Assembly (NCBI GenBank): GCA_017937125.1 | Contig: JAGBEH010000005.1 | Span: 34,837 to 98,836 of the forward strand | Source of the DNA: Alistipes sp. | GTDB taxonomy: Bacteria > Bacteroidota > Bacteroidia > Bacteroidales > Rikenellaceae | Reading direction: 5' to 3' | DNA length: 64,000 bases | In this document: piece by piece, positions 1-64,000 of the stretch | How positions within the stretch are numbered: the first letter of the stretch is position 1 | Layout: each line of letters opens with the position of its first letter | The notes under the pieces: generated by a model | Database searches by the model: none | What the model saw: only the letters and a program-made list of their open reading frames with translations | What the model was told of the DNA's origin: nothing | Translations under genes and position numbers: made by a program

Positions 1-2481
1 GTCGGTAATGGGCGCCGATATCAAAGCATATCCCGCCTGGCTCTCGCCGTCGAACGTGTAGTTCATCAGTTTTGTCGAGATCTTGTCGAAATAGTAGTAG
101 TTCGCAACCTGCTGGTTACCGAGCGAACCGTACGAGAAACGGATTTTGGCGTTGTTCCAGACGTCGTTTATCTTCGAGTCTTTCCAGAAGCTCTCTTCGG
201 AGATGCGCCAGCCTGCCGATGCCGAGGGGAAGAAGCCCCAGCGATGACCGGGCGAGAAACGCGACGAACCGTCGTAACGTCCCGATACTTCGAAGAGATA
301 TTTGCCCTTGTAGTCATAGTTCACGCGGGCGAAGAAGCCGAGCGTGCGATATGCCGAGTTGGCCTCCTCTGCTTTTTCGATTTCGCCCTGCGCCATATTT
401 ATGAAGCTGAGGTTTTCGCTGAGCGACCCCTTCTGACGGACCGACAGCGACGACTGGCGATAATCCTCGAAGTTGCCGCCGACCGTGGCCGCGAAGTTAT
501 GGTCTCCCCACGAGTGGTCGTATTGGAAATATACGTTCGCGACGTGTCCGTTGTAGTAGAGACGGTCCTCCTGATAGAAATCGTAGATCGAGCCGTTCGA
601 GAAGTTGCCTCCCGTGAGGCCGTTGCCTATGTACATACGTTTGTTTACGTTGTCGTACGAATTGGCCGTCGGCAGCGAACGGTATGTGCCCAGTCTGTCG
701 CGGCGACGATAGGTGTAATCCGCGATGAGCTTGAGATCCTTGTTCGGCAGAAGGTCGAACGTCAGCTTGTTCGAGACGATCCAGTAGTTGTTCTTGCGCG
801 CATTCTTGTTGCGGTCGTCCATCCATACGCCCGCACGTCCCGAACCCAACGGCGACGTGGCGTCCGCCATAAAGCCCGGTACCATATTTATCGTGCCGTC
901 GGGGTTGAACGGAACGTATGTGGGCGAGATGTTCTGGGTTACGTTCCAGAGAATACCCGACGACATCAAGCCTTCCGAACCGTCCTGCTCCCAGTAACCG
1001 CCGTATTTGTAACTCGATGCTTCGAAGCTTACGTTGCCCGAATACGTGAGCCATTTGGTTACCTTGGCGTTTATCTTCGAGCGCAGCGAGTAGCCGTTGT
1101 ACTTGTCTTCGGCACCTCCGTTGAAAAGACCTTCGCGATAGAGATAACGGCCGCTGACGTAGTAGTCCACCTTTTCATTGCCGCCCGATAAGGATATGTT
1201 GTGCTCCGTTTCGGAACGTTCGCGCTTGAAGAAGTAGCCGTACCAGTCGTAGTTGCCCAGGTAGACGTTCGAGTATTTGCCCGTAGTGTCTTCCACGACC
1301 CACGGACGTGCGGCGTTCTCTTTGGTGTCGTAGCGGCGTTCCTTGAGCATCGCCATCTGTTCGTCGGTGTATGTCCACGCATTGTGGCCGCGAGATGAGT
1401 TGTAGAACTCGTTGGTGAAGTTTACATAGTCGTAGCCCGACGTTATGAAGTCGGTCGAGGTGGTGTTCCACGATACGCCGTAACGGCCGTTGTAGTTCAC
1501 CTTCAGACGATCGGCGCTGCCTTTCTTCGTGGTTATGAGCACGACGCCCGCCGATGCCTTGGCACCGTATATCGAAGCGGAGGATGCGTCCTTGAGGACG
1601 GATACCGACTCGATGTCGTTGGGGTTCACCTGCGCGAGGTCGGCCTCGACGCCGTCTACCAGAATCAGCGGGTCGCCGCTGTTGAGCGAAACGGAACCGC
1701 GAATGGATACCGAGTAGTTCTTGCTCTCGATGGAGCCGCTGCCCATAGTCAGCAACAGCGAGGGATCGGCTCCCTGCAATGCGGCTGCGGCATTGGTTAC
1801 CGGTCGGTTGTTGAGGTCTTTACCGTCGATGACGCCTACGGCGCCCGTCACATTGACCTTCTTCTGCTGGCCGTAACCGACGATTACCACCTCGTCGATG
1901 CCCGTCGTCGCTTCGGTGAGCGTTACGGTAAGCGGATTGTAGGTGGCGACATTCACGCTGGCGTCGGCATAGCCGATGAACGAGATGTTCAGCACTGCCG
2001 GCAGCTTGACGTTCGTCAGCTCGAACGATCCGTCCGTTGCCGTGGTCGTACCGATAAGGGTTTTATCGACGACGACCGTAGCTCCCGCCACGGGCAGGCC
2101 TGCCGAATCTTTCACGATACCCTTAATCGCTTCAATTGCAGTATTTTTGAGGGGGGGGGTAGCCGCGGCCTTCACAACCGAAACATTGCGTCCGTTGATT
2201 GTGTAGGCTACCTGCTGGCCGCTGAAAATGCGGTCGAGCACCTCCTCGATCGATGCGTTGCGGACAGAAACGTTCACCGTACGCATCATGTCGATGCCCT
2301 CAGACTGAATAACTACCGAGTAGTTTTCCTGCTGGTTGAGGGCTGCGACAGCTTCCTTGACCGTTACGTTCGAAAGTTGCAGATCGATTTTCTGCGCCAT
2401 ACCCGCCGTCGGCAGGAACAGGGCGAAAACGAAGAACAACCGTGCTGCGAACCATAGAGGCCGATGTAAAGTTCTCTTCAT
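1..2481 (-). CDS. SusC/RagA-family TonB-dependent transporter with N-terminal STN signalling domain (5' part; runs off the left edge)
   Basis: Manual translation from ATG 2481 gives signal peptide MKRTLHRPLWFAARLFFVFALFLPTAGMA, an STN-like domain, then KGIVKDSAGLPVAGATV, VVIVGYGQQKKVNVTGA and NPNDIESVSVLKDASSASIYGAKASAGVVLITTKKG (typical SusC plug motifs). It is absent from the ORF track because no stop lies in the window. Confidence 0.95.
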   Translation of the reverse strand, partial: MKRTLHRPLWFAARLFFVFALFLPTAGMAQKIDLQLSNVTVKEAVAALNQQENYSVVIQSEGIDMMRTVNVSVRNASIEEVLDRIFSGQQVAYTINGRNVSVVKAAATPPLKNTAIEAIKGIVKDSAGLPVAGATVVVDKTLIGTTTATDGSFELTNVKLPAVLNISFIGYADASVNVATYNPLTVTLTEATTGIDEVVIVGYGQQKKVNVTGAVGVIDGKDLNNRPVTNAAAALQGADPSLLLTMGSGSIESKNYSVSIRGSVSLNSGDPLILVDGVEADLAQVNPNDIESVSVLKDASSASIYGAKASAGVVLITTKKGSADRLKVNYNGRYGVSWNTTSTDFITSGYDYVNFTNEFYNSSRGHNAWTYTDEQMAMLKERRYDTKENAARPWVVEDTTGKYSNVYLGNYDWYGYFFKRERSETEHNISLSGGNEKVDYYVSGRYLYREGLFNGGAEDKYNGYSLRSKINAKVTKWLTYSGNVSFEASSYKYGGYWEQDGSEGLMSSGILWNVTQNISPTYVPFNPDGTINMVPGFMADATSPLGSGRAGVWMDDRNKNARKNNYWIVSNKLTFDLLPNKDLKLIADYTYRRRDRLGTYRSLPTANSYDNVNKRMYIGNGLTGGNFSNGSIYDFYQEDRLYYNGHVANVYFQYDHSWGDHNFAATVGGNFEDYRQSSLSVRQKGSLSENLSFINMAQGEIEKAEEANSAYRTLGFFARVNYDYKGKYLFEVSGRYDGSSRFSPGHRWGFFPSASAGWRISEESFWKDSKINDVWNNAKIRFSYGSLGNQQVANYYYFDKISTKLMNYTFDGESQAGYALISAPITD
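2151..2159. repeat. G9 homopolymer (C9 on the coding strand) inside the SusC ORF, currently in frame
   Basis: Sequence ga-GGGGGGGGG-t. The coding strand reads ACC CCC CCC CTC (T-P-P-L) in the linker after the STN domain. Confidence 0.95.
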
Positions 2482-2514
2482 AGGTTTTTGTTTTTAATTA
2501 GGTTTTGGTCGATT

Positions 2515-3504
2515 TTATTGCTTGCGTCGAATGTATATTATGCCGTCGCGTTCGTTCACCCTGATCGATTTGTTCATCGTGAAGACCTTCATAACATCCG
2601 ACAGCGATTCGGTTCCCGACAGGAATACGTGGAAGCGGATCGACAGCAGATTGGGGTCGGTGATGACGATCTGGCGGTTGAAGCGGCGCGAAAGTTGGGT
2701 GGCTATGTTGCCCAGCGACTCGTTGAAGAAGTAGATGCTGCCGTCGCGGGCCCAGGAGTGGTAGTTGTCGCCGTTGAAGCGGCTTTGTTCGAGATTGCCC
2801 GACATACGGTTGTAACGTACTATGTCGTTGGGCGTCATCATTATGTGGCCGACATATTTGGGACTGTCGATGTCGAAGCGTACGCTGCCTTCGACCAGCA
2901 TAAGCTCTATCTCCTTGTCGTTGTTGTAGGCGCGGAGCCCGAAGGTCGTGCCGAGCACGCGGATGTCGGCATCGCCCGCCGAAACGATGAACGGGTGTTC
3001 GGCATCGTGCGCCACTTCGGCGTAGACTTCGCCGTCTACGAAAATCTTGCGCTCGGGGCCGTTGAATGCTGTCGGATATATTACCCGGGTGCCGGCTCCG
3101 AGCCACAGCTGCGTGCCGTCCGACAGTGCCAGCTGGCGGCGTTCGCCGCAGGGCACCGATACCTGCGTCCACTCGGGGCGGTTGGTGCGTATGTCGGAGA
3201 TGTAGAGCAGCGAGGCCGCCACGGTGATGAGCGGTATGACGATTGCGGCTGCTACGGCGCGGCGGAATGCCTTGCGCCATACTATTTGCGAAGAACGGCG
3301 GCCGAAGAGACGCTCGTGGGTCTTTTTGAGGGCCTGTTCCGTGTTCGCCGAGTATGATGATGTGCGTTCCCAAAGGTCGGTCAGCGCCTCTTCCTTCTTC
3401 TCGGCATCCGCGGGCGACGAGAGCCACTGCGCGAAGAGTTTGCGTATGACGGACGGTTGGTCGCGTTCGGCGAAATTGTCGATAATCCGTTTTTGTTTGG
3501 TCAT
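2515..3504 (-). CDS. FecR-family anti-sigma factor
   Basis: Single TM helix (AAAIVIPLITVAASLLYI), LSDGTQLWLGAGT and VDGEVYAEVAHDAEHPFIV FecR motifs; lies between the ECF sigma and SusC genes. Confidence 0.93.
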   Translation of the reverse strand: MTKQKRIIDNFAERDQPSVIRKLFAQWLSSPADAEKKEEALTDLWERTSSYSANTEQALKKTHERLFGRRSSQIVWRKAFRRAVAAAIVIPLITVAASLLYISDIRTNRPEWTQVSVPCGERRQLALSDGTQLWLGAGTRVIYPTAFNGPERKIFVDGEVYAEVAHDAEHPFIVSAGDADIRVLGTTFGLRAYNNDKEIELMLVEGSVRFDIDSPKYVGHIMMTPNDIVRYNRMSGNLEQSRFNGDNYHSWARDGSIYFFNESLGNIATQLSRRFNRQIVITDPNLLSIRFHVFLSGTESLSDVMKVFTMNKSIRVNERDGIIYIRRKQ

Positions 3505-3525
3505 AGTGCGGTGTCGCTTTTATTA

Positions 3526-3554
3526 TTATGACGTAAAAAAAGCGCTTTGCACCC
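3526..3554 (-). promoter_or_regulatory. Candidate ECF-sigma promoter for fecR-susC (GGGTG-N16-CGTC)
   Basis: The minus strand reads GGGTG caaagcgcttttttta CGTC ataat just upstream of fecR. This resembles ECF -35/-10 spacing; the assignment is inference only. Confidence 0.3.
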
Positions 3555-3580
3555 AAGCGGATTGTAAAATTTTTCGAAAT

Positions 3581-4135
3581 TTACAGCGAGAAGAACACCA
3601 ATACCGACAAAGTGCTGACGATTTTGCGCAAATCGCGCGTTGCCAGATTGATCTGGTTTTCGACGGTCTTTTTGGATATGCCGAGTGTCTCGGCGATCTC
3701 TTCGTTGGACATTCCCTCGAAACGGCTCATACGGAATATCTCGCGTCGGCGTTCGGGGAAATTCTCGACGGCCATACGTATAAGCAGCTCTTTTTCAAGG
3801 GCGAAATAGCGTTCGTCGAGAAGGTCGCCGTCCGCCAGTTCCGAAATTTCCGACGACATAGTGCGGCTCGTATCGTGCGAGCGGCGCATATAGTCTATCA
3901 CGGCGTTGCGTGCAGACGTATATATGTATGAGTTCAAATAACGCACTTCGCCGAGGGCGTGCCGCGAGTTCCACAGATTGACGAATACGTCCTGCGTAAG
4001 GTCCTCGGCTACGGAATTCTGCTTCACCAGCGAACGGATGAAGTTGCTGACCGGACCGTAGTATTGGCGGAATAGTGCGTCGAATGCCTCCTGACTGCCT
4101 TCGGCCACCGATGCCGCAAGTTTCGTATCGTCCAT
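3581..4135 (-). CDS. ECF RNA polymerase sigma-70 factor (FecI-like, Bacteroidota PUL type)
   Basis: AEDLTQDVFVNLW (region 2) and RREIFRMSRFEGMSNEEIAETLGISKKTVENQI (region 4); adjacent to fecR. Confidence 0.95.
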   Translation of the reverse strand: MDDTKLAASVAEGSQEAFDALFRQYYGPVSNFIRSLVKQNSVAEDLTQDVFVNLWNSRHALGEVRYLNSYIYTSARNAVIDYMRRSHDTSRTMSSEISELADGDLLDERYFALEKELLIRMAVENFPERRREIFRMSRFEGMSNEEIAETLGISKKTVENQINLATRDLRKIVSTLSVLVFFSL

Positions 4136-4261
4136 ATCGTCGTTCGGTTGTAGTTGGGAATACTAAATTATGCATTATTTCCGAATTTTCAAAAATTGCG
4201 GGGTCTATTTTGTAAATTTTACGAACGCCGTCATCCCGCGAAATCCGTAACCGCATAACAA

Positions 4262-4288
4262 TTAAGGCCGATCGTCGATCGGCCTTAA
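4262..4288. terminator. Perfect 13-bp inverted repeat, probable terminator after the DeoR gene
   Basis: TTAAGGCCGATCG-T-CGATCGGCCTTAA. Confidence 0.6.
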
Positions 4289-4313
4289 AATGTTTTTTTG
4301 CGGATATGTCGGG

Positions 4314-5090
4314 TTATTCCGCTATGATGAGCTCGACACCCGCTTCGGTGATGAGTTTTTTCATCTGGGGGGCGATGCCGTTGTCGGTGATTATCACATC
4401 TACGTCCTCCAGTGCGTTTATGCGCCCGAACCCGTGCTGCCCGAATTTCGAGGAGTCGGCCAGAACGACCGTCTTCGACGTCACGTTCATCATCTTGCGC
4501 GAGAGCAACGCCTCTTCGATTGTGGAGGTGGTGATTCCGTAGTCGGGGTCTATGCCGTCCACGCCGAGGAAGAACTTCGAACATACCATATCCGTGAGCG
4601 ATGCGGTGGCGCCTTCTCCCAGCGTCGCGCAAGATTTCTTATGTATCTTTCCGCCGAGCTGTTCTACGCGGACGTTGTCCAGTTCGTTGAGCAGTACCGA
4701 TACCTTCAGGAACGGCGTCACTACGTTCAGGGAGCGCTGCGGCATCTGGTCGTGGATGACTTCGGCCAGGGCGAATGTCGTGGAGCCCGCCGAGAGCATT
4801 ATCGCGTCGTTGTCCTCGATGAGTTCGGCGGCGCGTTTGGCTATAAGCATCTTGGCTTCGCGATTGAGACTGCTTTTGAGGTTCAGGTCGCGGTCCGCGA
4901 CGTGAGGATTGACGGGGCGGGCGCTTCCGTGCACCTTGTAAAGCAGGCCTCGGCTTTCGAGGATCTTGATGTCCTTGCGGACGGTGACTTTCGTCACTTT
5001 CAGCTCTTCGGCTATGTCGGCTATGCGTATGAAGCCGTATTTTTCGAGGCTGTCGAGAATGTATTTGTGTCTTTCGGCAATACTTAACAT
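4314..5090 (-). CDS. DeoR/GlpR-family transcriptional regulator
   Basis: Start moved to MLSIAERHKYIL; HTH IAEELKVTKVTVRKDIKILE; sensor-domain motifs LSAGSTT, FLGVDGID and VLADSSKFG. Confidence 0.93.
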   Translation of the reverse strand: MLSIAERHKYILDSLEKYGFIRIADIAEELKVTKVTVRKDIKILESRGLLYKVHGSARPVNPHVADRDLNLKSSLNREAKMLIAKRAAELIEDNDAIMLSAGSTTFALAEVIHDQMPQRSLNVVTPFLKVSVLLNELDNVRVEQLGGKIHKKSCATLGEGATASLTDMVCSKFFLGVDGIDPDYGITTSTIEEALLSRKMMNVTSKTVVLADSSKFGQHGFGRINALEDVDVIITDNGIAPQMKKLITEAGVELIIAE

Positions 5091-5196
5091 CGTATGGCTG
5101 TTTATTTGTTCATAAATCGGGAAATGTATTATTTTCAACGGGATGATACCTCAGTCCGAAGCGGCGGCGATTCCCTTGCCCGAGCAAAAATAATTA

Positions 5197-6522
5197 TTAT
5201 TTCGTGTTTTGCAAAACTTCGGTCCAAAATTGTTTGACGTCTTTCCAGCGATAATACGGAGCCGTGGCGGATGCTACGGGTATGCGCACTTCGTGCTCGT
5301 TGAGTATAATCTTCACGAGAATATCGTCCGAAGCCGCCGACCGGTAAAACACCGCCTGCAAGTTCGCGGCCATAGGCGTAATGCGGTAATTCACCCACGA
5401 TTCCTCGATTTTGTCGTCGTCGGCGACCCGTTCGGCGCATCCGTATATCTGCATCAGGGCCGTCATCGCCATAAGCGACGTGTCGTGCCCGAAACGCAGC
5501 GATGCGGAGGGCTGCCCTGCGGCGAGCGCATGGTCAGTCTCTTCGATGAATACCCTCAACATATTCTTGGCTTCGCCCAGAATCGTATTCCCGTAGCGAG
5601 CCGAAGGTCCGAAACGGTGATACTCGTCGAAGTTCATATACCGCCAAAGGCCGTACAGTTCTTCGGTCGTGAACAGATCGCCGAGCGTGACATCGTCTAT
5701 GTCGAGTCCTTGCAGCGATACGGCGTTGAGCATAAGTTTGCGGGTGAAATCGTATGCGTCGAACCTGCCTTCCGCATAATCGGGCTTGGTGAACAGCAGC
5801 CCCGTAATTCGTGCGGGGTCGATGTTGCGCCGCATAAATTCGTTGCGCAGGGCAGCCCACTCGGGATCCGTGTTCCTGATTATGCCTTGCGCCTTTTCCG
5901 AGAGCAGCGGATTGAAATCCTTGCGGAAACAGTGCAGTTTGTACATATGCGCCGCCGATGCGTCGCGTGTGATTTCCAGAGACGGATTGTGCTCTTTCAA
6001 CGCATCGCACGCAGCCGCCATACTCAACAGGCAGCGCGGTACGACGGACGACCACACCGTGATTTTCGTACCGCGGCGTTTGAAGATCTCGGGGAAGTTG
6101 TCGGCCATACGCGCCGCTATTTCGCGGTGCTGGCGTGCCCCGAGCTGCGTAAGTTCGCCCGCGCGGTTTTTGGCGACGGAATATATGCGCTGCATACGTG
6201 TGCGGACATCCTTGCCCAGCGGCGTGAGTTTGCCTGCATAGTACGCCTTGTCCAGAATCTCTACGGGGTCGTCGTACTCGTCGTTCAGCAGCAGGTAGCG
6301 CGACCCGTGACGCCCGTAATGCGTGAGATAGAAGGGCTTGTAGCCTTTGGGCGCGGGCGTTAGCGTCTCTTCGGGTGCGGGATAGGCGAGGTAAACGCCT
6401 CCCGCCTTGTTTATGTCCGCCTCGATCTCCTGCTTTGCGTTTTGGGCGGCGGCGCGGAAGGTCGGCAGTGTCGTCATTGCCGCCGACAGCAGCAGGACGA
6501 CGGTTAGGTAAGCTCTTTTCAT
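5197..6522 (-). CDS. Secreted histidine acid phosphatase (MINPP/phytase-like)
   Basis: Signal peptide, RHGSRY catalytic motif and LRFGHDT (HD) motif. Confidence 0.88.
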   Translation of the reverse strand: MKRAYLTVVLLLSAAMTTLPTFRAAAQNAKQEIEADINKAGGVYLAYPAPEETLTPAPKGYKPFYLTHYGRHGSRYLLLNDEYDDPVEILDKAYYAGKLTPLGKDVRTRMQRIYSVAKNRAGELTQLGARQHREIAARMADNFPEIFKRRGTKITVWSSVVPRCLLSMAAACDALKEHNPSLEITRDASAAHMYKLHCFRKDFNPLLSEKAQGIIRNTDPEWAALRNEFMRRNIDPARITGLLFTKPDYAEGRFDAYDFTRKLMLNAVSLQGLDIDDVTLGDLFTTEELYGLWRYMNFDEYHRFGPSARYGNTILGEAKNMLRVFIEETDHALAAGQPSASLRFGHDTSLMAMTALMQIYGCAERVADDDKIEESWVNYRITPMAANLQAVFYRSAASDDILVKIILNEHEVRIPVASATAPYYRWKDVKQFWTEVLQNTK

Positions 6523-6534
6523 ATCGTATGTTCG

Positions 6535-7896
6535 TTATCGCAGATAGGCTCCCGTTTCCTTGAGCTCTCTACGCAGTTTGTCGGTATCTGTTTGCGAGAC
6601 GGCGACGTTGTCGCGCACGGCGAGTTTGGCCGCGCGCCCCGCCGCTTCGCCCATAGCCATACAGGTGGACATCACGCGTGTGGATGCCATAGCCTCGTGC
6701 GTGGCCGATGCGCAGCGTCCCGCGACGAGGAGGTTCTCGACATTCGCGGGTACCAGCGAACGGAAGGGTATGTCGTAGCAGTCCTCGCACCAGTAGAGCG
6801 TGCAGTCGCCGCCTACGGCGTGATGAATGTCTACGGGGTAGCTCGCGACGGCTACGGCGTCGTCGAAACGGCGGCACGAAAGAATATCTTCGGCCGTGAG
6901 TACGTATTTGCCGACCGTTACGCGGCTCTCGCGAATGCCCGTAAACGGAGCGACCTTGTCCATATGCGCATCGGCGAAGCCCGGAACGAAGCGGCGCAGA
7001 TAACGCTCGATGTCATAGATCTGTTTGCGTGCCGTCAGCTCGCCGCGGGTGTAGCTCTCGGGACGGGTGGAGTCCACGCCGTTCACGCGCGACATATTCA
7101 CCCATATCTCGTCGTCGGCCATACCCGTGATAAGTATCGTGCGCGCCACCGGAATATCTATACCCTCCTTGCGGGCCTCCTCTATCTTGCGGCGCAGTCC
7201 CACGGTGATGAATTTGCCCGTGCGGAACTGCTCGGCCGGCATAGTGTCCATATCGTAAATGTCGGGGTGTTCCACTATGGCATCGCGCAGCGCCTGCACA
7301 TCGACGCCCTTCATCGAGAACATCAGCGTCGGCGGCTGCATACCTCCGTCGGCATCGCCCTTGCGGCACTCTACGCCCGCACGGAATGCTATGTCGCCGT
7401 CGCCCGTGCAGTCTATGACCGTCTTGGCGAGTATGGCCTCGCGTCCCGCCTTGCTCTCGATGATTACGCCGCGTACGGCATCCCCCTCCTTTACGACATC
7501 CGCGCAGAACGCATACATAAGTATCTCGACACCTGCCTCTTCGAGCATTTCGAGGGCCGTGCTTTTGGCCTGTTCGGGATCGATTATCGTAAGGCTCACG
7601 TGCAATGCGCAGGGACGGTGTTCGCTCGCCGCGCCTTTCGCCCGCAGGCGGTCGATGAACTTCTGAGGCAGCCCCTTTATTATCTGATTGCCCTTGCGGC
7701 CCAAAAATCCGAGTATCGGCAGTCCTATGGCGAGGTTGCCGCCTACGAAACCGCGGCTCTCCACCAGCATGACTTTCAGTCCGTCTTCGGCGGCGGCCAA
7801 AGCTGCCATAATCCCTGCGGGACCTCCTCCGACGACGAGGATATCGACTTCATTGCGCACGGCGATCTCGCGTGCGGGTTCTTTTACTGTTTTCAT
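6535..7896 (-). CDS. Cytoplasmic FAD-dependent oxidoreductase (FAD_oxidored/PF12831-like), substrate unknown
   Basis: Rossmann motif DILVVGGGPAG, VIDCTGDGD, GIRESR, and YDIPFRSLVP...NLLVAGRC...MAMGEAAG; no signal peptide. Confidence 0.9.
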   Translation of the reverse strand: MKTVKEPAREIAVRNEVDILVVGGGPAGIMAALAAAEDGLKVMLVESRGFVGGNLAIGLPILGFLGRKGNQIIKGLPQKFIDRLRAKGAASEHRPCALHVSLTIIDPEQAKSTALEMLEEAGVEILMYAFCADVVKEGDAVRGVIIESKAGREAILAKTVIDCTGDGDIAFRAGVECRKGDADGGMQPPTLMFSMKGVDVQALRDAIVEHPDIYDMDTMPAEQFRTGKFITVGLRRKIEEARKEGIDIPVARTILITGMADDEIWVNMSRVNGVDSTRPESYTRGELTARKQIYDIERYLRRFVPGFADAHMDKVAPFTGIRESRVTVGKYVLTAEDILSCRRFDDAVAVASYPVDIHHAVGGDCTLYWCEDCYDIPFRSLVPANVENLLVAGRCASATHEAMASTRVMSTCMAMGEAAGRAAKLAVRDNVAVSQTDTDKLRRELKETGAYLR

Positions 7897-7908
7897 AGGC
7901 TGTATCGG

Positions 7909-9213
7909 TTATTTTACGGTTTCGGGTGTTTCGGGACGCATCATTTTCCACAGCACCAGTGCGGCGAAGATGTGGAGCGTGGCCATAATGCAGAAAAGCA
8001 CGGTCCACATATCGGATGGTATCGAGCCGGTGAATCGGTTGAATATCACGCTGCCCAAGGCTCCCGCGCCGCACCCTATGCCCATAACGGTTGCGATGTT
8101 GCGTACGGGGAATATCTCGGCCATAACGACGGGTACGGTGTAGAGCCAGCTCAGGCACATTACGGCTATGAGGCTGAATACGGCCGTCACCAGACCTATT
8201 TTCCATACGAACGGGAGCGATGCGGCGCCGCCGATGAACGGAACCGTCGCGCATAGGGGCGCGAAGGCCACGAGGGCGATGAGCGTCAGTTTGCGTGCCG
8301 CGAGCGGGCTCTTGCCGCGGCGGATGAGTGCGTCCGACCATATGGAGGTGAGGATGCCGCCTATGGCGCCTATCAGGAATGGGATGCCGCCGATCCATTG
8401 TATCATATCGAGCGTCTGTTCGTTCGAGAGGTTCTGCGCGGCGCCCATATCGCGCAAATACCCTGGCAGCCAGAAACAGCAGAAATACCATACGGGGTCG
8501 CTTATCAGGCGTATGAGCACCATACCCCACAGCGAACGGGTGCGCAGCAGCCCGCCGAACGAGAACGACGGACGTTCGCTCCCGTTGTCGGAGCGGCTGT
8601 CGGCATTTACCGTGCGGTCGAGCACTTCGGCCGACGGCGTTTTGTAAATGAATATCCACAGCAGCGCAATCGCAAGCCCCGTGAAGCCCGCCACCATAAA
8701 TACCTCCTGCCAGTCGGACAGCAGCCGCATAAGCCACGCGATGACCAAAGGTGCTATGACGGCGCCGAGCGAGCCGCCGACGGTGCAGAGGCTGTTGGCC
8801 GTGGCCCTCTGACGGCGTTCGAACCAGAGGGTCACGACTACTATCTGTCCTGCGAATATCGTAGGTTCGGCCAGCCCGAGCAGCCCGCGGCAGACGGCGA
8901 ATGCAAGGGCGCTGTCGGCCAGTCCTCCGCCGATGCAGGCGAGCGACCAGACCGTGATTCCGCCGAGCATCACCTTTTTCGGGCCGAAGCGATCGACCAG
9001 AATGCCCGAGACGGGATACATTACGGCGTAACATATCAGGAACGCATTGACTATCCATGCATACATAAGGTCGTCGATAGAGAAATGTTCCAGAATCTCG
9101 GGCTTGAGAATCGACAGCAGCTGCCTGTCGAGGTAGTTGCATATGATGGCTGCGAATATCGTGGCCACGATGGCCCATTTGCGTTTTTCGGGGTTTTTCA
9201 GGATGTCGAACAT
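7909..9213 (-). CDS. MFS transporter (ExuT/ACS-like sugar-acid or organic anion family)
   Basis: About 12 hydrophobic segments, NYLDRQLLS, GILVDRFGPK and RGLLGLAE; start moved to ATG 9213. Confidence 0.9.
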   Translation of the reverse strand: MFDILKNPEKRKWAIVATIFAAIICNYLDRQLLSILKPEILEHFSIDDLMYAWIVNAFLICYAVMYPVSGILVDRFGPKKVMLGGITVWSLACIGGGLADSALAFAVCRGLLGLAEPTIFAGQIVVVTLWFERRQRATANSLCTVGGSLGAVIAPLVIAWLMRLLSDWQEVFMVAGFTGLAIALLWIFIYKTPSAEVLDRTVNADSRSDNGSERPSFSFGGLLRTRSLWGMVLIRLISDPVWYFCCFWLPGYLRDMGAAQNLSNEQTLDMIQWIGGIPFLIGAIGGILTSIWSDALIRRGKSPLAARKLTLIALVAFAPLCATVPFIGGAASLPFVWKIGLVTAVFSLIAVMCLSWLYTVPVVMAEIFPVRNIATVMGIGCGAGALGSVIFNRFTGSIPSDMWTVLFCIMATLHIFAALVLWKMMRPETPETVK

Positions 9214-9292
9214 AGGTTTGGGCACTACGGTTTTTCAGTCGGTTGTAATATTAGGCGGGCGGATGATCGGTCGGCTCGGGCCGACCGTCGCG

Positions 9293-10276
9293 TCAAAGCC
9301 ATTTTTTGAATTTGAAATACCATATCGTAAGTCCCGAGCAGAGCAGCATAAGGCTTATGGCGAAGATGTAGCCTGCGGGTATCGTCCACCCGTTCGCCAG
9401 CGTGATGACCCATTTAAGTTCGGGCATAACGCTGAAGTTCATACCGTAGATGCTGGCGATGAGCGTCGCAGGCAGGAAGACGACGGCCGCCACCGAGAAG
9501 ATCTTGACTATCTCGTTCTGCTCGATGTTGATGAGGCCGAGCGCCGCATCCTGAATGTAGTCCAGACGCTGGAAACTGAAGTCGGCGTGGTTGATAAGCG
9601 AGTTTACGTCCTTTATCATCAGTTGCAGACGCGGGTATATGTCGTTCGGGAAGCGTTCGCTGCGCAGTATGCCCGAGAGTACGCGCTGGCGGTCGAAGAT
9701 GTTCTCGCGCAGCAACATCGTGCTCTCCTGCAAGGCGTTGATGCGGTGGATGACCTCCTTGTCTATCGAGTCTTCGGAGTTTATGTCCTTGCTCAGCGCC
9801 GAGACCTGCTTGGCGACCATCTCTACGAGGTCGGCATCGAAGTCGATGCGCACCTCGAGCAGCGATATGAATATGTGGTAGCCCGTCGAGTAGCTGCGGT
9901 AGTTCATCTGTAAACGCTTTTCGGCTTCGCGGAACGTGCGGAACTCGGCATTGCGCACCGACACCAGAACACCCTCGTTCGATATGATGAACGACACGGG
10001 TTCTACGATGAAGCTGTCGCCCGTAGGGACGAAAAAGTTCGAGTTGGATATGATGGTATTCTCCGTCTCGGAGTATTTGGATGTAGACTCGATCTCCTCG
10101 ACCTGCTGCTTGGTCTGGAGACTTATCTCCATAAAGTTCTCCACCGCCTTCTGCTCCTTGATCGACGGCGAAATCATATCTATCCACAGAATATCGTCGT
10201 AACCCAGTTCGTCGAACAGATCGACGTCGGCGTTGCGGATAATCTTGTTGTATTGTTTAAGGTAAATCGTAATCAT
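9293..10276 (-). CDS. corA: CorA Mg2+/Co2+ transporter
   Basis: C-terminal TM helices with the YGMNF signature (IASIYGMNFSVMPEL); start moved to MITIYLKQY. Confidence 0.95.
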   Translation of the reverse strand: MITIYLKQYNKIIRNADVDLFDELGYDDILWIDMISPSIKEQKAVENFMEISLQTKQQVEEIESTSKYSETENTIISNSNFFVPTGDSFIVEPVSFIISNEGVLVSVRNAEFRTFREAEKRLQMNYRSYSTGYHIFISLLEVRIDFDADLVEMVAKQVSALSKDINSEDSIDKEVIHRINALQESTMLLRENIFDRQRVLSGILRSERFPNDIYPRLQLMIKDVNSLINHADFSFQRLDYIQDAALGLINIEQNEIVKIFSVAAVVFLPATLIASIYGMNFSVMPELKWVITLANGWTIPAGYIFAISLMLLCSGLTIWYFKFKKWL

Positions 10277-10398
10277 TTTGCACCCTCCTCGTTTTAACGG
10301 TTTTACGTTACAGGTAAACAGTCCGCCGCCCGTTCGGCGACTGCGGGGGTAACTCTCCCTCACCGGTCGGACGGGAAAGTTACAGGGGCGCTCTTCAT
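10277..10398 (-). promoter_or_regulatory. Structured corA leader: uORF MKSAPVTFPSDR* (10398-10360), two hairpins and an SD-like GAGGAGG
   Basis: Hairpin GTAACTTTCCC/GGGAGAGTTAC (10383-10349), hairpin CAGTCGCCG/CGGCGGACTG followed by TTTA (10343-10319), and GAGGAGG 7 nt before the corA ATG. Confidence 0.45.
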
Positions 10399-11165
10399 CC
10401 CGGATTGACGCGCGGCACAATCTTGATACCGGCGTCCCAGAATTTTTTCAATGCTTTGTGCTTCTGTTCGTCGAACAGATAGTCTATGTCGCGTGTCAGA
10501 TATTCGTATGTGTCGCAGACGTTTTCGGCACCCGACTCGGCTATGGCCTCGTAGGTGTGCTCGATGCCGAACGTGAGGGCGTGTTGCAGCGTGTCGGTCA
10601 CGGCATACGGCGTACCTTTGCGCGCCACCCATACGGCGAAGCAGAAAGGCTGTCCCGCGGTTTCATCCCATGCCGCGGCGAGGTCGTACGAGTAGCGGAA
10701 TGCGCTTCGGTTTGCGTCCGCATTCTCTCCCGTGAGCAGGAAGGCGTCGCCTGCGGATGCCGAGGCGGCAAGACCGTCGGCCGTGTCGAGCGCGAACCAT
10801 TCGGGCGATATTTTCCATAAGTCGCGGCAGAGACGGCCTGCCAGTTGTACCGACGCGACGGCCGCGGGGTCGATCATTATGCGGGCGATGTCGTTCAGCG
10901 GGCTGTCGCTCGCAAGAAGCGCGGAGCGGAACGGACCCGAGGATGCTATGCAGTATTCGGATATTATCTGCGCCCCCTTGAGTTCGGGAACCGCGGTTGC
11001 CGGTACTAATGCCATATCCGCCTGTCCCGCGGAGTATAGTTCGATGCAGTCGGCCGGCGAGGACAACAACAATTCGGCCGCGAAGTTATCTTCGTGACGG
11101 ATGCCGTAGATGAACGGTATCGTCTCCGGATACGGTACTGCCGCTATTTTTACCACTGTCGCCAT
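10395..11165 (-). CDS. mqnA: MqnA/MqnD-family protein (chorismate dehydratase-like, futalosine pathway), divergent active site
   Basis: KIAAVPYPETIPFIYG at the N-terminus, YDLAAAWDETAGQPFCFAVWVAR, and IDYLFDEQKHKALKKF; start moved to MATVVK. Confidence 0.75.
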   Translation of the reverse strand: MATVVKIAAVPYPETIPFIYGIRHEDNFAAELLLSSPADCIELYSAGQADMALVPATAVPELKGAQIISEYCIASSGPFRSALLASDSPLNDIARIMIDPAAVASVQLAGRLCRDLWKISPEWFALDTADGLAASASAGDAFLLTGENADANRSAFRYSYDLAAAWDETAGQPFCFAVWVARKGTPYAVTDTLQHALTFGIEHTYEAIAESGAENVCDTYEYLTRDIDYLFDEQKHKALKKFWDAGIKIVPRVNPG

Positions 11166-11188
11166 CGTCCATACGTCGTTCATTTTCA

Positions 11189-11333
11189 TGCACCTTTTCT
11201 CGCCGCGGCAAACCGAAATAAACTTCGCTTTGCTCGTTCGACTTATCGAAAAGGTTCAAATTCTTGCACCTTTTCTCGCCTCAGCATAGCCCCGAGCAGG
11301 CTCGGCTCTGCATTCGGCTTATCGAAAAGGTTC
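11189..11333. repeat. Two tandem 69-bp palindromic units (period 76 bp)
   Basis: TGCACCTTTTCTCGCC-N37-CTTATCGAAAAGGTTC at 11189-11257 and 11265-11333; each N37 forms a hairpin. Confidence 0.9.
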
Positions 11334-11434
11334 GTTTAAGTCCTGCCTGTGTCGGCTCGCGGCGCCGACCGAAAAGAGGCCGTTCGGAAAGCAGGAAAAG
11401 GCCGTTTCCCGAAACGTCCTGAAAAAAAGATATG

Positions 11435-11442
11435 CAAAAATA
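11435..11442 (-). promoter_or_regulatory. Bacteroidota sigma-A -7 element upstream of mqnA-corA
   Basis: TATTTTTG on the minus strand (TAnnTTTG consensus). Confidence 0.45.
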
Positions 11443-11472
11443 GGAATTTTTTTCGTAAAAAGCCCTTTAGTC

Positions 11473-12396
11473 CTAATTTTTATCCGATGCGACGTCTTTT
11501 TTCACCGCCGCGTTTTCGAATCGCCGCCGTTTTTCGACGGGGTACAGTCGGAAAGTGCAGATTACGGGGTAATGGTCGGAGACATACGGGACGCCGTAGT
11601 CGCCGTCGAGCGTTCTGTAACGGACAGGTTCGGCGTTGCGGTAGAAAATATGGTCGAGATAGTGTTGCCGCGTCTTGCCGAAACCGTTGTAGGATGGTTT
11701 GTCGTCGGTCTCGGGAGCCGTTTCACGCGCGGGGCGCATCAGTGCGTGCAGCGGTGCGAGCGACGGATTGTCGATCCTCATATTCAGGTCGCCCGAAACG
11801 AAGACGGGCAATGTCGGGTCGGCTGCCGACATTTCGCGTATTCTGTCGGCAATCATTTCTGCCTCCTTTTGGCGGGCGACGACGCCCTTGTGGTCGAAAT
11901 GGGTGGTCAGGTATACGAACTGCTTTCGGGTCTTGAGATCCATAAGCCTTACCCATACCGCAACCCGTCGGTTGTGGGCGTCCCAGCCTATCGATGCCTT
12001 CTCGGGGGTCTCGCTCATCCAGAACGACCCGTGGTCGAGCATCAGGTATTTGTCGCGTTTCCACATTATCATAACATGGTACCCTCCGTCTTCGCGTCCC
12101 TTGAGTCCGAAATCGTTCCCCAGACGGACATTGGCATAGTCCGCAAGATTCTCTGTCAGATAGTTCACCTGCCGTATGCGCGGCTCCTGAAAGCCTGCGA
12201 CGTCGGGACTTTCGCGGCGGATAACCTCGATGCAGGCCTCTTTACGGTCGTCCCAACCGTTTTCCTTGTCGAATTTGTTCTCATAACGGATATTGAACGA
12301 CATAATGTTCAATTCCGTCATCTTTCCGTGAGGCCGTGCGGCATAGGCCTCCGCTATCATCATTGACGCGATTATGAACAGCAGCGGTTTTTTCAT
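11473..12396 (-). CDS. Secreted endonuclease/exonuclease/phosphatase (EEP) family protein
   Basis: Signal peptide, MSFNIRY, DVAGFQE, GDLN, LDHIF and SDHYPV motifs. Confidence 0.92.
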   Translation of the reverse strand: MKKPLLFIIASMMIAEAYAARPHGKMTELNIMSFNIRYENKFDKENGWDDRKEACIEVIRRESPDVAGFQEPRIRQVNYLTENLADYANVRLGNDFGLKGREDGGYHVMIMWKRDKYLMLDHGSFWMSETPEKASIGWDAHNRRVAVWVRLMDLKTRKQFVYLTTHFDHKGVVARQKEAEMIADRIREMSAADPTLPVFVSGDLNMRIDNPSLAPLHALMRPARETAPETDDKPSYNGFGKTRQHYLDHIFYRNAEPVRYRTLDGDYGVPYVSDHYPVICTFRLYPVEKRRRFENAAVKKDVASDKN

Positions 12397-12400
12397 AGGT

Positions 12401-13030
12401 TCATCGGGTCGTATAGACTACTTTTTTGGTTTCGAAAAACTCTTCGTCGAAAAAGCGCGATATATCGTATACCGTCCAGCGTTTGCGCGTCAGTGCAAGC
12501 TCTTCGGCCAGATCGCCGCCCTTGAGGTACAGTATGCCGTTGGGAAGCGTCCCGTGCTCTCCGCGCTCGATTTTGTCCCATATCCACGAGACGAAGGTGC
12601 GCATATCGGTTACGGCCCGTGAAACGACGTAATCGAATCGTTGCGACAGCTGTTCGGCACGTCCGTTTACGGTCTCGACGTTTTTCAGTCCGAGGCTCTC
12701 GGCTACGCCCCGTACGACTGCGATTTTCTTGGCTATGGAGTCTACGGCCGTAAAATGCACGTCGGGGAACAGTATGGCCAGCGGGATGCTCGGAAATCCG
12801 CCGCCGCATCCTATGTCCGCGACACGGGCGCCGTCGGCGAAACGGCATACGCGGGCTATGGCGAGAGAGTGGAGCACATGATGTATGTAAAGGCTGTCGA
12901 AATCCTTGCGCGAAACGACGTTGATTTTCGAGTTCCACTCCCCGTACAGATCTCCGAGCGCGGCGAACTGCCCTCTCTGGCTGTCCGTCAGGTCGGGGAA
13001 ATATTTCGTTATGATGTCCGCTCCGTCCAT
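12401..13030 (-). CDS. rsmG: 16S rRNA m7G527 methyltransferase RsmG (GidB)
   Basis: WNSKINVVSR, HVLHSL, DIGCGGGFPSIPL, VVSRAV and LYLKGG; start moved to MDGADII. Confidence 0.95.
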   Translation of the reverse strand: MDGADIITKYFPDLTDSQRGQFAALGDLYGEWNSKINVVSRKDFDSLYIHHVLHSLAIARVCRFADGARVADIGCGGGFPSIPLAILFPDVHFTAVDSIAKKIAVVRGVAESLGLKNVETVNGRAEQLSQRFDYVVSRAVTDMRTFVSWIWDKIERGEHGTLPNGILYLKGGDLAEELALTRKRWTVYDISRFFDEEFFETKKVVYTTR

Positions 13031-13116
13031 AGATCGGTGTTTATTTATTTCTTGTCCTTCGTTTTTTATCCCTTGTCGCGGTCGCTTGCTGATTGCCGAG
13101 CCGCCTGCCGCCGCTC

Positions 13117-13683
13117 CTATTCCTTCTCCTCGTCGGTAATCATCCTGCACATCTTTTCGCGCGCCCTGTGTATCTGCGTCTTTACGGTTCCCATCGGCAG
13201 TTGCAGTTTCTCTGCGATCTCTTCGTAGGAATATTCGTCTAAAAAACGCAGCTTGAAGAGCTGGTGGTAGCGGTCGGAGAGAGAGTCGAGATAGCGCTCT
13301 ATCTGCGTTCGCTGCTGCGAGTTTATTATGCTCTCCTCAGGTGTCGGGGTCGTTGCTGCCGGCGAGGAGAGACGGTCGTCGATAGACAGGTCGCTCTGGC
13401 GTTTGCGCGTGAAGTCGATGAACGTATTGCGGGCTATGGTGTACAGCCATTGCCCGAAGGTGTAGGAGGTGTCGTAACGGTGGATGTTGAGATACACCTT
13501 GATGAATGTCTCCTGCAACAGGTCATCGGCATCGTCCGCAGCCCCTCCGAGCCGCTGGACGAACAGACGGCGTATGGAGTCGCGGTAGCGGTTGAACAGA
13601 TGTTCGAACGCCTCGTCGTTGCCGTCGAGCACCAGTTTCACCAGTTCGCGGTCGTCGGCTACGATATAGTCGTATATCTCCAT
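13117..13683 (-). CDS. ECF sigma factor (SigW/SigE-like) with no adjacent canonical anti-sigma
   Basis: DDLLQETFIKVY, FGQWLYTIARN, YSYEEIAEKLQLPMGTVKTQIHRAR; the start overlaps the 3' end of the GT2 gene. Confidence 0.93.
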   Translation of the reverse strand: MEIYDYIVADDRELVKLVLDGNDEAFEHLFNRYRDSIRRLFVQRLGGAADDADDLLQETFIKVYLNIHRYDTSYTFGQWLYTIARNTFIDFTRKRQSDLSIDDRLSSPAATTPTPEESIINSQQRTQIERYLDSLSDRYHQLFKLRFLDEYSYEEIAEKLQLPMGTVKTQIHRAREKMCRMITDEEKE

Positions 13684-14831
13684 ACCGCCGGATCTTTACG
13701 TATCAGCATTATTTCGGTTATAATTCCGAAGAGCGGCGACAGTACGTCGTAAATCGGGTATGCGGCCGTAATGCCGCGTTCGCCGAGACGTTTGCCTATG
13801 CGCGAAACCGTTGCCGCGACTATCCCGTAGCGTATGACCGTCACGGCTGCCGCAGCCAGTTTGTATTCGAGGGGCATAACGGCCATAGCCGCTATTACGG
13901 AGGCGAAAAACAACAGCCTGCTGCCCTGCTCGCGATTGGTGCCGTTCCGTGCGGCGCGTGTGTAGAGCTGACGGGTCGAGCTTAGGAATCTGCGACGGCA
14001 TATCCACCATTTCAACCCTCCCCAGCGCCTTTCGGTGACCGAAGCGCGCGGCGACATCACCACGCTCACGTTGTCGCGTGTCATAATCTGCTGCATGAAC
14101 AGGTCGTCTTCTCCGATGTTCATATTGAGGTTGCCGAATCCGTTCACGCCGAAATAGAGGCTTTTGGTAAAACCTATGTTGTTGCGGTCGCCGCGGTACG
14201 GATGCCCCTTGACGGCAGCAGAGAGCCATTCGGCGGACATCATCATACGGTCGGTTCGTATGTATTTGTCGAGCAGCGATTTCCGCGGCTCGAAACCGCA
14301 ATACCCGAGCACGATTTCTCCGCGCGTGAAACCCTTGGCCATAAGCGCGAGCCAGCGGCTCGTACACGGGGACGCGTCGATCGTAGTCAGTATTATGTGC
14401 TCGTTGCGTGCCGACTTTATGCCGATGTTGATGGCCATTTTCGGCGATATGGGGTAGCGCGGGCGGGCTTCGATCTTCGTGGTGCGCAGGTTCGGGAATA
14501 TGCTCTTCATCCTCGAAAGGTCGTCGTAGAAATCGGTGTCGAGACCCACGTAAACCACCACTATTTCGTATGCGGCATAATCCTGCGCCAGCAGTCGCGG
14601 CAGGCTCGATTCGATGAATTCGCCGCTCTCGCCGAAGAGGGGGACCACTACCGAAATCGCGGGCGTGTCGGTCTCCGTGCGTCGCGGGCGTCTGTCGTTC
14701 CTGTATTTCGGAATGCGGGCGTAAACTACTGCATAATAGTACGTCTGCACGGCGAAAAGTATGACGATGACAGCTGCGAGGGCGGCGCCCTGCCAACCGT
14801 AATGGTCGATGAAAAAGTCGAAATACAGCAT
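13659..14831 (-). CDS. Membrane GT2-family glycosyltransferase-like protein with degenerate motifs
   Basis: N-terminal TM, ISVVVP, KMAINIGIKSA, GEDDLF and C-terminal TMs; start moved to MLYFDFF. Confidence 0.85.
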   Translation of the reverse strand: MLYFDFFIDHYGWQGAALAAVIVILFAVQTYYYAVVYARIPKYRNDRRPRRTETDTPAISVVVPLFGESGEFIESSLPRLLAQDYAAYEIVVVYVGLDTDFYDDLSRMKSIFPNLRTTKIEARPRYPISPKMAINIGIKSARNEHIILTTIDASPCTSRWLALMAKGFTRGEIVLGYCGFEPRKSLLDKYIRTDRMMMSAEWLSAAVKGHPYRGDRNNIGFTKSLYFGVNGFGNLNMNIGEDDLFMQQIMTRDNVSVVMSPRASVTERRWGGLKWWICRRRFLSSTRQLYTRAARNGTNREQGSRLLFFASVIAAMAVMPLEYKLAAAAVTVIRYGIVAATVSRIGKRLGERGITAAYPIYDVLSPLFGIITEIMLIRKDPAVWRYTTIS

Positions 14832-14856
14832 TGCCTGAATTTGAAAATATACGTTG

Positions 14857-14864
14857 CAAAGGTA
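14857..14864 (-). promoter_or_regulatory. -7 promoter element for the GT2-sigma-rsmG-EEP operon
   Basis: TACCTTTG on the minus strand, 25 nt upstream of ATG 14831. Confidence 0.6.
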
Positions 14865-15024
14865 TGCAAAAAAAGTGTAACGCGGAATTATCGGCGGGTA
14901 AACTTTCGGGAAATGCGGAAGCGTCATACGGCTGCCGACGTCGCGAGGGTCGTGTCGGCGGGGTGCGGATGCCGCCGTGTCGAAATTTACGGCGCATGTT
15001 GTCTCGATAACGAAAAAACTTCGT

Positions 15025-15032
15025 TATCTTTG
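15025..15032 (+). promoter_or_regulatory. -7 promoter element for the tgt operon
   Basis: TATCTTTG, 15 nt upstream of the tgt ATG. Confidence 0.65.
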
Positions 15033-15047
15033 TACGATTATACGCGT

Positions 15048-16178
15048 ATGAAATTCGAACTGCAATACAAGGATCCCGTTTCGGCGGCGCGTGCGGGAGA
15101 GATAACGACCGACCACGGTGTTATCCGCACCCCTATCTTTATGCCCGTCGGGACGGCTGCGGCGATGAAGGGCATCTTCCACCGTGACGTGCGCGACGAG
15201 GCCAAAGCGCAGATAATTCTGGCCAACACTTACCACCTCTACCTGCGTCCCGGTACGGAGATACTCGAGCAGGCGGGCGGCGTACACCGCTTTTCGACGT
15301 GGGACGGCCCTATGCTGACCGACAGCGGCGGCTTTCAGGTCTTCTCGCTCGCGGCCTGCCGCAAGCTGAAGGAGGACGGATGCCATTTCCAGTCGCATAT
15401 CGACGGTTCGCGCCACGTATTCACGCCCGAGAGCGTGATAGACACCGAACGCACGATAGGCGCAGACATAATGATGGCTTTCGACGAGTGTCCCCCGGGG
15501 GATGCCCCGCGTGAGTATGCCGCCAAGTCGCTGGCACTTACCGAGCGCTGGCTCGACCGCTGTTTCGACCGCTATCACCGTACGCAGCCCAAATACGGAC
15601 ACTACCAGTCGCTGTTCCCGATAGTGCAGGGATGCGCCTATCCCGACCTTCGGGCGAAGGCGGCCGAGAACGTTCTGCAATATGATGCCGACGGATACGC
15701 CATAGGCGGATTGGCCGTAGGCGAGCCTACGGAGGTAATGTACTCGATGATAGAGGTCGTCAATGCCGTGCTGCCGCAGGACAGACCCCGCTATCTTATG
15801 GGTGTCGGCACCCCCGTCAATATTCTGGAGGGCATAGCCCGCGGCGTGGATATGTTCGACTGCGTGATGCCTACGCGCAACGGCCGCAACGGCCAGCTGT
15901 TCACTATGGAGGGGACGATAAACATCCGCAACAAGAAGTGGGAGAACGACTTTTCGCCCATAGACCCCGACGGTACGGCCTTCGTCGATACGCTCTACTC
16001 GAAAGCCTATCTCCACCATCTGGTCGTCTGCGGCGAGATGCTCGCGGCGCAAATAGCGTCGCTGCACAACATCGCATTCTATCTGCGGCTGGTCGGCGAG
16101 GCGCGCAAACATATCATTGCGGGGGATTTCGCGTCGTGGAAAGCGTCTGTTGTCCCGCGTCTTATGCACAGATTGTAA
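15048..16178 (+). CDS. tgt: Queuine tRNA-ribosyltransferase
   Basis: TPIFMPVGT, LANTYHLYLRPG, LTDSGGFQVFSL, GVDMFDCVMPTRNGRNG and HNIAFY; start is ATG 15048 inside track ORF 14202..16178. Confidence 0.97.
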   Translation: MKFELQYKDPVSAARAGEITTDHGVIRTPIFMPVGTAAAMKGIFHRDVRDEAKAQIILANTYHLYLRPGTEILEQAGGVHRFSTWDGPMLTDSGGFQVFSLAACRKLKEDGCHFQSHIDGSRHVFTPESVIDTERTIGADIMMAFDECPPGDAPREYAAKSLALTERWLDRCFDRYHRTQPKYGHYQSLFPIVQGCAYPDLRAKAAENVLQYDADGYAIGGLAVGEPTEVMYSMIEVVNAVLPQDRPRYLMGVGTPVNILEGIARGVDMFDCVMPTRNGRNGQLFTMEGTINIRNKKWENDFSPIDPDGTAFVDTLYSKAYLHHLVVCGEMLAAQIASLHNIAFYLRLVGEARKHIIAGDFASWKASVVPRLMHRL

Positions 16179-16199
16179 CAACTGTTAAATTCGTATCTT

Positions 16200-17087
16200 A
16201 TGATAATGGCTTATTTCGTTAAACGTATTTCGGAAATGGCGCTGCTGTTCGCCGTCACCGTAATATCGTGTCTGACGACCTCCTGTGTTGAGTGTTCCGT
16301 CGCCGAGACCGAAATCGCAGGCGTTTGGGCGGATGCCGACTGCGAGTTTGTGCGTACGGGGCGTTTCGCTCTCTGTTTCGAAAGGGCGGGTAGCGAGTTG
16401 TCGTCATCGCTATACATGATCGGCAAACGCGATACGGTTCTTGTCGGGCGGGCAGTATTCGTCGGCGACTCGGTCGTCGTACGTGAGGTCGGGCGCGATA
16501 TTCCCGTCGGAAATGGATTCGATCTGGGAACGTTGCAGTCGGATGGGCGTCTGCATATTTCGGCCGGCGGCCGAGATCGGCTGTTGGTCAATGTCGAAAA
16601 GATTGATATGTGCGCTCCCTATGAAATGCGAAAAGCTTCGCCTCTTATGTCCGGAGCCTGTATGCAACAGTGGTGTACGGGTGTGAAATACTCTCTCGAT
16701 ATGCAGTCCGTTGGTTTCGAGTGCGGCACCAATCGCCACAGTTATGCTTTCTACATAACCCCCGATATGATATATTGTCGTGCCGCGAGATTGCGTTTCA
16801 GCGATCGCGGCGGGCTCTTCGCTCAAAATATACGGCTTATGTCCAATGCAGCCGAGCATACGGCTCGTATGGCCGCAGACAACCTGGCTGAAAGTTCGGC
16901 GCCGCTGACCGTAGACGACTCGAAATTCAGCCTTGACGGTTGTGTGTTCGATGCCGACGGCATATACTGGTCCTTAATCGGTTTCGACGGCGATGTCGCC
17001 GTGTTGAACGGATGTGGCGAGATATACCGTTTCGACCGTCCCGACGCCGATGACTTGATAGAATGGATCGTTTTTGAAAGATATTGA
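16200..17087 (+). CDS. Hypothetical Cys-rich lipoprotein
   Basis: Hydrophobic N-terminus with lipobox-like LTTSC; 295 aa filling the tgt-lptF/G gap; no motif I recognise. Confidence 0.75.
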   Translation: MIMAYFVKRISEMALLFAVTVISCLTTSCVECSVAETEIAGVWADADCEFVRTGRFALCFERAGSELSSSLYMIGKRDTVLVGRAVFVGDSVVVREVGRDIPVGNGFDLGTLQSDGRLHISAGGRDRLLVNVEKIDMCAPYEMRKASPLMSGACMQQWCTGVKYSLDMQSVGFECGTNRHSYAFYITPDMIYCRAARLRFSDRGGLFAQNIRLMSNAAEHTARMAADNLAESSAPLTVDDSKFSLDGCVFDADGIYWSLIGFDGDVAVLNGCGEIYRFDRPDADDLIEWIVFERY

Positions 17088-17100
17088 CGATAGGCAGACT

Positions 17101-18204
17101 ATGAAGCTGAGATTTCCGGGATTCAAGATTCTCGACCGCTATATACTCGGTAAGTTTCTGGGGACTTACCTCTTCGCCATAGCGATGATAATCATCGTCG
17201 TCGTTATCTTCGACTATGTGGAGAAGATCGACGACTTCACCGAGCTGCACGCCCCGTTGTCGGCCGTGATCTTCGATTATTATCTCAATTTCATCCCCTT
17301 CTTCATCAACCAGTTCAGCGGTCTGTTCACGTTCATAGCCTGCATATTCTTCACCTCGAAAATGGCCTATCAGACCGAAATCGTGGCGATGCTGTCGGGC
17401 GGTATGAGCTTCCGTCGGCTGATGTGGCCCTATTTCCTCGGCGCGACGATAATTTCGGGTCTCGCGCTTGTGCTGAACCTGTGGGTGATACCCGTGTCGC
17501 AGCGCGACTGCGTGGAGTTCGAGAACAAATACATCAAGCGCCGCCAGAGATACCAGTACGACAACCACATCTATCGCCAGATAGAGGAGGGGCGCTTCGC
17601 GTATATCCGCAACTATTCGGCGACCTCGAAGCAGGCGTCGTTCTTCGCGCTGGAGCAGTACCGCGACGGTACTGTAGTGTCGGTCCTCGAAGCGTCCGAA
17701 GCCAAGTTCGATGCCGAGACCAGACGTTGGACGGCACCGCGCTATACGGTGCGTACGTTCGATTCGCTGCGCCGCGAGACCTTTACGCAGTATCGCAATC
17801 TCGATACGCTGATAAACCTCGACGTGGCCGAGATGGGACGCATAAACGAACTCATAAAGACGATGCAGATAGGCGAGCTGACCGAATTCCTCGACCAGCA
17901 GCGCGCCAAAGGCTCGGACTCGATACGCATAATCGAGGTGGAGCACCATTCGCGCTATGCCTACCCGTTGTCGGCCTTCGTGCTGACGCTCATAGGCGTG
18001 TCGCTTTCGTCGCGCAAGGTGCGCGGCGGTACGGGGCTGCACATAGGCGTCGGAATCGCGCTGTGCTTCTCGTACATACTTTTCAACCGCTTCTTCGAGG
18101 AGTTCGCCAAGAGCGGGACCCTCGATCCGGGGCTGGCCGTATGGCTGCCCAACATCCTCTATCTCGGAATAGGTATTTATCTGTATATCAAGGCTCCGAA
18201 ATAG
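17101..18204 (+). CDS. LptF/LptG (YjgP/YjgQ) LPS export permease
   Basis: ILDRYILGKFL, EIVAMLSGGMSFRRL and LAVWLPNILY; six-TM pattern. Confidence 0.92.
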   Translation: MKLRFPGFKILDRYILGKFLGTYLFAIAMIIIVVVIFDYVEKIDDFTELHAPLSAVIFDYYLNFIPFFINQFSGLFTFIACIFFTSKMAYQTEIVAMLSGGMSFRRLMWPYFLGATIISGLALVLNLWVIPVSQRDCVEFENKYIKRRQRYQYDNHIYRQIEEGRFAYIRNYSATSKQASFFALEQYRDGTVVSVLEASEAKFDAETRRWTAPRYTVRTFDSLRRETFTQYRNLDTLINLDVAEMGRINELIKTMQIGELTEFLDQQRAKGSDSIRIIEVEHHSRYAYPLSAFVLTLIGVSLSSRKVRGGTGLHIGVGIALCFSYILFNRFFEEFAKSGTLDPGLAVWLPNILYLGIGIYLYIKAPK

Positions 18205-18248
18205 CGGTGGGCGTACGGGGAATTTAATGACAAAACGGAAAAGAGTAT

Positions 18249-19211
18249 ATGAAAAAGTATTGGCTCAAACTTAAGGAGTATCCCTTGCTTTACAATGCCG
18301 TGCTGATCGTCGTATCGCTGTCGGCGCTGGCTCTTGCCGCGACGGCCGTTATGCACGTGGGAACGCGCCACGGCTCGCATCGCACCGTGCCCGATTTTAC
18401 GGGTACGAGACTGGCGGAGGCACAGCGGGAAGCGGGACGCAGCGGACTGGAGATAATAGTGAACGACTCGCTGTTCGTGCCCGTTTACGAAGGCGGCATC
18501 ATCCTCGACCAGCTGCCCGACGGCGGCACGGAGGTGAAGGCGGGACGCAAGGTCTATGTGACGATAAACTCCTATCGTCAGAAGATGGTGCGCGTGCCGT
18601 ACGTCGCGGGACGTTCGCTGCGGCAGGCGAAGAATATGCTCGAGACCGCGGGGCTCGAGATCGCCGAGTTGAGGTATGTCGATGACATAGCGACCAACTA
18701 TGTGCTCGGGGAGTTCTGCGACGGAGTGGAGATACTGCCCGAAAGCACTATGGAGGCCGAAATGGGCTCGGGCATTACGCTGAACGTGGGCGTGCAGGGC
18801 GGTTACGGTCTGGCGGCGGCGCCCAAATTGATAGGGCTTTCGCTCGCTCGCGCCAAGAGCCGCATATGGGAGATGGGGCTGAATGTGGGGCGCATAACCT
18901 ATGATGCGGATGTGGACCTGCTTTCGCGCAAGGATGCGCGCGTATATTTGCAGTCGGTGAGACAGGGGCACAATGCCGTGCTCGGCACTGCCGTCGATCT
19001 GAAACTTACGCTCGATTTCGAGAAGGCGGAGCGTCTCGGCGCCGCATCGGATGAAGAGGCTCGGGCGCTGCTCGAGGCGCGTGTGGCGCGTGAGCGCGAG
19101 GAGGACTCGTTGAGACTTGCCGAGCCTGCGGAGGAGAATGCTTTACGGAACGGAGACGCATCGTCCGCAGGGGCGGGAGGCGTTTCGCAGGATGACGATT
19201 TCTTTCAATGA
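18249..19211 (+). CDS. PASTA-domain membrane protein
   Basis: Single TM followed by repeated VPDFTG, VPYVAG and APKLIG PASTA starts. Confidence 0.88.
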   Translation: MKKYWLKLKEYPLLYNAVLIVVSLSALALAATAVMHVGTRHGSHRTVPDFTGTRLAEAQREAGRSGLEIIVNDSLFVPVYEGGIILDQLPDGGTEVKAGRKVYVTINSYRQKMVRVPYVAGRSLRQAKNMLETAGLEIAELRYVDDIATNYVLGEFCDGVEILPESTMEAEMGSGITLNVGVQGGYGLAAAPKLIGLSLARAKSRIWEMGLNVGRITYDADVDLLSRKDARVYLQSVRQGHNAVLGTAVDLKLTLDFEKAERLGAASDEEARALLEARVAREREEDSLRLAEPAEENALRNGDASSAGAGGVSQDDDFFQ

Positions 19212-20374
19212 CGGAGAACGGAAACATAAAGCGCGAAGGGCATAGCGGGTACGGGGAAACCGCAGAGGAAGTCGCAGCCGCGGCTTCCGTCGGTGCCGTT
19301 GCCGCTTGCGACGATGCTGCGGATGATGCCGACGACGAATTGTCGGACGACGCGATGTACGAACACTTCTCGATAGTGGCCGACAAGGGACAGGCTATGC
19401 TTCGTCTGGACAAGTACCTCACCTGTCGAATGGAGAAGTGCTCGCGCAGCCGCATACAGGCGGCGGCCGACAGCGGGAATATTCTCGTGAACGGCGTGCC
19501 CGTAAAGTCGAGCTACAAAGTCAAGCCGCTCGACCGCATATCGATAGTGATGCCCTATCCGAAGCGCGAGATAGAGATAATACCCGAAGATATTCCGTTA
19601 GACATCCTCTACGAGGACGACGACGTATTGGTAGTGAACAAAGCTGCGGGGATGGTCGTACACCCGGGGCACGGGAATTACAGCGGCACGCTGGTGAATG
19701 CTTTGACCTATCACCTGCGCGAGCTGCCGCTGTTCCGCGAGGGCGATATGCGTGCGGGGCTGGTGCACCGCATCGACAAGAACACGTCGGGCATTCTGGT
19801 CGTCGCCAAGAACGAACGGGCTAATGCCGTGCTGGCCAAACAGTTTTTCGACCATACGACCGAACGGCGTTACGTAGCTTTGGTGTGGGGCAATTTCGCC
19901 GAGGACGAGGGCACGATAGTCGGCAATATAGGCCGCAGCCCCAAAGACAGGCTTCAAATGTATGTCTTCGCCGACGGCTCGGACGGCAAGCACGCCGTGA
20001 CGCACTACAAGGTTCTGCGCCGCTACGGTTACGTGACGCTTATCGAATGCCGTCTCGAAACGGGACGCACGCATCAGATACGCGTGCATATGCAGTGGCA
20101 GGGACATCCGCTCTTCAACGACGAGCGCTACGGCGGCGACCGCATTCTGAAAGGTACGACTTTTTCGAAATACAAACAGTTCGTCGAGAACTGTTTCGCG
20201 CTGATGCCGCGCCACGCGCTGCACGCCCGAACGCTCGGCTTCACCCATCCGACTACGGGCGAGCGTATGTCGTTTTCCACGCCGCTGCCCGACGATTTCC
20301 GCGCCGTGCTCGAAAAGTGGGAGACGTACTCGAAATTCGCGGGCGGCGACGACGGCGAACTGCCCGAAATGTAG
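19208..20374 (+). CDS. rluD: RluA/RluD-family 23S rRNA pseudouridine synthase with S4 domain
   Basis: RLDKYL, VVNKAAGMVVHPG, catalytic HRIDKNTSG, LETGRTHQIRVH and ALHARTLGF. Confidence 0.93.
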   Translation: MTENGNIKREGHSGYGETAEEVAAAASVGAVAACDDAADDADDELSDDAMYEHFSIVADKGQAMLRLDKYLTCRMEKCSRSRIQAAADSGNILVNGVPVKSSYKVKPLDRISIVMPYPKREIEIIPEDIPLDILYEDDDVLVVNKAAGMVVHPGHGNYSGTLVNALTYHLRELPLFREGDMRAGLVHRIDKNTSGILVVAKNERANAVLAKQFFDHTTERRYVALVWGNFAEDEGTIVGNIGRSPKDRLQMYVFADGSDGKHAVTHYKVLRRYGYVTLIECRLETGRTHQIRVHMQWQGHPLFNDERYGGDRILKGTTFSKYKQFVENCFALMPRHALHARTLGFTHPTTGERMSFSTPLPDDFRAVLEKWETYSKFAGGDDGELPEM

Positions 20375-20387
20375 TACGTATTGACTA

Positions 20388-20410
20388 AAAAAGGGAGACA
20401 TAGTCTCCCT
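20388..20410. terminator. Hairpin between convergent rluD and the sigma/small-ORF unit
   Basis: AAAAAA-GGGAGAC-ATA-GTCTCCC; the A-run gives a U-tract for minus-strand transcripts. Confidence 0.65.
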
Positions 20411-20435
20411 TCCCCTTAAAAATTAACCCTAATTG

Positions 20436-20564
20436 CTAACTCCGAAGAATCTCTGCGAGATAGCTGTCCAAATACAGCAATTCGTGATCGCCGCAAATGA
20501 CCTCCCGCATCAACAACTCCTCATCGCTAACAGATCGTAATGCATAATCGTCACTTTTTTCCAT
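20436..20564 (-). CDS. Small 42-aa ORF (MEKSDDYALRSVSDEELLMREVICGDHELLYLDSYLAEILRS), below the ORF-track cutoff
   Basis: Manually translated ATG...TAG between the ECF sigma stop and the terminator. Confidence 0.5.
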   Translation of the reverse strand: MEKSDDYALRSVSDEELLMREVICGDHELLYLDSYLAEILRS

Positions 20565-20625
20565 AGGCAGCCGTTGTTGTTTATATCTCCATAACGACCG
20601 CCCCGTCGGGTTTATTGTGCACCTT

Positions 20626-21210
20626 CTAACATAAAGTCAGATTCTTTTCCCTGATCATCTTCCGCAGATTGATCAACGCGTATCGCATCCGACCCAATGC
20701 GGTGTTGATGCTTACGCCCGTCTGCTCGGCTATCTCCTTGAAACTCAATCCTGCGTAGTATCTCATAGTAACTACTTCACGCTGTTCTTCGGGTAAGAAC
20801 CCTACCAGTTTGCGGATGTCGTTTTCGATTTGCGCCGAGACCATTTCGTCTTCGACCGTCCTTTCTGCGAAGCGCAATGTTCCGAGAACGTCGTATCCGG
20901 CCTCCGACTCGTTCACCTGCTTGCTTTGCTTGCGAGCCCTGAAATGGTCTATGACCTGATTGTGGGCTATGCGCAGAATCCACGAGAGGAATTTGCCGTT
21001 GTCCGAATATCGTCCGTCGTCGATTACGCGGACCGCTTTTATGAAGGTCTCCTGAAATATATCATCTGCAACGTCGTTGTCTTTTACCATCATTCGGATA
21101 TAATCGCGAACTCGGCGGCTGTGACGTTCGATGAGTTGGGAAATAGCGCTTCGGTTACCCGCAAGATAACTGTTAAGCAATACCTGGTCACTCAATACCT
21201 GAACGTTCAT
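20626..21210 (-). CDS. ECF sigma factor (conserved Bacteroidota type)
   Basis: DDIFQETFIKAV, FLSWILRIAHN and LSFKEIAEQTGVSINTALGRMRYALINLRK. Confidence 0.94.
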   Translation of the reverse strand: MNVQVLSDQVLLNSYLAGNRSAISQLIERHSRRVRDYIRMMVKDNDVADDIFQETFIKAVRVIDDGRYSDNGKFLSWILRIAHNQVIDHFRARKQSKQVNESEAGYDVLGTLRFAERTVEDEMVSAQIENDIRKLVGFLPEEQREVVTMRYYAGLSFKEIAEQTGVSINTALGRMRYALINLRKMIREKNLTLC

Positions 21211-21475
21211 ACTCTTCTCCTTTCAATAAAATGTTAAAGAGTAGAAATTCTTTCGATAGGCAAACCGTTGTTAAGCGTTAATAAATTAAAGTTTTCGAAC
21301 GCAAGATACGAACACTTTTCAAAATATCCAAATTGCTGCGCATCGGCATTCGACGGAAAATACAGCAAATTCCGTGCCGAAATGCGGTATGACCGCGATT
21401 TTTTCAGCCATCGGCTGTCGGGCGGCGGCGGTCAATCGCCGTTAATGTCGGGTGAAACGACGCCCGACGGTGCTG

Positions 21476-23170
21476 CTATCGTCGGAAAAAATAGGATTTC
21501 TGCCGTTTCTTGTCCTCCTGGTTGCGCGCGACGTAAAGCCGTTCGCCCGTGTAGGGGTTTTCACCAGTCCAGAACATTACGGACGAGAGCGTCATAGGCG
21601 TGGGCGTCAGGTCCTGCACCTGCTCCAGATTGAAATGCAGCCGCCCGAGAACCTTTTGCGACAGTGCGCGCATATCCTGCTCGGTGCAGCCGGGATGCGA
21701 CGATATGAAGTAGGGTATCAGCTGAAAATTCAGACCCTCGCGGCGGCATATCTCGCGAAAGCGCCCGTTCAGCCGCTCGAACATCGCGAACGGCGGCTTG
21801 CGCATCAACATCAGCACCTTGTCTTCGGTATGTTCGGGGGCGACCTTCAGACGTCCCGACGTGTGGTGCCTGACGACGGTCTCGAAATAGGGGCTGTCGT
21901 CGAACAGGTCGTAGCGTATGCCGCTGCCGATACAGGCTTTTTTCACACCTTTCACGGCTCGTATCTTCTCGTAGAGCGCCAGCAGGGGACGGTGGTCGTT
22001 GTTGAGGTTGGGGCATATCTTCGGATGCAGGCACGACGGGCGGCGGCATTTGGCGCATATCGAGCGGTCGCGGCCGCCCATTCGGTACATATTGGCCGAC
22101 GGGGCGCCGATGTCGGATATGTGGCCGCGAAAATCGGGCATTTTCGTGATGGCCTCCACTTCGCGCAGTATGGATTCTTCGCTGCGCGAATTTATGAATT
22201 TGCCCTGATGCGCCGAAATCGTGCAGAAAGAGCAGCCGCCGAAGCATCCGCGGTGGATATTGACCGAGAATTTTATCATCTCCCACGCGGGAATGTCGCC
22301 CTTGCCGCGATAGCGCGGATGCGGGGCGCGCTCGTACGGCAGGTCGAACGAGCGGTCGAGCTCTTCGGTCGTGAGGGTCGTGTTGGCGGGATTTATTACG
22401 ACGCAGCGGTCGCCCGTACGTTCGACGAGCACCGCCGCAGGGTCGAGCAGGTTGCTCTGCGTCTCTTCGACGACGAAATTCTCGCCGAATGCCTTTTTGC
22501 TCTTCAGGCATTCCTCGTAAGAGTGGAGTTCGATCTTGTTTTCGAGTCGCGCGACGTAATCGTCATCGGCGATGAACCCTACCTGCTTTATCTTGCGCAG
22601 CAGTTTGGCATTGAACCCGTTGCGCATAGCCTTGGCCACCTGCTGCACTACGCGCTCGCCCATACCGTATATCAGCAGGTCGGCGCCGCTGTCGATGAGT
22701 ATCGACGGATGCAGCGAATCGCTCCAGTAGTCGTAGTGCGTAAGGCGGCGCAGCGAAGCCTCGATGCCGCCGATGACTACGGGCGTGTGGGGATAAAGAC
22801 GTTTGAGTATGCGCGTGTAGACCGTTACGGCGCGGTCGGGACGGAATCCCGCCTTGCCGCCCGCCGTGTAGGCGTCGTTGCTGCGCAGGCGCAGGTTGGC
22901 CGTATAGTGATTGACCATAGAGTCCATAGCCCCTGCGGTGACGCCGAAAAAGAGCCGCGGCGCCCCTAATTTGGTGAAGTCGCGCAGATCGTCGCGCCAG
23001 TTGGGCTGCGGCACTATGGCCACGCGCAACCCCTCGGCTTCGAGCAGACGGCCTATGACGGCGGCACCGAACGACGGATGGTCGATATAGGCGTCGCCCG
23101 TGAACAGTATGACGTCGAGGTAGTCCCAGCCTAAGGCCCTGACCTCTTTTGCCGTTGTCGGGAGAAACAA
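21476..23170 (-). CDS. ygiQ: YgiQ (UPF0313) family radical SAM protein
   Basis: GDAYIDHPSFG, HRGCFGGCSFC (CxxxCxxC) and EQVQDLTPTPMT; TTG start because no in-frame ATG lies upstream. Confidence 0.93.
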   Translation of the reverse strand: MFLPTTAKEVRALGWDYLDVILFTGDAYIDHPSFGAAVIGRLLEAEGLRVAIVPQPNWRDDLRDFTKLGAPRLFFGVTAGAMDSMVNHYTANLRLRSNDAYTAGGKAGFRPDRAVTVYTRILKRLYPHTPVVIGGIEASLRRLTHYDYWSDSLHPSILIDSGADLLIYGMGERVVQQVAKAMRNGFNAKLLRKIKQVGFIADDDYVARLENKIELHSYEECLKSKKAFGENFVVEETQSNLLDPAAVLVERTGDRCVVINPANTTLTTEELDRSFDLPYERAPHPRYRGKGDIPAWEMIKFSVNIHRGCFGGCSFCTISAHQGKFINSRSEESILREVEAITKMPDFRGHISDIGAPSANMYRMGGRDRSICAKCRRPSCLHPKICPNLNNDHRPLLALYEKIRAVKGVKKACIGSGIRYDLFDDSPYFETVVRHHTSGRLKVAPEHTEDKVLMLMRKPPFAMFERLNGRFREICRREGLNFQLIPYFISSHPGCTEQDMRALSQKVLGRLHFNLEQVQDLTPTPMTLSSVMFWTGENPYTGERLYVARNQEDKKRQKSYFFRR

Positions 23171-23242
23171 GTTCGTTCGGGTTTTATCGCGGCGCGGGGG
23201 CGGCCTCAGGGGCAGCCCCCGTCGCGAATGTTCGTTGTCGTG

Positions 23243-24157
23243 TTATCTTATAGCAATTTCGGCATTGCCGATAAGATAGCCGCCGCTGTACAGTTGTATC
23301 AGATAGGTTCCGGCCGTGAATCCGCTGCCGTTGTAGAAGACGCTCACGTCGAGGTCTTCGTTCTGGTACTCCACTTCACGCGATGCCGAATAGTTCAGCC
23401 TGCCTCCCTCGAACTCGAATGTCGGAGTGGCTTCGGTCGTGAGGACGTAACCGTCGGGAGCCGTTATGCGGACATAGACTTCGCGATTGCCCGCTTCCGC
23501 CAGTTCGTTGGCCGAGAGGGTGAAGTCCACGCGTAGCGTCGATGCCGTACGTACGCGGGAGACTATTTTGCCTTTCTGGTTCAAGGCCGCCATCGCGATG
23601 TCCCGAGCGCGGACCACGGATCCCTGCTGAACCTTGTTGTGCAGCTCGGTGGCCTTTTCTTCGGCTATCTCGGCACGCAGGTTGGCCGACGAAATCTCCT
23701 TGCGATAGGAAATATTCTCGTCGATGAGCTTCTTGTTGAGGTTGTTCAGCGAGTCGATCTGGCGCAGGTAGGTCTTCATCACCGTGCGCAGCGTGCCGAC
23801 CTCCTTCTCGTACTCCTTGATTTTGGCGTAGTTCCAGCGGCGCTCGCGCTTGAGCTGCTCCATAACCTCGTTAGCCTCCACGAGACGGGCGGCTATCGTG
23901 TCGTTCTGGTATTGAAGCCCGTCGTATTCGTCTATCAGGCGGCTGAGATTGTTCTGAATCGAGTCGCGGTCGATTTTGAGAAACTCGTAGTCGCGCTGCT
24001 GCTGGCGATTTATGTTGTAGTAGAGCACCGACAGCGCCGCGAGTATCACGGCGAGTATTACGATTACGATCTTGTAACCGCGCAGCGACTTTCTGACATC
24101 TGTCTCTCCGTACATATCCTCCTCTTCGGGGGCATAGCGTTTTTCGTTCTCTTCCAT
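23243..24157 (-). CDS. Hypothetical single-TM coiled-coil protein with C-terminal Ig-like beta domain
   Basis: TM (IVIVILAVILAALSVLYY), a long heptad-rich helix, then a beta-rich tail. Confidence 0.85.
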   Translation of the reverse strand: MEENEKRYAPEEEDMYGETDVRKSLRGYKIVIVILAVILAALSVLYYNINRQQQRDYEFLKIDRDSIQNNLSRLIDEYDGLQYQNDTIAARLVEANEVMEQLKRERRWNYAKIKEYEKEVGTLRTVMKTYLRQIDSLNNLNKKLIDENISYRKEISSANLRAEIAEEKATELHNKVQQGSVVRARDIAMAALNQKGKIVSRVRTASTLRVDFTLSANELAEAGNREVYVRITAPDGYVLTTEATPTFEFEGGRLNYSASREVEYQNEDLDVSVFYNGSGFTAGTYLIQLYSGGYLIGNAEIAIR

Positions 24158-24235
24158 AAGCGTTCGTTTGAAGCGTTATACTTTCGACAAATATAGTTTT
24201 TTATTGGCAATTATATACATTTTACACTAACTTTC

Positions 24236-24384
24236 TTCCCAAGCCCTGTTTCCCTTGCGAGTTCCACCGAAAGCCACTCCCTGAGGGAGGGGTTTACGGC
24301 GCAAGCGCCGTTTCTGCTGTGGCGGCTCGGCAATTCGCGAGCGATTGCCCTCGCCTGCTGCCGCAGTTGGGGGTGGGGTCGGAA
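24236..24384. other. Multi-hairpin intergenic element (candidate ncRNA)
   Basis: Several nested stems, detailed in the findings; no match to an RNA family I recognise. Confidence 0.3.
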
Positions 24385-24480
24385 TTGTAAACGCGGCTCT
24401 GCCGCGAGCAACACGACCGTCGAAAAAGAAAACGGGATATTAAAATCGATTCGGTGTAAAGTCGTATATAGTTACCTTTT

Positions 24481-25275
24481 TTATTTGACAAAACAATCGG
24501 GCGGATATTTCAATCCCGAATAATTCGATATGTATGCACAAATGCTGCCGACACGTATCGGAGACTCCAAATATACGGGAATTTTGTTGCGGTCGTCGCT
24601 TATCCATACCGTAAATTCCGTGCCGTCGGTGAATGAAAACCCGTCGGAGGTGCCTATCTGGCACTTGAATTTCAGCGTCCGGCACTTGCCTTTCTTGGGT
24701 ATTTTCTTCACTTCGCGGCCTATGAATCTGAAGTCGAGCGTGCGTACGGTGTCGTCGAGAACCATCTCCAGACGGTGCGTTTCGCCTTCGCGGAACGAGT
24801 CGGCATCCTCGCCGCGCAGGTTGAAGTAGAGCGACACCGCATCCATACTCTTGTCCGTTATCGTCATCGTTTTGGTCCGCGGCGTGTTCTGTTTCTTGCG
24901 CCACCACGTATGCACCTTCAGACTGTCCCAGTCGTACTTGTAGACGTTGCGGAACGTATAGCGCCCCTCCGTTATGTCTCCCTCGAAACGCAGCGACCGC
25001 AATGTTACGGGATCGACCCATACGTAGTAGCTGTCGTCGATGTTGAAGAACCAGCGGTACGACGGCATCGTGCGGCCGTGCCCCCATACCTTGTAGCAGC
25101 GGCGGCCGTCGAGCGTATCTTCGACGGTGGTTACGTCTACCGTAGCTACCTCCGTGTTGGGGAAGAGCTTGGCCTTGTAGCTTACGCGGTAATGGAGCGA
25201 CTCTCCCGAGTGGTAGAGCTGTGCCGAAACCGCAGTCGCGAACAGTGTGGAAAGTATTGTAATGAGATATTTCAT
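24481..25275 (-). CDS. DUF3108-family secreted beta-sheet protein
   Basis: Signal MKYLITILSTLFATAVSA, GESLHYRVSY, and C-terminal VWISDDRNKIPVYLESPIRVGS. Confidence 0.8.
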   Translation of the reverse strand: MKYLITILSTLFATAVSAQLYHSGESLHYRVSYKAKLFPNTEVATVDVTTVEDTLDGRRCYKVWGHGRTMPSYRWFFNIDDSYYVWVDPVTLRSLRFEGDITEGRYTFRNVYKYDWDSLKVHTWWRKKQNTPRTKTMTITDKSMDAVSLYFNLRGEDADSFREGETHRLEMVLDDTVRTLDFRFIGREVKKIPKKGKCRTLKFKCQIGTSDGFSFTDGTEFTVWISDDRNKIPVYLESPIRVGSICAYISNYSGLKYPPDCFVK

Positions 25276-25280
25276 AATGT

Positions 25281-27395
25281 TTACGATATCATCGAAAAAT
25301 CGCGCTGCCGTTCGCCCGAATATCTCCGTTTCAGCTCTTGCAGACCTGCATTTTCGGGCTTCGCGAGCGAGGGATCGTCGGCGAGCAGTTCGATGGCGGT
25401 CTGTTGCGACAGTTGCAGTATCTGCGTGTCGAGTGTCGGATTTGCAATCTTCAAATCGAATGCCGCGCCGCTCTGGAGTGTGCCGTTTATGTCGCCCGCG
25501 CCGCGCAGCTTCAGGTCGAGTTCCGCCAGACGGAACCCGTCGTTGGTCTCGCACATCGCTTCGAGACGCATACGCGCCTCCTTCGACAGCTTCTCGCCCG
25601 ACATAAGTATGCAGTATGACTGTTCGCCGCCCCGCCCTACGCGCCCGCGCAGCTGGTGGAGCTGCGACAGCCCGAACCGCTCGGCCGACTCTATGACCAT
25701 CACCGTCGCGTTGGGGACGTCTACGCCGACCTCTATGACCGACGTGGCGACGAGTATGTCCGCTTCGCCGTCCTTGAACTGGCGCATAGACTCCTCCTTG
25801 TCTTCGGGCTTCATCTGCCCGTGACAGACCGTAACCTTGTAGTCGGGCAGGGGAAAATCGCGCGAGATGGCTTCGAACCCGTCCGTCAGGTCCTTGTAGT
25901 CCATCGTCTCCGACTCTTTGATAAGCGGATAGACGACATATACCTGACGGCCTTTGGCTATCTCCTGCCGCATAAATCCGAAGAGCCGCAGCCGCGCCGA
26001 GTCGTAGTAGTGCACGGTCCTTATCGGGCGGCGGAGAGGCGGCAGCTCGTCTATCACCGAGACATCCAAATCGCCGTAGAGCGTCATTGCGAGGGTGCGG
26101 GGTATCGGGGTGGCTGTCATTACGAGAATATGGGGCGGCTGGAGATTTTTCGTCCACATCCGCGCCCGCTGCTCGACGCCGAAACGGTGTTGCTCGTCTA
26201 TCACCACGAATCCCAAATTCGCGAACCGCACCTTATCCTCTATGAGTGCGTGGGTGCCTATAAGTATGTTCACCTCTCCGTCGGCGGCACCTGCGAGCGA
26301 GGCTTTGCGCTCTTTGGATTTCGATGCGCCCGTAAGTATCGCCACGCGTATGTCGAGCCCCTCGACCATTCGCGAAACGGTGGCGAAGTGTTGCCGCGCG
26401 AGGATCTCGGTCGGCGCCATCATACAGGCCTGATAGCCGTTATCGACGGCAAGCAGCATCGACAGCAGCGCCACGACCGTCTTGCCGCTGCCGACATCCC
26501 CCTGCAACAGACGGTTCATCTGGTAGCCTGAAATCGTATCCTGCCGTATCTCCTTGACGACGCGTTTCTGCGCCCCCGTCAGCGGGAACGGCAATTTGGT
26601 GTTGTAGAACGAGTTGAACATCTCTCCGACCTTCGGAAACAGAAATCCGTTGCGGCGTGCCATACGCTGCGTGCGGTGCGACTGGATATTGAGCTGAATG
26701 CCTAACAGTTCCTCGAACTTCAGCCGATACTGCGCCTGCCGCAGCAATTCGGGCGACTGCGGAAAGTGGATATTGCGCAGGGCTTCGCGAAGCGGCATAA
26801 GTCCGTAGCGCTTCATCAACTGCTCTGGCAGGGTCTCCTCGATGCGGTTCGCCGCGATGTTCCACAGATTGCAGATTATGTTGTAGAACCCTTTGGTGCC
26901 GAGAGATCCCGACAGCTTTTCGGTCGTGGAGTATATGCCCTGCAAGCCGCTTTCGGCCTTGCGGGCGAGGGCTTTTTCGATATTCTCGACTTCGGGATGC
27001 ACCATCGACAGCTCGCCGCGCCAGAACGACGGGCGGCCGAACACGAGATATTCGCGTCCGACCTCGATACGCTTTTCTATCCACTTTATGCCGCGAAACC
27101 AGATGAGTTCGGCCGAGCCCGTGCCGTCCGAGACGAAGACCGAGAAACGTCGCTTGCTGCCCGAACCCGCGAACCCGATGCCCGTAACGCGTGCGCGGAA
27201 CTGCACGAACGAGGTGCCGAGATTTTCGTCTATTTCGCCTATGGAATAGATTTTCGTGCGGTCGATATATCTGAACGGGAAGCAGTAGAGCATATCGCGC
27301 ATAGTGGCGATGCCCAACTCCTTGTCGAGAAGTTTTGCACGCGCCTCGCCGACACCCGCGACGAACTTTATGTCGTTATCGAGAAACTGTCCCAC
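25281..27395 (-). CDS. recG: ATP-dependent DNA helicase RecG
   Basis: LLQGDVGSGKT, MAPTEILARQH, IDEQHRFG, MTATPIPRTL, QLRGRVGRG and DLKLRGAGD; start moved to GTG 27395. Confidence 0.97.
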   Translation of the reverse strand: MGQFLDNDIKFVAGVGEARAKLLDKELGIATMRDMLYCFPFRYIDRTKIYSIGEIDENLGTSFVQFRARVTGIGFAGSGSKRRFSVFVSDGTGSAELIWFRGIKWIEKRIEVGREYLVFGRPSFWRGELSMVHPEVENIEKALARKAESGLQGIYSTTEKLSGSLGTKGFYNIICNLWNIAANRIEETLPEQLMKRYGLMPLREALRNIHFPQSPELLRQAQYRLKFEELLGIQLNIQSHRTQRMARRNGFLFPKVGEMFNSFYNTKLPFPLTGAQKRVVKEIRQDTISGYQMNRLLQGDVGSGKTVVALLSMLLAVDNGYQACMMAPTEILARQHFATVSRMVEGLDIRVAILTGASKSKERKASLAGAADGEVNILIGTHALIEDKVRFANLGFVVIDEQHRFGVEQRARMWTKNLQPPHILVMTATPIPRTLAMTLYGDLDVSVIDELPPLRRPIRTVHYYDSARLRLFGFMRQEIAKGRQVYVVYPLIKESETMDYKDLTDGFEAISRDFPLPDYKVTVCHGQMKPEDKEESMRQFKDGEADILVATSVIEVGVDVPNATVMVIESAERFGLSQLHQLRGRVGRGGEQSYCILMSGEKLSKEARMRLEAMCETNDGFRLAELDLKLRGAGDINGTLQSGAAFDLKIANPTLDTQILQLSQQTAIELLADDPSLAKPENAGLQELKRRYSGERQRDFSMIS

Positions 27396-27399
27396 AATA

Positions 27400-27466
27400 C
27401 AAAGATACGAATAAGCGAGGGCAATGCCAAATTTATTTGAGCATTGCCGAGCGGGAGTATTTTTTC
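27400..27466 (-). repeat. Palindromic repeat element that contains a full TTTG-N20-TATCTTTG promoter for recG
   Basis: GGCAATGCCAAAT-TT-ATTTGAGCATTGCC hairpin; minus-strand TTTG at 27431-27428 and TATCTTTG at 27407-27400. Confidence 0.6.
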
Positions 27467-27525
27467 GGCGAGTCTTCGCGGGGCGAAGTTGCGGGGCGAA
27501 AAATATTTCAGCCGATAAACGGTTC

Positions 27526-28071
27526 CGCAATCTTTAGATTGCGCATCTTCTGCGGCTCGGCCGAAGGCCGACCCCCGCAGCCGCAGAAGATGAATGCGGA
27601 GAAGATTTCGGATGGCTATTTCAGGTACGAGCGAAGAGAAAAGTAATAAACAAAAATACCCCGCGCGGATAGCGCGGGTTCAGATAAACCGCACCGCGAA
27701 CTTTAAGGATCAGTTCGGAGTGCAGTCGAACGAAATGCGAAGGAGACAATTTGTTTACAAATTTGCGTAGCATCCTGAGCCGTTCGACAAACGAACGAAC
27801 CCGCGAAAGTTCGCATTGCGGGAGTTTTGGGTACCTTTTGCGGTCAAAAGGTACGAAGGAAATAAAGAATTTTGCGGTCAAAAGTGGCAAAGAAAAAATT
27901 CGCGGACAAAAGGTACAAAAGAAAAGAACTTTTGCAGGCAAAGTCTGCAATTCTTGCAGATTGTGCGCCCCGCAACTTTGCCTCGCAAAAAAGCCGCTTG
28001 CCGTTCGCAATCTGCGTTCGCAAAAATGAATATCCGCGGCGAGCGGGAAGCATAATACGGGAAGCATAATA
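27526..28071. repeat. About 550-bp palindrome-dense intergenic element (MITE/REP-like or structured RNA)
   Basis: At least eight inverted repeats, including 14-bp and 10-bp perfect arms, a duplicated 15-mer and a tandem 14-mer. Confidence 0.6.
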
Positions 28072-28183
28072 AGAGACATAATAATAGAATTAAAAAACCG
28101 CCGTTAGGTGCGGCGTAGCGAAAAGTTTCTTAATTTTGTCTGCGAAACGGAAACGGTTTAAAATCTGCAAAACGGTTGAAAAG

Positions 28184-29800
28184 ATGAATATCGAAAAGTT
28201 TTCGCGCCGCTCCACCGATGAGGTGCGCATAGGCCGCTGCGTTATCGGCGGCGACCGTCCGATTGCGGTGCAGTCGATGACCAATACGCCTACCGCCGAC
28301 ACCGAAGCGAGCGTGGCGCAGATCGAGCGCATAGCACGTGTGGGTGCTGACATCGTGCGGCTGACGGCGCAGGGACGCTGCGAGGGCGAAAATCTGAAAA
28401 ACATAGTCGAATGTCTGCGCGCCGACGGGTTCGATACGGCCGTCGTGGCCGACATCCATTTCGTACCCGAAGTGGCGGCCATAGCAGCCCGCTATGTCGA
28501 TAAGGTGCGCATAAACCCCGGAAATTATCGGACGTCGAACGGCGAACTGGAGGCTCTTATCGCCGAGTGCCGCGAGCGCGGCGTCGCGTTGCGCATAGGG
28601 GTGAACCACGGTTCGCTGGCCAAACATATCTTCGACGAGTGGGGCGACACGCCGCAAGGTATGGTCGCTTCGGCTATGGAGTTTTTGCGCGTATGCCGCA
28701 GGGAGGGTTTCGACAGGGTCGTCGTTTCGATGAAGTCGAGCAATACGCGCGTTATGGTCTATGCCTATCGCCTGCTGGTCGAGGCTATGGATGCCGAAGA
28801 TATGCACTATCCCATACATCTCGGCGTAACCGAAGCGGGTGACGGCATCGAGGGGCGTATCAAGAGCGCGGTGGGCATAGGCGCCCTGTTGGCCGACGGC
28901 ATAGGCGACACGATACGCGTCTCGCTGACCGAAGCGCCCGAGAACGAGGTGCCCGTAGCGCAGCTGTTGGTCGATCACTTCGCCCGCCGCGGAGGCGTGT
29001 TCCGTGTCGATGACGGATCGTTCTGGTCTCCGTTCGAATACAGACGCCGCAGTGATGTGGCGACGCCCGTCGTGCACGATGAGATAACGTCGGAGTTCCG
29101 TGTAATGGAGGCCGTCTCCGAAAATCCTACCGCCGAACTGCGTGCCGCGATACTCAATCTCGGGACCCGCGAACCCGTCGCGGTAAAGCGCCGCTACGAC
29201 GATGCGTCGCTCGAAGCGGTGGCCGTCAAGGCCGCGGCCGATTTGGGCGTATTGTTCATCGACGGCCTTGCCGACGGCATATGGATAGACGCCCCGCAGC
29301 ATCCGTCGGAGCGGCTGCGCGAGATAGAACTTGCGATATTGCAGGCCGCACGAGTGAGAATGTCCCGCACGGAGTATATTGCCTGCCCGAGCTGCGGGCG
29401 TACGCTTTACGACATTCAGACCGCACTGGCCGAAATCAAGGCGCGCACGTCGCATCTGAAAAATCTGAAAATAGGAGTTATGGGCTGCATCGTCAATGGG
29501 CCCGGGGAGATGGCCGATGCCGACTACGGATACGTCGGTGCGGCGGCCGGGCGCATAACCCTTTACAGGGGGCGCGAGGTCATAGAGCGGAATATCCCGC
29601 AGAACGAGGCTCTCGACCGTCTGGTCGCACTTATAAAGGCCGACGGAAAGTGGACGGAGCCCGATGCGAACGGCAGTCGGCACTCCGCGGCGGTATCCTC
29701 GTCGGCTCCGGCAGGCGCCGCGGCAGCCGATGCCGCGCAGCCCGAGAACAGTCCCGTACAACCCGACAGCGGCTCCGCAAATGAACATAACGCATTATGA
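28184..29800 (+). CDS. ispG: 4-hydroxy-3-methylbut-2-en-1-yl diphosphate synthase
   Basis: VQSMTNT, VADIHF, RINPGN, RIGVNHGS, HLGVTEAG, CPSCGRT and GVMGCIVNGPGE; TAATTTTG at 28131-28138 upstream; low-complexity C-terminal tail. Confidence 0.97.
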   Translation: MNIEKFSRRSTDEVRIGRCVIGGDRPIAVQSMTNTPTADTEASVAQIERIARVGADIVRLTAQGRCEGENLKNIVECLRADGFDTAVVADIHFVPEVAAIAARYVDKVRINPGNYRTSNGELEALIAECRERGVALRIGVNHGSLAKHIFDEWGDTPQGMVASAMEFLRVCRREGFDRVVVSMKSSNTRVMVYAYRLLVEAMDAEDMHYPIHLGVTEAGDGIEGRIKSAVGIGALLADGIGDTIRVSLTEAPENEVPVAQLLVDHFARRGGVFRVDDGSFWSPFEYRRRSDVATPVVHDEITSEFRVMEAVSENPTAELRAAILNLGTREPVAVKRRYDDASLEAVAVKAAADLGVLFIDGLADGIWIDAPQHPSERLREIELAILQAARVRMSRTEYIACPSCGRTLYDIQTALAEIKARTSHLKNLKIGVMGCIVNGPGEMADADYGYVGAAAGRITLYRGREVIERNIPQNEALDRLVALIKADGKWTEPDANGSRHSAAVSSSAPAGAAAADAAQPENSPVQPDSGSANEHNAL

Positions 29801-30402
29801 TAATCCTCCCTTCGACATATCTCGGCTCGGTCGAGTATTTCGCCGCGCTGGCGCAGCACGGCGGCGAGTGCGTAATCGATACGTGCGAACACTACATAAA
29901 GCGCACCGAACGCAACCGCGCGCGGATTATGACGGCCAACGGAGTGATGCCGCTGTCGGTGCACATACGCAATGCCGACCGTCCGCGTACGCCGATGCGC
30001 GACATACGCATCGACTATTCGAAACGGTGGCAGCATCTTCATTCGGTGGCTTTGCGGTCGGCATACGGGTCGTCCCCCTATTTCGAACATTATGCGCCCG
30101 AAATAGAGCCGTTCTATGAAAAACGCTACGAGTTCCTGCTCGATTACAATACCGAGCTGACGGCTTTGCTGCTGCGTTTGGGACACGTCGGGGGCGAACT
30201 GAAATTGTCGGATGCGTATGTCGAGGCTGCGCCCGACGATACGGATATGCGCGTAAAAAAACGGGAGAGCGCGTTCGTCTACCCCGAATATTTCCAACTC
30301 TTTTCCGACAGGCTTCCTTTCGCTCCGAATCTGTCGTTCATCGACCTGCTCTTCTCGGAGGGGCCGTCGTCTATCGATGTTTTAAGACGTTGCCGATTGT
30401 AA
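29797..30402 (+). CDS. WbqC-like family protein
   Basis: YIKRTERNR, WQHLHSVALRSAYGSSPYFEHY and NLSFIDLLFSEGP. Confidence 0.85.
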   Translation: MIILPSTYLGSVEYFAALAQHGGECVIDTCEHYIKRTERNRARIMTANGVMPLSVHIRNADRPRTPMRDIRIDYSKRWQHLHSVALRSAYGSSPYFEHYAPEIEPFYEKRYEFLLDYNTELTALLLRLGHVGGELKLSDAYVEAAPDDTDMRVKKRESAFVYPEYFQLFSDRLPFAPNLSFIDLLFSEGPSSIDVLRRCRL

Positions 30403-32353
30403 GCGTCGTGCGGTCGGCCATATCTCCTGCCGTTACCTCTATCGTGCTGCGTCCCTGCATCGCTGTCGAATCCGATTCGTAGCGGCAGCGCCCGACATTG
30501 TGTATGCGTACGGTGTCGCCGTTGATCGTCAGTGTCGGGTTTTCGAGCGACGAGTAGAACCGCACGGTCTGGTTCGTGCGCGTACGGTGCTGGAACTGCT
30601 TGTTCTTTATATGCAGCGTCGGCGACGAGGTGTTCCAGAGTGCGCGGTAGAGATAATATATGTCTTTAGGCTGTTTGTGGTCGAGCGACACCAGCCCCGC
30701 GTTCTGAACGGATGTCAGATAGCGCGTCGAGCCGAAGTCGAACATATTGTTTATCCAGATGCCCCAGAACAGCGTGTTGTCCGACAGCTGATCGACATAC
30801 CCTTCGTGGAAGCGCGTCTGCCATATTTCGGGTCTCGGGTTCTGGCGGTTCTTTTTCCTCACGGCTATGTCCGACGGCTGCCCGACGGCGTCGCCCGCAC
30901 CGTAGCATACGGCCTGTTTGAGGTGCCCCCACTGTGCCTCGAGCAGCTCCTGCCATATTTTCAGGTCGGAGACCAACCCCTTGTCCCAGCCGAGGCTCTG
31001 CTGCCATACTATCAGGTCGGTGATGAAGTTTATGTCGCCGTCCTGATTGCTGCAAGCGACGGTCGGCCGCGACGGGTCGAGTTTTTTTGCCAGGTCGTTC
31101 AACTCGCGTATGTAGGCGAGGAGGTCGCCGCCCCTGCGGGGTTTGAGCAACGAGAATATGCCCCACATCGCCACCGACGGATGGTTGTAGTTCTGCGCTA
31201 TGATTTCATACAGCTGCATGCGCCCGTTATCCTTGAGCCGCTGCGAGGGAATGTAGGCTATGTCGCCCAAAAACGATGTCTGTGTCAGCGGGAAATCTAT
31301 CCATACGAGCATCCCCAGTTCGTCGCAACGGTCGTAAAGATAGGGTGCGTGCGGTGCCGTGGCCGAACGCAGGGCATTGGCTCCCAAATCGCGGATCATC
31401 TGCAAATCCTCGTCGTAGTCGCTTTCGCGCAAGGCATTGCCTACGGGTGTGCGGTCGTGGTATAGCGTTACGCCGCGGACGGGTACGGTGCGCCCGTTCA
31501 GGTGGAAACGGTTTTCGGCCGTTACGTCGATACTGCGGAATCCCGTTTTTATTCGTAGCGTATCGCTGCCCGCGACGGCTTCTACGGTGTAGAGTTTCGG
31601 GTCGCAGAGGCTCCACAGTTCGGGGTTCTCGATTGCGAAAGGTATCGTTACGGCCTTGCCGTCGGTCTTCGCCCGCAGACTCTTGCGTACGACAACATAG
31701 CCGTCGGGACCCGTCAGCGATACGCCGACGTTGCACGCCGCGTCTTTTGTCGAGGAGAGGTAGAGGGTGATGCTCCCGTCCACGCGTTCGCGCGTGACTG
31801 AGGTCTGATTGACGAGCAGGCCGTCGGTGCCGTAAAACATCGGGGTTATCGTCGTGCGGTCGGTCACGATAAGCTCCGCATCGCGGTATATTCCGCCGTA
31901 GGTGTTCATCTCCGTCGAGAGCGGGAAGATGTCGTTTTCGAGCGTGTTGCTCACCATAACGTGCAGCGAGTTGTCGTAGTCGTAGCGCACCAGATCGGTG
32001 ATTTCGAACGTAAAGGCCGTGTATCCGCCGCGGTGCTCGCCCGCGTGTTCGCCGTTTACGAAGACGTCGGCCACGTTCTGCACGCCGAAAAAGCGCAGGA
32101 ACAGTCGTTTGTCCCGCCATTCGGAGGGTATGTAAAGGTCGCGCAGGTAGTTGGCCGTGGTCTGCATATAGTACCGCGTGCCTGTCAGCGCGTCGAGGTT
32201 CCACGTGTGTGGAAGAGTGACCGTACGTGCGGCGTCGCCCGTGTTTTCGTGACGGAAAAAGAATTTCCAGTTGTCGTTGAGCGAATAGACTTCGCGCGCC
32301 TCGGCCGCCCCGATAAACATAACGGACAGCAGTATAATGATATAGCGTTTCAT
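30371..32353 (-). CDS. Secreted GH2 (beta-galactosidase/glucuronidase-like) fold protein lacking both catalytic glutamates
   Basis: SLNDNWKF, VTLPHTWN, GEHRGGYTAF, YGGIYRD, LWSLCDPKLY and GFRSI; NE replaced by SL and SEYGA replaced by VCYGA. Confidence 0.88.
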   Translation of the reverse strand: MKRYIIILLSVMFIGAAEAREVYSLNDNWKFFFRHENTGDAARTVTLPHTWNLDALTGTRYYMQTTANYLRDLYIPSEWRDKRLFLRFFGVQNVADVFVNGEHAGEHRGGYTAFTFEITDLVRYDYDNSLHVMVSNTLENDIFPLSTEMNTYGGIYRDAELIVTDRTTITPMFYGTDGLLVNQTSVTRERVDGSITLYLSSTKDAACNVGVSLTGPDGYVVVRKSLRAKTDGKAVTIPFAIENPELWSLCDPKLYTVEAVAGSDTLRIKTGFRSIDVTAENRFHLNGRTVPVRGVTLYHDRTPVGNALRESDYDEDLQMIRDLGANALRSATAPHAPYLYDRCDELGMLVWIDFPLTQTSFLGDIAYIPSQRLKDNGRMQLYEIIAQNYNHPSVAMWGIFSLLKPRRGGDLLAYIRELNDLAKKLDPSRPTVACSNQDGDINFITDLIVWQQSLGWDKGLVSDLKIWQELLEAQWGHLKQAVCYGAGDAVGQPSDIAVRKKNRQNPRPEIWQTRFHEGYVDQLSDNTLFWGIWINNMFDFGSTRYLTSVQNAGLVSLDHKQPKDIYYLYRALWNTSSPTLHIKNKQFQHRTRTNQTVRFYSSLENPTLTINGDTVRIHNVGRCRYESDSTAMQGRSTIEVTAGDMADRTTLTIGNVLKHR

Positions 32354-32431
32354 ATCGGGCCTCTTTTGTTATGCAAATATAGGAATAAACCAAAAAATAT
32401 GCTAACTTCGTGCGCATATTGAGATAGAGCT

Positions 32432-32947
32432 ATGAACATTTTCGACATATTTGTTTGCATAATAGCGGTTATCGCCGTCATTAACGGATGGCGGCGCGGG
32501 TTCGCGGTGCAGGCATGCGGGCTGGCCGCCTTGATCGTCGGCATTTTCGTCGCGGCGAAAACGGGTGCGCGCGTCGGTACCGCTATGGGGGTGGATGAAC
32601 GTTTCGCCGCTGCGGCGGGATTTCTCGTCGTCTTCGCCTGCATACTCGTACTTATGCTTATCGCCGGACGCATCATACGCAAGATGTTCGATTTCGTCGG
32701 GTTGGGCATACTCGACACCGTTTTCGGGGTGATATTTTCGCTGCTCAAATCGGCTTTGATACTCGGCATTTTATGCTCGGCGTTCGACAGACTGAACGGC
32801 GACGGGCGCTTCGTGTCGAAACGGAAACTCGACAGCTCGATTGCCTATCGGCCGTTGTGCGATGCCGTCGAGGCATTCGGAATATGGGGGCGCGCCGTCG
32901 GCGAGGAGGCCGACAGGATAGCGGATAAGGCTGTGCGGAATATTTGA
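32432..32947 (+). CDS. cvpA: CvpA-family membrane protein
   Basis: FDIFV...GWRRGF and LDTVFGVIFSLLK; four TMs. Confidence 0.85.
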   Translation: MNIFDIFVCIIAVIAVINGWRRGFAVQACGLAALIVGIFVAAKTGARVGTAMGVDERFAAAAGFLVVFACILVLMLIAGRIIRKMFDFVGLGILDTVFGVIFSLLKSALILGILCSAFDRLNGDGRFVSKRKLDSSIAYRPLCDAVEAFGIWGRAVGEEADRIADKAVRNI

Positions 32948-32951
32948 GATT

Positions 32952-33884
32952 ATGGAGGACGGGACCGCAATGACAGGCACGGTGATACGTGCTACGGGCA
33001 GCTGGTACGATGTGGCTGCGGAGAACGGCGAAGTGCGCAAGTGCCGTATGCGCGGCCGTATGCGCCTGCGCGGTGTGCGGTCTACCAACCCCGTAGTGGT
33101 AGGCGATGTCGTTGAGTTCGCGTGCGACGGCGACGATTGCGTTATCGAGGGGCTGCGCCCGCGTCGCAATTATATCATACGCCGTGCGTCCAACCTCTCG
33201 AAGGAGTCGCATATCATCGCGGCCAATATAGACAGGGCATTGCTCGTCGCGACGCTCGTCTCGCCCGTTACGGCGCCCGAGTTCATCGACCGCTTTCTGG
33301 TTACGTGCGAAGCCTACCGCATTCCCGCGACTATCCTCCTCGCCAAAATCGACCTCGCCGCCGATATGAAGGAGGAGATCGCACGATTCCGTTCGACATA
33401 CGGCAGCGCGGGATACGAGGTCGTGGAGATATCTGCCAAATACGGTGCGGGAATGGACGAGGTGCGGCGTCTGACGGCCGAGGGTACGACCCTCGTGGCT
33501 GGCAATTCGGGTGTCGGCAAATCGACCCTTATCGGGGCGCTGTGTCCGTCGGAGCGGATTCGTGTCGGCGAAATATCCCGCAGCCACGACAAGGGATGCC
33601 ACACGACGACATTTTCGACGATGTATGCGCTCGATTCGGGCGGCTTCATCATCGACACCCCGGGGATCAAAGGTTTCGGCCTGATAGACATCGACGATGC
33701 CGAGCTGTGCCGTTATTTCCCCGATATGATGCGCTTCGCGCCGCAGTGCCGTTTCTGCAACTGCACCCATACGCACGAACCGCATTGCGCCGTGGCGGAG
33801 GCCGTGGAGCGTGGAGAGATAGCCTTTTCGCGCTACGAAAGTTATCTGAAAATTCTGGATGAGGATGAAAAGTATCGGAAATAG
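32952..33884 (+). CDS. rsgA: Ribosome small subunit-dependent GTPase A
   Basis: GNSGVGKST, GCHTTT, IDTPGIK and the zinc finger CRFCNCTHTHEPHC. Confidence 0.96.
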   Translation: MEDGTAMTGTVIRATGSWYDVAAENGEVRKCRMRGRMRLRGVRSTNPVVVGDVVEFACDGDDCVIEGLRPRRNYIIRRASNLSKESHIIAANIDRALLVATLVSPVTAPEFIDRFLVTCEAYRIPATILLAKIDLAADMKEEIARFRSTYGSAGYEVVEISAKYGAGMDEVRRLTAEGTTLVAGNSGVGKSTLIGALCPSERIRVGEISRSHDKGCHTTTFSTMYALDSGGFIIDTPGIKGFGLIDIDDAELCRYFPDMMRFAPQCRFCNCTHTHEPHCAVAEAVERGEIAFSRYESYLKILDEDEKYRK

Positions 33885-34557
33885 CCCGCGTACCGCGGAA
33901 TGGTACGCCGAACGCACGGATTATCTGGCGGAGTTCCTGTCGCCCGAGCGTGCGGAGACTTTGCGCCGTGCCGTCTCGATGCGCACGCATTATATGACCG
34001 TTATGGCCGAAAACACCTTTCATCCCCATAATGCGAGCGCGCTGGTACGCCATTGCGAAGCGTTCGGCGTGCAGAAGATGCATACCGTGGAATCGTTGTG
34101 CCGCTTCGACCCGAGCACGAATATAGTGCGCGGCACCGACAAGTGGGTCGATATAGAACGTCATGCGTCCACTGCCGACGCTTTGGCCGCCCTGCGCCGC
34201 GACGGGTATCGCATAGTCGCGACCACGCCCCACCGCGAAAGCTGTACGCCCGAGACGTTCGATGTCGGCAGGGGACGGTTCGCCTTGGTTTTCGGCACGG
34301 AGCACGCGGGCATCACCGACGAGGTGACGGCTTCGGCCGACGAGTTCCTGCGCATACCTATGTGCGGGATGGTCGAGAGCCTGAACGTCTCGGCTTCGGC
34401 CGCCATATTGATATATATGCTTTCGGAGCGTATGCGCCGCGAGGTCGGGGAGTGGCGGCTCTCGGAGACGGAACGGGCGGAGATACTCTACCGCTGGAGC
34501 CGCGAATGCGTTAAGGATTCGGAACTCATACTGAAAAGAAAATACGGAGAGATATGA
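33859..34557 (+). CDS. SpoU/TrmH-family tRNA/rRNA 2'-O-methyltransferase
   Basis: HPHNASALVRHCEAFG, FGTEHAG and IPMCGMVESLNVSASAA. Confidence 0.92.
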   Translation: MRMKSIGNSPRTAEWYAERTDYLAEFLSPERAETLRRAVSMRTHYMTVMAENTFHPHNASALVRHCEAFGVQKMHTVESLCRFDPSTNIVRGTDKWVDIERHASTADALAALRRDGYRIVATTPHRESCTPETFDVGRGRFALVFGTEHAGITDEVTASADEFLRIPMCGMVESLNVSASAAILIYMLSERMRREVGEWRLSETERAEILYRWSRECVKDSELILKRKYGEI

Positions 34558-44530: not shown

Positions 44531-46258
44531 TTATTTGTACAGAGCTTCGAGATTTACGTCGTTCTTGGCTTTGGCAGCGAGCGACGCGTCTTTCGCGATA
44601 GCGCTGTTCAACTGGGCTTTCGCATTGTTGATATTGCCCTCTTTCGCTGCGATGACGGCACGGAGGTAGTCCGCCTTTGCCGAGTTGTCGTTTACGAGGC
44701 TCTTCTTTGCAGCAGCCAGGTCGCCGTTCATATACTGTGCGATAGCCGCGTTGTAGCCGCTGAGCTTCTGCGAAGCTGCGGCATAGTTGCCTTCCGCTGC
44801 GGCAACGAGTGCCTGCGTCTGTGCATCGGCAGCCTTGGCGTAAACCTTTGCCTTATCTACATTGCCGTTCGCGAGGTAAGCCAGTGCGAGGTTGTTGTTC
44901 AGCTCTGCCGAGTTGCCGCCTGCCTTAACCGCGTTCTCGAATGCAGCCAGAGCCTTGGCGTTCTGTCCTGCCTGTGCATATGCGAGGCCGAGGTTGTTGT
45001 AAGCGCGTGCATCGTTGTATTTCGCCGAAGCGTACTCCAATGCCGCGATAGCGCATTCGGGTTTGGCCTCTGCGATGTGGAGCAGCTCTTCGAGGTCGAG
45101 TTCGCCGAACTTGCCTGCCTTGACCAGAGCCAGCATCTCATCGTCGGTCTTGCCCTTGATGTCTGCGCTGTTCACAACCTGCGCGCGACGGAGCTTGGGC
45201 AGGATTTCGCTTTTCAGCTCGCCGTAAACGGCCGACATATTCTTGATCTCTTTCTCGCGCTGTGCCGACGAATCGTACATCTTGAGAACCTGGAGGATCA
45301 TATCCTTATCCTCGATGTTCGAAGCTGCCACAGCCTCTTTGAAACCTTCCCAGTCCTCGCCGTAAGCAGCGGCGTCGATCTGGATGCCTGCGTCCTTGAG
45401 AAGCTTCTCCACGGCTTTCTTACCCGATTCGCTGCGGGCGCCCGAGAGCTTGTCGTTGAATTTCTCGGGACCGTCGGGCGATGCGTAGCCGTTTACGTAA
45501 ACGGTCTGCGATGCGCGGTCGTTGGCCTTGTTCTCGGCAACCTTATCCTCGAGGTTCGACAGCTGTTCGGTCTTGATGGCCTTCTTGGCAACTTTCGAGC
45601 TGTTGATCTGGTAGAGGATGTCGGCTTTGGTGACTACGGTCGTTACGTTCTTGTAGTCGTTTGCGGCAACCTGCATATTTTCCGCATAGTCCAGGTCTTT
45701 CTGAATCGTGTTCACGCCTTTGGCGATCGTACGGCCGAATTTCTTCGCCAGAGCGGCAGCCTCGGCACCGCCTTTTGCCAGAACAGCAGCCTCCTCCTTG
45801 GTGGGCAGGGCTCCGTTGTTAGCGTCTATGAGCGTGAAGGTCTTGCAGGGACCGCTGGGGCATTTAACCTCGACGCGAAGCTGAAGCTCGGACTTCTGCA
45901 TACGCTCGTCGTAGGGGAACTCCACGTGATGGGTGTAAGAACCGCCGTTCTCGCCTACCATAGTGTAGTTATCCTTTACCTTCGAGCCTTGCAGACACTT
46001 GGTCGGGGCTGCCACCTCGCCGCCTTCGAATACGATAACGGGGGTAACCTTGAGTTCTGCCTTCTTATCGAAATACTTGGCGGGGAATACGACATTGATG
46101 TCGGCTGCTACCGTTCCGTTGTTGAGAACGAGAACCTCGGGAGTGCAGGTGAGTTTTACATCATCCTGGTTTTTGGCCATTTTCTTAAAACAATTACAGC
46201 TTGTCAGCGCGAACGACGCGGCCGCAAGTACCATTGTCAGTTTCAACAGGCTTTTCAT
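44531..46258 (-). CDS. Lipoprotein with OmpA-like domain and C-terminal TPR repeats
   Basis: Lipobox LTSC, GYASPDGPEKFNDKLSGARS (OmpA-like) and RAYNNLGLAY TPR helices; TATATTTG upstream. Confidence 0.85.
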   Translation of the reverse strand: MKSLLKLTMVLAAASFALTSCNCFKKMAKNQDDVKLTCTPEVLVLNNGTVAADINVVFPAKYFDKKAELKVTPVIVFEGGEVAAPTKCLQGSKVKDNYTMVGENGGSYTHHVEFPYDERMQKSELQLRVEVKCPSGPCKTFTLIDANNGALPTKEEAAVLAKGGAEAAALAKKFGRTIAKGVNTIQKDLDYAENMQVAANDYKNVTTVVTKADILYQINSSKVAKKAIKTEQLSNLEDKVAENKANDRASQTVYVNGYASPDGPEKFNDKLSGARSESGKKAVEKLLKDAGIQIDAAAYGEDWEGFKEAVAASNIEDKDMILQVLKMYDSSAQREKEIKNMSAVYGELKSEILPKLRRAQVVNSADIKGKTDDEMLALVKAGKFGELDLEELLHIAEAKPECAIAALEYASAKYNDARAYNNLGLAYAQAGQNAKALAAFENAVKAGGNSAELNNNLALAYLANGNVDKAKVYAKAADAQTQALVAAAEGNYAAASQKLSGYNAAIAQYMNGDLAAAKKSLVNDNSAKADYLRAVIAAKEGNINNAKAQLNSAIAKDASLAAKAKNDVNLEALYK

Positions 46259-46481
46259 AATCTTTGATTTTTAGTGAATTTGTTGATAATCTTTATGTTT
46301 GTCTTTTTAATATCTCGTTTGCACAATCGGCGGATGTATCGTCCATATACAATCCTCACGCAAATATAACTAAAACTCTTTAACAAAAGTGCATTCCCGT
46401 TAAATTTTTTGCAATTCGCCGTATTTTGCCTTGCGTAAGGCCCGCATCTGCTGCTGTCGGGGATTCCCCAGTACGTTCTCC

Positions 46482-46628
46482 GCCGTCCCTTTTCTTCTGT
46501 TCGTTCTCCGCCGTCTGCCGTTCTTCGTCCGCCTTCCGTCCTTTGTCTGCCGTTTTCTGTTCGTCTGTTGCCTTACGCTCTCTGTCTGCTTCCGCTATCC
46601 GTCCGTCTGTCACCCTCTGTTCTCCGCC
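46482..46628. repeat. Degenerate ~7-bp periodic, purine-skewed tandem repeat
   Basis: The minus strand reads ACAGACG GACGGAT AGCGGAA ... AACAGAA AACGGCA GACAAAG GACGGAA GGCGGAC GAAGAAC GGCAGAC GGCGGAG. Confidence 0.55.
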
Positions 46629-46715
46629 CGACGGCGAAGAGCCGGTAACGGCTGTCGTACGGCGGGGATGCGCCGTGCCGTTCGGGAACGGTATTGCCGC
46701 AGCTGCGGAAAACGA

Positions 46716-46746
46716 GACAAGGAACACCCGAGGATGTCCCTTGTCC
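46716..46746 (-). terminator. Terminator after pnp
   Basis: GACAAGG...CCTTGTC stem followed on the minus strand by TCGTTTT. Confidence 0.6.
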
Positions 46747-46798
46747 GTCTGTGTGCGTACGGCGCCGCATCGGTTCGCGGCACGTGCGCATCTGCGTA

Positions 46799-49048
46799 TT
46801 ATTCGTGCTTCTTGTCCGAATGCGGTTTGCGGTCGCCGCGATTGCGACGGTCGCCGTGCCCGCCCTCGCGGGGTTCGCGGGGTTTGCGCTCGCGTTCCAC
46901 CCAACCTTCGGGCTGCGGTAGCAGCACGCGGCGCGACAGCTTGTACTTGTTGGTCTTCGGATCCACGCCGATGAGCTTCACCTCGATGATGTCGCCCTCC
47001 TTGAGACCCGTCTCGTCCATCGTCTCGAAACGCTTGTAGTCGATTTCCGAGATGTGGAGCAGAGCCTCCTTGCCGGGAAGTATCTCGACGAACGCGCCGA
47101 ACGACACTATCGACGTTATCTTGCCCGTGTACACCTCGCCGACTTCGGGAACGGCAACGATACCCTTGATACGCTCCAAAGCACCGTCGAGAGCCTCCTT
47201 GTCCTGTCCGAAGATGTCTACGATACCCTTCTGGTCCACCTCGGTGATGGTGATGGTAGTGCCCGTGGTCTTCTGGATGTCCTGAATTACCTTTCCGCCC
47301 GGGCCGATTACGGCGCCGATCATATCCTGCGGGATGGTTATCTGAACGATGCGCGGCACGAAAGGCTTGTAATCCTCGCGCGGCTCGGCGATGCATTCGG
47401 TCAGCTTGCCCAAGATGTGCATACGTCCCGCACGCGCCTGTTCGAGAGCTTTTGCCAGCACCTCGTACGACAGACCGTCTACCTTGATATCCATCTGCGT
47501 TGCGGTGATACCGTCTTTGGTACCCGTAACCTTGAAGTCCATATCTCCCAAGTGGTCCTCGTCGCCGAGAATATCCGAGAGGACAGCCCATTTGCCCGTC
47601 TGCGAGTCGGTGATAAGACCCATAGCGATACCCGAAACGGGCTTCTTCATCTTCACACCCGCATCCATCAGCGCAAGCGTACCCGCGCAGACGGTAGCCA
47701 TAGACGACGAACCGTTCGATTCAAGGATGTCCGAAACGATGCGCACGGCATAGGGATTATCCTCGCCCAGCGGTATCATCGGCTTGAGGGCGCGCCAAGC
47801 GAGGTGGCCGTGGCCGATTTCGCGGCGGCTCAAGCCGCGCGCCGCCTTGGCCTCGCCCGTCGAGAACGGCGGAAAGTTGTAGTGCAGGACGAACTGCTCG
47901 CTGCCCTGAACCAGAACCTCGTCCTTCATCTTCTCGTCGAGTTTGGTGCCGAGCGTTACAGTAGCCAGCGCCTGGGTTTCACCGCGGGTGAAGAGTGCCG
48001 AACCGTGTGCGGCAGGCAGATAACCCACCTCGCAGCAGATAGGACGTATCTCGTCGGTGCGACGGCCGTCCAAACGCTTGCCCTCGTCGAGGATCATATT
48101 GCGCATAGCCTTTTTCTGAACGTCGTCGTGGAAATATTTGTGGATGAGCGGAGCTTTCTCCACGAGCTCCTCCTCGCTGTAACGCGAAGCGAACTCGGCT
48201 TCGAGTGCGTTGAACATATCCTCGCGCTCGTGCTTCATCGTACCGCTCGTAGCGATTGCGTATGCCTTGTCGTACAGCTCGGCGATAATCGTCTGACGCA
48301 GCTCCTCGTCGTTGGTCTCGTGGCAGTAGGTGCGTTTCACATCCTTGCCCAGCTCCTTCGAGAGCTCGATCTGAACGGCGCAGTGCTTCTTTATCTCCTC
48401 GTGGGCGAACTTTATGGCGCCGAGCATAACCTCCTCCGACACCTCTTTCATCTCGCCCTCGACCATAAGGATATTGTCGATAGTACCGCCGACCATAATG
48501 TCGAGGTCTACGTCGTTCATCTGCGAGAACGTGGGGTTGATGACATACTGGCCGCCGATGCGTGCTACGCGCACTTCCGATATGGGGCCGCCGAACGGAA
48601 TGTCCGACACGGCGAGAGCCGCCGAAGCCGCCAGACCCGCAAGTGCGTCGGGCTGGATGTCCTTGTCGGCCGAGATGAGCGTTACCGTTACGTAAACTTC
48701 AGCGTGGTAGTCCGCGGGGAACAGCGGGCGCAGTGCGCGGTCGATAAGACGCGCAACGAGAATCTCGCTGTCGTTGGCTTTGCCTTCGCGTTTCATAAAA
48801 CCGCCGGGGTAGCGACCCGCAGCGGCGTATTTCTCCTTGTATTCTACCTGAAGGGGCATAAAGTCGGTGCCCTCCTTGGCGTCTTTGGCCGCAACTACCG
48901 TTGCGAGCAGCATCGTGTCGCCCTGCTTCACGACGACCGAACCGTCGGCCTGTTTCGCCAGTTTTCCCGTTTCGATCGTAATCTCGCGGCCGTCGGCCAG
49001 AGCGATCGTCTTTTGTACCGGATGGTACAACTTGTTTTCTTCCATCAT
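46799..49048 (-). CDS. pnp: Polyribonucleotide nucleotidyltransferase (PNPase)
   Basis: [46 protein letters not shown], plus KH and S1 domains. Confidence 0.98.
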
Positions 49049-49082
49049 ATTTTCATCCGAATAAATTGTTCCGAAAAAACGT

Positions 49083-49118
49083 AAATGAAGGCAATTCCTG
49101 TCAGGATTGCCTTCATTT
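49083..49118 (-). terminator. Stem-loop between rpsO and pnp (terminator or RNase III site)
   Basis: AAATGAAGGCAAT-TCCTGTCAGG-ATTGCCTTCATTT, followed on the minus strand by ACGTTTTTT. Confidence 0.75.
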
Positions 49119-49128
49119 CCCGCCTCTT

Positions 49129-49401
49129 TTACTTGCGGAGGTTCAAGGTCTTGATGATGGCGCGGTAGCGCTCGATGTCGATCTCCTTGAGGTACTCCAG
49201 CAACTGGCGACGCTTACCGACCAGACGCAGCAATGCCCGCTGCGTGCCGAAATCGTGACGGTTGCTCTTGAGGTGTTCCGTAAGGTGGCTGATACGGTAG
49301 GAGAACAACGCGATCTGGCTCTCGGGAGAACCCGTGTCGGTGTTGGACTTTCCGTACTGACCGAAAAGCTCTTGCTTTTTTTCTGCTGTTAAATAAGCCA
49401 T
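49129..49401 (-). CDS. rpsO: 30S ribosomal protein S15
   Basis: [19 protein letters not shown] and [10 protein letters not shown]; start moved to MAYLT. Confidence 0.98.
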
Positions 49402-49425
49402 TTTATAAATAAAAATTATAAAGTT

Positions 49426-49480
49426 CCACTCCACGACGTATTCCCCTTACCGAATGACGCCGGAGCGTGCCGCAAAGATA
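49426..49480 (-). promoter_or_regulatory. rpsO -7 element (TATCTTTG, 49480-49473) and leader hairpin
   Basis: The leader folds as CAC/TCC/GGCGT/ATTC ... GAAT/ACGTC/GGA/GTG. Confidence 0.5.
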
Positions 49481-49661
49481 GCAACATATCGTTAATAAAC
49501 AAAGCGATAATCGTTTTATTTTTCATTCTTCGTGCAGGTCGTGCGGACGGACGGGCCGTGCGGTGTCCGAAGTGCCGAAAAAAACGCTATATTTGCGGCG
49601 GGCGAGTCCGACTCCGCCGACGGTGCGGCGCGGTTGCGGGATTCGCGAATCTTTCGAGCCT

Positions 49662-50648
49662 ATGAAAAGATATTTTATCGCAATATTGTTGGCGGGCATC
49701 GCTGCGACGGCCTGCATGTCGCGGAAGCAGTATACGGTCGCGGACGGGGTGATGCTCGGGACGACGTTCCACGTTTGTGCCGAGCTGGCCGATATGCCGT
49801 CGCAACGGCTCTATGCCGAGATAATGCGCATCGACGCGGAGATGAAGGCGTCGATGTCCATTTTCGACGAGAGGTCGCTGCTCAGCCGCATAAACCGCGG
49901 CGAGACCGACAGCCTCGACGAATATCTGATCGACAATCTGTCCCTTGCGCGCAGGATAGGCGGATTTTCGGGCGGCAGCTACGACATTACGGTCAAGCCG
50001 CTGACCGATGCGTGGGGGTTTGCCGCGAAAAACGCGGCGGAGAATCCCGATGTCGATTCGCTCCTCCAATTCGTCGGATGCGACAAGTGGCGCATCGAGG
50101 GCGGGCGCGTCGTCAAAACCGACCCGCGCGTGCAGTTCGACCTCAATTCCATAGCCAAAGGCTACACGGTAGACAAGGTAGCCGAGATGCTCGAGCGCGC
50201 AGGCGCCGAGAACTATCTCGTGGAGGTCGGCGGCGAGGTGCGCTGCCGCGGCGTGAACGGTGCGGGCAACGTATGGACGGTCGGCATCGACAATCCGTAC
50301 GAAGGCAATATGTCGCCCGGAGCGGACCTTTGCGGTGCCGTGCAGCTCCGCGACAGGGCTTTGGCCACGTCGGGTAACTACCGCCGTTTCCGTATCGACG
50401 GGAACGGGCGCAAGATAGTCCACACGATAAACCCGCGTACGGGATACGGCTCGGTCTCGAGACTGTTGTCGGCGACGGTCGTGGCTGCAACCTGCGCCGA
50501 GGCCGACGCGCTGGCTACGATGTTTATGACGGCGGGAGCCGACAGTGCCATCGAAACGGCCGAGAGTATGCGCGACAGTGTCGGGGTCTTTTTTATTCTC
50601 GACGACGGCAACGGCGGGTATGAAATTTTCAAAACAATCGATCGATAG
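49662..50648 (+). CDS. apbE: FAD:protein FMN transferase ApbE (lipoprotein)
   Basis: Lipobox ATAC, MLGT, DITVKPL..WGF, DLNSIAKGY, VEVGGE, ATSGNY and HTINPRTG; TATATTTG at 49588-49595. Confidence 0.95.
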   Translation: MKRYFIAILLAGIAATACMSRKQYTVADGVMLGTTFHVCAELADMPSQRLYAEIMRIDAEMKASMSIFDERSLLSRINRGETDSLDEYLIDNLSLARRIGGFSGGSYDITVKPLTDAWGFAAKNAAENPDVDSLLQFVGCDKWRIEGGRVVKTDPRVQFDLNSIAKGYTVDKVAEMLERAGAENYLVEVGGEVRCRGVNGAGNVWTVGIDNPYEGNMSPGADLCGAVQLRDRALATSGNYRRFRIDGNGRKIVHTINPRTGYGSVSRLLSATVVAATCAEADALATMFMTAGADSAIETAESMRDSVGVFFILDDGNGGYEIFKTIDR

Positions 50649-50654
50649 CTTATT

Positions 50655-51524
50655 ATGAGAATATTGTTGCTCTATAACGTCGCGGCCGGACGGGGAACGG
50701 TCGAAGACCGTCTGGACGAGGTGGCGGACGTTTTCCGCAGGCGCGGGCACGAGGTCGTTCCGCGCGGCATCGTTTTCGGCGAGAATCCGTTCGACGGCTG
50801 CGAAACGGTCGATATGGCCGTCGTGGCGGGCGGTGACGGCACGTTGAACTACACGGTCAATAGGATGAAAGAAAAGGGGCTGGACATAGTTCTGGGCGTG
50901 ATACCTGCGGGTACGGCCAATGATTTCGCAGGCGCCGTGGGAATGAGCGGATCTTTGGTCGAAGCTGCCGAACAGATAGCCGACGGGCGCGAGCGGCGGC
51001 TCGACTGCGGTTGGGTGAACGGGCTCTATTTCGTCAATGTTTTCAGCTTCGGACTGTTTACCACCACCTCGCAACATACATCCGACGACATAAAACACAG
51101 GTTCGGCAAACTGGCCTACATCTTCGAGGGCCTCAAGGAGCTGAGGTCTAAACACGGATTGGCGCTGCATTTCTCGACGGATGAGGGCGAGTTCGATTCG
51201 AATGCCCTGATGACGCTTATTTTCAACGGGGAGACTGCGGGCGGGTTCCGCATAGCTCGCGATGCGAGCGTCTGCGACGGGATGTTCGACGGCCTGATTC
51301 TGGAGAACCGCAATTTCTTTTCGCTCTGCCGCGACATAATTATCTTTCAGCGGGGCGGTAATCCGAAATCCGTGCGCAAGTTCCGCTCGCGGAATATACG
51401 CATCACGTCGAGCGCGGCGAATATCCCGACCGACGTGGACGGGCAGAAAGGCGCCGAGTTCCCGCTCGACATACGCTGCGTGGCCGGCGGCCTGAGAGTG
51501 GTGTGCCCCGAACAGAGGGGGTGA
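50655..51524 (+). CDS. YegS/BmrU (diacylglycerol kinase family) lipid kinase
   Basis: YNVAAG, GGDGT, IPAGTANDFA and DVDGQ. Confidence 0.92.
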   Translation: MRILLLYNVAAGRGTVEDRLDEVADVFRRRGHEVVPRGIVFGENPFDGCETVDMAVVAGGDGTLNYTVNRMKEKGLDIVLGVIPAGTANDFAGAVGMSGSLVEAAEQIADGRERRLDCGWVNGLYFVNVFSFGLFTTTSQHTSDDIKHRFGKLAYIFEGLKELRSKHGLALHFSTDEGEFDSNALMTLIFNGETAGGFRIARDASVCDGMFDGLILENRNFFSLCRDIIIFQRGGNPKSVRKFRSRNIRITSSAANIPTDVDGQKGAEFPLDIRCVAGGLRVVCPEQRG

Positions 51525-51705
51525 TGTCCCCGAAACATACCGTATGACGGGTCTCGTGCGACGATTCCGACATTGATTCCGTCGGTGCGGTGCGTCTGTC
51601 CTGCGGTGCGTCTGTCGCGCGGTTCGGCCGTTGTGCGCTCGGCATCCTGCGGACGCAGGGGTGCAGACAGTGTGCCATACGGCGGCCTGCCGACATATCG
51701 AATGC

Positions 51706-52599
51706 CTATTTTTCGAGCCGCTCGACGGCTTCGCGAAGCTTCTTGCCGTCGAGGTGGGTGTATATCTCCGTCGTGGTTATGCTTTCGTGTCCCAACATCT
51801 CCTGCACCTGACGTATGCTCGCTCCGCCCGCGAGCAGATGCGTTGCGAACGAGTGGCGGAACGTGTGGGGGCTGATGTGTTTTTTTATGCCCGCTCGCAT
51901 TGCGGCCTGTCTGATTACGGTGAATACCATTACTCGGGTCAGGTTCGTGCCCCTGTTGTTGAGAAATACGGCGTCTTCGCCCGAGCGGGAGCCGCCGCGC
52001 TCTTCGAGATATATCTGAATCTTGTCGCGGGCCGTGTTGCTTACGGGTACGAGCCGTTGCTTGTCGCCCTTTCCCGTCACCCTTATATATCCCTCGCCGA
52101 AAAACAGGTCGCACAGACGCAGCGACGTGAGTTCCGACACGCGCAGCCCGCAGGAGTACAGCAGTTCGAGCATCGCGCTGTCCCGCCGTCCCTTGACGGT
52201 CGTGCGGTCTATGGCGGCGAGTATGCGGTCGATGTCGTCGGTGGTGAGGGTGTCGGGCAGCTGGCGGCCGAATTTCGGAGCTTCGACCAACTCTGCGGGG
52301 GAGGATTCTATGGCGTCGCCGAGCAGCAGAAAATTGAAAAAGCTCTTCAGTCCGCTCAGGCTGCGCGCCTGCGAGCTTTTTTCGCGCCCCTTGTCGAACA
52401 GCCTGCACATAAACCGCTCGATCATATGCTGTTCTACCTTGTGCGGGGGGACGTCGTACTGGCGCAGGATGAAGTGTACGAACTCCTCCAGATCGCGCAT
52501 ATACGCCTCGACCGTATTGTCCGACAGGTGTTTCTCGAGTTTTATGTAGATGCGGTAGCGTCGTGCCGCGTCGTTCCATTTTTTCGCGTTGTCTGCCAT
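51706..52599 (-). CDS. xerD: Site-specific tyrosine recombinase XerD
   Basis: LYSCGLRVSEL, GKGDKQRLVP, HTFRHSFATHLL and LGHESITTTEIY. Confidence 0.9.
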   Translation of the reverse strand: MADNAKKWNDAARRYRIYIKLEKHLSDNTVEAYMRDLEEFVHFILRQYDVPPHKVEQHMIERFMCRLFDKGREKSSQARSLSGLKSFFNFLLLGDAIESSPAELVEAPKFGRQLPDTLTTDDIDRILAAIDRTTVKGRRDSAMLELLYSCGLRVSELTSLRLCDLFFGEGYIRVTGKGDKQRLVPVSNTARDKIQIYLEERGGSRSGEDAVFLNNRGTNLTRVMVFTVIRQAAMRAGIKKHISPHTFRHSFATHLLAGGASIRQVQEMLGHESITTTEIYTHLDGKKLREAVERLEK

Positions 52600-52698
52600 T
52601 GTCTTCTGCCGATGGGTGCTTTTTGTCGCTAAAGTTCGGGTATTTCTTTTTTTTAGGCTATATTTGCTATTGCAAAGGTAATGATTTTACATAATATT

Positions 52699-53532
52699 AT
52701 GAACTATATCGAACTCAATATACCCGTGGAGGGAGATGAACTGTCGGATATTTTGGTTGCCGAGTTGTCGGACTGTCCGTTTGAGAGCTTCGCGACCGAG
52801 AAAGGTACGCTGAAAGCCTATATCCCGCAGTCGGCACTGGCAGACTGCAAGGAGGAGGTCGATGCGCTTTTGGAACGCTACGGCGTTGCGGGACGTTATG
52901 TGCAGATAGAGAGCCGTAATTGGAATGAATTGTGGGAGAGTAATTTCGAGGAGGTGACGATAGACGGCAGGGCCGTTATCCGCGCCCCGTTCCACGCTCC
53001 GCACCCCGAGTTCGGCGACCTCGATATTGTCATAATGCCCAAGATGTCGTTCGGTACGGGTCACCACGCTACTACGCGGTTGATGGTCGAGGCGGTGCTC
53101 GATGCCGATGTCGCGGGTAAACGCGGGCTGGATATGGGCAGCGGTACGGGTGTGCTTGCCGTCGTTGCCGTGAAGCGCGGCGCTGCGGGCGTCGATGCCG
53201 TGGACATAGACGATACGGCCTGCGAAAGCTGCCGCGAGAATGCTGCGGCGAACGGTGCGGCCGACCGTATCGAGGTGATCGAGGGGGATGTACGCAGTGT
53301 CGCCGCACGGCGTTACGACTTCATTCTGGCGAATATCAATCGCAATATACTGTTGCGTGATATGCCTGCATATGCGTCGATGCTCGCTGCGGGCGGGCGT
53401 CTGGTTATGAGCGGGTTTTTAGAGGAGGACATTCCGTCGATAACCGAGCGCGCATCGTCGCTGGGGCTTGCAGGAGCAGGTATGCGCATATGCGACGGTT
53501 GGGTCGTCGCGGAGTTCGAACATCCGTTGTAA
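52699..53532 (+). CDS. prmA: Ribosomal protein L11 methyltransferase
   Basis: NWNELWE, PKMSFGTGHHATT, LDMGSGTGVLA and ILANINRN; TATATTTG at 52659-52666. Confidence 0.95.
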   Translation: MNYIELNIPVEGDELSDILVAELSDCPFESFATEKGTLKAYIPQSALADCKEEVDALLERYGVAGRYVQIESRNWNELWESNFEEVTIDGRAVIRAPFHAPHPEFGDLDIVIMPKMSFGTGHHATTRLMVEAVLDADVAGKRGLDMGSGTGVLAVVAVKRGAAGVDAVDIDDTACESCRENAAANGAADRIEVIEGDVRSVAARRYDFILANINRNILLRDMPAYASMLAAGGRLVMSGFLEEDIPSITERASSLGLAGAGMRICDGWVVAEFEHPL

Positions 53533-53539
53533 CCGTCCT

Positions 53540-54265
53540 ATGAAGAGTTACAAGGCGCGCGGCATAGTGCTCAATACGGTGAAGTACGGCGACTCGTCGA
53601 TGGTGGCGCAGCTGCTTACCGACGTCGGAGGACGTCGCAGCTATATGGTGCAGGGGATACGCTCCTCGCGCGGCCACGGGTCGAAGGCGGCGCTGTTGCA
53701 GCCTATGTTTGCGGTCGAGTTCGAGGGGCTGGAGTCGTCGCGGATGGATATGCACCGTTTCAGGGAGCTGCACGCGGGCATAGTGTTGCGCAGCCTGCCG
53801 TTCGATGTCCGCAAATCGACCGTGGCGCTCTTTATGGCAGAGGTTTTGTATCGGCTGGTGCGCGAAAGCGAACCCAATGAACTGCTGTTCGATTTCGTCT
53901 GGGGCTCGGTCGAGGCGCTCGATACGTTGCAGGAGGGGGTCGCCAATTTCCACCTGTGGTTTTTGGCCAATCTGAGCCGCTTTCTCGGTTTCAGCCCCGG
54001 AAACGCTTACGAGCGCGGTGCCGTGTTCGATATGCACGAGGGGTTGTTTACGACCGCACCTTCGGCACGTTCGGCCGCGATGAGTGCCGAGAACGCGGAG
54101 ATATTCCGCGATTTGCTCGAATGCGATGTGCGGTTTCTGGGCGAGATAGGTCTGAACCGCAACCGTCGGGTCGATTTTCTCGATACGATGATGACATACT
54201 ACGGTTATCACCTCGATGCCGTACATTCGGTGAGATCGATAAAAATTTTAAGGGAGGTATTCTGA
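53540..54265 (+). CDS. recO: DNA repair protein RecO
   Basis: GIVLNTVKYGDSS and RKSTVALFMAEVL; start moved to ATG 53540. Confidence 0.92.
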   Translation: MKSYKARGIVLNTVKYGDSSMVAQLLTDVGGRRSYMVQGIRSSRGHGSKAALLQPMFAVEFEGLESSRMDMHRFRELHAGIVLRSLPFDVRKSTVALFMAEVLYRLVRESEPNELLFDFVWGSVEALDTLQEGVANFHLWFLANLSRFLGFSPGNAYERGAVFDMHEGLFTTAPSARSAAMSAENAEIFRDLLECDVRFLGEIGLNRNRRVDFLDTMMTYYGYHLDAVHSVRSIKILREVF

Positions 54266-54642
54266 TGAAAAGGTTGTTGTTTACGGCGGCGGTGCTTTTT
54301 GCGGCGGCCGCAATCAGGGCACAGGAGATTCGCGACACGAGCGTGCACGGGAAGAGTTCCTACGAAAAGGTAATGTCCAAGGGCGAGGGGCTGAAGCCCG
54401 AAATCGAGACTTGGCGCTCGGAAGGGGAGTTCGTGAACGATATGCGTGTGAATCCGACGATCTCGATGACCTCGACGATGGAGGTGATTCGCAAGAACCT
54501 GCCCACGCGCGTTATCGTGCTGCCGAACAATTCCGTACGGGTGTGGCACGTGAACGTTTCGAACGGTTCTGCGGGCAACTGGGGCAGTTTCCCGAACAGC
54601 TATCTCGATGCGCGGACGCTGTCGTTCCCCGCACCGCGTTGA
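54265..54642 (+). CDS. Hypothetical secreted protein (125 aa)
   Basis: ATG overlaps the recO TGA; signal MKRLLFTAAVLFAAAAIRA; C-terminus NGSAGNWGSFPNSYLDARTLSFPAPR. Confidence 0.75.
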   Translation: MKRLLFTAAVLFAAAAIRAQEIRDTSVHGKSSYEKVMSKGEGLKPEIETWRSEGEFVNDMRVNPTISMTSTMEVIRKNLPTRVIVLPNNSVRVWHVNVSNGSAGNWGSFPNSYLDARTLSFPAPR

Positions 54643-54683
54643 GGCGGCTCGCAATTCGAAAAACCTGCTTATACAATAATGAT

Positions 54684-56612
54684 ATGAAGAGACTTTGTAT
54701 TTTGCGACGGGTGCTCCTGTCGGCGGCGACATTCGCCGCAGTATCGTTCGCTGCCCTTTTCGGGGCGCGTGCCGCCGAACCCGAACATATACTGCCGGGT
54801 TTCGAATCGCTGAAAATAGGATTCCTGACGGACATACACGTCCAGCCCGACCTGCCGAGCGACAGGTATATCGACGATGTCATAAAAGAGGTGAATGAGA
54901 GCGACTGCGATTTCGTGCTTCTCGGCGGCGACCTCGTATTCACGGGCTACGATGCCGACATCCGCAACGTTTACAATCATCTGAAAAAGCTGACAAAGCC
55001 GTGGTTCGGCGTTTTGGGCAATCACGAGGTGATACGCACGGATAACGGCTGCAAGACATACGGGAAACTGTTCGGATATGACCGCCGCGTGGTGTTCCGT
55101 GCGGGCAAATACCTTTTCGTCGGTTTCGAGGCGGGGCCTTATAACCGCGCCGCGACGGCAATCGTCCGCGATGAGGACATAAGGTGGCTCGAGGAGCAGT
55201 TCCGAAAGGCACGCCCCGACGAGAAGATAATATGCGTATGCCATATCCCGCTCGACAAGGCTATCGTGAACCATCGGGAGGTTACGGCCCTGATGAAGAA
55301 GTACGACGTCAAGGCGCAGATTTGCGGTCACGCGCATACCACATTGATGCTCAATGTCGATTCGCTCCCCTGTGCAATGGGGCGTATGCTCGACCTTACG
55401 CCTAAGCATTACGGGGTGGGATACAATATCATCGAACTCAAGGACGACTCCATATATCTTTGGCAGAAGCGTCTCGACCAGCCTGCACCCAAACTCTTCA
55501 ACAAGGCCAAGCAGGGCTTTTCCCGCGAGCTGCTCGACCGCAAGCGCTACAAATACAACCCTTTGCCGCCGTTCACACCCGAATACGGGGCTGCGGGTGC
55601 CGAACTCGTCAGGGATTTCCGCCCTGCGGTATATGCGGGTGCCGAGGTCGGCGGCGGGACTGTCTATGCGGGACATTCCGACGGGACAGTTTATGCGATA
55701 AACACGTCCGACGGCAGCGAGCGTTGGCGCTTCGAACTGGGGGAGGCTTTGTGCGCAGCCCCCGTGCGTGTCGGCGGCAAGGTGGTTTTAGTCTCGCCTG
55801 CGGGTGTCTTCTATGCGCTCGACGAGCGGAGCGGTGAGGTGGTATGGAAACTCAAGGCCAAAGGTGCCGTCGTGGGCGATCCGACGGTTAAGGACGGGTA
55901 TATATATTGCGGCTTCGGCGTAGGGTGGTTGGCCAAGATAGATCCCGAGAAGGGCAAGCCCGTCTGGGTGGCACGGTGCGGCGAGAAGCAGATGCAGTGC
56001 CTGCCGGCGGTGAGCGAGGGATGCGTCGTAGTCTCCACGTGGGAGAACGACGTGCGTTGTTACGACGAAAAGACGGGCAGGCAGCTGTGGCGCTGGTACT
56101 GCGGCAACGACCGTTTCGATTTCTCTCCGGGGCTTATATTCCCCCATATAGCGGCAGGCAAGGTATTTACTTACACCGTTTGCAGGGAGATGGCCGTGCT
56201 CGACCTCAAAAGCGGAAAACTCATATGGCGCGACGATGCGGGCAGCTGCCGCAAGTCGGCGGGAATCAGCGCTGACGGCAGCAGGGTATATGCCGAAACC
56301 CGTACGGGTGACATATTGGCATTGCACACCGATCCTGCGCAATACTCTGCCGCGTGGACTGCTCATACCGAGAAGATCAAGGTAGACCGCAATCCCTGTC
56401 GGATTACGGTCTCGCGCGGCGTGCTCTATTTGGCCGCTACGGGGGGATGGATTGCCGCCGTGCGCGAGAGCGACGGGAAAGTGCTGTGGGAGTATCGTTT
56501 CTCGCAGTCCGAGGCCAACAGCCTGTGCGCCGACGAGAACGGCGATATTTGGGCGATGTTCCTCGACGGCAAGCTGTTCCGCATTCCTGCCGTCGATCCG
56601 TCGAAATTCTGA
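54684..56612 (+). CDS. Secreted calcineurin-like metallophosphoesterase fused to a PQQ-like/BamB beta-propeller
   Basis: TDIH, GGD, GNHE, CH and GHAH motifs followed by repeated G..xW propeller blades; start moved to MKRLCIL. Confidence 0.88.
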   Translation: MKRLCILRRVLLSAATFAAVSFAALFGARAAEPEHILPGFESLKIGFLTDIHVQPDLPSDRYIDDVIKEVNESDCDFVLLGGDLVFTGYDADIRNVYNHLKKLTKPWFGVLGNHEVIRTDNGCKTYGKLFGYDRRVVFRAGKYLFVGFEAGPYNRAATAIVRDEDIRWLEEQFRKARPDEKIICVCHIPLDKAIVNHREVTALMKKYDVKAQICGHAHTTLMLNVDSLPCAMGRMLDLTPKHYGVGYNIIELKDDSIYLWQKRLDQPAPKLFNKAKQGFSRELLDRKRYKYNPLPPFTPEYGAAGAELVRDFRPAVYAGAEVGGGTVYAGHSDGTVYAINTSDGSERWRFELGEALCAAPVRVGGKVVLVSPAGVFYALDERSGEVVWKLKAKGAVVGDPTVKDGYIYCGFGVGWLAKIDPEKGKPVWVARCGEKQMQCLPAVSEGCVVVSTWENDVRCYDEKTGRQLWRWYCGNDRFDFSPGLIFPHIAAGKVFTYTVCREMAVLDLKSGKLIWRDDAGSCRKSAGISADGSRVYAETRTGDILALHTDPAQYSAAWTAHTEKIKVDRNPCRITVSRGVLYLAATGGWIAAVRESDGKVLWEYRFSQSEANSLCADENGDIWAMFLDGKLFRIPAVDPSKF

Positions 56613-56723
56613 CGACGGCCGTGATTCGTCGGGCTTTCCTGCGGTAGTCTGTTTGCGGCCGCTTCGGCATCGTCCGTCGGCCTGCCGAATTCCGATGTCT
56701 GATGTCGAGCCGTCGAAATTTCG

Positions 56724-56794
56724 CTGCCGCAACTGCCGCAACTGCTGCAATTGCCGCGATTGCCGCAGAGCTGCGGCTGCCATAGCTGCCGCCG
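56724..56794. repeat. Degenerate 9-bp tandem repeat (CTGCCGCAA)
   Basis: ctgccgcaa ctgccgcaa ctgctgcaa ttgccgcga ttgccgcag ... ctgccatag ctgccgccg. Confidence 0.8.
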
Positions 56795-56868
56795 TGTCGT
56801 TGCGGCCGCGATGATGACTGAGGAAGTGCCGTAACGGAGAGCGGCTGTCCTGCAAACCCGATTTAACC

Positions 56869-56906
56869 GAATCGCCCCTGTCGGAATATTCCGACAGGGG
56901 CGATTC
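56869..56906. terminator. 38-bp perfect palindrome between convergent genes
   Basis: GAATCGCCCCTGTCGGAAT|ATTCCGACAGGGGCGATTC. Confidence 0.65.
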
Positions 56907-56957
56907 CCTGTTTCGGGGATGTGTCGTGTCTCCCCTTTTCGCCGACAAACGGCGGGG

Positions 56958-59111
56958 TTACTCTTCGTCTGTGTCCGTATATGCCTTGAGCAACTTGTCC
57001 TGCACGTCGGCGGGCACCTGCTCGTAGGATGCGAACTGCATAGTGTAAGTTGCGGCACCCGATGTCAGCGACGAAAGCGTCGTCGAGTAGCGGTACAGCT
57101 CTGCCAGCGGCACGCGCGCATTCAGGCGGTCGAAACCCTTGTCGGATTCCATACCCATAATCATCGCGCGGCGGTTTTGCAGGTCGCTCATCACCGAACC
57201 CATATACTCGCTCGGCGTCAGCACCTCGACGTTGTAGATAGGCTCCATAATCTTCGGACCCGCATTGCGGAACGCCTCCTTGAATGCGTTGCGCGCCGCA
57301 AGTTTGAACGAAATTTCGTTCGAATCTACGGGGTGCATCTTACCGTCGTATATGATCACGCGTATGTCGCGGGCGTAGGAGCCCGTGAGCGGACCCTCGT
57401 CCATCTTCTCCATTATACCCTTCAGGATGGCGGGCATAAAGCGTGCGTCGATGGCGCCGCCGACAATGGAGTTGTAGAACTGGAGTTTGCCGCCCCATTC
57501 GAGGTCGTACTCCTCCTTACCCTTGATATTCACCGCAATATCCTTGCCGTTTACCTTGTATTTGCTCGGCTCGGGCATACCCTCGAAATAGGGTTCGATA
57601 ACCATATGCACTTCGCCGAACTGACCGGCGCCGCCCGACTGTTTCTTGTGGCGGTAATCGGCCTGCGCGACCTTCGTAATAGTCTCGCGATACGGGATTT
57701 TCGGCGCGAAATATTCGAGTTCGAGCTTGTTTTCGTTGGCCAAACGGGCTTTCAGAATGTTGAGATGGTGTTCGCCCTGACCCTGAATTATTGTCTGCTT
57801 CAACTCTTTGGAATATTCTACCAAAATCGTCGGATCTTCGTATTTCGCATCGCCCAACAGCTTGCCCAGACGCTCCTCGTCTGCCTGAACTTTGGCCTTG
57901 ACGGCAGCACGGTAGCGCGGCTCGGGAAACACGATAGGCTCGATAGCGACGGGTGCCGCAGGTGCCGACAGCGTGTCGTTCGTGCGCGAACCCTTGAGCT
58001 TCACCGTGCAGCCGATGTCGCCCGCCGAGAGCTCCGAAACCTTTATGCGGTTCTTGCCCGCAACGGCGAAGAGCTGCGAAATCTTCTCCTTGTTGCCCGT
58101 GCGGGAATTGACGAGCTCCATACCCTCCGTAATCTTGCCGCGCACTATGCGCATATAGGATATTTCGCCGATATGCTGTTCTAACTGGCTCTTGAAGATG
58201 AATGCCACTGCGGGTTCGCTCTCCTCGGCGGCGATCTCCTCGCCTTCGGACGAGAGGAATTTGGGTGCCGTCAGCGGACCGGGCGCCACATTGATAATGA
58301 ACTCCATAAGACGTTTGGTGCCGATGTCGCGCTTGCCGCTCGTGCAGAATATGGGCATCACCTCGCGACGTGCCACGCCGATCTTCAACCCCGCACGGAT
58401 GTCGTTCTGGGTAAGGGTACCCTTGTCGAAATATAGCTCCATAAGGGCATCGTCGTGCTCGGCGGCCATCTCGACGAGCTCCTGGTTGAGCGCCTTGGCC
58501 TTTTCCATCTCTTCGGCGGGGATTTCCAGCTCCTCGCGCGTACCGTTCTCGTCCTTGAAACGGTACATCTTCATCATCAGCACGTCGATGAACGAGTCGA
58601 AGCCCGTGCCTTGATTTACGGGATACTGCACGATTACGGGCTTCACCTGCGAAGCGGCCCTGATGCTCTCGTAAGCGGCTTCGAAGTTGGCTTTTTCGGC
58701 ATCCAGCTGGTTGATGACGCCGATAAGCGGCTTGTTCAGTATGCGTGCATAGCGCGACTGTATCTCGCTGCCGACCTCCCAGCCGTTCTGGGCGTTGAAG
58801 AGCATAATGCCCACGTCGCCCACCTTGAATGCCGAGAAGAGGTTGCCGCAGAAATCGTCGGAGCCGGGGCAGTCGATGATGTTGAGCTTGCGGTCCATAA
58901 ACTCGGTGAAGAGTATGGTCGAGTATATCGAGCGTTTGTATTCGTGCTCGATGTCGGTGTTGTCGGACAGAGTGTTGTTGTTTTCGATGCTGCCCCTGCG
59001 GTCGATGACCTTGCCTTCGTAGGCCATAGCTTCCGCAAGGGTAGTTTTCCCCGTACTCGGGGCACCCACAAGAACGATGTTCTTGATCTCGCGCGCTGAA
59101 TAATTTTTCAT
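56958..59111 (-). CDS. fusA2: Elongation factor G paralog (Bacteroidota EF-G2 type)
   Basis: GAPSTGKTT, DCPGSDDF, PKIPYRETI, HKKQSGGAGQFG, a domain IV insertion and EPIYNVEV; start moved to MKNYS. Confidence 0.9.
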   Translation of the reverse strand: MKNYSAREIKNIVLVGAPSTGKTTLAEAMAYEGKVIDRRGSIENNNTLSDNTDIEHEYKRSIYSTILFTEFMDRKLNIIDCPGSDDFCGNLFSAFKVGDVGIMLFNAQNGWEVGSEIQSRYARILNKPLIGVINQLDAEKANFEAAYESIRAASQVKPVIVQYPVNQGTGFDSFIDVLMMKMYRFKDENGTREELEIPAEEMEKAKALNQELVEMAAEHDDALMELYFDKGTLTQNDIRAGLKIGVARREVMPIFCTSGKRDIGTKRLMEFIINVAPGPLTAPKFLSSEGEEIAAEESEPAVAFIFKSQLEQHIGEISYMRIVRGKITEGMELVNSRTGNKEKISQLFAVAGKNRIKVSELSAGDIGCTVKLKGSRTNDTLSAPAAPVAIEPIVFPEPRYRAAVKAKVQADEERLGKLLGDAKYEDPTILVEYSKELKQTIIQGQGEHHLNILKARLANENKLELEYFAPKIPYRETITKVAQADYRHKKQSGGAGQFGEVHMVIEPYFEGMPEPSKYKVNGKDIAVNIKGKEEYDLEWGGKLQFYNSIVGGAIDARFMPAILKGIMEKMDEGPLTGSYARDIRVIIYDGKMHPVDSNEISFKLAARNAFKEAFRNAGPKIMEPIYNVEVLTPSEYMGSVMSDLQNRRAMIMGMESDKGFDRLNARVPLAELYRYSTTLSSLTSGAATYTMQFASYEQVPADVQDKLLKAYTDTDEE

Positions 59112-59195
59112 ATTTAGTTGTTGTTTTAAGGTTTGTTTGCAAATTCGGTTTATAAATCTACGAAAAAAAATCGACAGTGCAATACGATAAATAAA

Positions 59196-59220
59196 AAAAT
59201 CGCACATAAAGCGCGATTTT
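59196..59220. promoter_or_regulatory. Candidate operator upstream of fusA2
   Basis: AAAATCGC-N9-GCGATTTT dyad in an AT-rich upstream region. Confidence 0.3.
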
Positions 59221-59416
59221 ATGATATTTCTGTGAAACCGTGTGCGGTGTTCGTATCTTGCCGCCGCACCCGTTCGCCGTTGCCTTATATGGCCGTACCG
59301 CCCGCATCGCGGCCGTATTTGTAGCCGCCAGCTCCGATCGCTGCCTTATCTCTGTTGTGCGGGCCGTCCGTTCACGGCCGTACTCCTCCCTGCCGCTGCG
59401 GCAGTGGAAGCAGCGG

Positions 59417-59623
59417 TTATTTTGCGTCCGTATCGGGTTTCGGTTCGTTCTTTTTGCCGCCGAAGCGTCCGAGGAGCCATCCCGCGAGGAACGAGACGCC
59501 GATTATCACTATCCACGTGATGACCTCCGACAGCCAGAAGCGCCACTTGCTCATAACGTAGAACAGGGCGGCGATGATTATGACGATTGCCGCCAGATAG
59601 AGGATGAGTTTCGTTTTGTTCAT
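59417..59623 (-). CDS. Small two-TM membrane protein (68 aa)
   Basis: MNKTKLILYLAAIVIIIAALFYV...WIVIIGVSFLAGWLLGRFGGKK. Confidence 0.7.
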   Translation of the reverse strand: MNKTKLILYLAAIVIIIAALFYVMSKWRFWLSEVITWIVIIGVSFLAGWLLGRFGGKKNEPKPDTDAK

Positions 59624-59805
59624 AATTCCGTTCGCTTTTGTGTGAGTATTTTCCTGTCTGCGTCCCGCACGGGCGGAGCCATACCCCGTGCACCCGTGCC
59701 GCAACGTCCTGAACTGTTGCCGGGTTTTCAGTTAGTGCCGTGCGCGCGGCAAGGTCGAACCCTGCGACGGCACGTGCAAAAACCGTTCCCGCTTCAACTC
59801 CCGCT

Positions 59806-61197
59806 TCAGCGCCCTACGACGGCTTCCAGCTCCTCGACCGTAACTGGTATCTTCTTGTCGCCGATGAAGCGGCAGCCCGTCTCGGTCACGAGTATGTCGT
59901 CCTCGATGCGTATGCCGCCGAAATCGCGGTATGCATCGAGCTTGTCGTAATCGACGATGCCTTTGTAAAGCCCCTCGCTGCGGCTTTTGTCGATAAGTGC
60001 GGGAATGAAATATATGCCCGGTTCGTCGCTCGTAACCGTACCCGTGCGTACGCGCCACGTAGCACGGTGGACGCAGGTCGCCGACGCCTTCGCGCGGTCG
60101 AGCAGCTCCGAAAAATCGAAACTGCGCTCGCCCATAGCTTCGCAATCGTGCACGTCCATACCTATGCCGTGCCCCAGTCCGTGAGGCATAAAGAGATACA
60201 TCGCACCCGCCTCGACGGCATCTTCGGCCGAACCCTTTATCAGCCCCACTCCGCGCAAACCTTCGGCCAGCGTGAGATACGCCGCGCGGTGGATGTCGTT
60301 GTACATAACATCGGGGCGGATGATTTCGGGCATACGGTCGTGCGCCGCGAGCACTATATCGTATATGTCCCGCTGGCGGTCGGTGAATTTGCCGCTCACG
60401 GGGTATGTGCGCGTATGGTCGGAGCAGTAGTTGTCTACCGTTTCGCCGCCCGCATCGACCAACAGCAGGCGTCCGTTTTCGAGCACGCCGTCGCAGTTGA
60501 GGTTGTGCAGCGTCTCGCCGTGCTGCGACACTATCGAGGGGAACGACACGCCCGAGCCGTACGACTTGGCGATACCCTCTATAGCGCCCGCTATCTCGCG
60601 CTCGACGACCCCCGCACGGCACATACGCATAGCCGTCGTATGCATAGCGTAACCGATATGGAATGCTCGCTCCAGCTCCTCGATCTCTTCGGCGCCCTTG
60701 ACCTCGCGCATCTCGGCGACGGCGAACATCAGGTCGGCCGACTTGTGGGCGTGCAGCTGCGCTACGGGCATTCCCAACAATTCGGAGAGCATAATTTTCG
60801 TCTCGCCTCGATAGGGCGGCAGATAGTGTATCGTGCGGCATTTAGTCTGCGCTTCGGCTATGCGGTCGGCAAGCGCCGCCATAGGATATGTCTTTGCAAC
60901 GCCCGCGCGTGCACCTAATTCGTGCAGAGTAGGCTGGGGTCCCGTCCAAATGATATCCTCTACGGTGAAGTCGTCGCCGTACAGCGCCGCCTCGCCCGTT
61001 TCGGCGTCGAGCACGCCGACGAGCGTCGGTACGTTCAGTCCGAAATAGTAGAGGAACGTCGAGTCCTGACGGAAATAGTAGGCGTTGTTGGGATAGTTGT
61101 TCGGAGAGTAAGTATTGCCCGCAAGCAGTATCAGTCCTTTGCCGACCTTGCGGCAAAGCCACTCGCGGCGTTCGATGTAAATCTCTTCAGCAAACAT
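59806..61197 (-). CDS. pepP: Xaa-Pro aminopeptidase (M24B)
   Basis: FRQDSTFLYYFG, LLVDAG, DHTRTYP, PHGLGHGIGMDVHD, EPGIYF and GGIRIEDD; start moved to MFAEE. Confidence 0.93.
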   Translation of the reverse strand: MFAEEIYIERREWLCRKVGKGLILLAGNTYSPNNYPNNAYYFRQDSTFLYYFGLNVPTLVGVLDAETGEAALYGDDFTVEDIIWTGPQPTLHELGARAGVAKTYPMAALADRIAEAQTKCRTIHYLPPYRGETKIMLSELLGMPVAQLHAHKSADLMFAVAEMREVKGAEEIEELERAFHIGYAMHTTAMRMCRAGVVEREIAGAIEGIAKSYGSGVSFPSIVSQHGETLHNLNCDGVLENGRLLLVDAGGETVDNYCSDHTRTYPVSGKFTDRQRDIYDIVLAAHDRMPEIIRPDVMYNDIHRAAYLTLAEGLRGVGLIKGSAEDAVEAGAMYLFMPHGLGHGIGMDVHDCEAMGERSFDFSELLDRAKASATCVHRATWRVRTGTVTSDEPGIYFIPALIDKSRSEGLYKGIVDYDKLDAYRDFGGIRIEDDILVTETGCRFIGDKKIPVTVEELEAVVGR

Positions 61198-61210
61198 ATC
61201 GGTAAGTTTT

Positions 61211-62275
61211 TTAACGGTTATTCTTGAGTTCGCCCGCATCGAGCAGGTCGAGGAATTTTTCGAGACAATATACGAGCCATTTCCCGTCGCCCGTCATATT
61301 CAGCGTACAGTTCTCGCGGAATTCGCTGCGCACGGGACCTTTCCAGTCCCTGAACCACTCATTCGTGGCGCGCGGCATAGGCAGCTTGGGCGGCACTTCG
61401 AAATCGGCGTACAGACGTTCGAAGACCTCGCGCACGAGGTATTTGTTCTCGCCGCGACGAACGCGTTCGATATCGAGCGGCACGTTCATATAAGAGGTGG
61501 AGTACGGCGCCGCGAACTTCACGCCCGCACACTCGCAGGCGTTTATGTAGCTGTTCATACTCTCCTGAAAATAGACGTTGCGCACGAACTCGTGGGTGTC
61601 GGCCATACCGTTCACCGTGTAACGCTCTATCGGGTCGAGAATGATGCGCGGCTCTTTGAGGACCTTGTACGGCAGCAGATAGCAGTAACGGTCTACGAAC
61701 TCGCCGAAAGTCCTGTCCTGCGAAAGCAGACCGCTCAAACCTCCGTAGTTCACATCGGCCGTTTCGCCGAATACGAGCGTGTCGAACCCGTCCTCTTTAG
61801 CTTTGAGGGCGGCCTTGTATATCTGCACCTCTATGGAGTGTATCGGCGCCCCTTTGTGCTTCATCAATATCGGGGCATAACGTTCGAAATCCTCCCAGTA
61901 TATCTCCACCACGCGCTGTTCGAGTCCGCATTCGCGGGCATAGCGTGCGGCGGCTCCCGTCTCGTCGGCGACCTGCACGTCCGGAACCACGCACTTGAAG
62001 GTGTAGGCCACCGAGCCGCGCGGCATAAATTTCGCCAGTATGGCCGAGTCTATGCCGCCCGAGAGAGCCAGTGCGGCGCGTCCTTCGCGCACGGCACGCT
62101 CGGTTTCGGCCTTCAGGTGCCGCTCCAATTCCGCACTGTCGGCTATCGGAGTGCAGTTTTCGCGCGAAATGACTGCTATATGCGGCTGCACGTCGTCGGC
62201 GAACCGCTTTTCGCGGTCGGCTATGGTTCGGTACATAAGGTACGAACTCATACAATATTCTCTGTCCGTCTTCAT
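61211..62275 (-). CDS. Asparagine-synthase C-terminal (PP-loop ATP pyrophosphatase) protein without a glutaminase domain
   Basis: ALALSGGIDSAIL, GETADVNYGG and KYLVREVF; no N-terminal Ntn Cys domain. Confidence 0.8.
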   Translation of the reverse strand: MKTDREYCMSSYLMYRTIADREKRFADDVQPHIAVISRENCTPIADSAELERHLKAETERAVREGRAALALSGGIDSAILAKFMPRGSVAYTFKCVVPDVQVADETGAAARYARECGLEQRVVEIYWEDFERYAPILMKHKGAPIHSIEVQIYKAALKAKEDGFDTLVFGETADVNYGGLSGLLSQDRTFGEFVDRYCYLLPYKVLKEPRIILDPIERYTVNGMADTHEFVRNVYFQESMNSYINACECAGVKFAAPYSTSYMNVPLDIERVRRGENKYLVREVFERLYADFEVPPKLPMPRATNEWFRDWKGPVRSEFRENCTLNMTGDGKWLVYCLEKFLDLLDAGELKNNR

Positions 62276-62282
62276 CGCTCGG

Positions 62283-62696
62283 TTATTTGCGCACGGCGTC
62301 GAGCGCCTTGCTTATCTGCGTCGATGAAACGCCTTTGGTGTAGGGGAAGTAGACTATGCGTATGCCTTCGGCTGCGAAAGCCTTCTCGTAGTCGCGCCAT
62401 TTGTCGGTGCCGTACCAGTCGTCGCCGACGAAGAGTACGGTCGCCCCCAACTTCTTGCACATTGCCAGCTTGTCCATATCCGACTGCGGAACCGCCGCAT
62501 CCACGCATTTGATGTTGCGGACGATCTCTATGCGGTCCTCGAAAGGTATCATCGCGCGCTTGCCCTTGTAGGTAACCAGATCGTCGGTAGTTACGCCGAC
62601 TATCAGTTTGTCGCACATTCCTTTGGCGTTCTTGAGCAGATTGAGATGACCTATGTGGAAGAGGTCGTATACGCCTGCCGTGTAACCTATTATCAT
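62283..62696 (-). CDS. Glycerol-3-phosphate cytidylyltransferase-like (TagD/GCT family)
   Basis: YTAGVYDLFHIGH (HxGH), GDDW and YFPYTKGVSST. Confidence 0.9.
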   Translation of the reverse strand: MIIGYTAGVYDLFHIGHLNLLKNAKGMCDKLIVGVTTDDLVTYKGKRAMIPFEDRIEIVRNIKCVDAAVPQSDMDKLAMCKKLGATVLFVGDDWYGTDKWRDYEKAFAAEGIRIVYFPYTKGVSSTQISKALDAVRK

Positions 62697-63604
62697 ATCT
62701 GTCTGTTTTTGAAATATTCTTCGTACGGGATGTCGGGCTCGAAGACCACCTCTCCGTGCGCCGTGCCGTTCTTATCTTCGGGAATGACCGTATAATCGCC
62801 ATATTGGCGCTTCAGTATGGCGTCGTAACCCTTCGGCGCGCATATCTCGATCATCTCGAAATCGAGCATCACCGTCTCCGCCCAGTCGGCGGCATCCCAA
62901 ATCACGCCGTCGCGGTACGAAAGCGCCGTATGCGCCGCCTTGCCGCACCCCGAACCGAGATACCTGCGGCTCTCGGCCTGAAAACGGCGGAAATACTCCG
63001 CTGCGGAGTACCCCCCCCCGAAAGGAGGCGTCGCCAACAGCTTGTACCACGCACGTTTGAATATCGAGCGGTATTCATTGGCGAAAGTGCTGTGCCCCGC
63101 CTTGCGCGTAAGCCTGCGCAGCACTCGGCGATGGCGCTCCAAGAGCACGGGGTTGTCGGGCGACTCGTCCAGAACGAAGACATCGATGAATATGCCGCGA
63201 TTGATGTCGCGGCCGATATCCTCGCCTATGGCGCCCGTCGTGCGGCTGTCGCGTATCTGAATGTGCGTGCGGAAAAAATCGCGCTCGGTCTCGGGCGTCT
63301 GGAAGAAATAGGGCGCGGCGAACTCCTCGCTGCCGATGCGCAGCAGCGTATCGTAGTCCCTGCGCGGCATAATGACGTCTATGTCATCGTCCCAAGGGAT
63401 GAAGCCATTGTGGCGCACGGCGCCCAACAGCGTGCCGCCCATAGCGAACCAGCGCAGCCCGTGTTTCGCGCATACGCGGGCGAAGCGGTCGAGCAGTCCC
63501 AACTCCACAGCCCACACCTTTTTGCGTTTCTCGTCCACGAGAAATCCGCACCGCTCCTCGGCGGCGAAAAAGCCGGCTGGAATTTCGAGGTTTCCGTTAT
63601 TCAT
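62693..63604 (-). CDS. licD: LicD-family phosphotransferase
   Basis: GGTLLGAVRHNGFIPWDDDIDV, IFIDVF and LKRQYGDY. Confidence 0.92.
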   Translation of the reverse strand: MNNGNLEIPAGFFAAEERCGFLVDEKRKKVWAVELGLLDRFARVCAKHGLRWFAMGGTLLGAVRHNGFIPWDDDIDVIMPRRDYDTLLRIGSEEFAAPYFFQTPETERDFFRTHIQIRDSRTTGAIGEDIGRDINRGIFIDVFVLDESPDNPVLLERHRRVLRRLTRKAGHSTFANEYRSIFKRAWYKLLATPPFGGGYSAAEYFRRFQAESRRYLGSGCGKAAHTALSYRDGVIWDAADWAETVMLDFEMIEICAPKGYDAILKRQYGDYTVIPEDKNGTAHGEVVFEPDIPYEEYFKNRQI

Positions 63605-63627
63605 AGGGTATCGGTTTCAAAGGGTCG

Positions 63628-64000
63628 TCATTGTCTGTCGCGGCGGTCTATCTCCTTGTATAGCTTGTCGCCGCGATGTACCGGTTTGAGCGTCTTTATC
63701 GAACATACGTCGCCCTGACGCACCGTCTCGACGGGTTTGTCGGCCAAATATATCTCGTCGGCCGTCTGCTCCTCGATGCCCGTCGTCGCACCCGAGAAGA
63801 ATATCTGTTCGCCGCGGTCGAGCGTCGAGGCTTCGACCGTCACTTCGGCTACGGATATGCGTTTGTAGAAGTTGGTTACCTTGCCGACGTAGACTTTCTG
63901 CTTCGTGGCTGCCGAACCGTAGTTCTCGCTATGTTCGACGACGGGGCGCCCCGCATAGTAACCCTCCCAGAAGCCGCGATTGAATACGGTTTCGAGCCGT
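63628..64000 (-). CDS. U32-family peptidase-like protein (PrtC/TrhP type), 3' end only
   Basis: Manual translation from the right edge: RLETVFNRGFWEGYYAG...KVYVGKVTNFY...GATTG...RGDKLYK. Confidence 0.85.
   Translation of the reverse strand, partial: RLETVFNRGFWEGYYAGRPVVEHSENYGSAATKQKVYVGKVTNFYKRISVAEVTVEASTLDRGEQIFFSGATTGIEEQTADEIYLADKPVETVRQGDVCSIKTLKPVHRGDKLYKEIDRRDRQ

Follow-up and report, generated by a model that had tools for sequence, protein, structure and literature searches.

A mosaic transporter-flavoenzyme-phosphatase cassette beside a glycoside hydrolase-free SusCD locus in Alistipes may serve the use of phosphoester-bound carbon and phosphate

Near the left end of the 64,000-nt window (the whole stretch of Alistipes sp. 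DNA analyzed here), four genes lie in the same orientation on the minus strand: a major facilitator superfamily (MFS) transporter (7909..9225; 438 amino acids from a GTG at 9225, or from an ATG start at 9213), a PF12831 FAD-dependent oxidoreductase predicted to be cytoplasmic (6535..7896; 453 amino acids), a secreted, MINPP-like histidine phosphatase of branch 2, here termed HP (5197..6522; 441 amino acids), and a DeoR-family repressor (4314..5138; an open reading frame from a TTG at 5138, with the probable start at the ATG at 5090). The first three genes are separated by exactly 12 nt each (stop at 7909 to start at 7896, and stop at 6535 to start at 6522), and the gap between HP and DeoR is wider, at 58 nt if DeoR starts at the TTG and 106 nt if it starts at the first ATG. 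Just past the HP stop codon, the minus strand reads TATTTTTG (5185..5192), which resembles the Bacteroidetes -7 consensus TAnnTTTG. Because this motif, short and thus weak as evidence, lies at 5192-5185 within the HP/DeoR gap, DeoR may have a promoter of its own, apart from MFS-FAD-HP. A perfect hairpin with a 12-bp stem and a 3-nt loop follows 3' of DeoR (4262..4288, minus strand), with a folding energy of -29.1 kcal/mol in context that none of 200 shuffled sequences equals (z = -5.55). The coding strand has no clean T-run there, and the hairpin is probably a terminator or module boundary. Beyond it, also on the minus strand, come an ECF sigma factor (3581..4135), a FecR-type anti-sigma factor (2515..3504), and a SusC/RagA protein with an STN signaling domain (1..2481). 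The co-oriented genes, the two 12-bp gaps, the perfect hairpin that closes the group, and the adjacent ECF/FecR/SusC unit had all been described in a first-pass annotation, and all are borne out.

The transporter matches Pfam MFS_1 (1e-46). Its top NCBIfam match is TIGR00893, the D-galactonate transporter subfamily, at 175.8 bits (under the cutoff of 395), and its best PDB match is DgoT (6E9N; 3.5e-20, about 76 bits). The YLDR motif of the MFS aligns with YVDR of DgoT (D46/R47) and its LAEP with IFEA (E133), giving it the TM1 Asp-Arg pair and the TM4 Glu expected of the ACS family (TC 2.A.1.14). By these anion-binding and proton-coupling residues, the MFS is predicted to be an anion:cation symporter, and because it keeps them, the molecule that it brings in may retain a charge. 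The same residues speak against periplasmic dephosphorylation being complete ahead of import. A neutral polyol would not be expected to travel by an ACS-type anion symporter, which we count against the reading favored below.

The flavoenzyme lacks a signal peptide and matches FAD_oxidored (PF12831) over the entire profile (positions 1-416 of 416; 3e-121, 405.9 bits), with the GxGxxG dinucleotide fold. GlpD and EryB belong to the DAO family and RbtD is an SDR; the flavoenzyme matches DAO over its N-terminal Rossmann segment only and is thus not of the GlpD/EryB type, and another protein is the true GlpD of this genome. We know of no polyol or polyol-phosphate dehydrogenase in PF12831, a further point against the favored reading. 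An AF2 model (pLDDT 90.5) has a two-domain flavoprotein fold, for which the PDB gave relatives of the FAD-binding domain only (best Foldseek TM about 0.5), in agreement with the earlier remark that this flavoenzyme type has no assigned substrate. Relatives at 58-80% identity are found in Bacteroidota, Verrucomicrobiota, Planctomycetota, Armatimonadota, Coriobacteriia, and Alphaproteobacteria. In the flavoenzyme, R322, R325, H358, H400, and R407 are nearly invariant and would fit an anionic substrate.

HP carries a signal peptide and matches His_Phos_2 (6e-10). It is homologous over its full length to characterized MINPP, aligning with PDB 7R5Y at 4e-71 and, over residues 33-438, with BtMinpp (4FDT/5CU7) at about 1e-45 to 1e-46, which upholds its previous assignment to the MINPP/phytase class. 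Its motif reads RHGSRYL against the usual RHGxRxP, keeping RHG and the second Arg with Leu in place of Pro, and aligns with the motif of 7R5Y and BtMinpp. In MINPPs the proton-donor tripeptide is HAE, and in classical HAPs it is HD; HP has GHDTS at this position, similar to the GHDTN of 7R5Y. Phytase activity is what the MINPP class is best known for, which also weighs against the favored reading. A tree gave HP no firm placement with either cassette-linked or polA/DeoR-linked HPs; its closest relative is that of locus L003, at 44% identity.

The repressor has the HTH_DeoR (PF08220, 1e-13) and DeoRC (PF00455, 2e-42) domains of its family. Since it stays under the cutoffs of the NCBIfam equivalogs AgaR, GlpR, SrlR, and UlaR (193 bits against 260 for AgaR), we leave its ligand unassigned. 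It probably senses a phosphorylated intermediate. Orthologs at 70-71% identity come after polA-HP-HP-PHP operons in three congeners (the PHP match is weak, under the Pfam cutoff), in which the flavoenzyme cassette lies apart from HP-DeoR on different contigs. A 53% identical homolog adjoins GlpD-SusC-SusD and two GlpT-like genes in a Tannerella MAG. DeoR is a local, genus-conserved element joined to the cassette.

We assessed conservation at 41 related flavoenzyme loci with full flanks. At 26 of the 41, the gene immediately upstream of the flavoenzyme encodes an MFS; a ribulokinase-like kinase accompanies the flavoenzyme at 26, and a BT3783-like EEP sugar phosphatase does so at 28. This conserved core of flavoenzyme, MFS, kinase, and EEP spans five phyla, and the cassette has apparently spread horizontally. 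HP is found near the flavoenzyme at only seven of these loci and DeoR beside it at none, and in the congeners HP-DeoR is separate from the flavoenzyme; the four genes are not one co-conserved unit. They are a mosaic, in which a widespread transporter-flavoenzyme module has been combined with a phosphatase that is secreted and of the phytase type, and with a local DeoR. The neighborhood analysis that the first-pass annotation had called for thus retained the MFS and lost HP and DeoR, and it brought out the kinase and EEP as regular partners outside that annotation's view; likewise, the absence of a kinase or glycoside hydrolase from the cassette holds for the present genome, while elsewhere the kinase is a regular member. 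A secreted phosphoesterase of some kind adjoins the flavoenzyme at 31 of the 41 loci, in keeping with a pathway for a phosphorylated substrate. The original interpretation is therefore partly supported, in its phosphorylated-substrate theme and not in its four-gene unit.

The cassette EEP is homologous to the mannosyl-6-phosphatase BT3783 (PDB 4C1R, 3e-19), and the kinases of the cassette score 559-592 bits on the ribulokinase equivalog NF003154, above its cutoff of 428. MFS-EEP-FAD triads occur in Verrucomicrobiota and Planctomycetota and EEP-FAD pairs in Armatimonadota, where AP_endonuc_2 genes also flank the flavoenzyme. SusC/SusD and Metallophos genes lie beside it in several loci, the Ereboglobus cluster also has ribulose-phosphate 3-epimerase (Rpe) and a GatD-like polyol-phosphate dehydrogenase, and L027 and L068 also carry GDPD, a GlpT-like transporter, and a G1P-dehydrogenase-like gene. 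Two observations count against the favored reading: four loci have the flavoenzyme without any tested partner, three of them (L013, L015, and L018) at 78-80% identity, and the present genome is missing the cassette EEP and has its ribulokinase on another contig. A secreted EEP phosphoesterase does lie 2 kb upstream, past corA and mqnA (11473..12396, minus strand; Exo_endo_phos, 8e-15), but its tie to the cassette is weak because it is only a distant paralog of the cassette EEP of L028 (27% identity, 9e-25 by BLASTP). AraA, AraD/Aldolase_II, and IolD were not found in the genome, which has one canonical ribulokinase and Rpe; on this gene content, L-ribulose-5-phosphate would be a dead end and D-ribulose-5-phosphate the sensible product.

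The unit beyond the hairpin is a polysaccharide utilization locus (PUL) under its own control. Its sigma factor matches TIGR02985 (Sig70_bacteroi1) at 155 bits, above the cutoff, and its anti-sigma factor has FecR and FecR_C domains. SusC, whose N-terminal 827 amino acids lie in the window before it runs past the left edge, has STN, Plug, and CarboxypepD_reg domains (TIGR04056, 554 bits). Beyond that edge, where a search for SusD and enzymes had been advised, SusD (SusD_RagB, 8e-41) lies directly downstream of SusC, followed by an S1/P1 nuclease, DUF4988-NAGPA, DUF4988, DUF4988-DUF4886, a BACON protein, and GDPD-DUF4996, and the PUL ends at a convergent glpD (NF008899, 275 bits, under the 360-bit cutoff). 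We found no glycoside hydrolase or polysaccharide lyase domain in the seven proteins downstream of SusC, only S1/P1 nuclease, NAGPA, GDPD, and DUF domains. The recognizable enzymes (S1/P1 nuclease, NAGPA-type sugar-1-phosphodiester glycosidase, and GDPD) are all phosphodiesterases, which fits the phosphorylated-substrate theme. Because this PUL has phosphodiester-cleaving enzymes only, it is probably directed at a polymer with phosphate linkages, for example teichoic acid, and not at an ordinary glycan. The S1/P1 nuclease points equally to nucleic acids and teichoic acids, which we score against the favored reading. The same PUL is kept without the cassette in three other Rikenellaceae (G155, G074, and G095), ending in an OPA-like MFS in G155, and among the genomes examined only the present one has PUL and cassette side by side, another point against that reading. 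Its own ECF/anti-sigma control and its conservation without the cassette speak against the previous inclusion of the SusC unit in the cassette's route. The Tannerella locus with the DeoR homolog has SusC/SusD at 37-38% identity, a GlpD 56% identical to that at the PUL end, and the two GlpT-like genes.

The locus comprises three separable modules with one theme, carbon and phosphate held in phosphoesters. Taking gene content, localization signals, conservation patterns, and module boundaries together, we tentatively favor, at slightly less than an even chance, a route in which a polyol or sugar polymer joined by phosphodiesters is broken down in the periplasm, followed by import through the anion-type MFS, oxidation by the flavoenzyme, and entry as pentulose-5-phosphate. 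The ECF/anti-sigma-controlled, glycoside hydrolase-free SusCD locus would take in and cleave a polymer or oligomer with phosphodiester links; a teichoic acid-like polyol/sugar phosphate polymer or a capsular phosphoglycan is the most plausible candidate. In the second module, the MINPP-class HP, encoded upstream of DeoR, would remove phosphomonoesters in the periplasm. The MFS-PF12831 pair, as the mobile core of the cross-phylum cassette, would form the third module: the MFS would bring in what remains, a small polyol or sugar derivative that is probably still anionic, for cytoplasmic oxidation by the flavoenzyme, and the product would become D-ribulose-5-phosphate via the single ribulokinase of the genome and join the pentose-phosphate pathway. 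Glycerol-3-phosphate would be handled by GlpT/GlpD, and the modules would be co-regulated. A bolder version, in which the PUL, conserved across genera of the Rikenellaceae, and the MFS-PF12831-phosphatase cassette form a utilization system for teichoic acid-type polyol-phosphate polymers of Gram-positive cell walls and the PF12831 clade is a new family of FAD-dependent pentitol(-phosphate) dehydrogenases that supplies a D-ribulokinase, we regard as unlikely.

Rather improbably, the modules could be chance neighbors, each functionally independent: HP-DeoR as a secreted-phosphatase unit at genus level, the PUL as a separate ECF-controlled system, and MFS-FAD as importer and oxidizer of some unrelated organic anion. 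This anion could be a sugar acid, which would be oxidized, decarboxylated to a pentulose, and then phosphorylated. The PUL is indeed kept elsewhere without the cassette and HP-DeoR without MFS-FAD, a strong hairpin and separate regulators divide the units, and the MFS resembles the sugar-acid symporter DgoT down to the carboxylate-binding Arg. UlaR-type DeoR proteins and AP_endonuc_2 epimerases are also known in ketoaldonate-to-pentulose routes, and AP_endonuc_2 is the flank seen in Armatimonadota. Against chance stand the secreted phosphoesterases beside the flavoenzyme at 31 of 41 loci across phyla and the SusC/SusD and Metallophos genes at several, and the 12-nt MFS-FAD-HP spacing suggests cotranscription with the phosphatase.

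Two other substrates would keep the phosphoester theme, and we consider each of them improbable. A phytate or inositol phosphate route, with InsP6 uptake, dephosphorylation by the MINPP-like HP (in other genomes by EEP and Metallophos enzymes), import of inositol or InsP1, and a new inositol pathway begun by the flavoenzyme, would draw on a substrate abundant in the gut. It also accords with the full-length homology of HP to BtMinpp, a proven phytase, with AP_endonuc_2 (the IolE/IolI fold) near the flavoenzyme in Armatimonadota, and with the HP2, EEP, and Metallophos superfamilies, all of which include inositol phosphate phosphatases. Yet IolD was not found in the genome, HP is present at 7 of 41 loci only, the PUL enzymes are diesterases whereas phytate has no diester bonds, and the constant partner is ribulokinase, joined by Rpe in Ereboglobus, a misfit with a C6 cyclitol. 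The earlier guess of inositol phosphates as substrate is weakened accordingly, the cassette going with ribulokinase and Rpe and not with iol genes. Scavenging of nucleic acids or nucleotides would instead have the S1/P1 nuclease and phosphoesterases degrade RNA, DNA, or nucleotide-sugars, HP trim terminal phosphates, MFS-FAD-kinase salvage the pentose, and DeoR, the archetypal deoxyribose regulator, sense a pentose phosphate. The nuclease sits right after SusD in all versions of the PUL, nucleases and nucleotidases occur within the EEP and PHP families (the congeners have HP-HP-PHP-DeoR, with a weak PHP match), and Bacteroides has ribose-utilization PULs (bioRxiv 10.1101/574913). Against this, the locus has no ribokinase, nucleoside hydrolase, or nucleoside transporter, NAGPA and GDPD are not known to act on nucleic acids, the nearest match of the cassette EEP is a sugar-6-phosphatase, and ribulokinase stands outside ribose and deoxyribose catabolism.

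Gram-positive cell wall polymers, nucleic acids, and other phosphodiester-linked matter make up a big, little-mapped nutrient pool in the gut, for which we found no characterized Bacteroidales system in the searchable literature. Two targets for experiment stand out: the glycoside hydrolase-free SusCD locus conserved in Rikenellaceae and the highly conserved flavoenzyme/ribulokinase/EEP/MFS cassette, which has no reaction yet assigned. Finding a function for either would allow related genes to be annotated across many gut and soil genomes, and an assignment would also bring a flavin-dependent step into pentitol or pentulose metabolism.

Several known systems resemble parts of the locus. The E. 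coli D-galactonate:H+ symporter DgoT is the nearest structural-sequence relative of the MFS, which keeps its TM1 Asp-Arg pair and TM4 Glu; however, the match is only 3.5e-20, the MFS falls under the TIGR00893 cutoff, and its substrate could be a phosphate ester and not a carboxylate. HP shares full-length homology, the RHG catalytic motif, and secretion with BtMinpp of Bacteroides thetaiotaomicron and with the histidine acid phosphatase 7R5Y, but identity to BtMinpp is modest, the motifs are RHGSRYL and GHDTS, HP sits in a catabolic cassette, and its phytase activity is putative. The cassette-linked EEPs are, like BT3783, the mannosyl-6-phosphatase of the yeast-mannan PUL (Cuskin et al. 2015, PMC4978465), secreted, PUL-associated sugar phosphatases; unlike that system, the window's cassette has no such EEP, only the 27% identical paralog 2 kb away, and mannosidases are absent. 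The logic by which a transporter, an FGGY kinase, and a flavin or NAD dehydrogenase turn a polyol into a ketose phosphate is shared with GlpT/GlpK/GlpD, the Brucella EryA/EryB erythritol route, and the Klebsiella rbtD-rbtK-rbtT ribitol operon. EryA/EryB pairs an FGGY kinase with an FAD-dependent polyol-phosphate dehydrogenase, and here the analogy extends to DeoR-type control; D-ribulokinase, too, has been linked to ribitol dehydrogenase and a permease (PMC12307932). The cassette enzyme belongs to PF12831, with no characterized member close, and the likeness to GlpD, EryB, and RbtD is one of functional analogy and not of membership. In the PusCD loci of Flavobacterium, for which Pi depletion is the inducing condition, the genes beside the SusCD-like outer-membrane pair encode phosphomonoesterases, phosphodiesterases, and organophosphate transporters of the inner membrane, and not glycoside hydrolases (Lidbury et al. 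2020, PMC8115612). The present locus likewise joins a SusCD-like pair to phosphodi- and monoesterases and an inner-membrane transporter, free of glycoside hydrolases, but it differs in its ECF/anti-sigma and DeoR control, where Pus-type loci respond to phosphate starvation through PhoBR, its gut anaerobe host, its enzyme set of S1/P1, NAGPA, DUF4988, and GDPD, and its tie to carbon catabolism through the flavoenzyme, glpD, and ribulokinase.

The cassette genes all lie on the minus strand and were identified with Pfam and NCBIfam. An MFS transporter gene (9225-7909) is followed by genes for a PF12831 FAD oxidoreductase (the flavoenzyme; 7896-6535), a branch-2 histidine phosphatase (HP; 6522-5197), and a DeoR regulator, whose ORF opens with TTG at 5138, has its first ATG at 5090, and ends at 4314. 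The MFS/FAD and FAD/HP gaps are exactly 12 nt each. A perfect 12-bp hairpin follows deoR (4262-4288), with an in-context folding energy of -29.1 kcal/mol (z = -5.55 versus shuffles). Beyond it on the same strand lie genes for an ECF sigma factor, a FecR anti-sigma factor, and a SusC protein with an STN signaling domain, the last crossing the left edge of the window; we refer to this locus as the PUL. The first-pass annotation had described this layout, with a secreted phosphatase and a cytoplasmic flavoenzyme, and both points hold: a signal peptide is present on the HP but not on the flavoenzyme. The HP-DeoR spacing is 58 to 106 nt, depending on the DeoR start. Because this gap contains TATTTTTG at 5192-5185, which we take to be similar to the Bacteroidetes -7 promoter box, deoR may be transcribed separately from its own promoter. 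At the other end, an 8-bp GC-rich hairpin (CGGTCGGC-CCGA-GCCGACCG) occupies 9258-9279, immediately past the corA stop, and leaves a very short MFS promoter region of only ~45 nt before the MFS start.

A scan of species-representative genomes recovered 72 loci with flavoenzyme relatives, mostly 58 to 80% identical, in Bacteroidales, Verrucomicrobiota, Planctomycetota, Armatimonadota, Coriobacteriia, and Alphaproteobacteria. Of 24 relatives within the genus, only 4 carry an ortholog. The enzyme is very highly conserved and patchily distributed. Neighbors were mapped by tblastn and ORF clustering, and partners lying no more than 6 kb from the flavoenzyme were counted in the 41 loci whose flanks reached 5 kb or more on each side; most of the related loci are MAG contigs, and ORF calls were mechanical, with some antisense ORFs (clusters c4 and c7) discounted. 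The same MFS and a 550-aa FGGY kinase each occur in 26 of the 41 loci, and a secreted exo/endonuclease/phosphatase-type phosphoesterase (EEP) occurs in 28. Metallophos enzymes are found in 9 and any secreted phosphoesterase in 31, and 17 loci hold a second flavoenzyme paralog. An MFS-EEP-FAD triad recurs in Verrucomicrobiota and Planctomycetota, as does EEP-FAD with two AP_endonuc_2 TIM barrels in Armatimonadota. A SusC-SusD-Metallophos unit adjoins the cassette in several Bacteroidales loci, and locus L025 has a collinear SusC-SusD-FAD-EEP arrangement.

The cassette kinase scores above the ribulokinase equivalog cutoff of NF003154 (559 to 592 bits versus 428) and under the stricter cutoff of TIGR01234. 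The cassette EEP is homologous to the mannosyl-6-phosphatase BT3783 (PDB 4C1R, 3e-19), and no PDB relative was found for the Metallophos neighbor. An Ereboglobus cluster additionally contains genes for a ribulose-phosphate 3-epimerase, a GatD-like polyol-phosphate dehydrogenase, and a Metallophos-CBM96 protein, and two further loci (L027 and L068) contain a GDPD, a GlpT-like transporter, and a glycerol-1-phosphate-dehydrogenase-like gene. Taken together, the partners indicate that the putative substrate is a small polyol or sugar carrying phosphate, with its carbon ending as pentulose-5-phosphate.

The closest flavoenzyme relatives (79 to 80%), from Alistipes and Bacteroidales MAGs (L013, L014, L017, and L018), are flanked by Sir2-like deacetylase and malate dehydrogenase genes, named from N-terminal sequence only, and a transporter, kinase, and phosphatase are absent beside them. 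Because it stands alone in these four loci, the flavoenzyme would evidently be able to function outside the cassette. In a Coriobacteriia MAG (L050, 7412-18091), five or six PF12831 paralogs, two with ~180 additional C-terminal residues, surround the MFS and a ribulokinase-like kinase, an expansion that suggests a set of related substrates.

By the same count, an HP lies near the flavoenzyme in 7 of the 41 loci and DeoR in 0. HP homologs within the genus are at most ~40% identical and never lie beside a flavoenzyme ortholog. Three congeners encode a 70 to 71% identical DeoR in an operon of polA-HP-HP-(377-aa secreted protein)-DeoR-DUF3467, in which the 377-aa protein has a weak PHP phosphoesterase match (20.7 bits, below Pfam's 26.4 cutoff). 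Their flavoenzymes lie on other contigs, in clusters of three Metallophos genes, a ribulokinase-like gene, two FAD genes, and an EEP gene. The counts and the separate contigs show that the four genes of the earlier proposal are not a co-conserved unit. Orthology of the window HP with the congeners' polA-linked HPs was also rejected, since in a maximum-likelihood tree it falls outside the polA/DeoR-linked clade, which is well supported; a cassette-linked HP is its nearest relative (44%), although its placement is only tentative. Homology places the window HP in the BtMinpp/7R5Y group, as a putative MINPP-class enzyme. A second MINPP-like HP paralog (38%) is encoded at G000:C4:406491-407702 in the same genome.

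The kbl, asnC, queD, and polA synteny that precedes HP-HP-PHP-DeoR in the congeners (L082-L084) is present on the window's contig at C3:5810-11587, ~28 kb from the window HP and deoR and on the opposite strand. Because the congeners' synteny is retained and HP and deoR are displaced from it in this way, we suggest that an inversion and the insertion of the PUL and MFS-FAD rearranged and expanded the PUL-to-MFS block here. A Tannerella MAG locus (L072) encodes a 53% identical DeoR beside GlpD, SusC/SusD (38% and 37%), and two GlpT-like transporters. At 2168-4175 of this locus, a truncated 521-aa SusC ORF runs into a 170-aa C-terminal flavoenzyme remnant (residues 290 to 453, 63% identity), which reads as a decayed cassette copy beside an intact DeoR-GlpD-SusC-SusD-GlpT-GlpT locus. 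Since HP/DeoR and the flavoenzyme partners are separate in the congeners, the four window genes are a mosaic: a trimmed MFS-FAD-HP set, lacking the kinase and EEP, placed beside the PUL at a phosphatase locus under DeoR control. An EEP encoded in the window at 11473-12396 was considered as the missing cassette member and rejected, being only 27% identical.

The window spans G000:C3:34837-98836, and the 35 kb to its left were fetched for SusD and associated enzymes. Both are present, the enzymes being of the S1/P1, NAGPA, and GDPD types. Past SusC, the order is SusD, an S1/P1 nuclease, a 1,097-aa DUF4988 protein with a C-terminal NAGPA phosphodiester-glycosidase domain, an 812-aa DUF4988 protein, a 1,422-aa DUF4988-DUF4886 protein, a 1,233-aa BACON protein, and a GDPD-DUF4996 glycerophosphodiesterase. 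The PUL ends at a convergent glycerol-3-phosphate dehydrogenase gene (glpD; DAO plus DAO_C), whose best NCBIfam match is NF008899 (275 bits, under the 360-bit cutoff) and whose product is 56% identical to GlpD of the Tannerella locus. Between polA and glpD, on the distal side of the PUL, sequence inspection alone indicated an AlgI/DltB-like MBOAT gene together with a gene for a 316-aa partner (G000:C3:11709-14109, L081; minus strand). No glycoside hydrolase or lyase domains were detectable in the PUL proteins beyond the left edge, and PDB sequence searches with the large DUF4988 and BACON proteins matched only a DUF4886 structural-genomics entry, 4I8I. Every recognizable catalytic domain of the PUL cleaves phosphodiesters; its target would thus be joined by phosphodiester bonds rather than ordinary glycosidic bonds.

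One congener (G155) and two genomes of another Rikenellaceae genus (G074 and G095) keep this PUL as a unit, with ECF, FecR, SusC (47 to 48%), SusD (47 to 50%), S1/P1 (44 to 75%), NAGPA, DUF4988, DUF4886, and GDPD (identity up to 77%) in common; the G155 copy closes with an OPA-like MFS. DeoR, HP, PF12831, and ACS-type MFS genes are absent beside these three copies. Because the PUL is conserved without them, the SusC unit is an independent, self-regulated module. This genome has a second ECF-FecR-SusC-SusD unit (SusD 41 to 43%), with BACON and DUF4988 proteins nearby, at G000:C4:103193-110000, which makes it a paralog of this unusual kind of PUL.

The rest of the genome bears on the fate of the carbon. 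The assembly is 90% complete, and within it L-arabinose isomerase (AraA), class II aldolase/AraD, and IolD are absent; the missing IolD weakens the initial guess of inositol phosphates. Rpe and a GlpT ortholog are encoded. One canonical ribulokinase (NF003154, 700 bits) lies among unrelated genes on contig 8, outside the window (G000:C8:10730-12328; L080 8713-10350, minus strand). Its flanks are an FG-GAP repeat protein gene and, named from N-terminal sequence only, carbamoyl-phosphate synthase genes and a DapA-like gene. An arabinose operon was rejected for this kinase, given the unrelated neighbors and the absence of AraA and AraD. Without these two enzymes, L-ribulose-5-P would be a dead end, and the kinase product would most sensibly be D-ribulose-5-P. 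The orphan kinase would then need a source of D-ribulose or a pentitol, for which the flavoenzyme is the obvious candidate.

The flavoenzyme type was said to have no assigned substrate, and we likewise found no characterized relative. PDB sequence and profile matches are confined to the FAD (dinucleotide)-binding N terminus, and a Foldseek search of the AF2 model (pLDDT 90.5) against the PDB returned only generic GR2-fold two-domain flavoproteins at TM ~0.5, with no functional lead. In the alignment, R322, R325, H358, H400, and R407 are invariant or nearly so, a pattern that would suit an anionic substrate. For the MFS, the best alignment is to DgoT, the D-galactonate:H+ symporter, whose TM1 Asp-Arg and TM4 Glu it retains; in DgoT, these residues serve in proton coupling and carboxylate binding, so the imported species is probably still negatively charged. 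The first proposal, periplasmic dephosphorylation followed by MFS import, is modified accordingly, since dephosphorylation would probably be incomplete at import.

From the observed gene content, predicted compartments, and conservation, we infer each step of the following route. SusCD would bind and import a phosphodiester-linked polymer or oligomer under trans-envelope ECF signaling, and the S1/P1, NAGPA, and GDPD homologs would cut it in the periplasm. Glycerol-3-phosphate would pass through GlpT to GlpD. Other polyol or sugar phosphates would be trimmed by the MINPP-class HP, and the product would be taken in by the ACS-type MFS, oxidized by the flavoenzyme, and passed to the pentose-phosphate pathway as D-ribulose(-5-P), with DeoR sensing a phosphorylated intermediate. 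In this general form, the phosphodiester-polymer model has, in our estimate, a little less than an even chance of being correct. Teichoic acids, in which poly-ribitol-P or poly-glycerol-P is combined with ester decorations and a linkage unit of GlcNAc-1-P, are the best fit for this enzyme set; the specific teichoic-acid/ribitol version is nonetheless rather unlikely as it stands. Further candidate substrates are phytate, capsular phosphoglycans, and nucleic acids or nucleotide-sugars.

Our literature search returned no account of this cassette or of a teichoic-acid PUL, and queries on PF12831, 7R5Y, Bacteroides phosphodiester glycosidase, and ribulokinase with FAD oxidoreductase likewise returned nothing on the cassette. 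The closest architecture is that of the Flavobacterium Pus loci (PMC8115612), which combine SusCD with phosphoesterases and organophosphate transporters; the window locus is regulated differently, encodes another set of enzymes, and is tied to carbon catabolism. The kinase-plus-flavoenzyme logic resembles that of GlpK/GlpD, Brucella EryA/EryB, and the Klebsiella ribitol operon, although the window flavoenzyme does not belong to the GlpD, EryB, or ribitol-operon enzyme families. The locus is a phosphoester-targeting PUL-like locus joined to an uncharacterized downstream module.

Follow-up and report, generated by a model that had tools for sequence, protein, structure and literature searches.

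The window, by which we mean the whole 64,000-nucleotide stretch of an Alistipes sp. contig that was analysed, contains on its reverse strand an ORF of 660 codons (30371-32353) with no internal stops, which is monocistronic and runs on the strand opposite to its neighbours. It is flanked by wbqC-like and ispG genes on one side and by cvpA, rsgA and a spoU methylase gene on the other. The features of the gene are listed below, the barrel residues being those assigned by alignment.

32374..32381 (-): Bacteroidota-type -7 promoter box TATATTTG (motif TAnnTTTG), 28 nt upstream of the ATG
30371..32353 (-): gene for a putative GH2-fold pseudo-glucuronidase (P0001), complete ORF, 660 aa plus stop
32297..32353 (-): signal peptide, residues 1-19 (MKRYIIILLSVMFIGAAEA), predicted cleavage before R20-E21 (sequence inspection)
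31868..32281 (-): N-terminal jelly-roll domain GH2_N, residues 25-162 (Pfam)
31535..31780 (-): GH2 Ig-like domain, residues 192-273 (Pfam)
30635..31516 (-): GH2_C TIM barrel with a dismantled active site, residues 280-573 (Pfam)
31352..31369 (-): R329-S-A-T-A-P334, replacing R-x-x-H-Y-P
31148..31153 (-): S401-L402, replacing NE (Asn and the acid/base Glu)
30983..31006 (-): W450-QQSLGW-D457, replacing W-N-R-Y-x-G-W-Y, with the Asn and both Tyr gone
30902..30907 (-): C483-Y484, one-residue deletion of the nucleophile Glu (canonical S-E-Y-G)
30749..30751 (-): N535, replacing the conserved subsite (stacking) Trp
30695..30706 (-): Q550-N-A-G553, remnant of the glucuronate-recognising N-x-K-G
30374..30628 (-): C-terminal beta-domain, residues 576-660, matching the extra C-terminal domain of Bacteroides fragilis beta-glucuronidase (BfGUS)

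The original prediction was of a secreted protein of full-length GH2 architecture transcribed from its own promoter, and each part of this is borne out. Matches to the three Pfam GH2 domains (PF02837, 61 bits; PF00703, 31 bits; PF02836, 71 bits) all exceed the gathering cut-offs, and an AF2 model of the protein (pLDDT 80.8, pTM 0.85) aligns over its full length with the structures 5z1a, 3cmg and 8dhe at a Foldseek TM of 0.88-0.89; as modelled the GH2 fold is intact, the regions of low confidence being the barrel loops around the old site. The closest solved relative is BfGUS (E 1e-130; model TM 0.88), and by fold and sequence, with three family HMMs and a Foldseek TM of 0.88 to GH2 structures, the protein belongs to CAZy family GH2. 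The signal peptide, MKRYIIILLSVMFIGAAEA followed by RE, was assigned by eye and by conservation among orthologues, in which the n-, h- and c-region pattern and the A-RE junction are kept and R20 is invariant in A1. It has no lipobox Cys, export by a Sec signal peptide with a signal peptidase I site is predicted, and the location of the protein is probably periplasmic. In 115 of 126 orthologous loci the promoter motif TAnnTTTG occurs no more than 120 nt upstream, usually between -26 and -36, compared with 3.6% of control windows.

It is within the barrel that the protein departs from its family. Both catalytic Glu had been reported missing, with S401-L402 at 31153-31148, the C483 codon at 30907-30905 and RSATAP as R329-P334, and these assignments are exact. 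In HMMER alignments to BfGUS (3cmg/5z1a) the segments 'RLAHYPQ', 'WGLFNELKE' and 'GISEYGAG' pair with 'RSATAPH', 'WGIFSLLKP' and 'AVC.YGAG', the last with a one-residue gap, and there are further changes of NDKG to QNAG, of N..Y..GWY to Q..S..GWD and of the stacking Trp to N535. A four-residue loop deletion that precedes Q550-N-A-G553 is specific to the Alistipes-type subclade. When compared with 63 catalytic representatives, in which ~108 columns are at least 85% conserved, the protein retains the fold-core columns and has lost every one of the -1-subsite columns (HY, N-E, N..Y..Y, nucleophile, Trp and N-x-K). These losses are not an alignment artefact, since the seven other GH2 homologues of the same genome all retain N-E. 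The protein has neither the N-E acid/base, which in active retaining glycosidases of CAZy GH2 ends strand 4 of the barrel, nor their x-E-Y/F-G nucleophile, which ends strand 7, and of the seven residues used to define GUS enzymes in a published atlas (NxKG, two catalytic Glu, and N and Y motifs; PMC12660308), N has become S401, E has become L402, the other E is deleted, Y has become S453/D457 and NxKG has become QNAG. This dismantling of the -1 sugar subsite argues against simple glucuronide binding having been kept at the old site.

The same losses characterise the orthologues, of which 126 full-length genomic sequences were examined, cultured species with an orthologue including Alistipes timonensis (DSM 25383, L079) and A. 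muris (DSM 112343, L099). The complete catalytic pair is found in none of the 126, the nucleophile gap is present in all of them and only one has Glu at the acid/base position. In four, 'EYG' has been re-created through a Ser to Glu change, with the acid/base still lacking in those four. A Glu two residues past the Tyr ('YGE'), as in many Alistipes proteins, was considered as a migrated nucleophile and rejected, as the protein here reads YGAG and the feature is not clade-wide.

The nucleophile-less proteins form one clade of 48 rows (support 100), which is nested in a clade of 65 rows (97) whose members already lack HY, K and mostly the acid/base, with the catalytic enzymes falling outside; on this tree the nucleophile-less clade has a single origin. 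A long stem branch, of 0.46 substitutions per site, leads to the Alistipes subclade. The clade is represented in 15 of the 31 Rikenellaceae genera sampled, and of the other 16 genera 14 have only non-orthologous, non-syntenic relatives that are half-dead or catalytic and two have none. An earlier supposition, that the Glu-less form would be found in every genus of the family, was given up after 19 more genera had been added, and because the gene is absent from two genera and represented in 14 only by non-orthologous relatives it is not universally required in Rikenellaceae. Where it occurs the gene is usually single, with one copy per genome in 24/24 genomes of the same genus and 112/121 of the family, and synteny with wbqC/ispG and cvpA/rsgA/spoU is conserved in 53 of 57 loci with full flanks. 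Clade members of other genera mostly show the same arrangement, which is missing in relatives outside the clade; the gene is vertically inherited. These neighbours, an arrangement conserved across genera, are of housekeeping type rather than susC/susD-like or CAZyme genes, so that the locus does not resemble a PUL, and they (ispG, wbqC-like, cvpA, rsgA and the spoU methylase) suggest no partner or ligand.

Across 57 pairs omega ranged from 0.03 to 0.26, with a pooled value of about 0.13. Pooled by domain it was 0.09 for the N-terminal domain, the most constrained, 0.11 for the TIM barrel, 0.16 for the Ig-like domain and 0.22 for the C-terminal domain, and in the same genome pairs the neighbours gave 0.089 (ispG), 0.089 (rsgA), 0.088 (spoU), 0.13 (wbqC) and 0.22 (cvpA). 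Purifying selection on the gene is as strong as that on the neighbouring essential or housekeeping genes. The original prediction had argued from the uninterrupted frame that the gene is not decaying, and had named as contrary evidence orthologues that retain Glu alongside a degrading allele; the survey found the reverse, with all 126 lacking the pair at a dN/dS of 0.03-0.26, and decay is thereby ruled out.

A single copy, an own promoter, a fixed position and strong purifying selection together imply a selected, non-hydrolytic function. The protein is homologous to active enzymes, is without their key catalytic residues and is under purifying selection, which is what is expected of a pseudoenzyme, and the pseudoenzyme that had been proposed is still the best reading. 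We would therefore regard it, with a probability of roughly 0.7, as a selected, exported, non-catalytic pseudo-glucuronidase that most likely serves in the cell envelope as a binding protein or scaffold. We infer both the absence of hydrolytic activity, from the residues lost, and the kind of non-catalytic role. The protein descends from mini-loop-1 beta-glucuronidases like that of B. fragilis, and the losses were stepwise. His-Tyr in HYP and Lys in NxK were lost first, together with the acid/base Glu (NE to S-x) in the majority of members; deletion of the nucleophile Glu followed, and Alistipes then underwent the four-residue deletion in the NxK loop and a change of the acid/base position to hydrophobic or basic residues. 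A binding or scaffold role would draw on the beta-sandwich domains, which are intact, and on the remodelled face of the barrel. It is conceivable, if on the unlikely side, that the dead GH2 is a lineage-defining Rikenellaceae envelope component with a new molecular function, either as a lectin or chaperone that acts in the periplasm on glycans or glycoproteins of the cell itself or as a remodelled barrel with a non-hydrolytic reaction; if so, the series from enzyme to nucleophile-only to Glu-less protein within one family would record the replacement of hydrolysis.

An unlikely alternative is that remodelling of the barrel has produced a cryptic enzyme for another substrate, using migrated carboxylates such as E148, D353, D364 or D457, or non-hydrolytic or cofactor-assisted chemistry. 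Near the old pocket position 148 is D/E in 118 and D353 is kept in 119 of the 126 orthologues, D364 is conserved clade-wide, and H299, S330, Q452, W533 and R544 in the barrel loops are genus-specific invariant residues. The long stem of the Alistipes subclade is what remodelling would give, and there are intermediate relatives with the nucleophile only, a state in which some glycosidases, myrosinase among them, can work when given activated substrates or exogenous bases. Furthermore, whilst the variability between lineages had hinted at neutral evolution of the pocket, this is contradicted by an omega over short distances of 0.10 at the former subsite positions and 0.07 in the shell of two residues on either side. 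The persisting carboxylates and the non-neutral pocket thus leave room for a remodelled ligand or catalytic site. However, if the lineages shared a new catalytic apparatus it ought not to vary, and the residues that replace the acid/base (L/R/M/D/Q/C/N/K), those at position 457 (E/N/R/K/S/Q/D/M) and those that replace the nucleophile-adjacent residue, Tyr, Trp and Lys vary between the lineages of the orthologous clade. A conservation scan of the clade revealed no new clade-wide acidic pair, the residues conserved specifically in the clade being W79, E160, D364, W475, L478, Y519 and N574, and it is in the barrel loops around the old site that confidence in the model is low.

Slightly less probable is that the dead protein is a regulatory subunit that hetero-oligomerises with, or modulates, a catalytic GH2 or GUS of the same cell, in the way that many pseudoenzymes act on active paralogues. 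GUS enzymes are oligomeric (PMC6219552), there is precedent among other families of glycosidases, such as beta-amylase9, which enhances alpha-amylase3 (PMC11326238), and the genome does encode a probable catalytic GUS on another contig (C6; 720 aa, with RLAHYP, NET, SEFG and N-R-K-G). This GUS, however, shares only about 33% identity and lies at an unlinked site, and dimers of the BfGUS type are unlike other GUS interfaces (PMC6219552).

The suggestion that the protein uses new chemistry through a Cys that has replaced the nucleophile is very improbable, and we reject it. Of the reading of VCYGA on which it was based, the loss of the nucleophile Glu stands, whereas the Cys as its substitute does not, as the Glu is deleted and position 483 aligns with the Ser that precedes it, relatives from other genera reading 'S-YGAGASI' where the canonical sequence is 'SEYGAGASI'. 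Cys is more frequent at 483 than any other residue and lies directly before the conserved Tyr484-Gly485, but under strong purifying selection the position is nonetheless C45/A34/S27/T8/E4/Q3/I3/V1 among the 126 orthologues, and an acid/base partner for thiol catalysis is absent. Finally, a recent pseudogene, a degrading allele or a MAG assembly artefact is scarcely credible, for although the genome is a 12-contig assembly of about 90% completeness and a few relatives elsewhere in the family have one or two in-frame stops, an identical protein (P0002) is present in a public collection, more than 120 cluster representatives and the 126 genomic orthologues carry the same losses in intact frames, omega is about 0.1, and both the promoter and the signal peptide have been conserved.

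Bacteria of the Rikenellaceae, Alistipes among them, are abundant in the gut, and counts of GH2 and GUS genes are widely used to predict the reactivation of drug, hormone and bile conjugates by the microbiome. The dead GH2s are annotated as 'beta-galactosidase' or GH2 and would inflate predictions of activity that are based on CAZymes or domains, and residue-filtered GUS atlases drop them without comment. They represent one orthologous gene, constrained like ispG or rsgA, that encodes a conserved but uncharacterised protein in a major lineage of gut bacteria, and they provide a natural, phylogenetically ordered series for the repurposing of a glycosidase fold after the loss of catalysis. A literal-term search of open-access text, which is weak evidence of absence, found no prior description of a Glu-less GH2 or an Alistipes pseudo-GUS.

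The protein resembles BfGUS (PDB 3CMG, 5Z1A) and the mL1 GUS of Tannerella forsythia (8DHE): all are exported Bacteroidales proteins of about equal length with the same four domains, including the extra C-terminal beta-domain, with phmmer E values of 1e-130 to 1e-120 over residues 15-619 and 34-35% identity by Foldseek. BfGUS, the C-terminal domain of which has been described, hydrolyses glucuronides (PMC6219552) and has HYP, N-E, N..Y..Y, S-E-Y-G, the subsite Trp and N-D-K-G, all of which the Alistipes protein lacks. Among fully catalytic representatives the nearest is the 'beta-glucuronidase LacZ4' of Millionella massiliensis (P0137, WP_283391079.1), which belongs to the same NCBI family, has 40% identity with the same length and domains and in each of the two trees branches immediately outside the degenerate clade, yet retains all the catalytic and glucuronate-recognition motifs. 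The half-dead BfGUS-like proteins of other Rikenellaceae genera (for example L132, L133, L137, L141, L147 and L148; P0134, P0135, P0142 and P0148) belong to the same 65-row subfamily; like the Alistipes protein they have Ser in place of the Asn and lack HY and the NxK Lys but, unlike it, they retain the nucleophile (GEYGAG) and lie outside the wbqC/cvpA syntenic position.

Pseudo-glycosidases are known from other families, among them the GH18 chitinase-like lectins and the GH13 heavy chains of amino-acid transporters. To these can be added the GH28 pseudo-polygalacturonases of beetles (PMC6549527) and, in GH14, beta-amylase9 (PMC11326238). In all these cases the fold has likewise been selected after loss of the carboxylates, and the proteins work by binding or modulating partners; however, they belong to other families, folds and hosts and were born by duplication beside active paralogues, whereas the dead GH2 of Rikenellaceae is a single-copy, syntenic, lineage-wide bacterial gene.

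The GH2-like gene and its adjoining features in the window are as follows.

29797-30402, plus strand: wbqC-like open reading frame, its 3' end overlapping that of the GH2-like frame convergently by 32 nt (30371-30402)
30371-32353, minus strand: GH2-like open reading frame, 660 codons without interruption of the frame
Residues 25-162 of its protein: GH2_N domain (Pfam, above the gathering threshold)
Residues 192-273: GH2 Ig-like domain (Pfam, above the gathering threshold)
Residues 280-573: GH2 TIM barrel (Pfam, above the gathering threshold)
32381-32374, minus strand: exact match to the Bacteroidota -7 box, TATATTTG, at 28 nt 5' of the GH2-like ATG

The protein is a GH2 by fold and homology. 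Its closest solved structures are those of the Bacteroides fragilis beta-glucuronidase (BfGUS; 5z1a and 3cmg, E about 1e-130 across residues 15-614), together with the Tannerella forsythia mL1 GUS (8dhe), and an AlphaFold2 model from a 39-sequence alignment (pLDDT 80.8, pTM 0.85) superposes on all three over its full length with TM 0.88-0.89 at 34-35% identity, the match also covering the extra C-terminal beta-domain of BfGUS-type structures; it is in the beta/alpha loops round the old active site that model confidence is low. By eye the N-terminus, MKRYIIILLSVMFIGAAEA followed by RE, shows n, h and c regions as in a Sec signal peptide, together with a signal-peptidase-I site, and lacks a lipobox Cys. 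The pattern is kept among orthologues, and a signal peptide and periplasmic location are predicted. In some orthologues (L054, L061 and others) the signal peptide contains a lipobox-like 'LAAC', and a Cys lies within residues 13-26 in 33/126; some clade members may therefore be lipoproteins and not soluble in the periplasm. The expectation that the gene has its own promoter holds: 115 of the 126 orthologous loci have a -7 box in the 120 nt ahead of the gene, mostly at -26 to -36, versus 3.6% of control windows. In the window as a whole there are 40 copies of TAnnTTTG where shuffles give an expected 18.3 +- 4.2, which is consistent with this -7 promoter motif of Bacteroidota being widely used in the genome.

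The original prediction, a GH2 missing both catalytic glutamates, was exact in its coordinates (S401-L402, for example, is encoded at 31153-31148), and alignment to BfGUS bears out the lost acid/base motif ('WGLFNELKE' against 'WGIFSLLKP', at S401-L402) and the altered RxSHYP ('RLAHYPQ' against 'RSATAPH'). The nucleophile Glu is likewise absent ('GISEYGAG' against 'AVC.YGAG'), but it has been deleted and not, as had been thought, replaced by Cys; relatives from other genera read 'S-YGAGASI' where the canonical form is 'SEYGAGASI', and Cys483 therefore occupies the Ser position. Further changes had gone unlisted: the glucuronate-recognising N-D-K-G is Q-N-A-G, preceded by a 4-residue loop deletion, W-N-R-Y-x-G-W-Y is W-Q-Q-S-L-G-W-D, and the subsite Trp is N535. 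Over about 108 reference columns (at least 85% conserved among 63 catalytic representatives) the Glu-less proteins keep those of the fold core and have lost all those of the -1 subsite. These losses are specific to the gene studied, since N-E is intact in 7/7 other GH2 homologues of the same genome. One of that genome's contigs (C6, about 137361-138353, outside the window) carries a 720-aa ORF with RLAHYP, NET, SEFG and N-R-K-G, by its motifs probably a genuine beta-glucuronidase, and there are six more GH2s with intact N-E.

Searching 5.8 billion proteins gave 3075 homologues, and the top 120 cluster representatives (52-100% identity), called 'Alistipes sp. beta-galactosidase' where named, lack both Glu without exception. 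Each of 24 same-genus genomes has one full-length copy, with both Glu absent in 20/20 loci examined, and the catalytic pair occurs in 0/126 full-length orthologous coding sequences: 120 have Ser at position 401, position 402 varies among L, R, M, D, Q, C, N and K, position 483 is C45/A34/S27/T8/E4/Q3/I3/V1, and the one-residue nucleophile gap is present in all 126. For L129 ('SSYG') the alignment before the Tyr is ambiguous between substitution and deletion. In four Alistipes loci (L014, L101, L102 and L107) 'I-E-Y-G-G' has been re-created by Ser to Glu before the Tyr, despite the ancestral one-residue deletion; their acid/base position remains Arg.

Omega (Nei-Gojobori dN/dS, 57 pairs, 80-99.5% identity) is 0.03-0.26, and pooled over 16 independent pairs it is 0.09 for the N-terminal domain, 0.16 for the Ig domain, 0.11 for the TIM barrel and 0.22 for the C-terminal domain. 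These values are comparable to those that the same genome pairs give for the neighbours (ispG, rsgA and spoU 0.09, wbqC 0.13, cvpA 0.22), and the dead GH2 is therefore constrained like its housekeeping neighbours. The losses shared by 126 orthologues and the low omega together rule out a decaying allele, as had been argued from the open frame and its own promoter.

No neighbour shares the gene's strand: wbqC-like/ispG lie convergent to it on one side and cvpA/rsgA/spoU divergent on the other. Of 57 full-flank loci 53 have this placement, as do most of the clade's members in other genera, and the most constant neighbour is the wbqC-like gene (102/128 loci). Relatives outside the nucleophile-less clade lie elsewhere in the genome, clade membership thus matching gene position; rather than belonging to a PUL, the gene is a single orthologue passed on vertically among housekeeping genes. 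Records that bear a name are from Alistipes and Rikenellaceae, including the cultured A. timonensis DSM 25383 and A. muris DSM 112343, and the nearest relatives of the window protein are from ruminant-gut MAGs. Among the 31 genera sampled from the GTDB family, for the last 19 of which one copy apiece was fetched, 15 have a nucleophile-less clade protein, 14 have only other BfGUS-like relatives (half-dead, with nucleophile kept and acid/base lost, or fully catalytic, e.g. L138 and L143) and 2 have none, which rules out a Glu-less form throughout the family.

Representatives from a search of 1.84 billion 50%-identity representatives were placed in maximum likelihood trees (IQ-TREE, LG+G4, quick searches, all support being SH-aLRT). 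The nucleophile-less proteins form a single clade of 48 rows (100), nested inside a 65-row clade (97) where HY and the NxK Lys are already lost; acid/base is also lost in most of the latter (N-E to S-N, S-D or S-K), and its members outside the 48 retain 'GEYGAG'. Fully catalytic BfGUS-like proteins fall outside the 65-row clade, the nearest being 'beta-glucuronidase LacZ4' of Millionella massiliensis, also Rikenellaceae according to NCBI. Seventeen rows of Alistipes type form a subclade (100) whose stem is long, at 0.46 substitutions per site; these proteins also have the loop deletion of 4 residues, and at the acid/base position mostly a hydrophobic or basic residue. We infer that glucuronate recognition and acid/base went first, followed by the nucleophile deletion and by more remodelling in Alistipes. 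Terminal branches are not lengthened in the dead clade relative to the catalytic enzymes.

The half-dead BfGUS-like GH2s are a sizeable group (loci L131-L133, L137, L141, L145, L147 and L148; protein representatives P0134, P0135, P0142 and P0148) with GEYGAG kept, S-N, S-K or D-K for N-E, HY and the NxK Lys gone, and a position away from wbqC/cvpA; they may act on good-leaving-group substrates or may be another pseudoenzyme class. In a few family relatives (G048, G049, G084, G095 and G104) the frame is broken by one or two stop codons, for the most part TAG; these could be pseudogenes, assembly errors or recoding; the G048 locus, L048, keeps both GEYGAG and HYPH.

Classical retaining hydrolysis requires both carboxylates, and glucuronide recognition requires N-x-K with a Tyr/Asn/His shell, as is established for GH2/GUS (the seven-residue GUS criterion is restated in PMC12660308). 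All the residues for either are absent from the GH2-like protein, and their replacements vary between lineages within one orthologue, which argues against a common new catalytic apparatus and, given the spread at position 483, disposes of the proposed Cys chemistry. Over short distances, yet, the old pocket positions are constrained (omega 0.10; +-2 shell 0.07), and W79, E160, D364, W475, L478, Y519 and N574 are conserved specifically in the clade. On these grounds we favour, at a probability of about 0.7, a selected, non-catalytic role in which the exported GH2 scaffold would bind a ligand or partner in the envelope. The constrained pocket, with carboxylates retained at positions 148 (D/E) and 353 (D), would also suit a cryptic remodelled enzyme, but with replacements so unlike between lineages this seems improbable; that the protein is a regulatory subunit of an active GH2 seems slightly more doubtful again. 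The adjacent WbqC-like gene gives no more than a weak hint of the cell's own surface glycans, since its family, one without assigned function, occurs in O-antigen gene clusters.

Lacking the catalytic features that define active GH2s and the GUS atlas criteria, the protein stands outside the active families; GUS atlases discard such sequences as false positives (PMC12660308), and literal-term searching of the open-access literature brought up no account of a Glu-less GH2 or of an Alistipes pseudo-GUS. A pseudoenzyme is in itself an ordinary phenomenon, but this one is a lineage-wide bacterial gene, single-copy and syntenic, that is constrained as strongly as housekeeping genes and has intermediate states surviving in sister genera. 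The GH18 chi-lectins are pseudo-glycosidases. So too are the beetle GH28 pseudoenzymes (PMC6549527) and beta-amylase9 (PMC11326238), and by analogy the GH2-like protein would appear to behave as all of these do.
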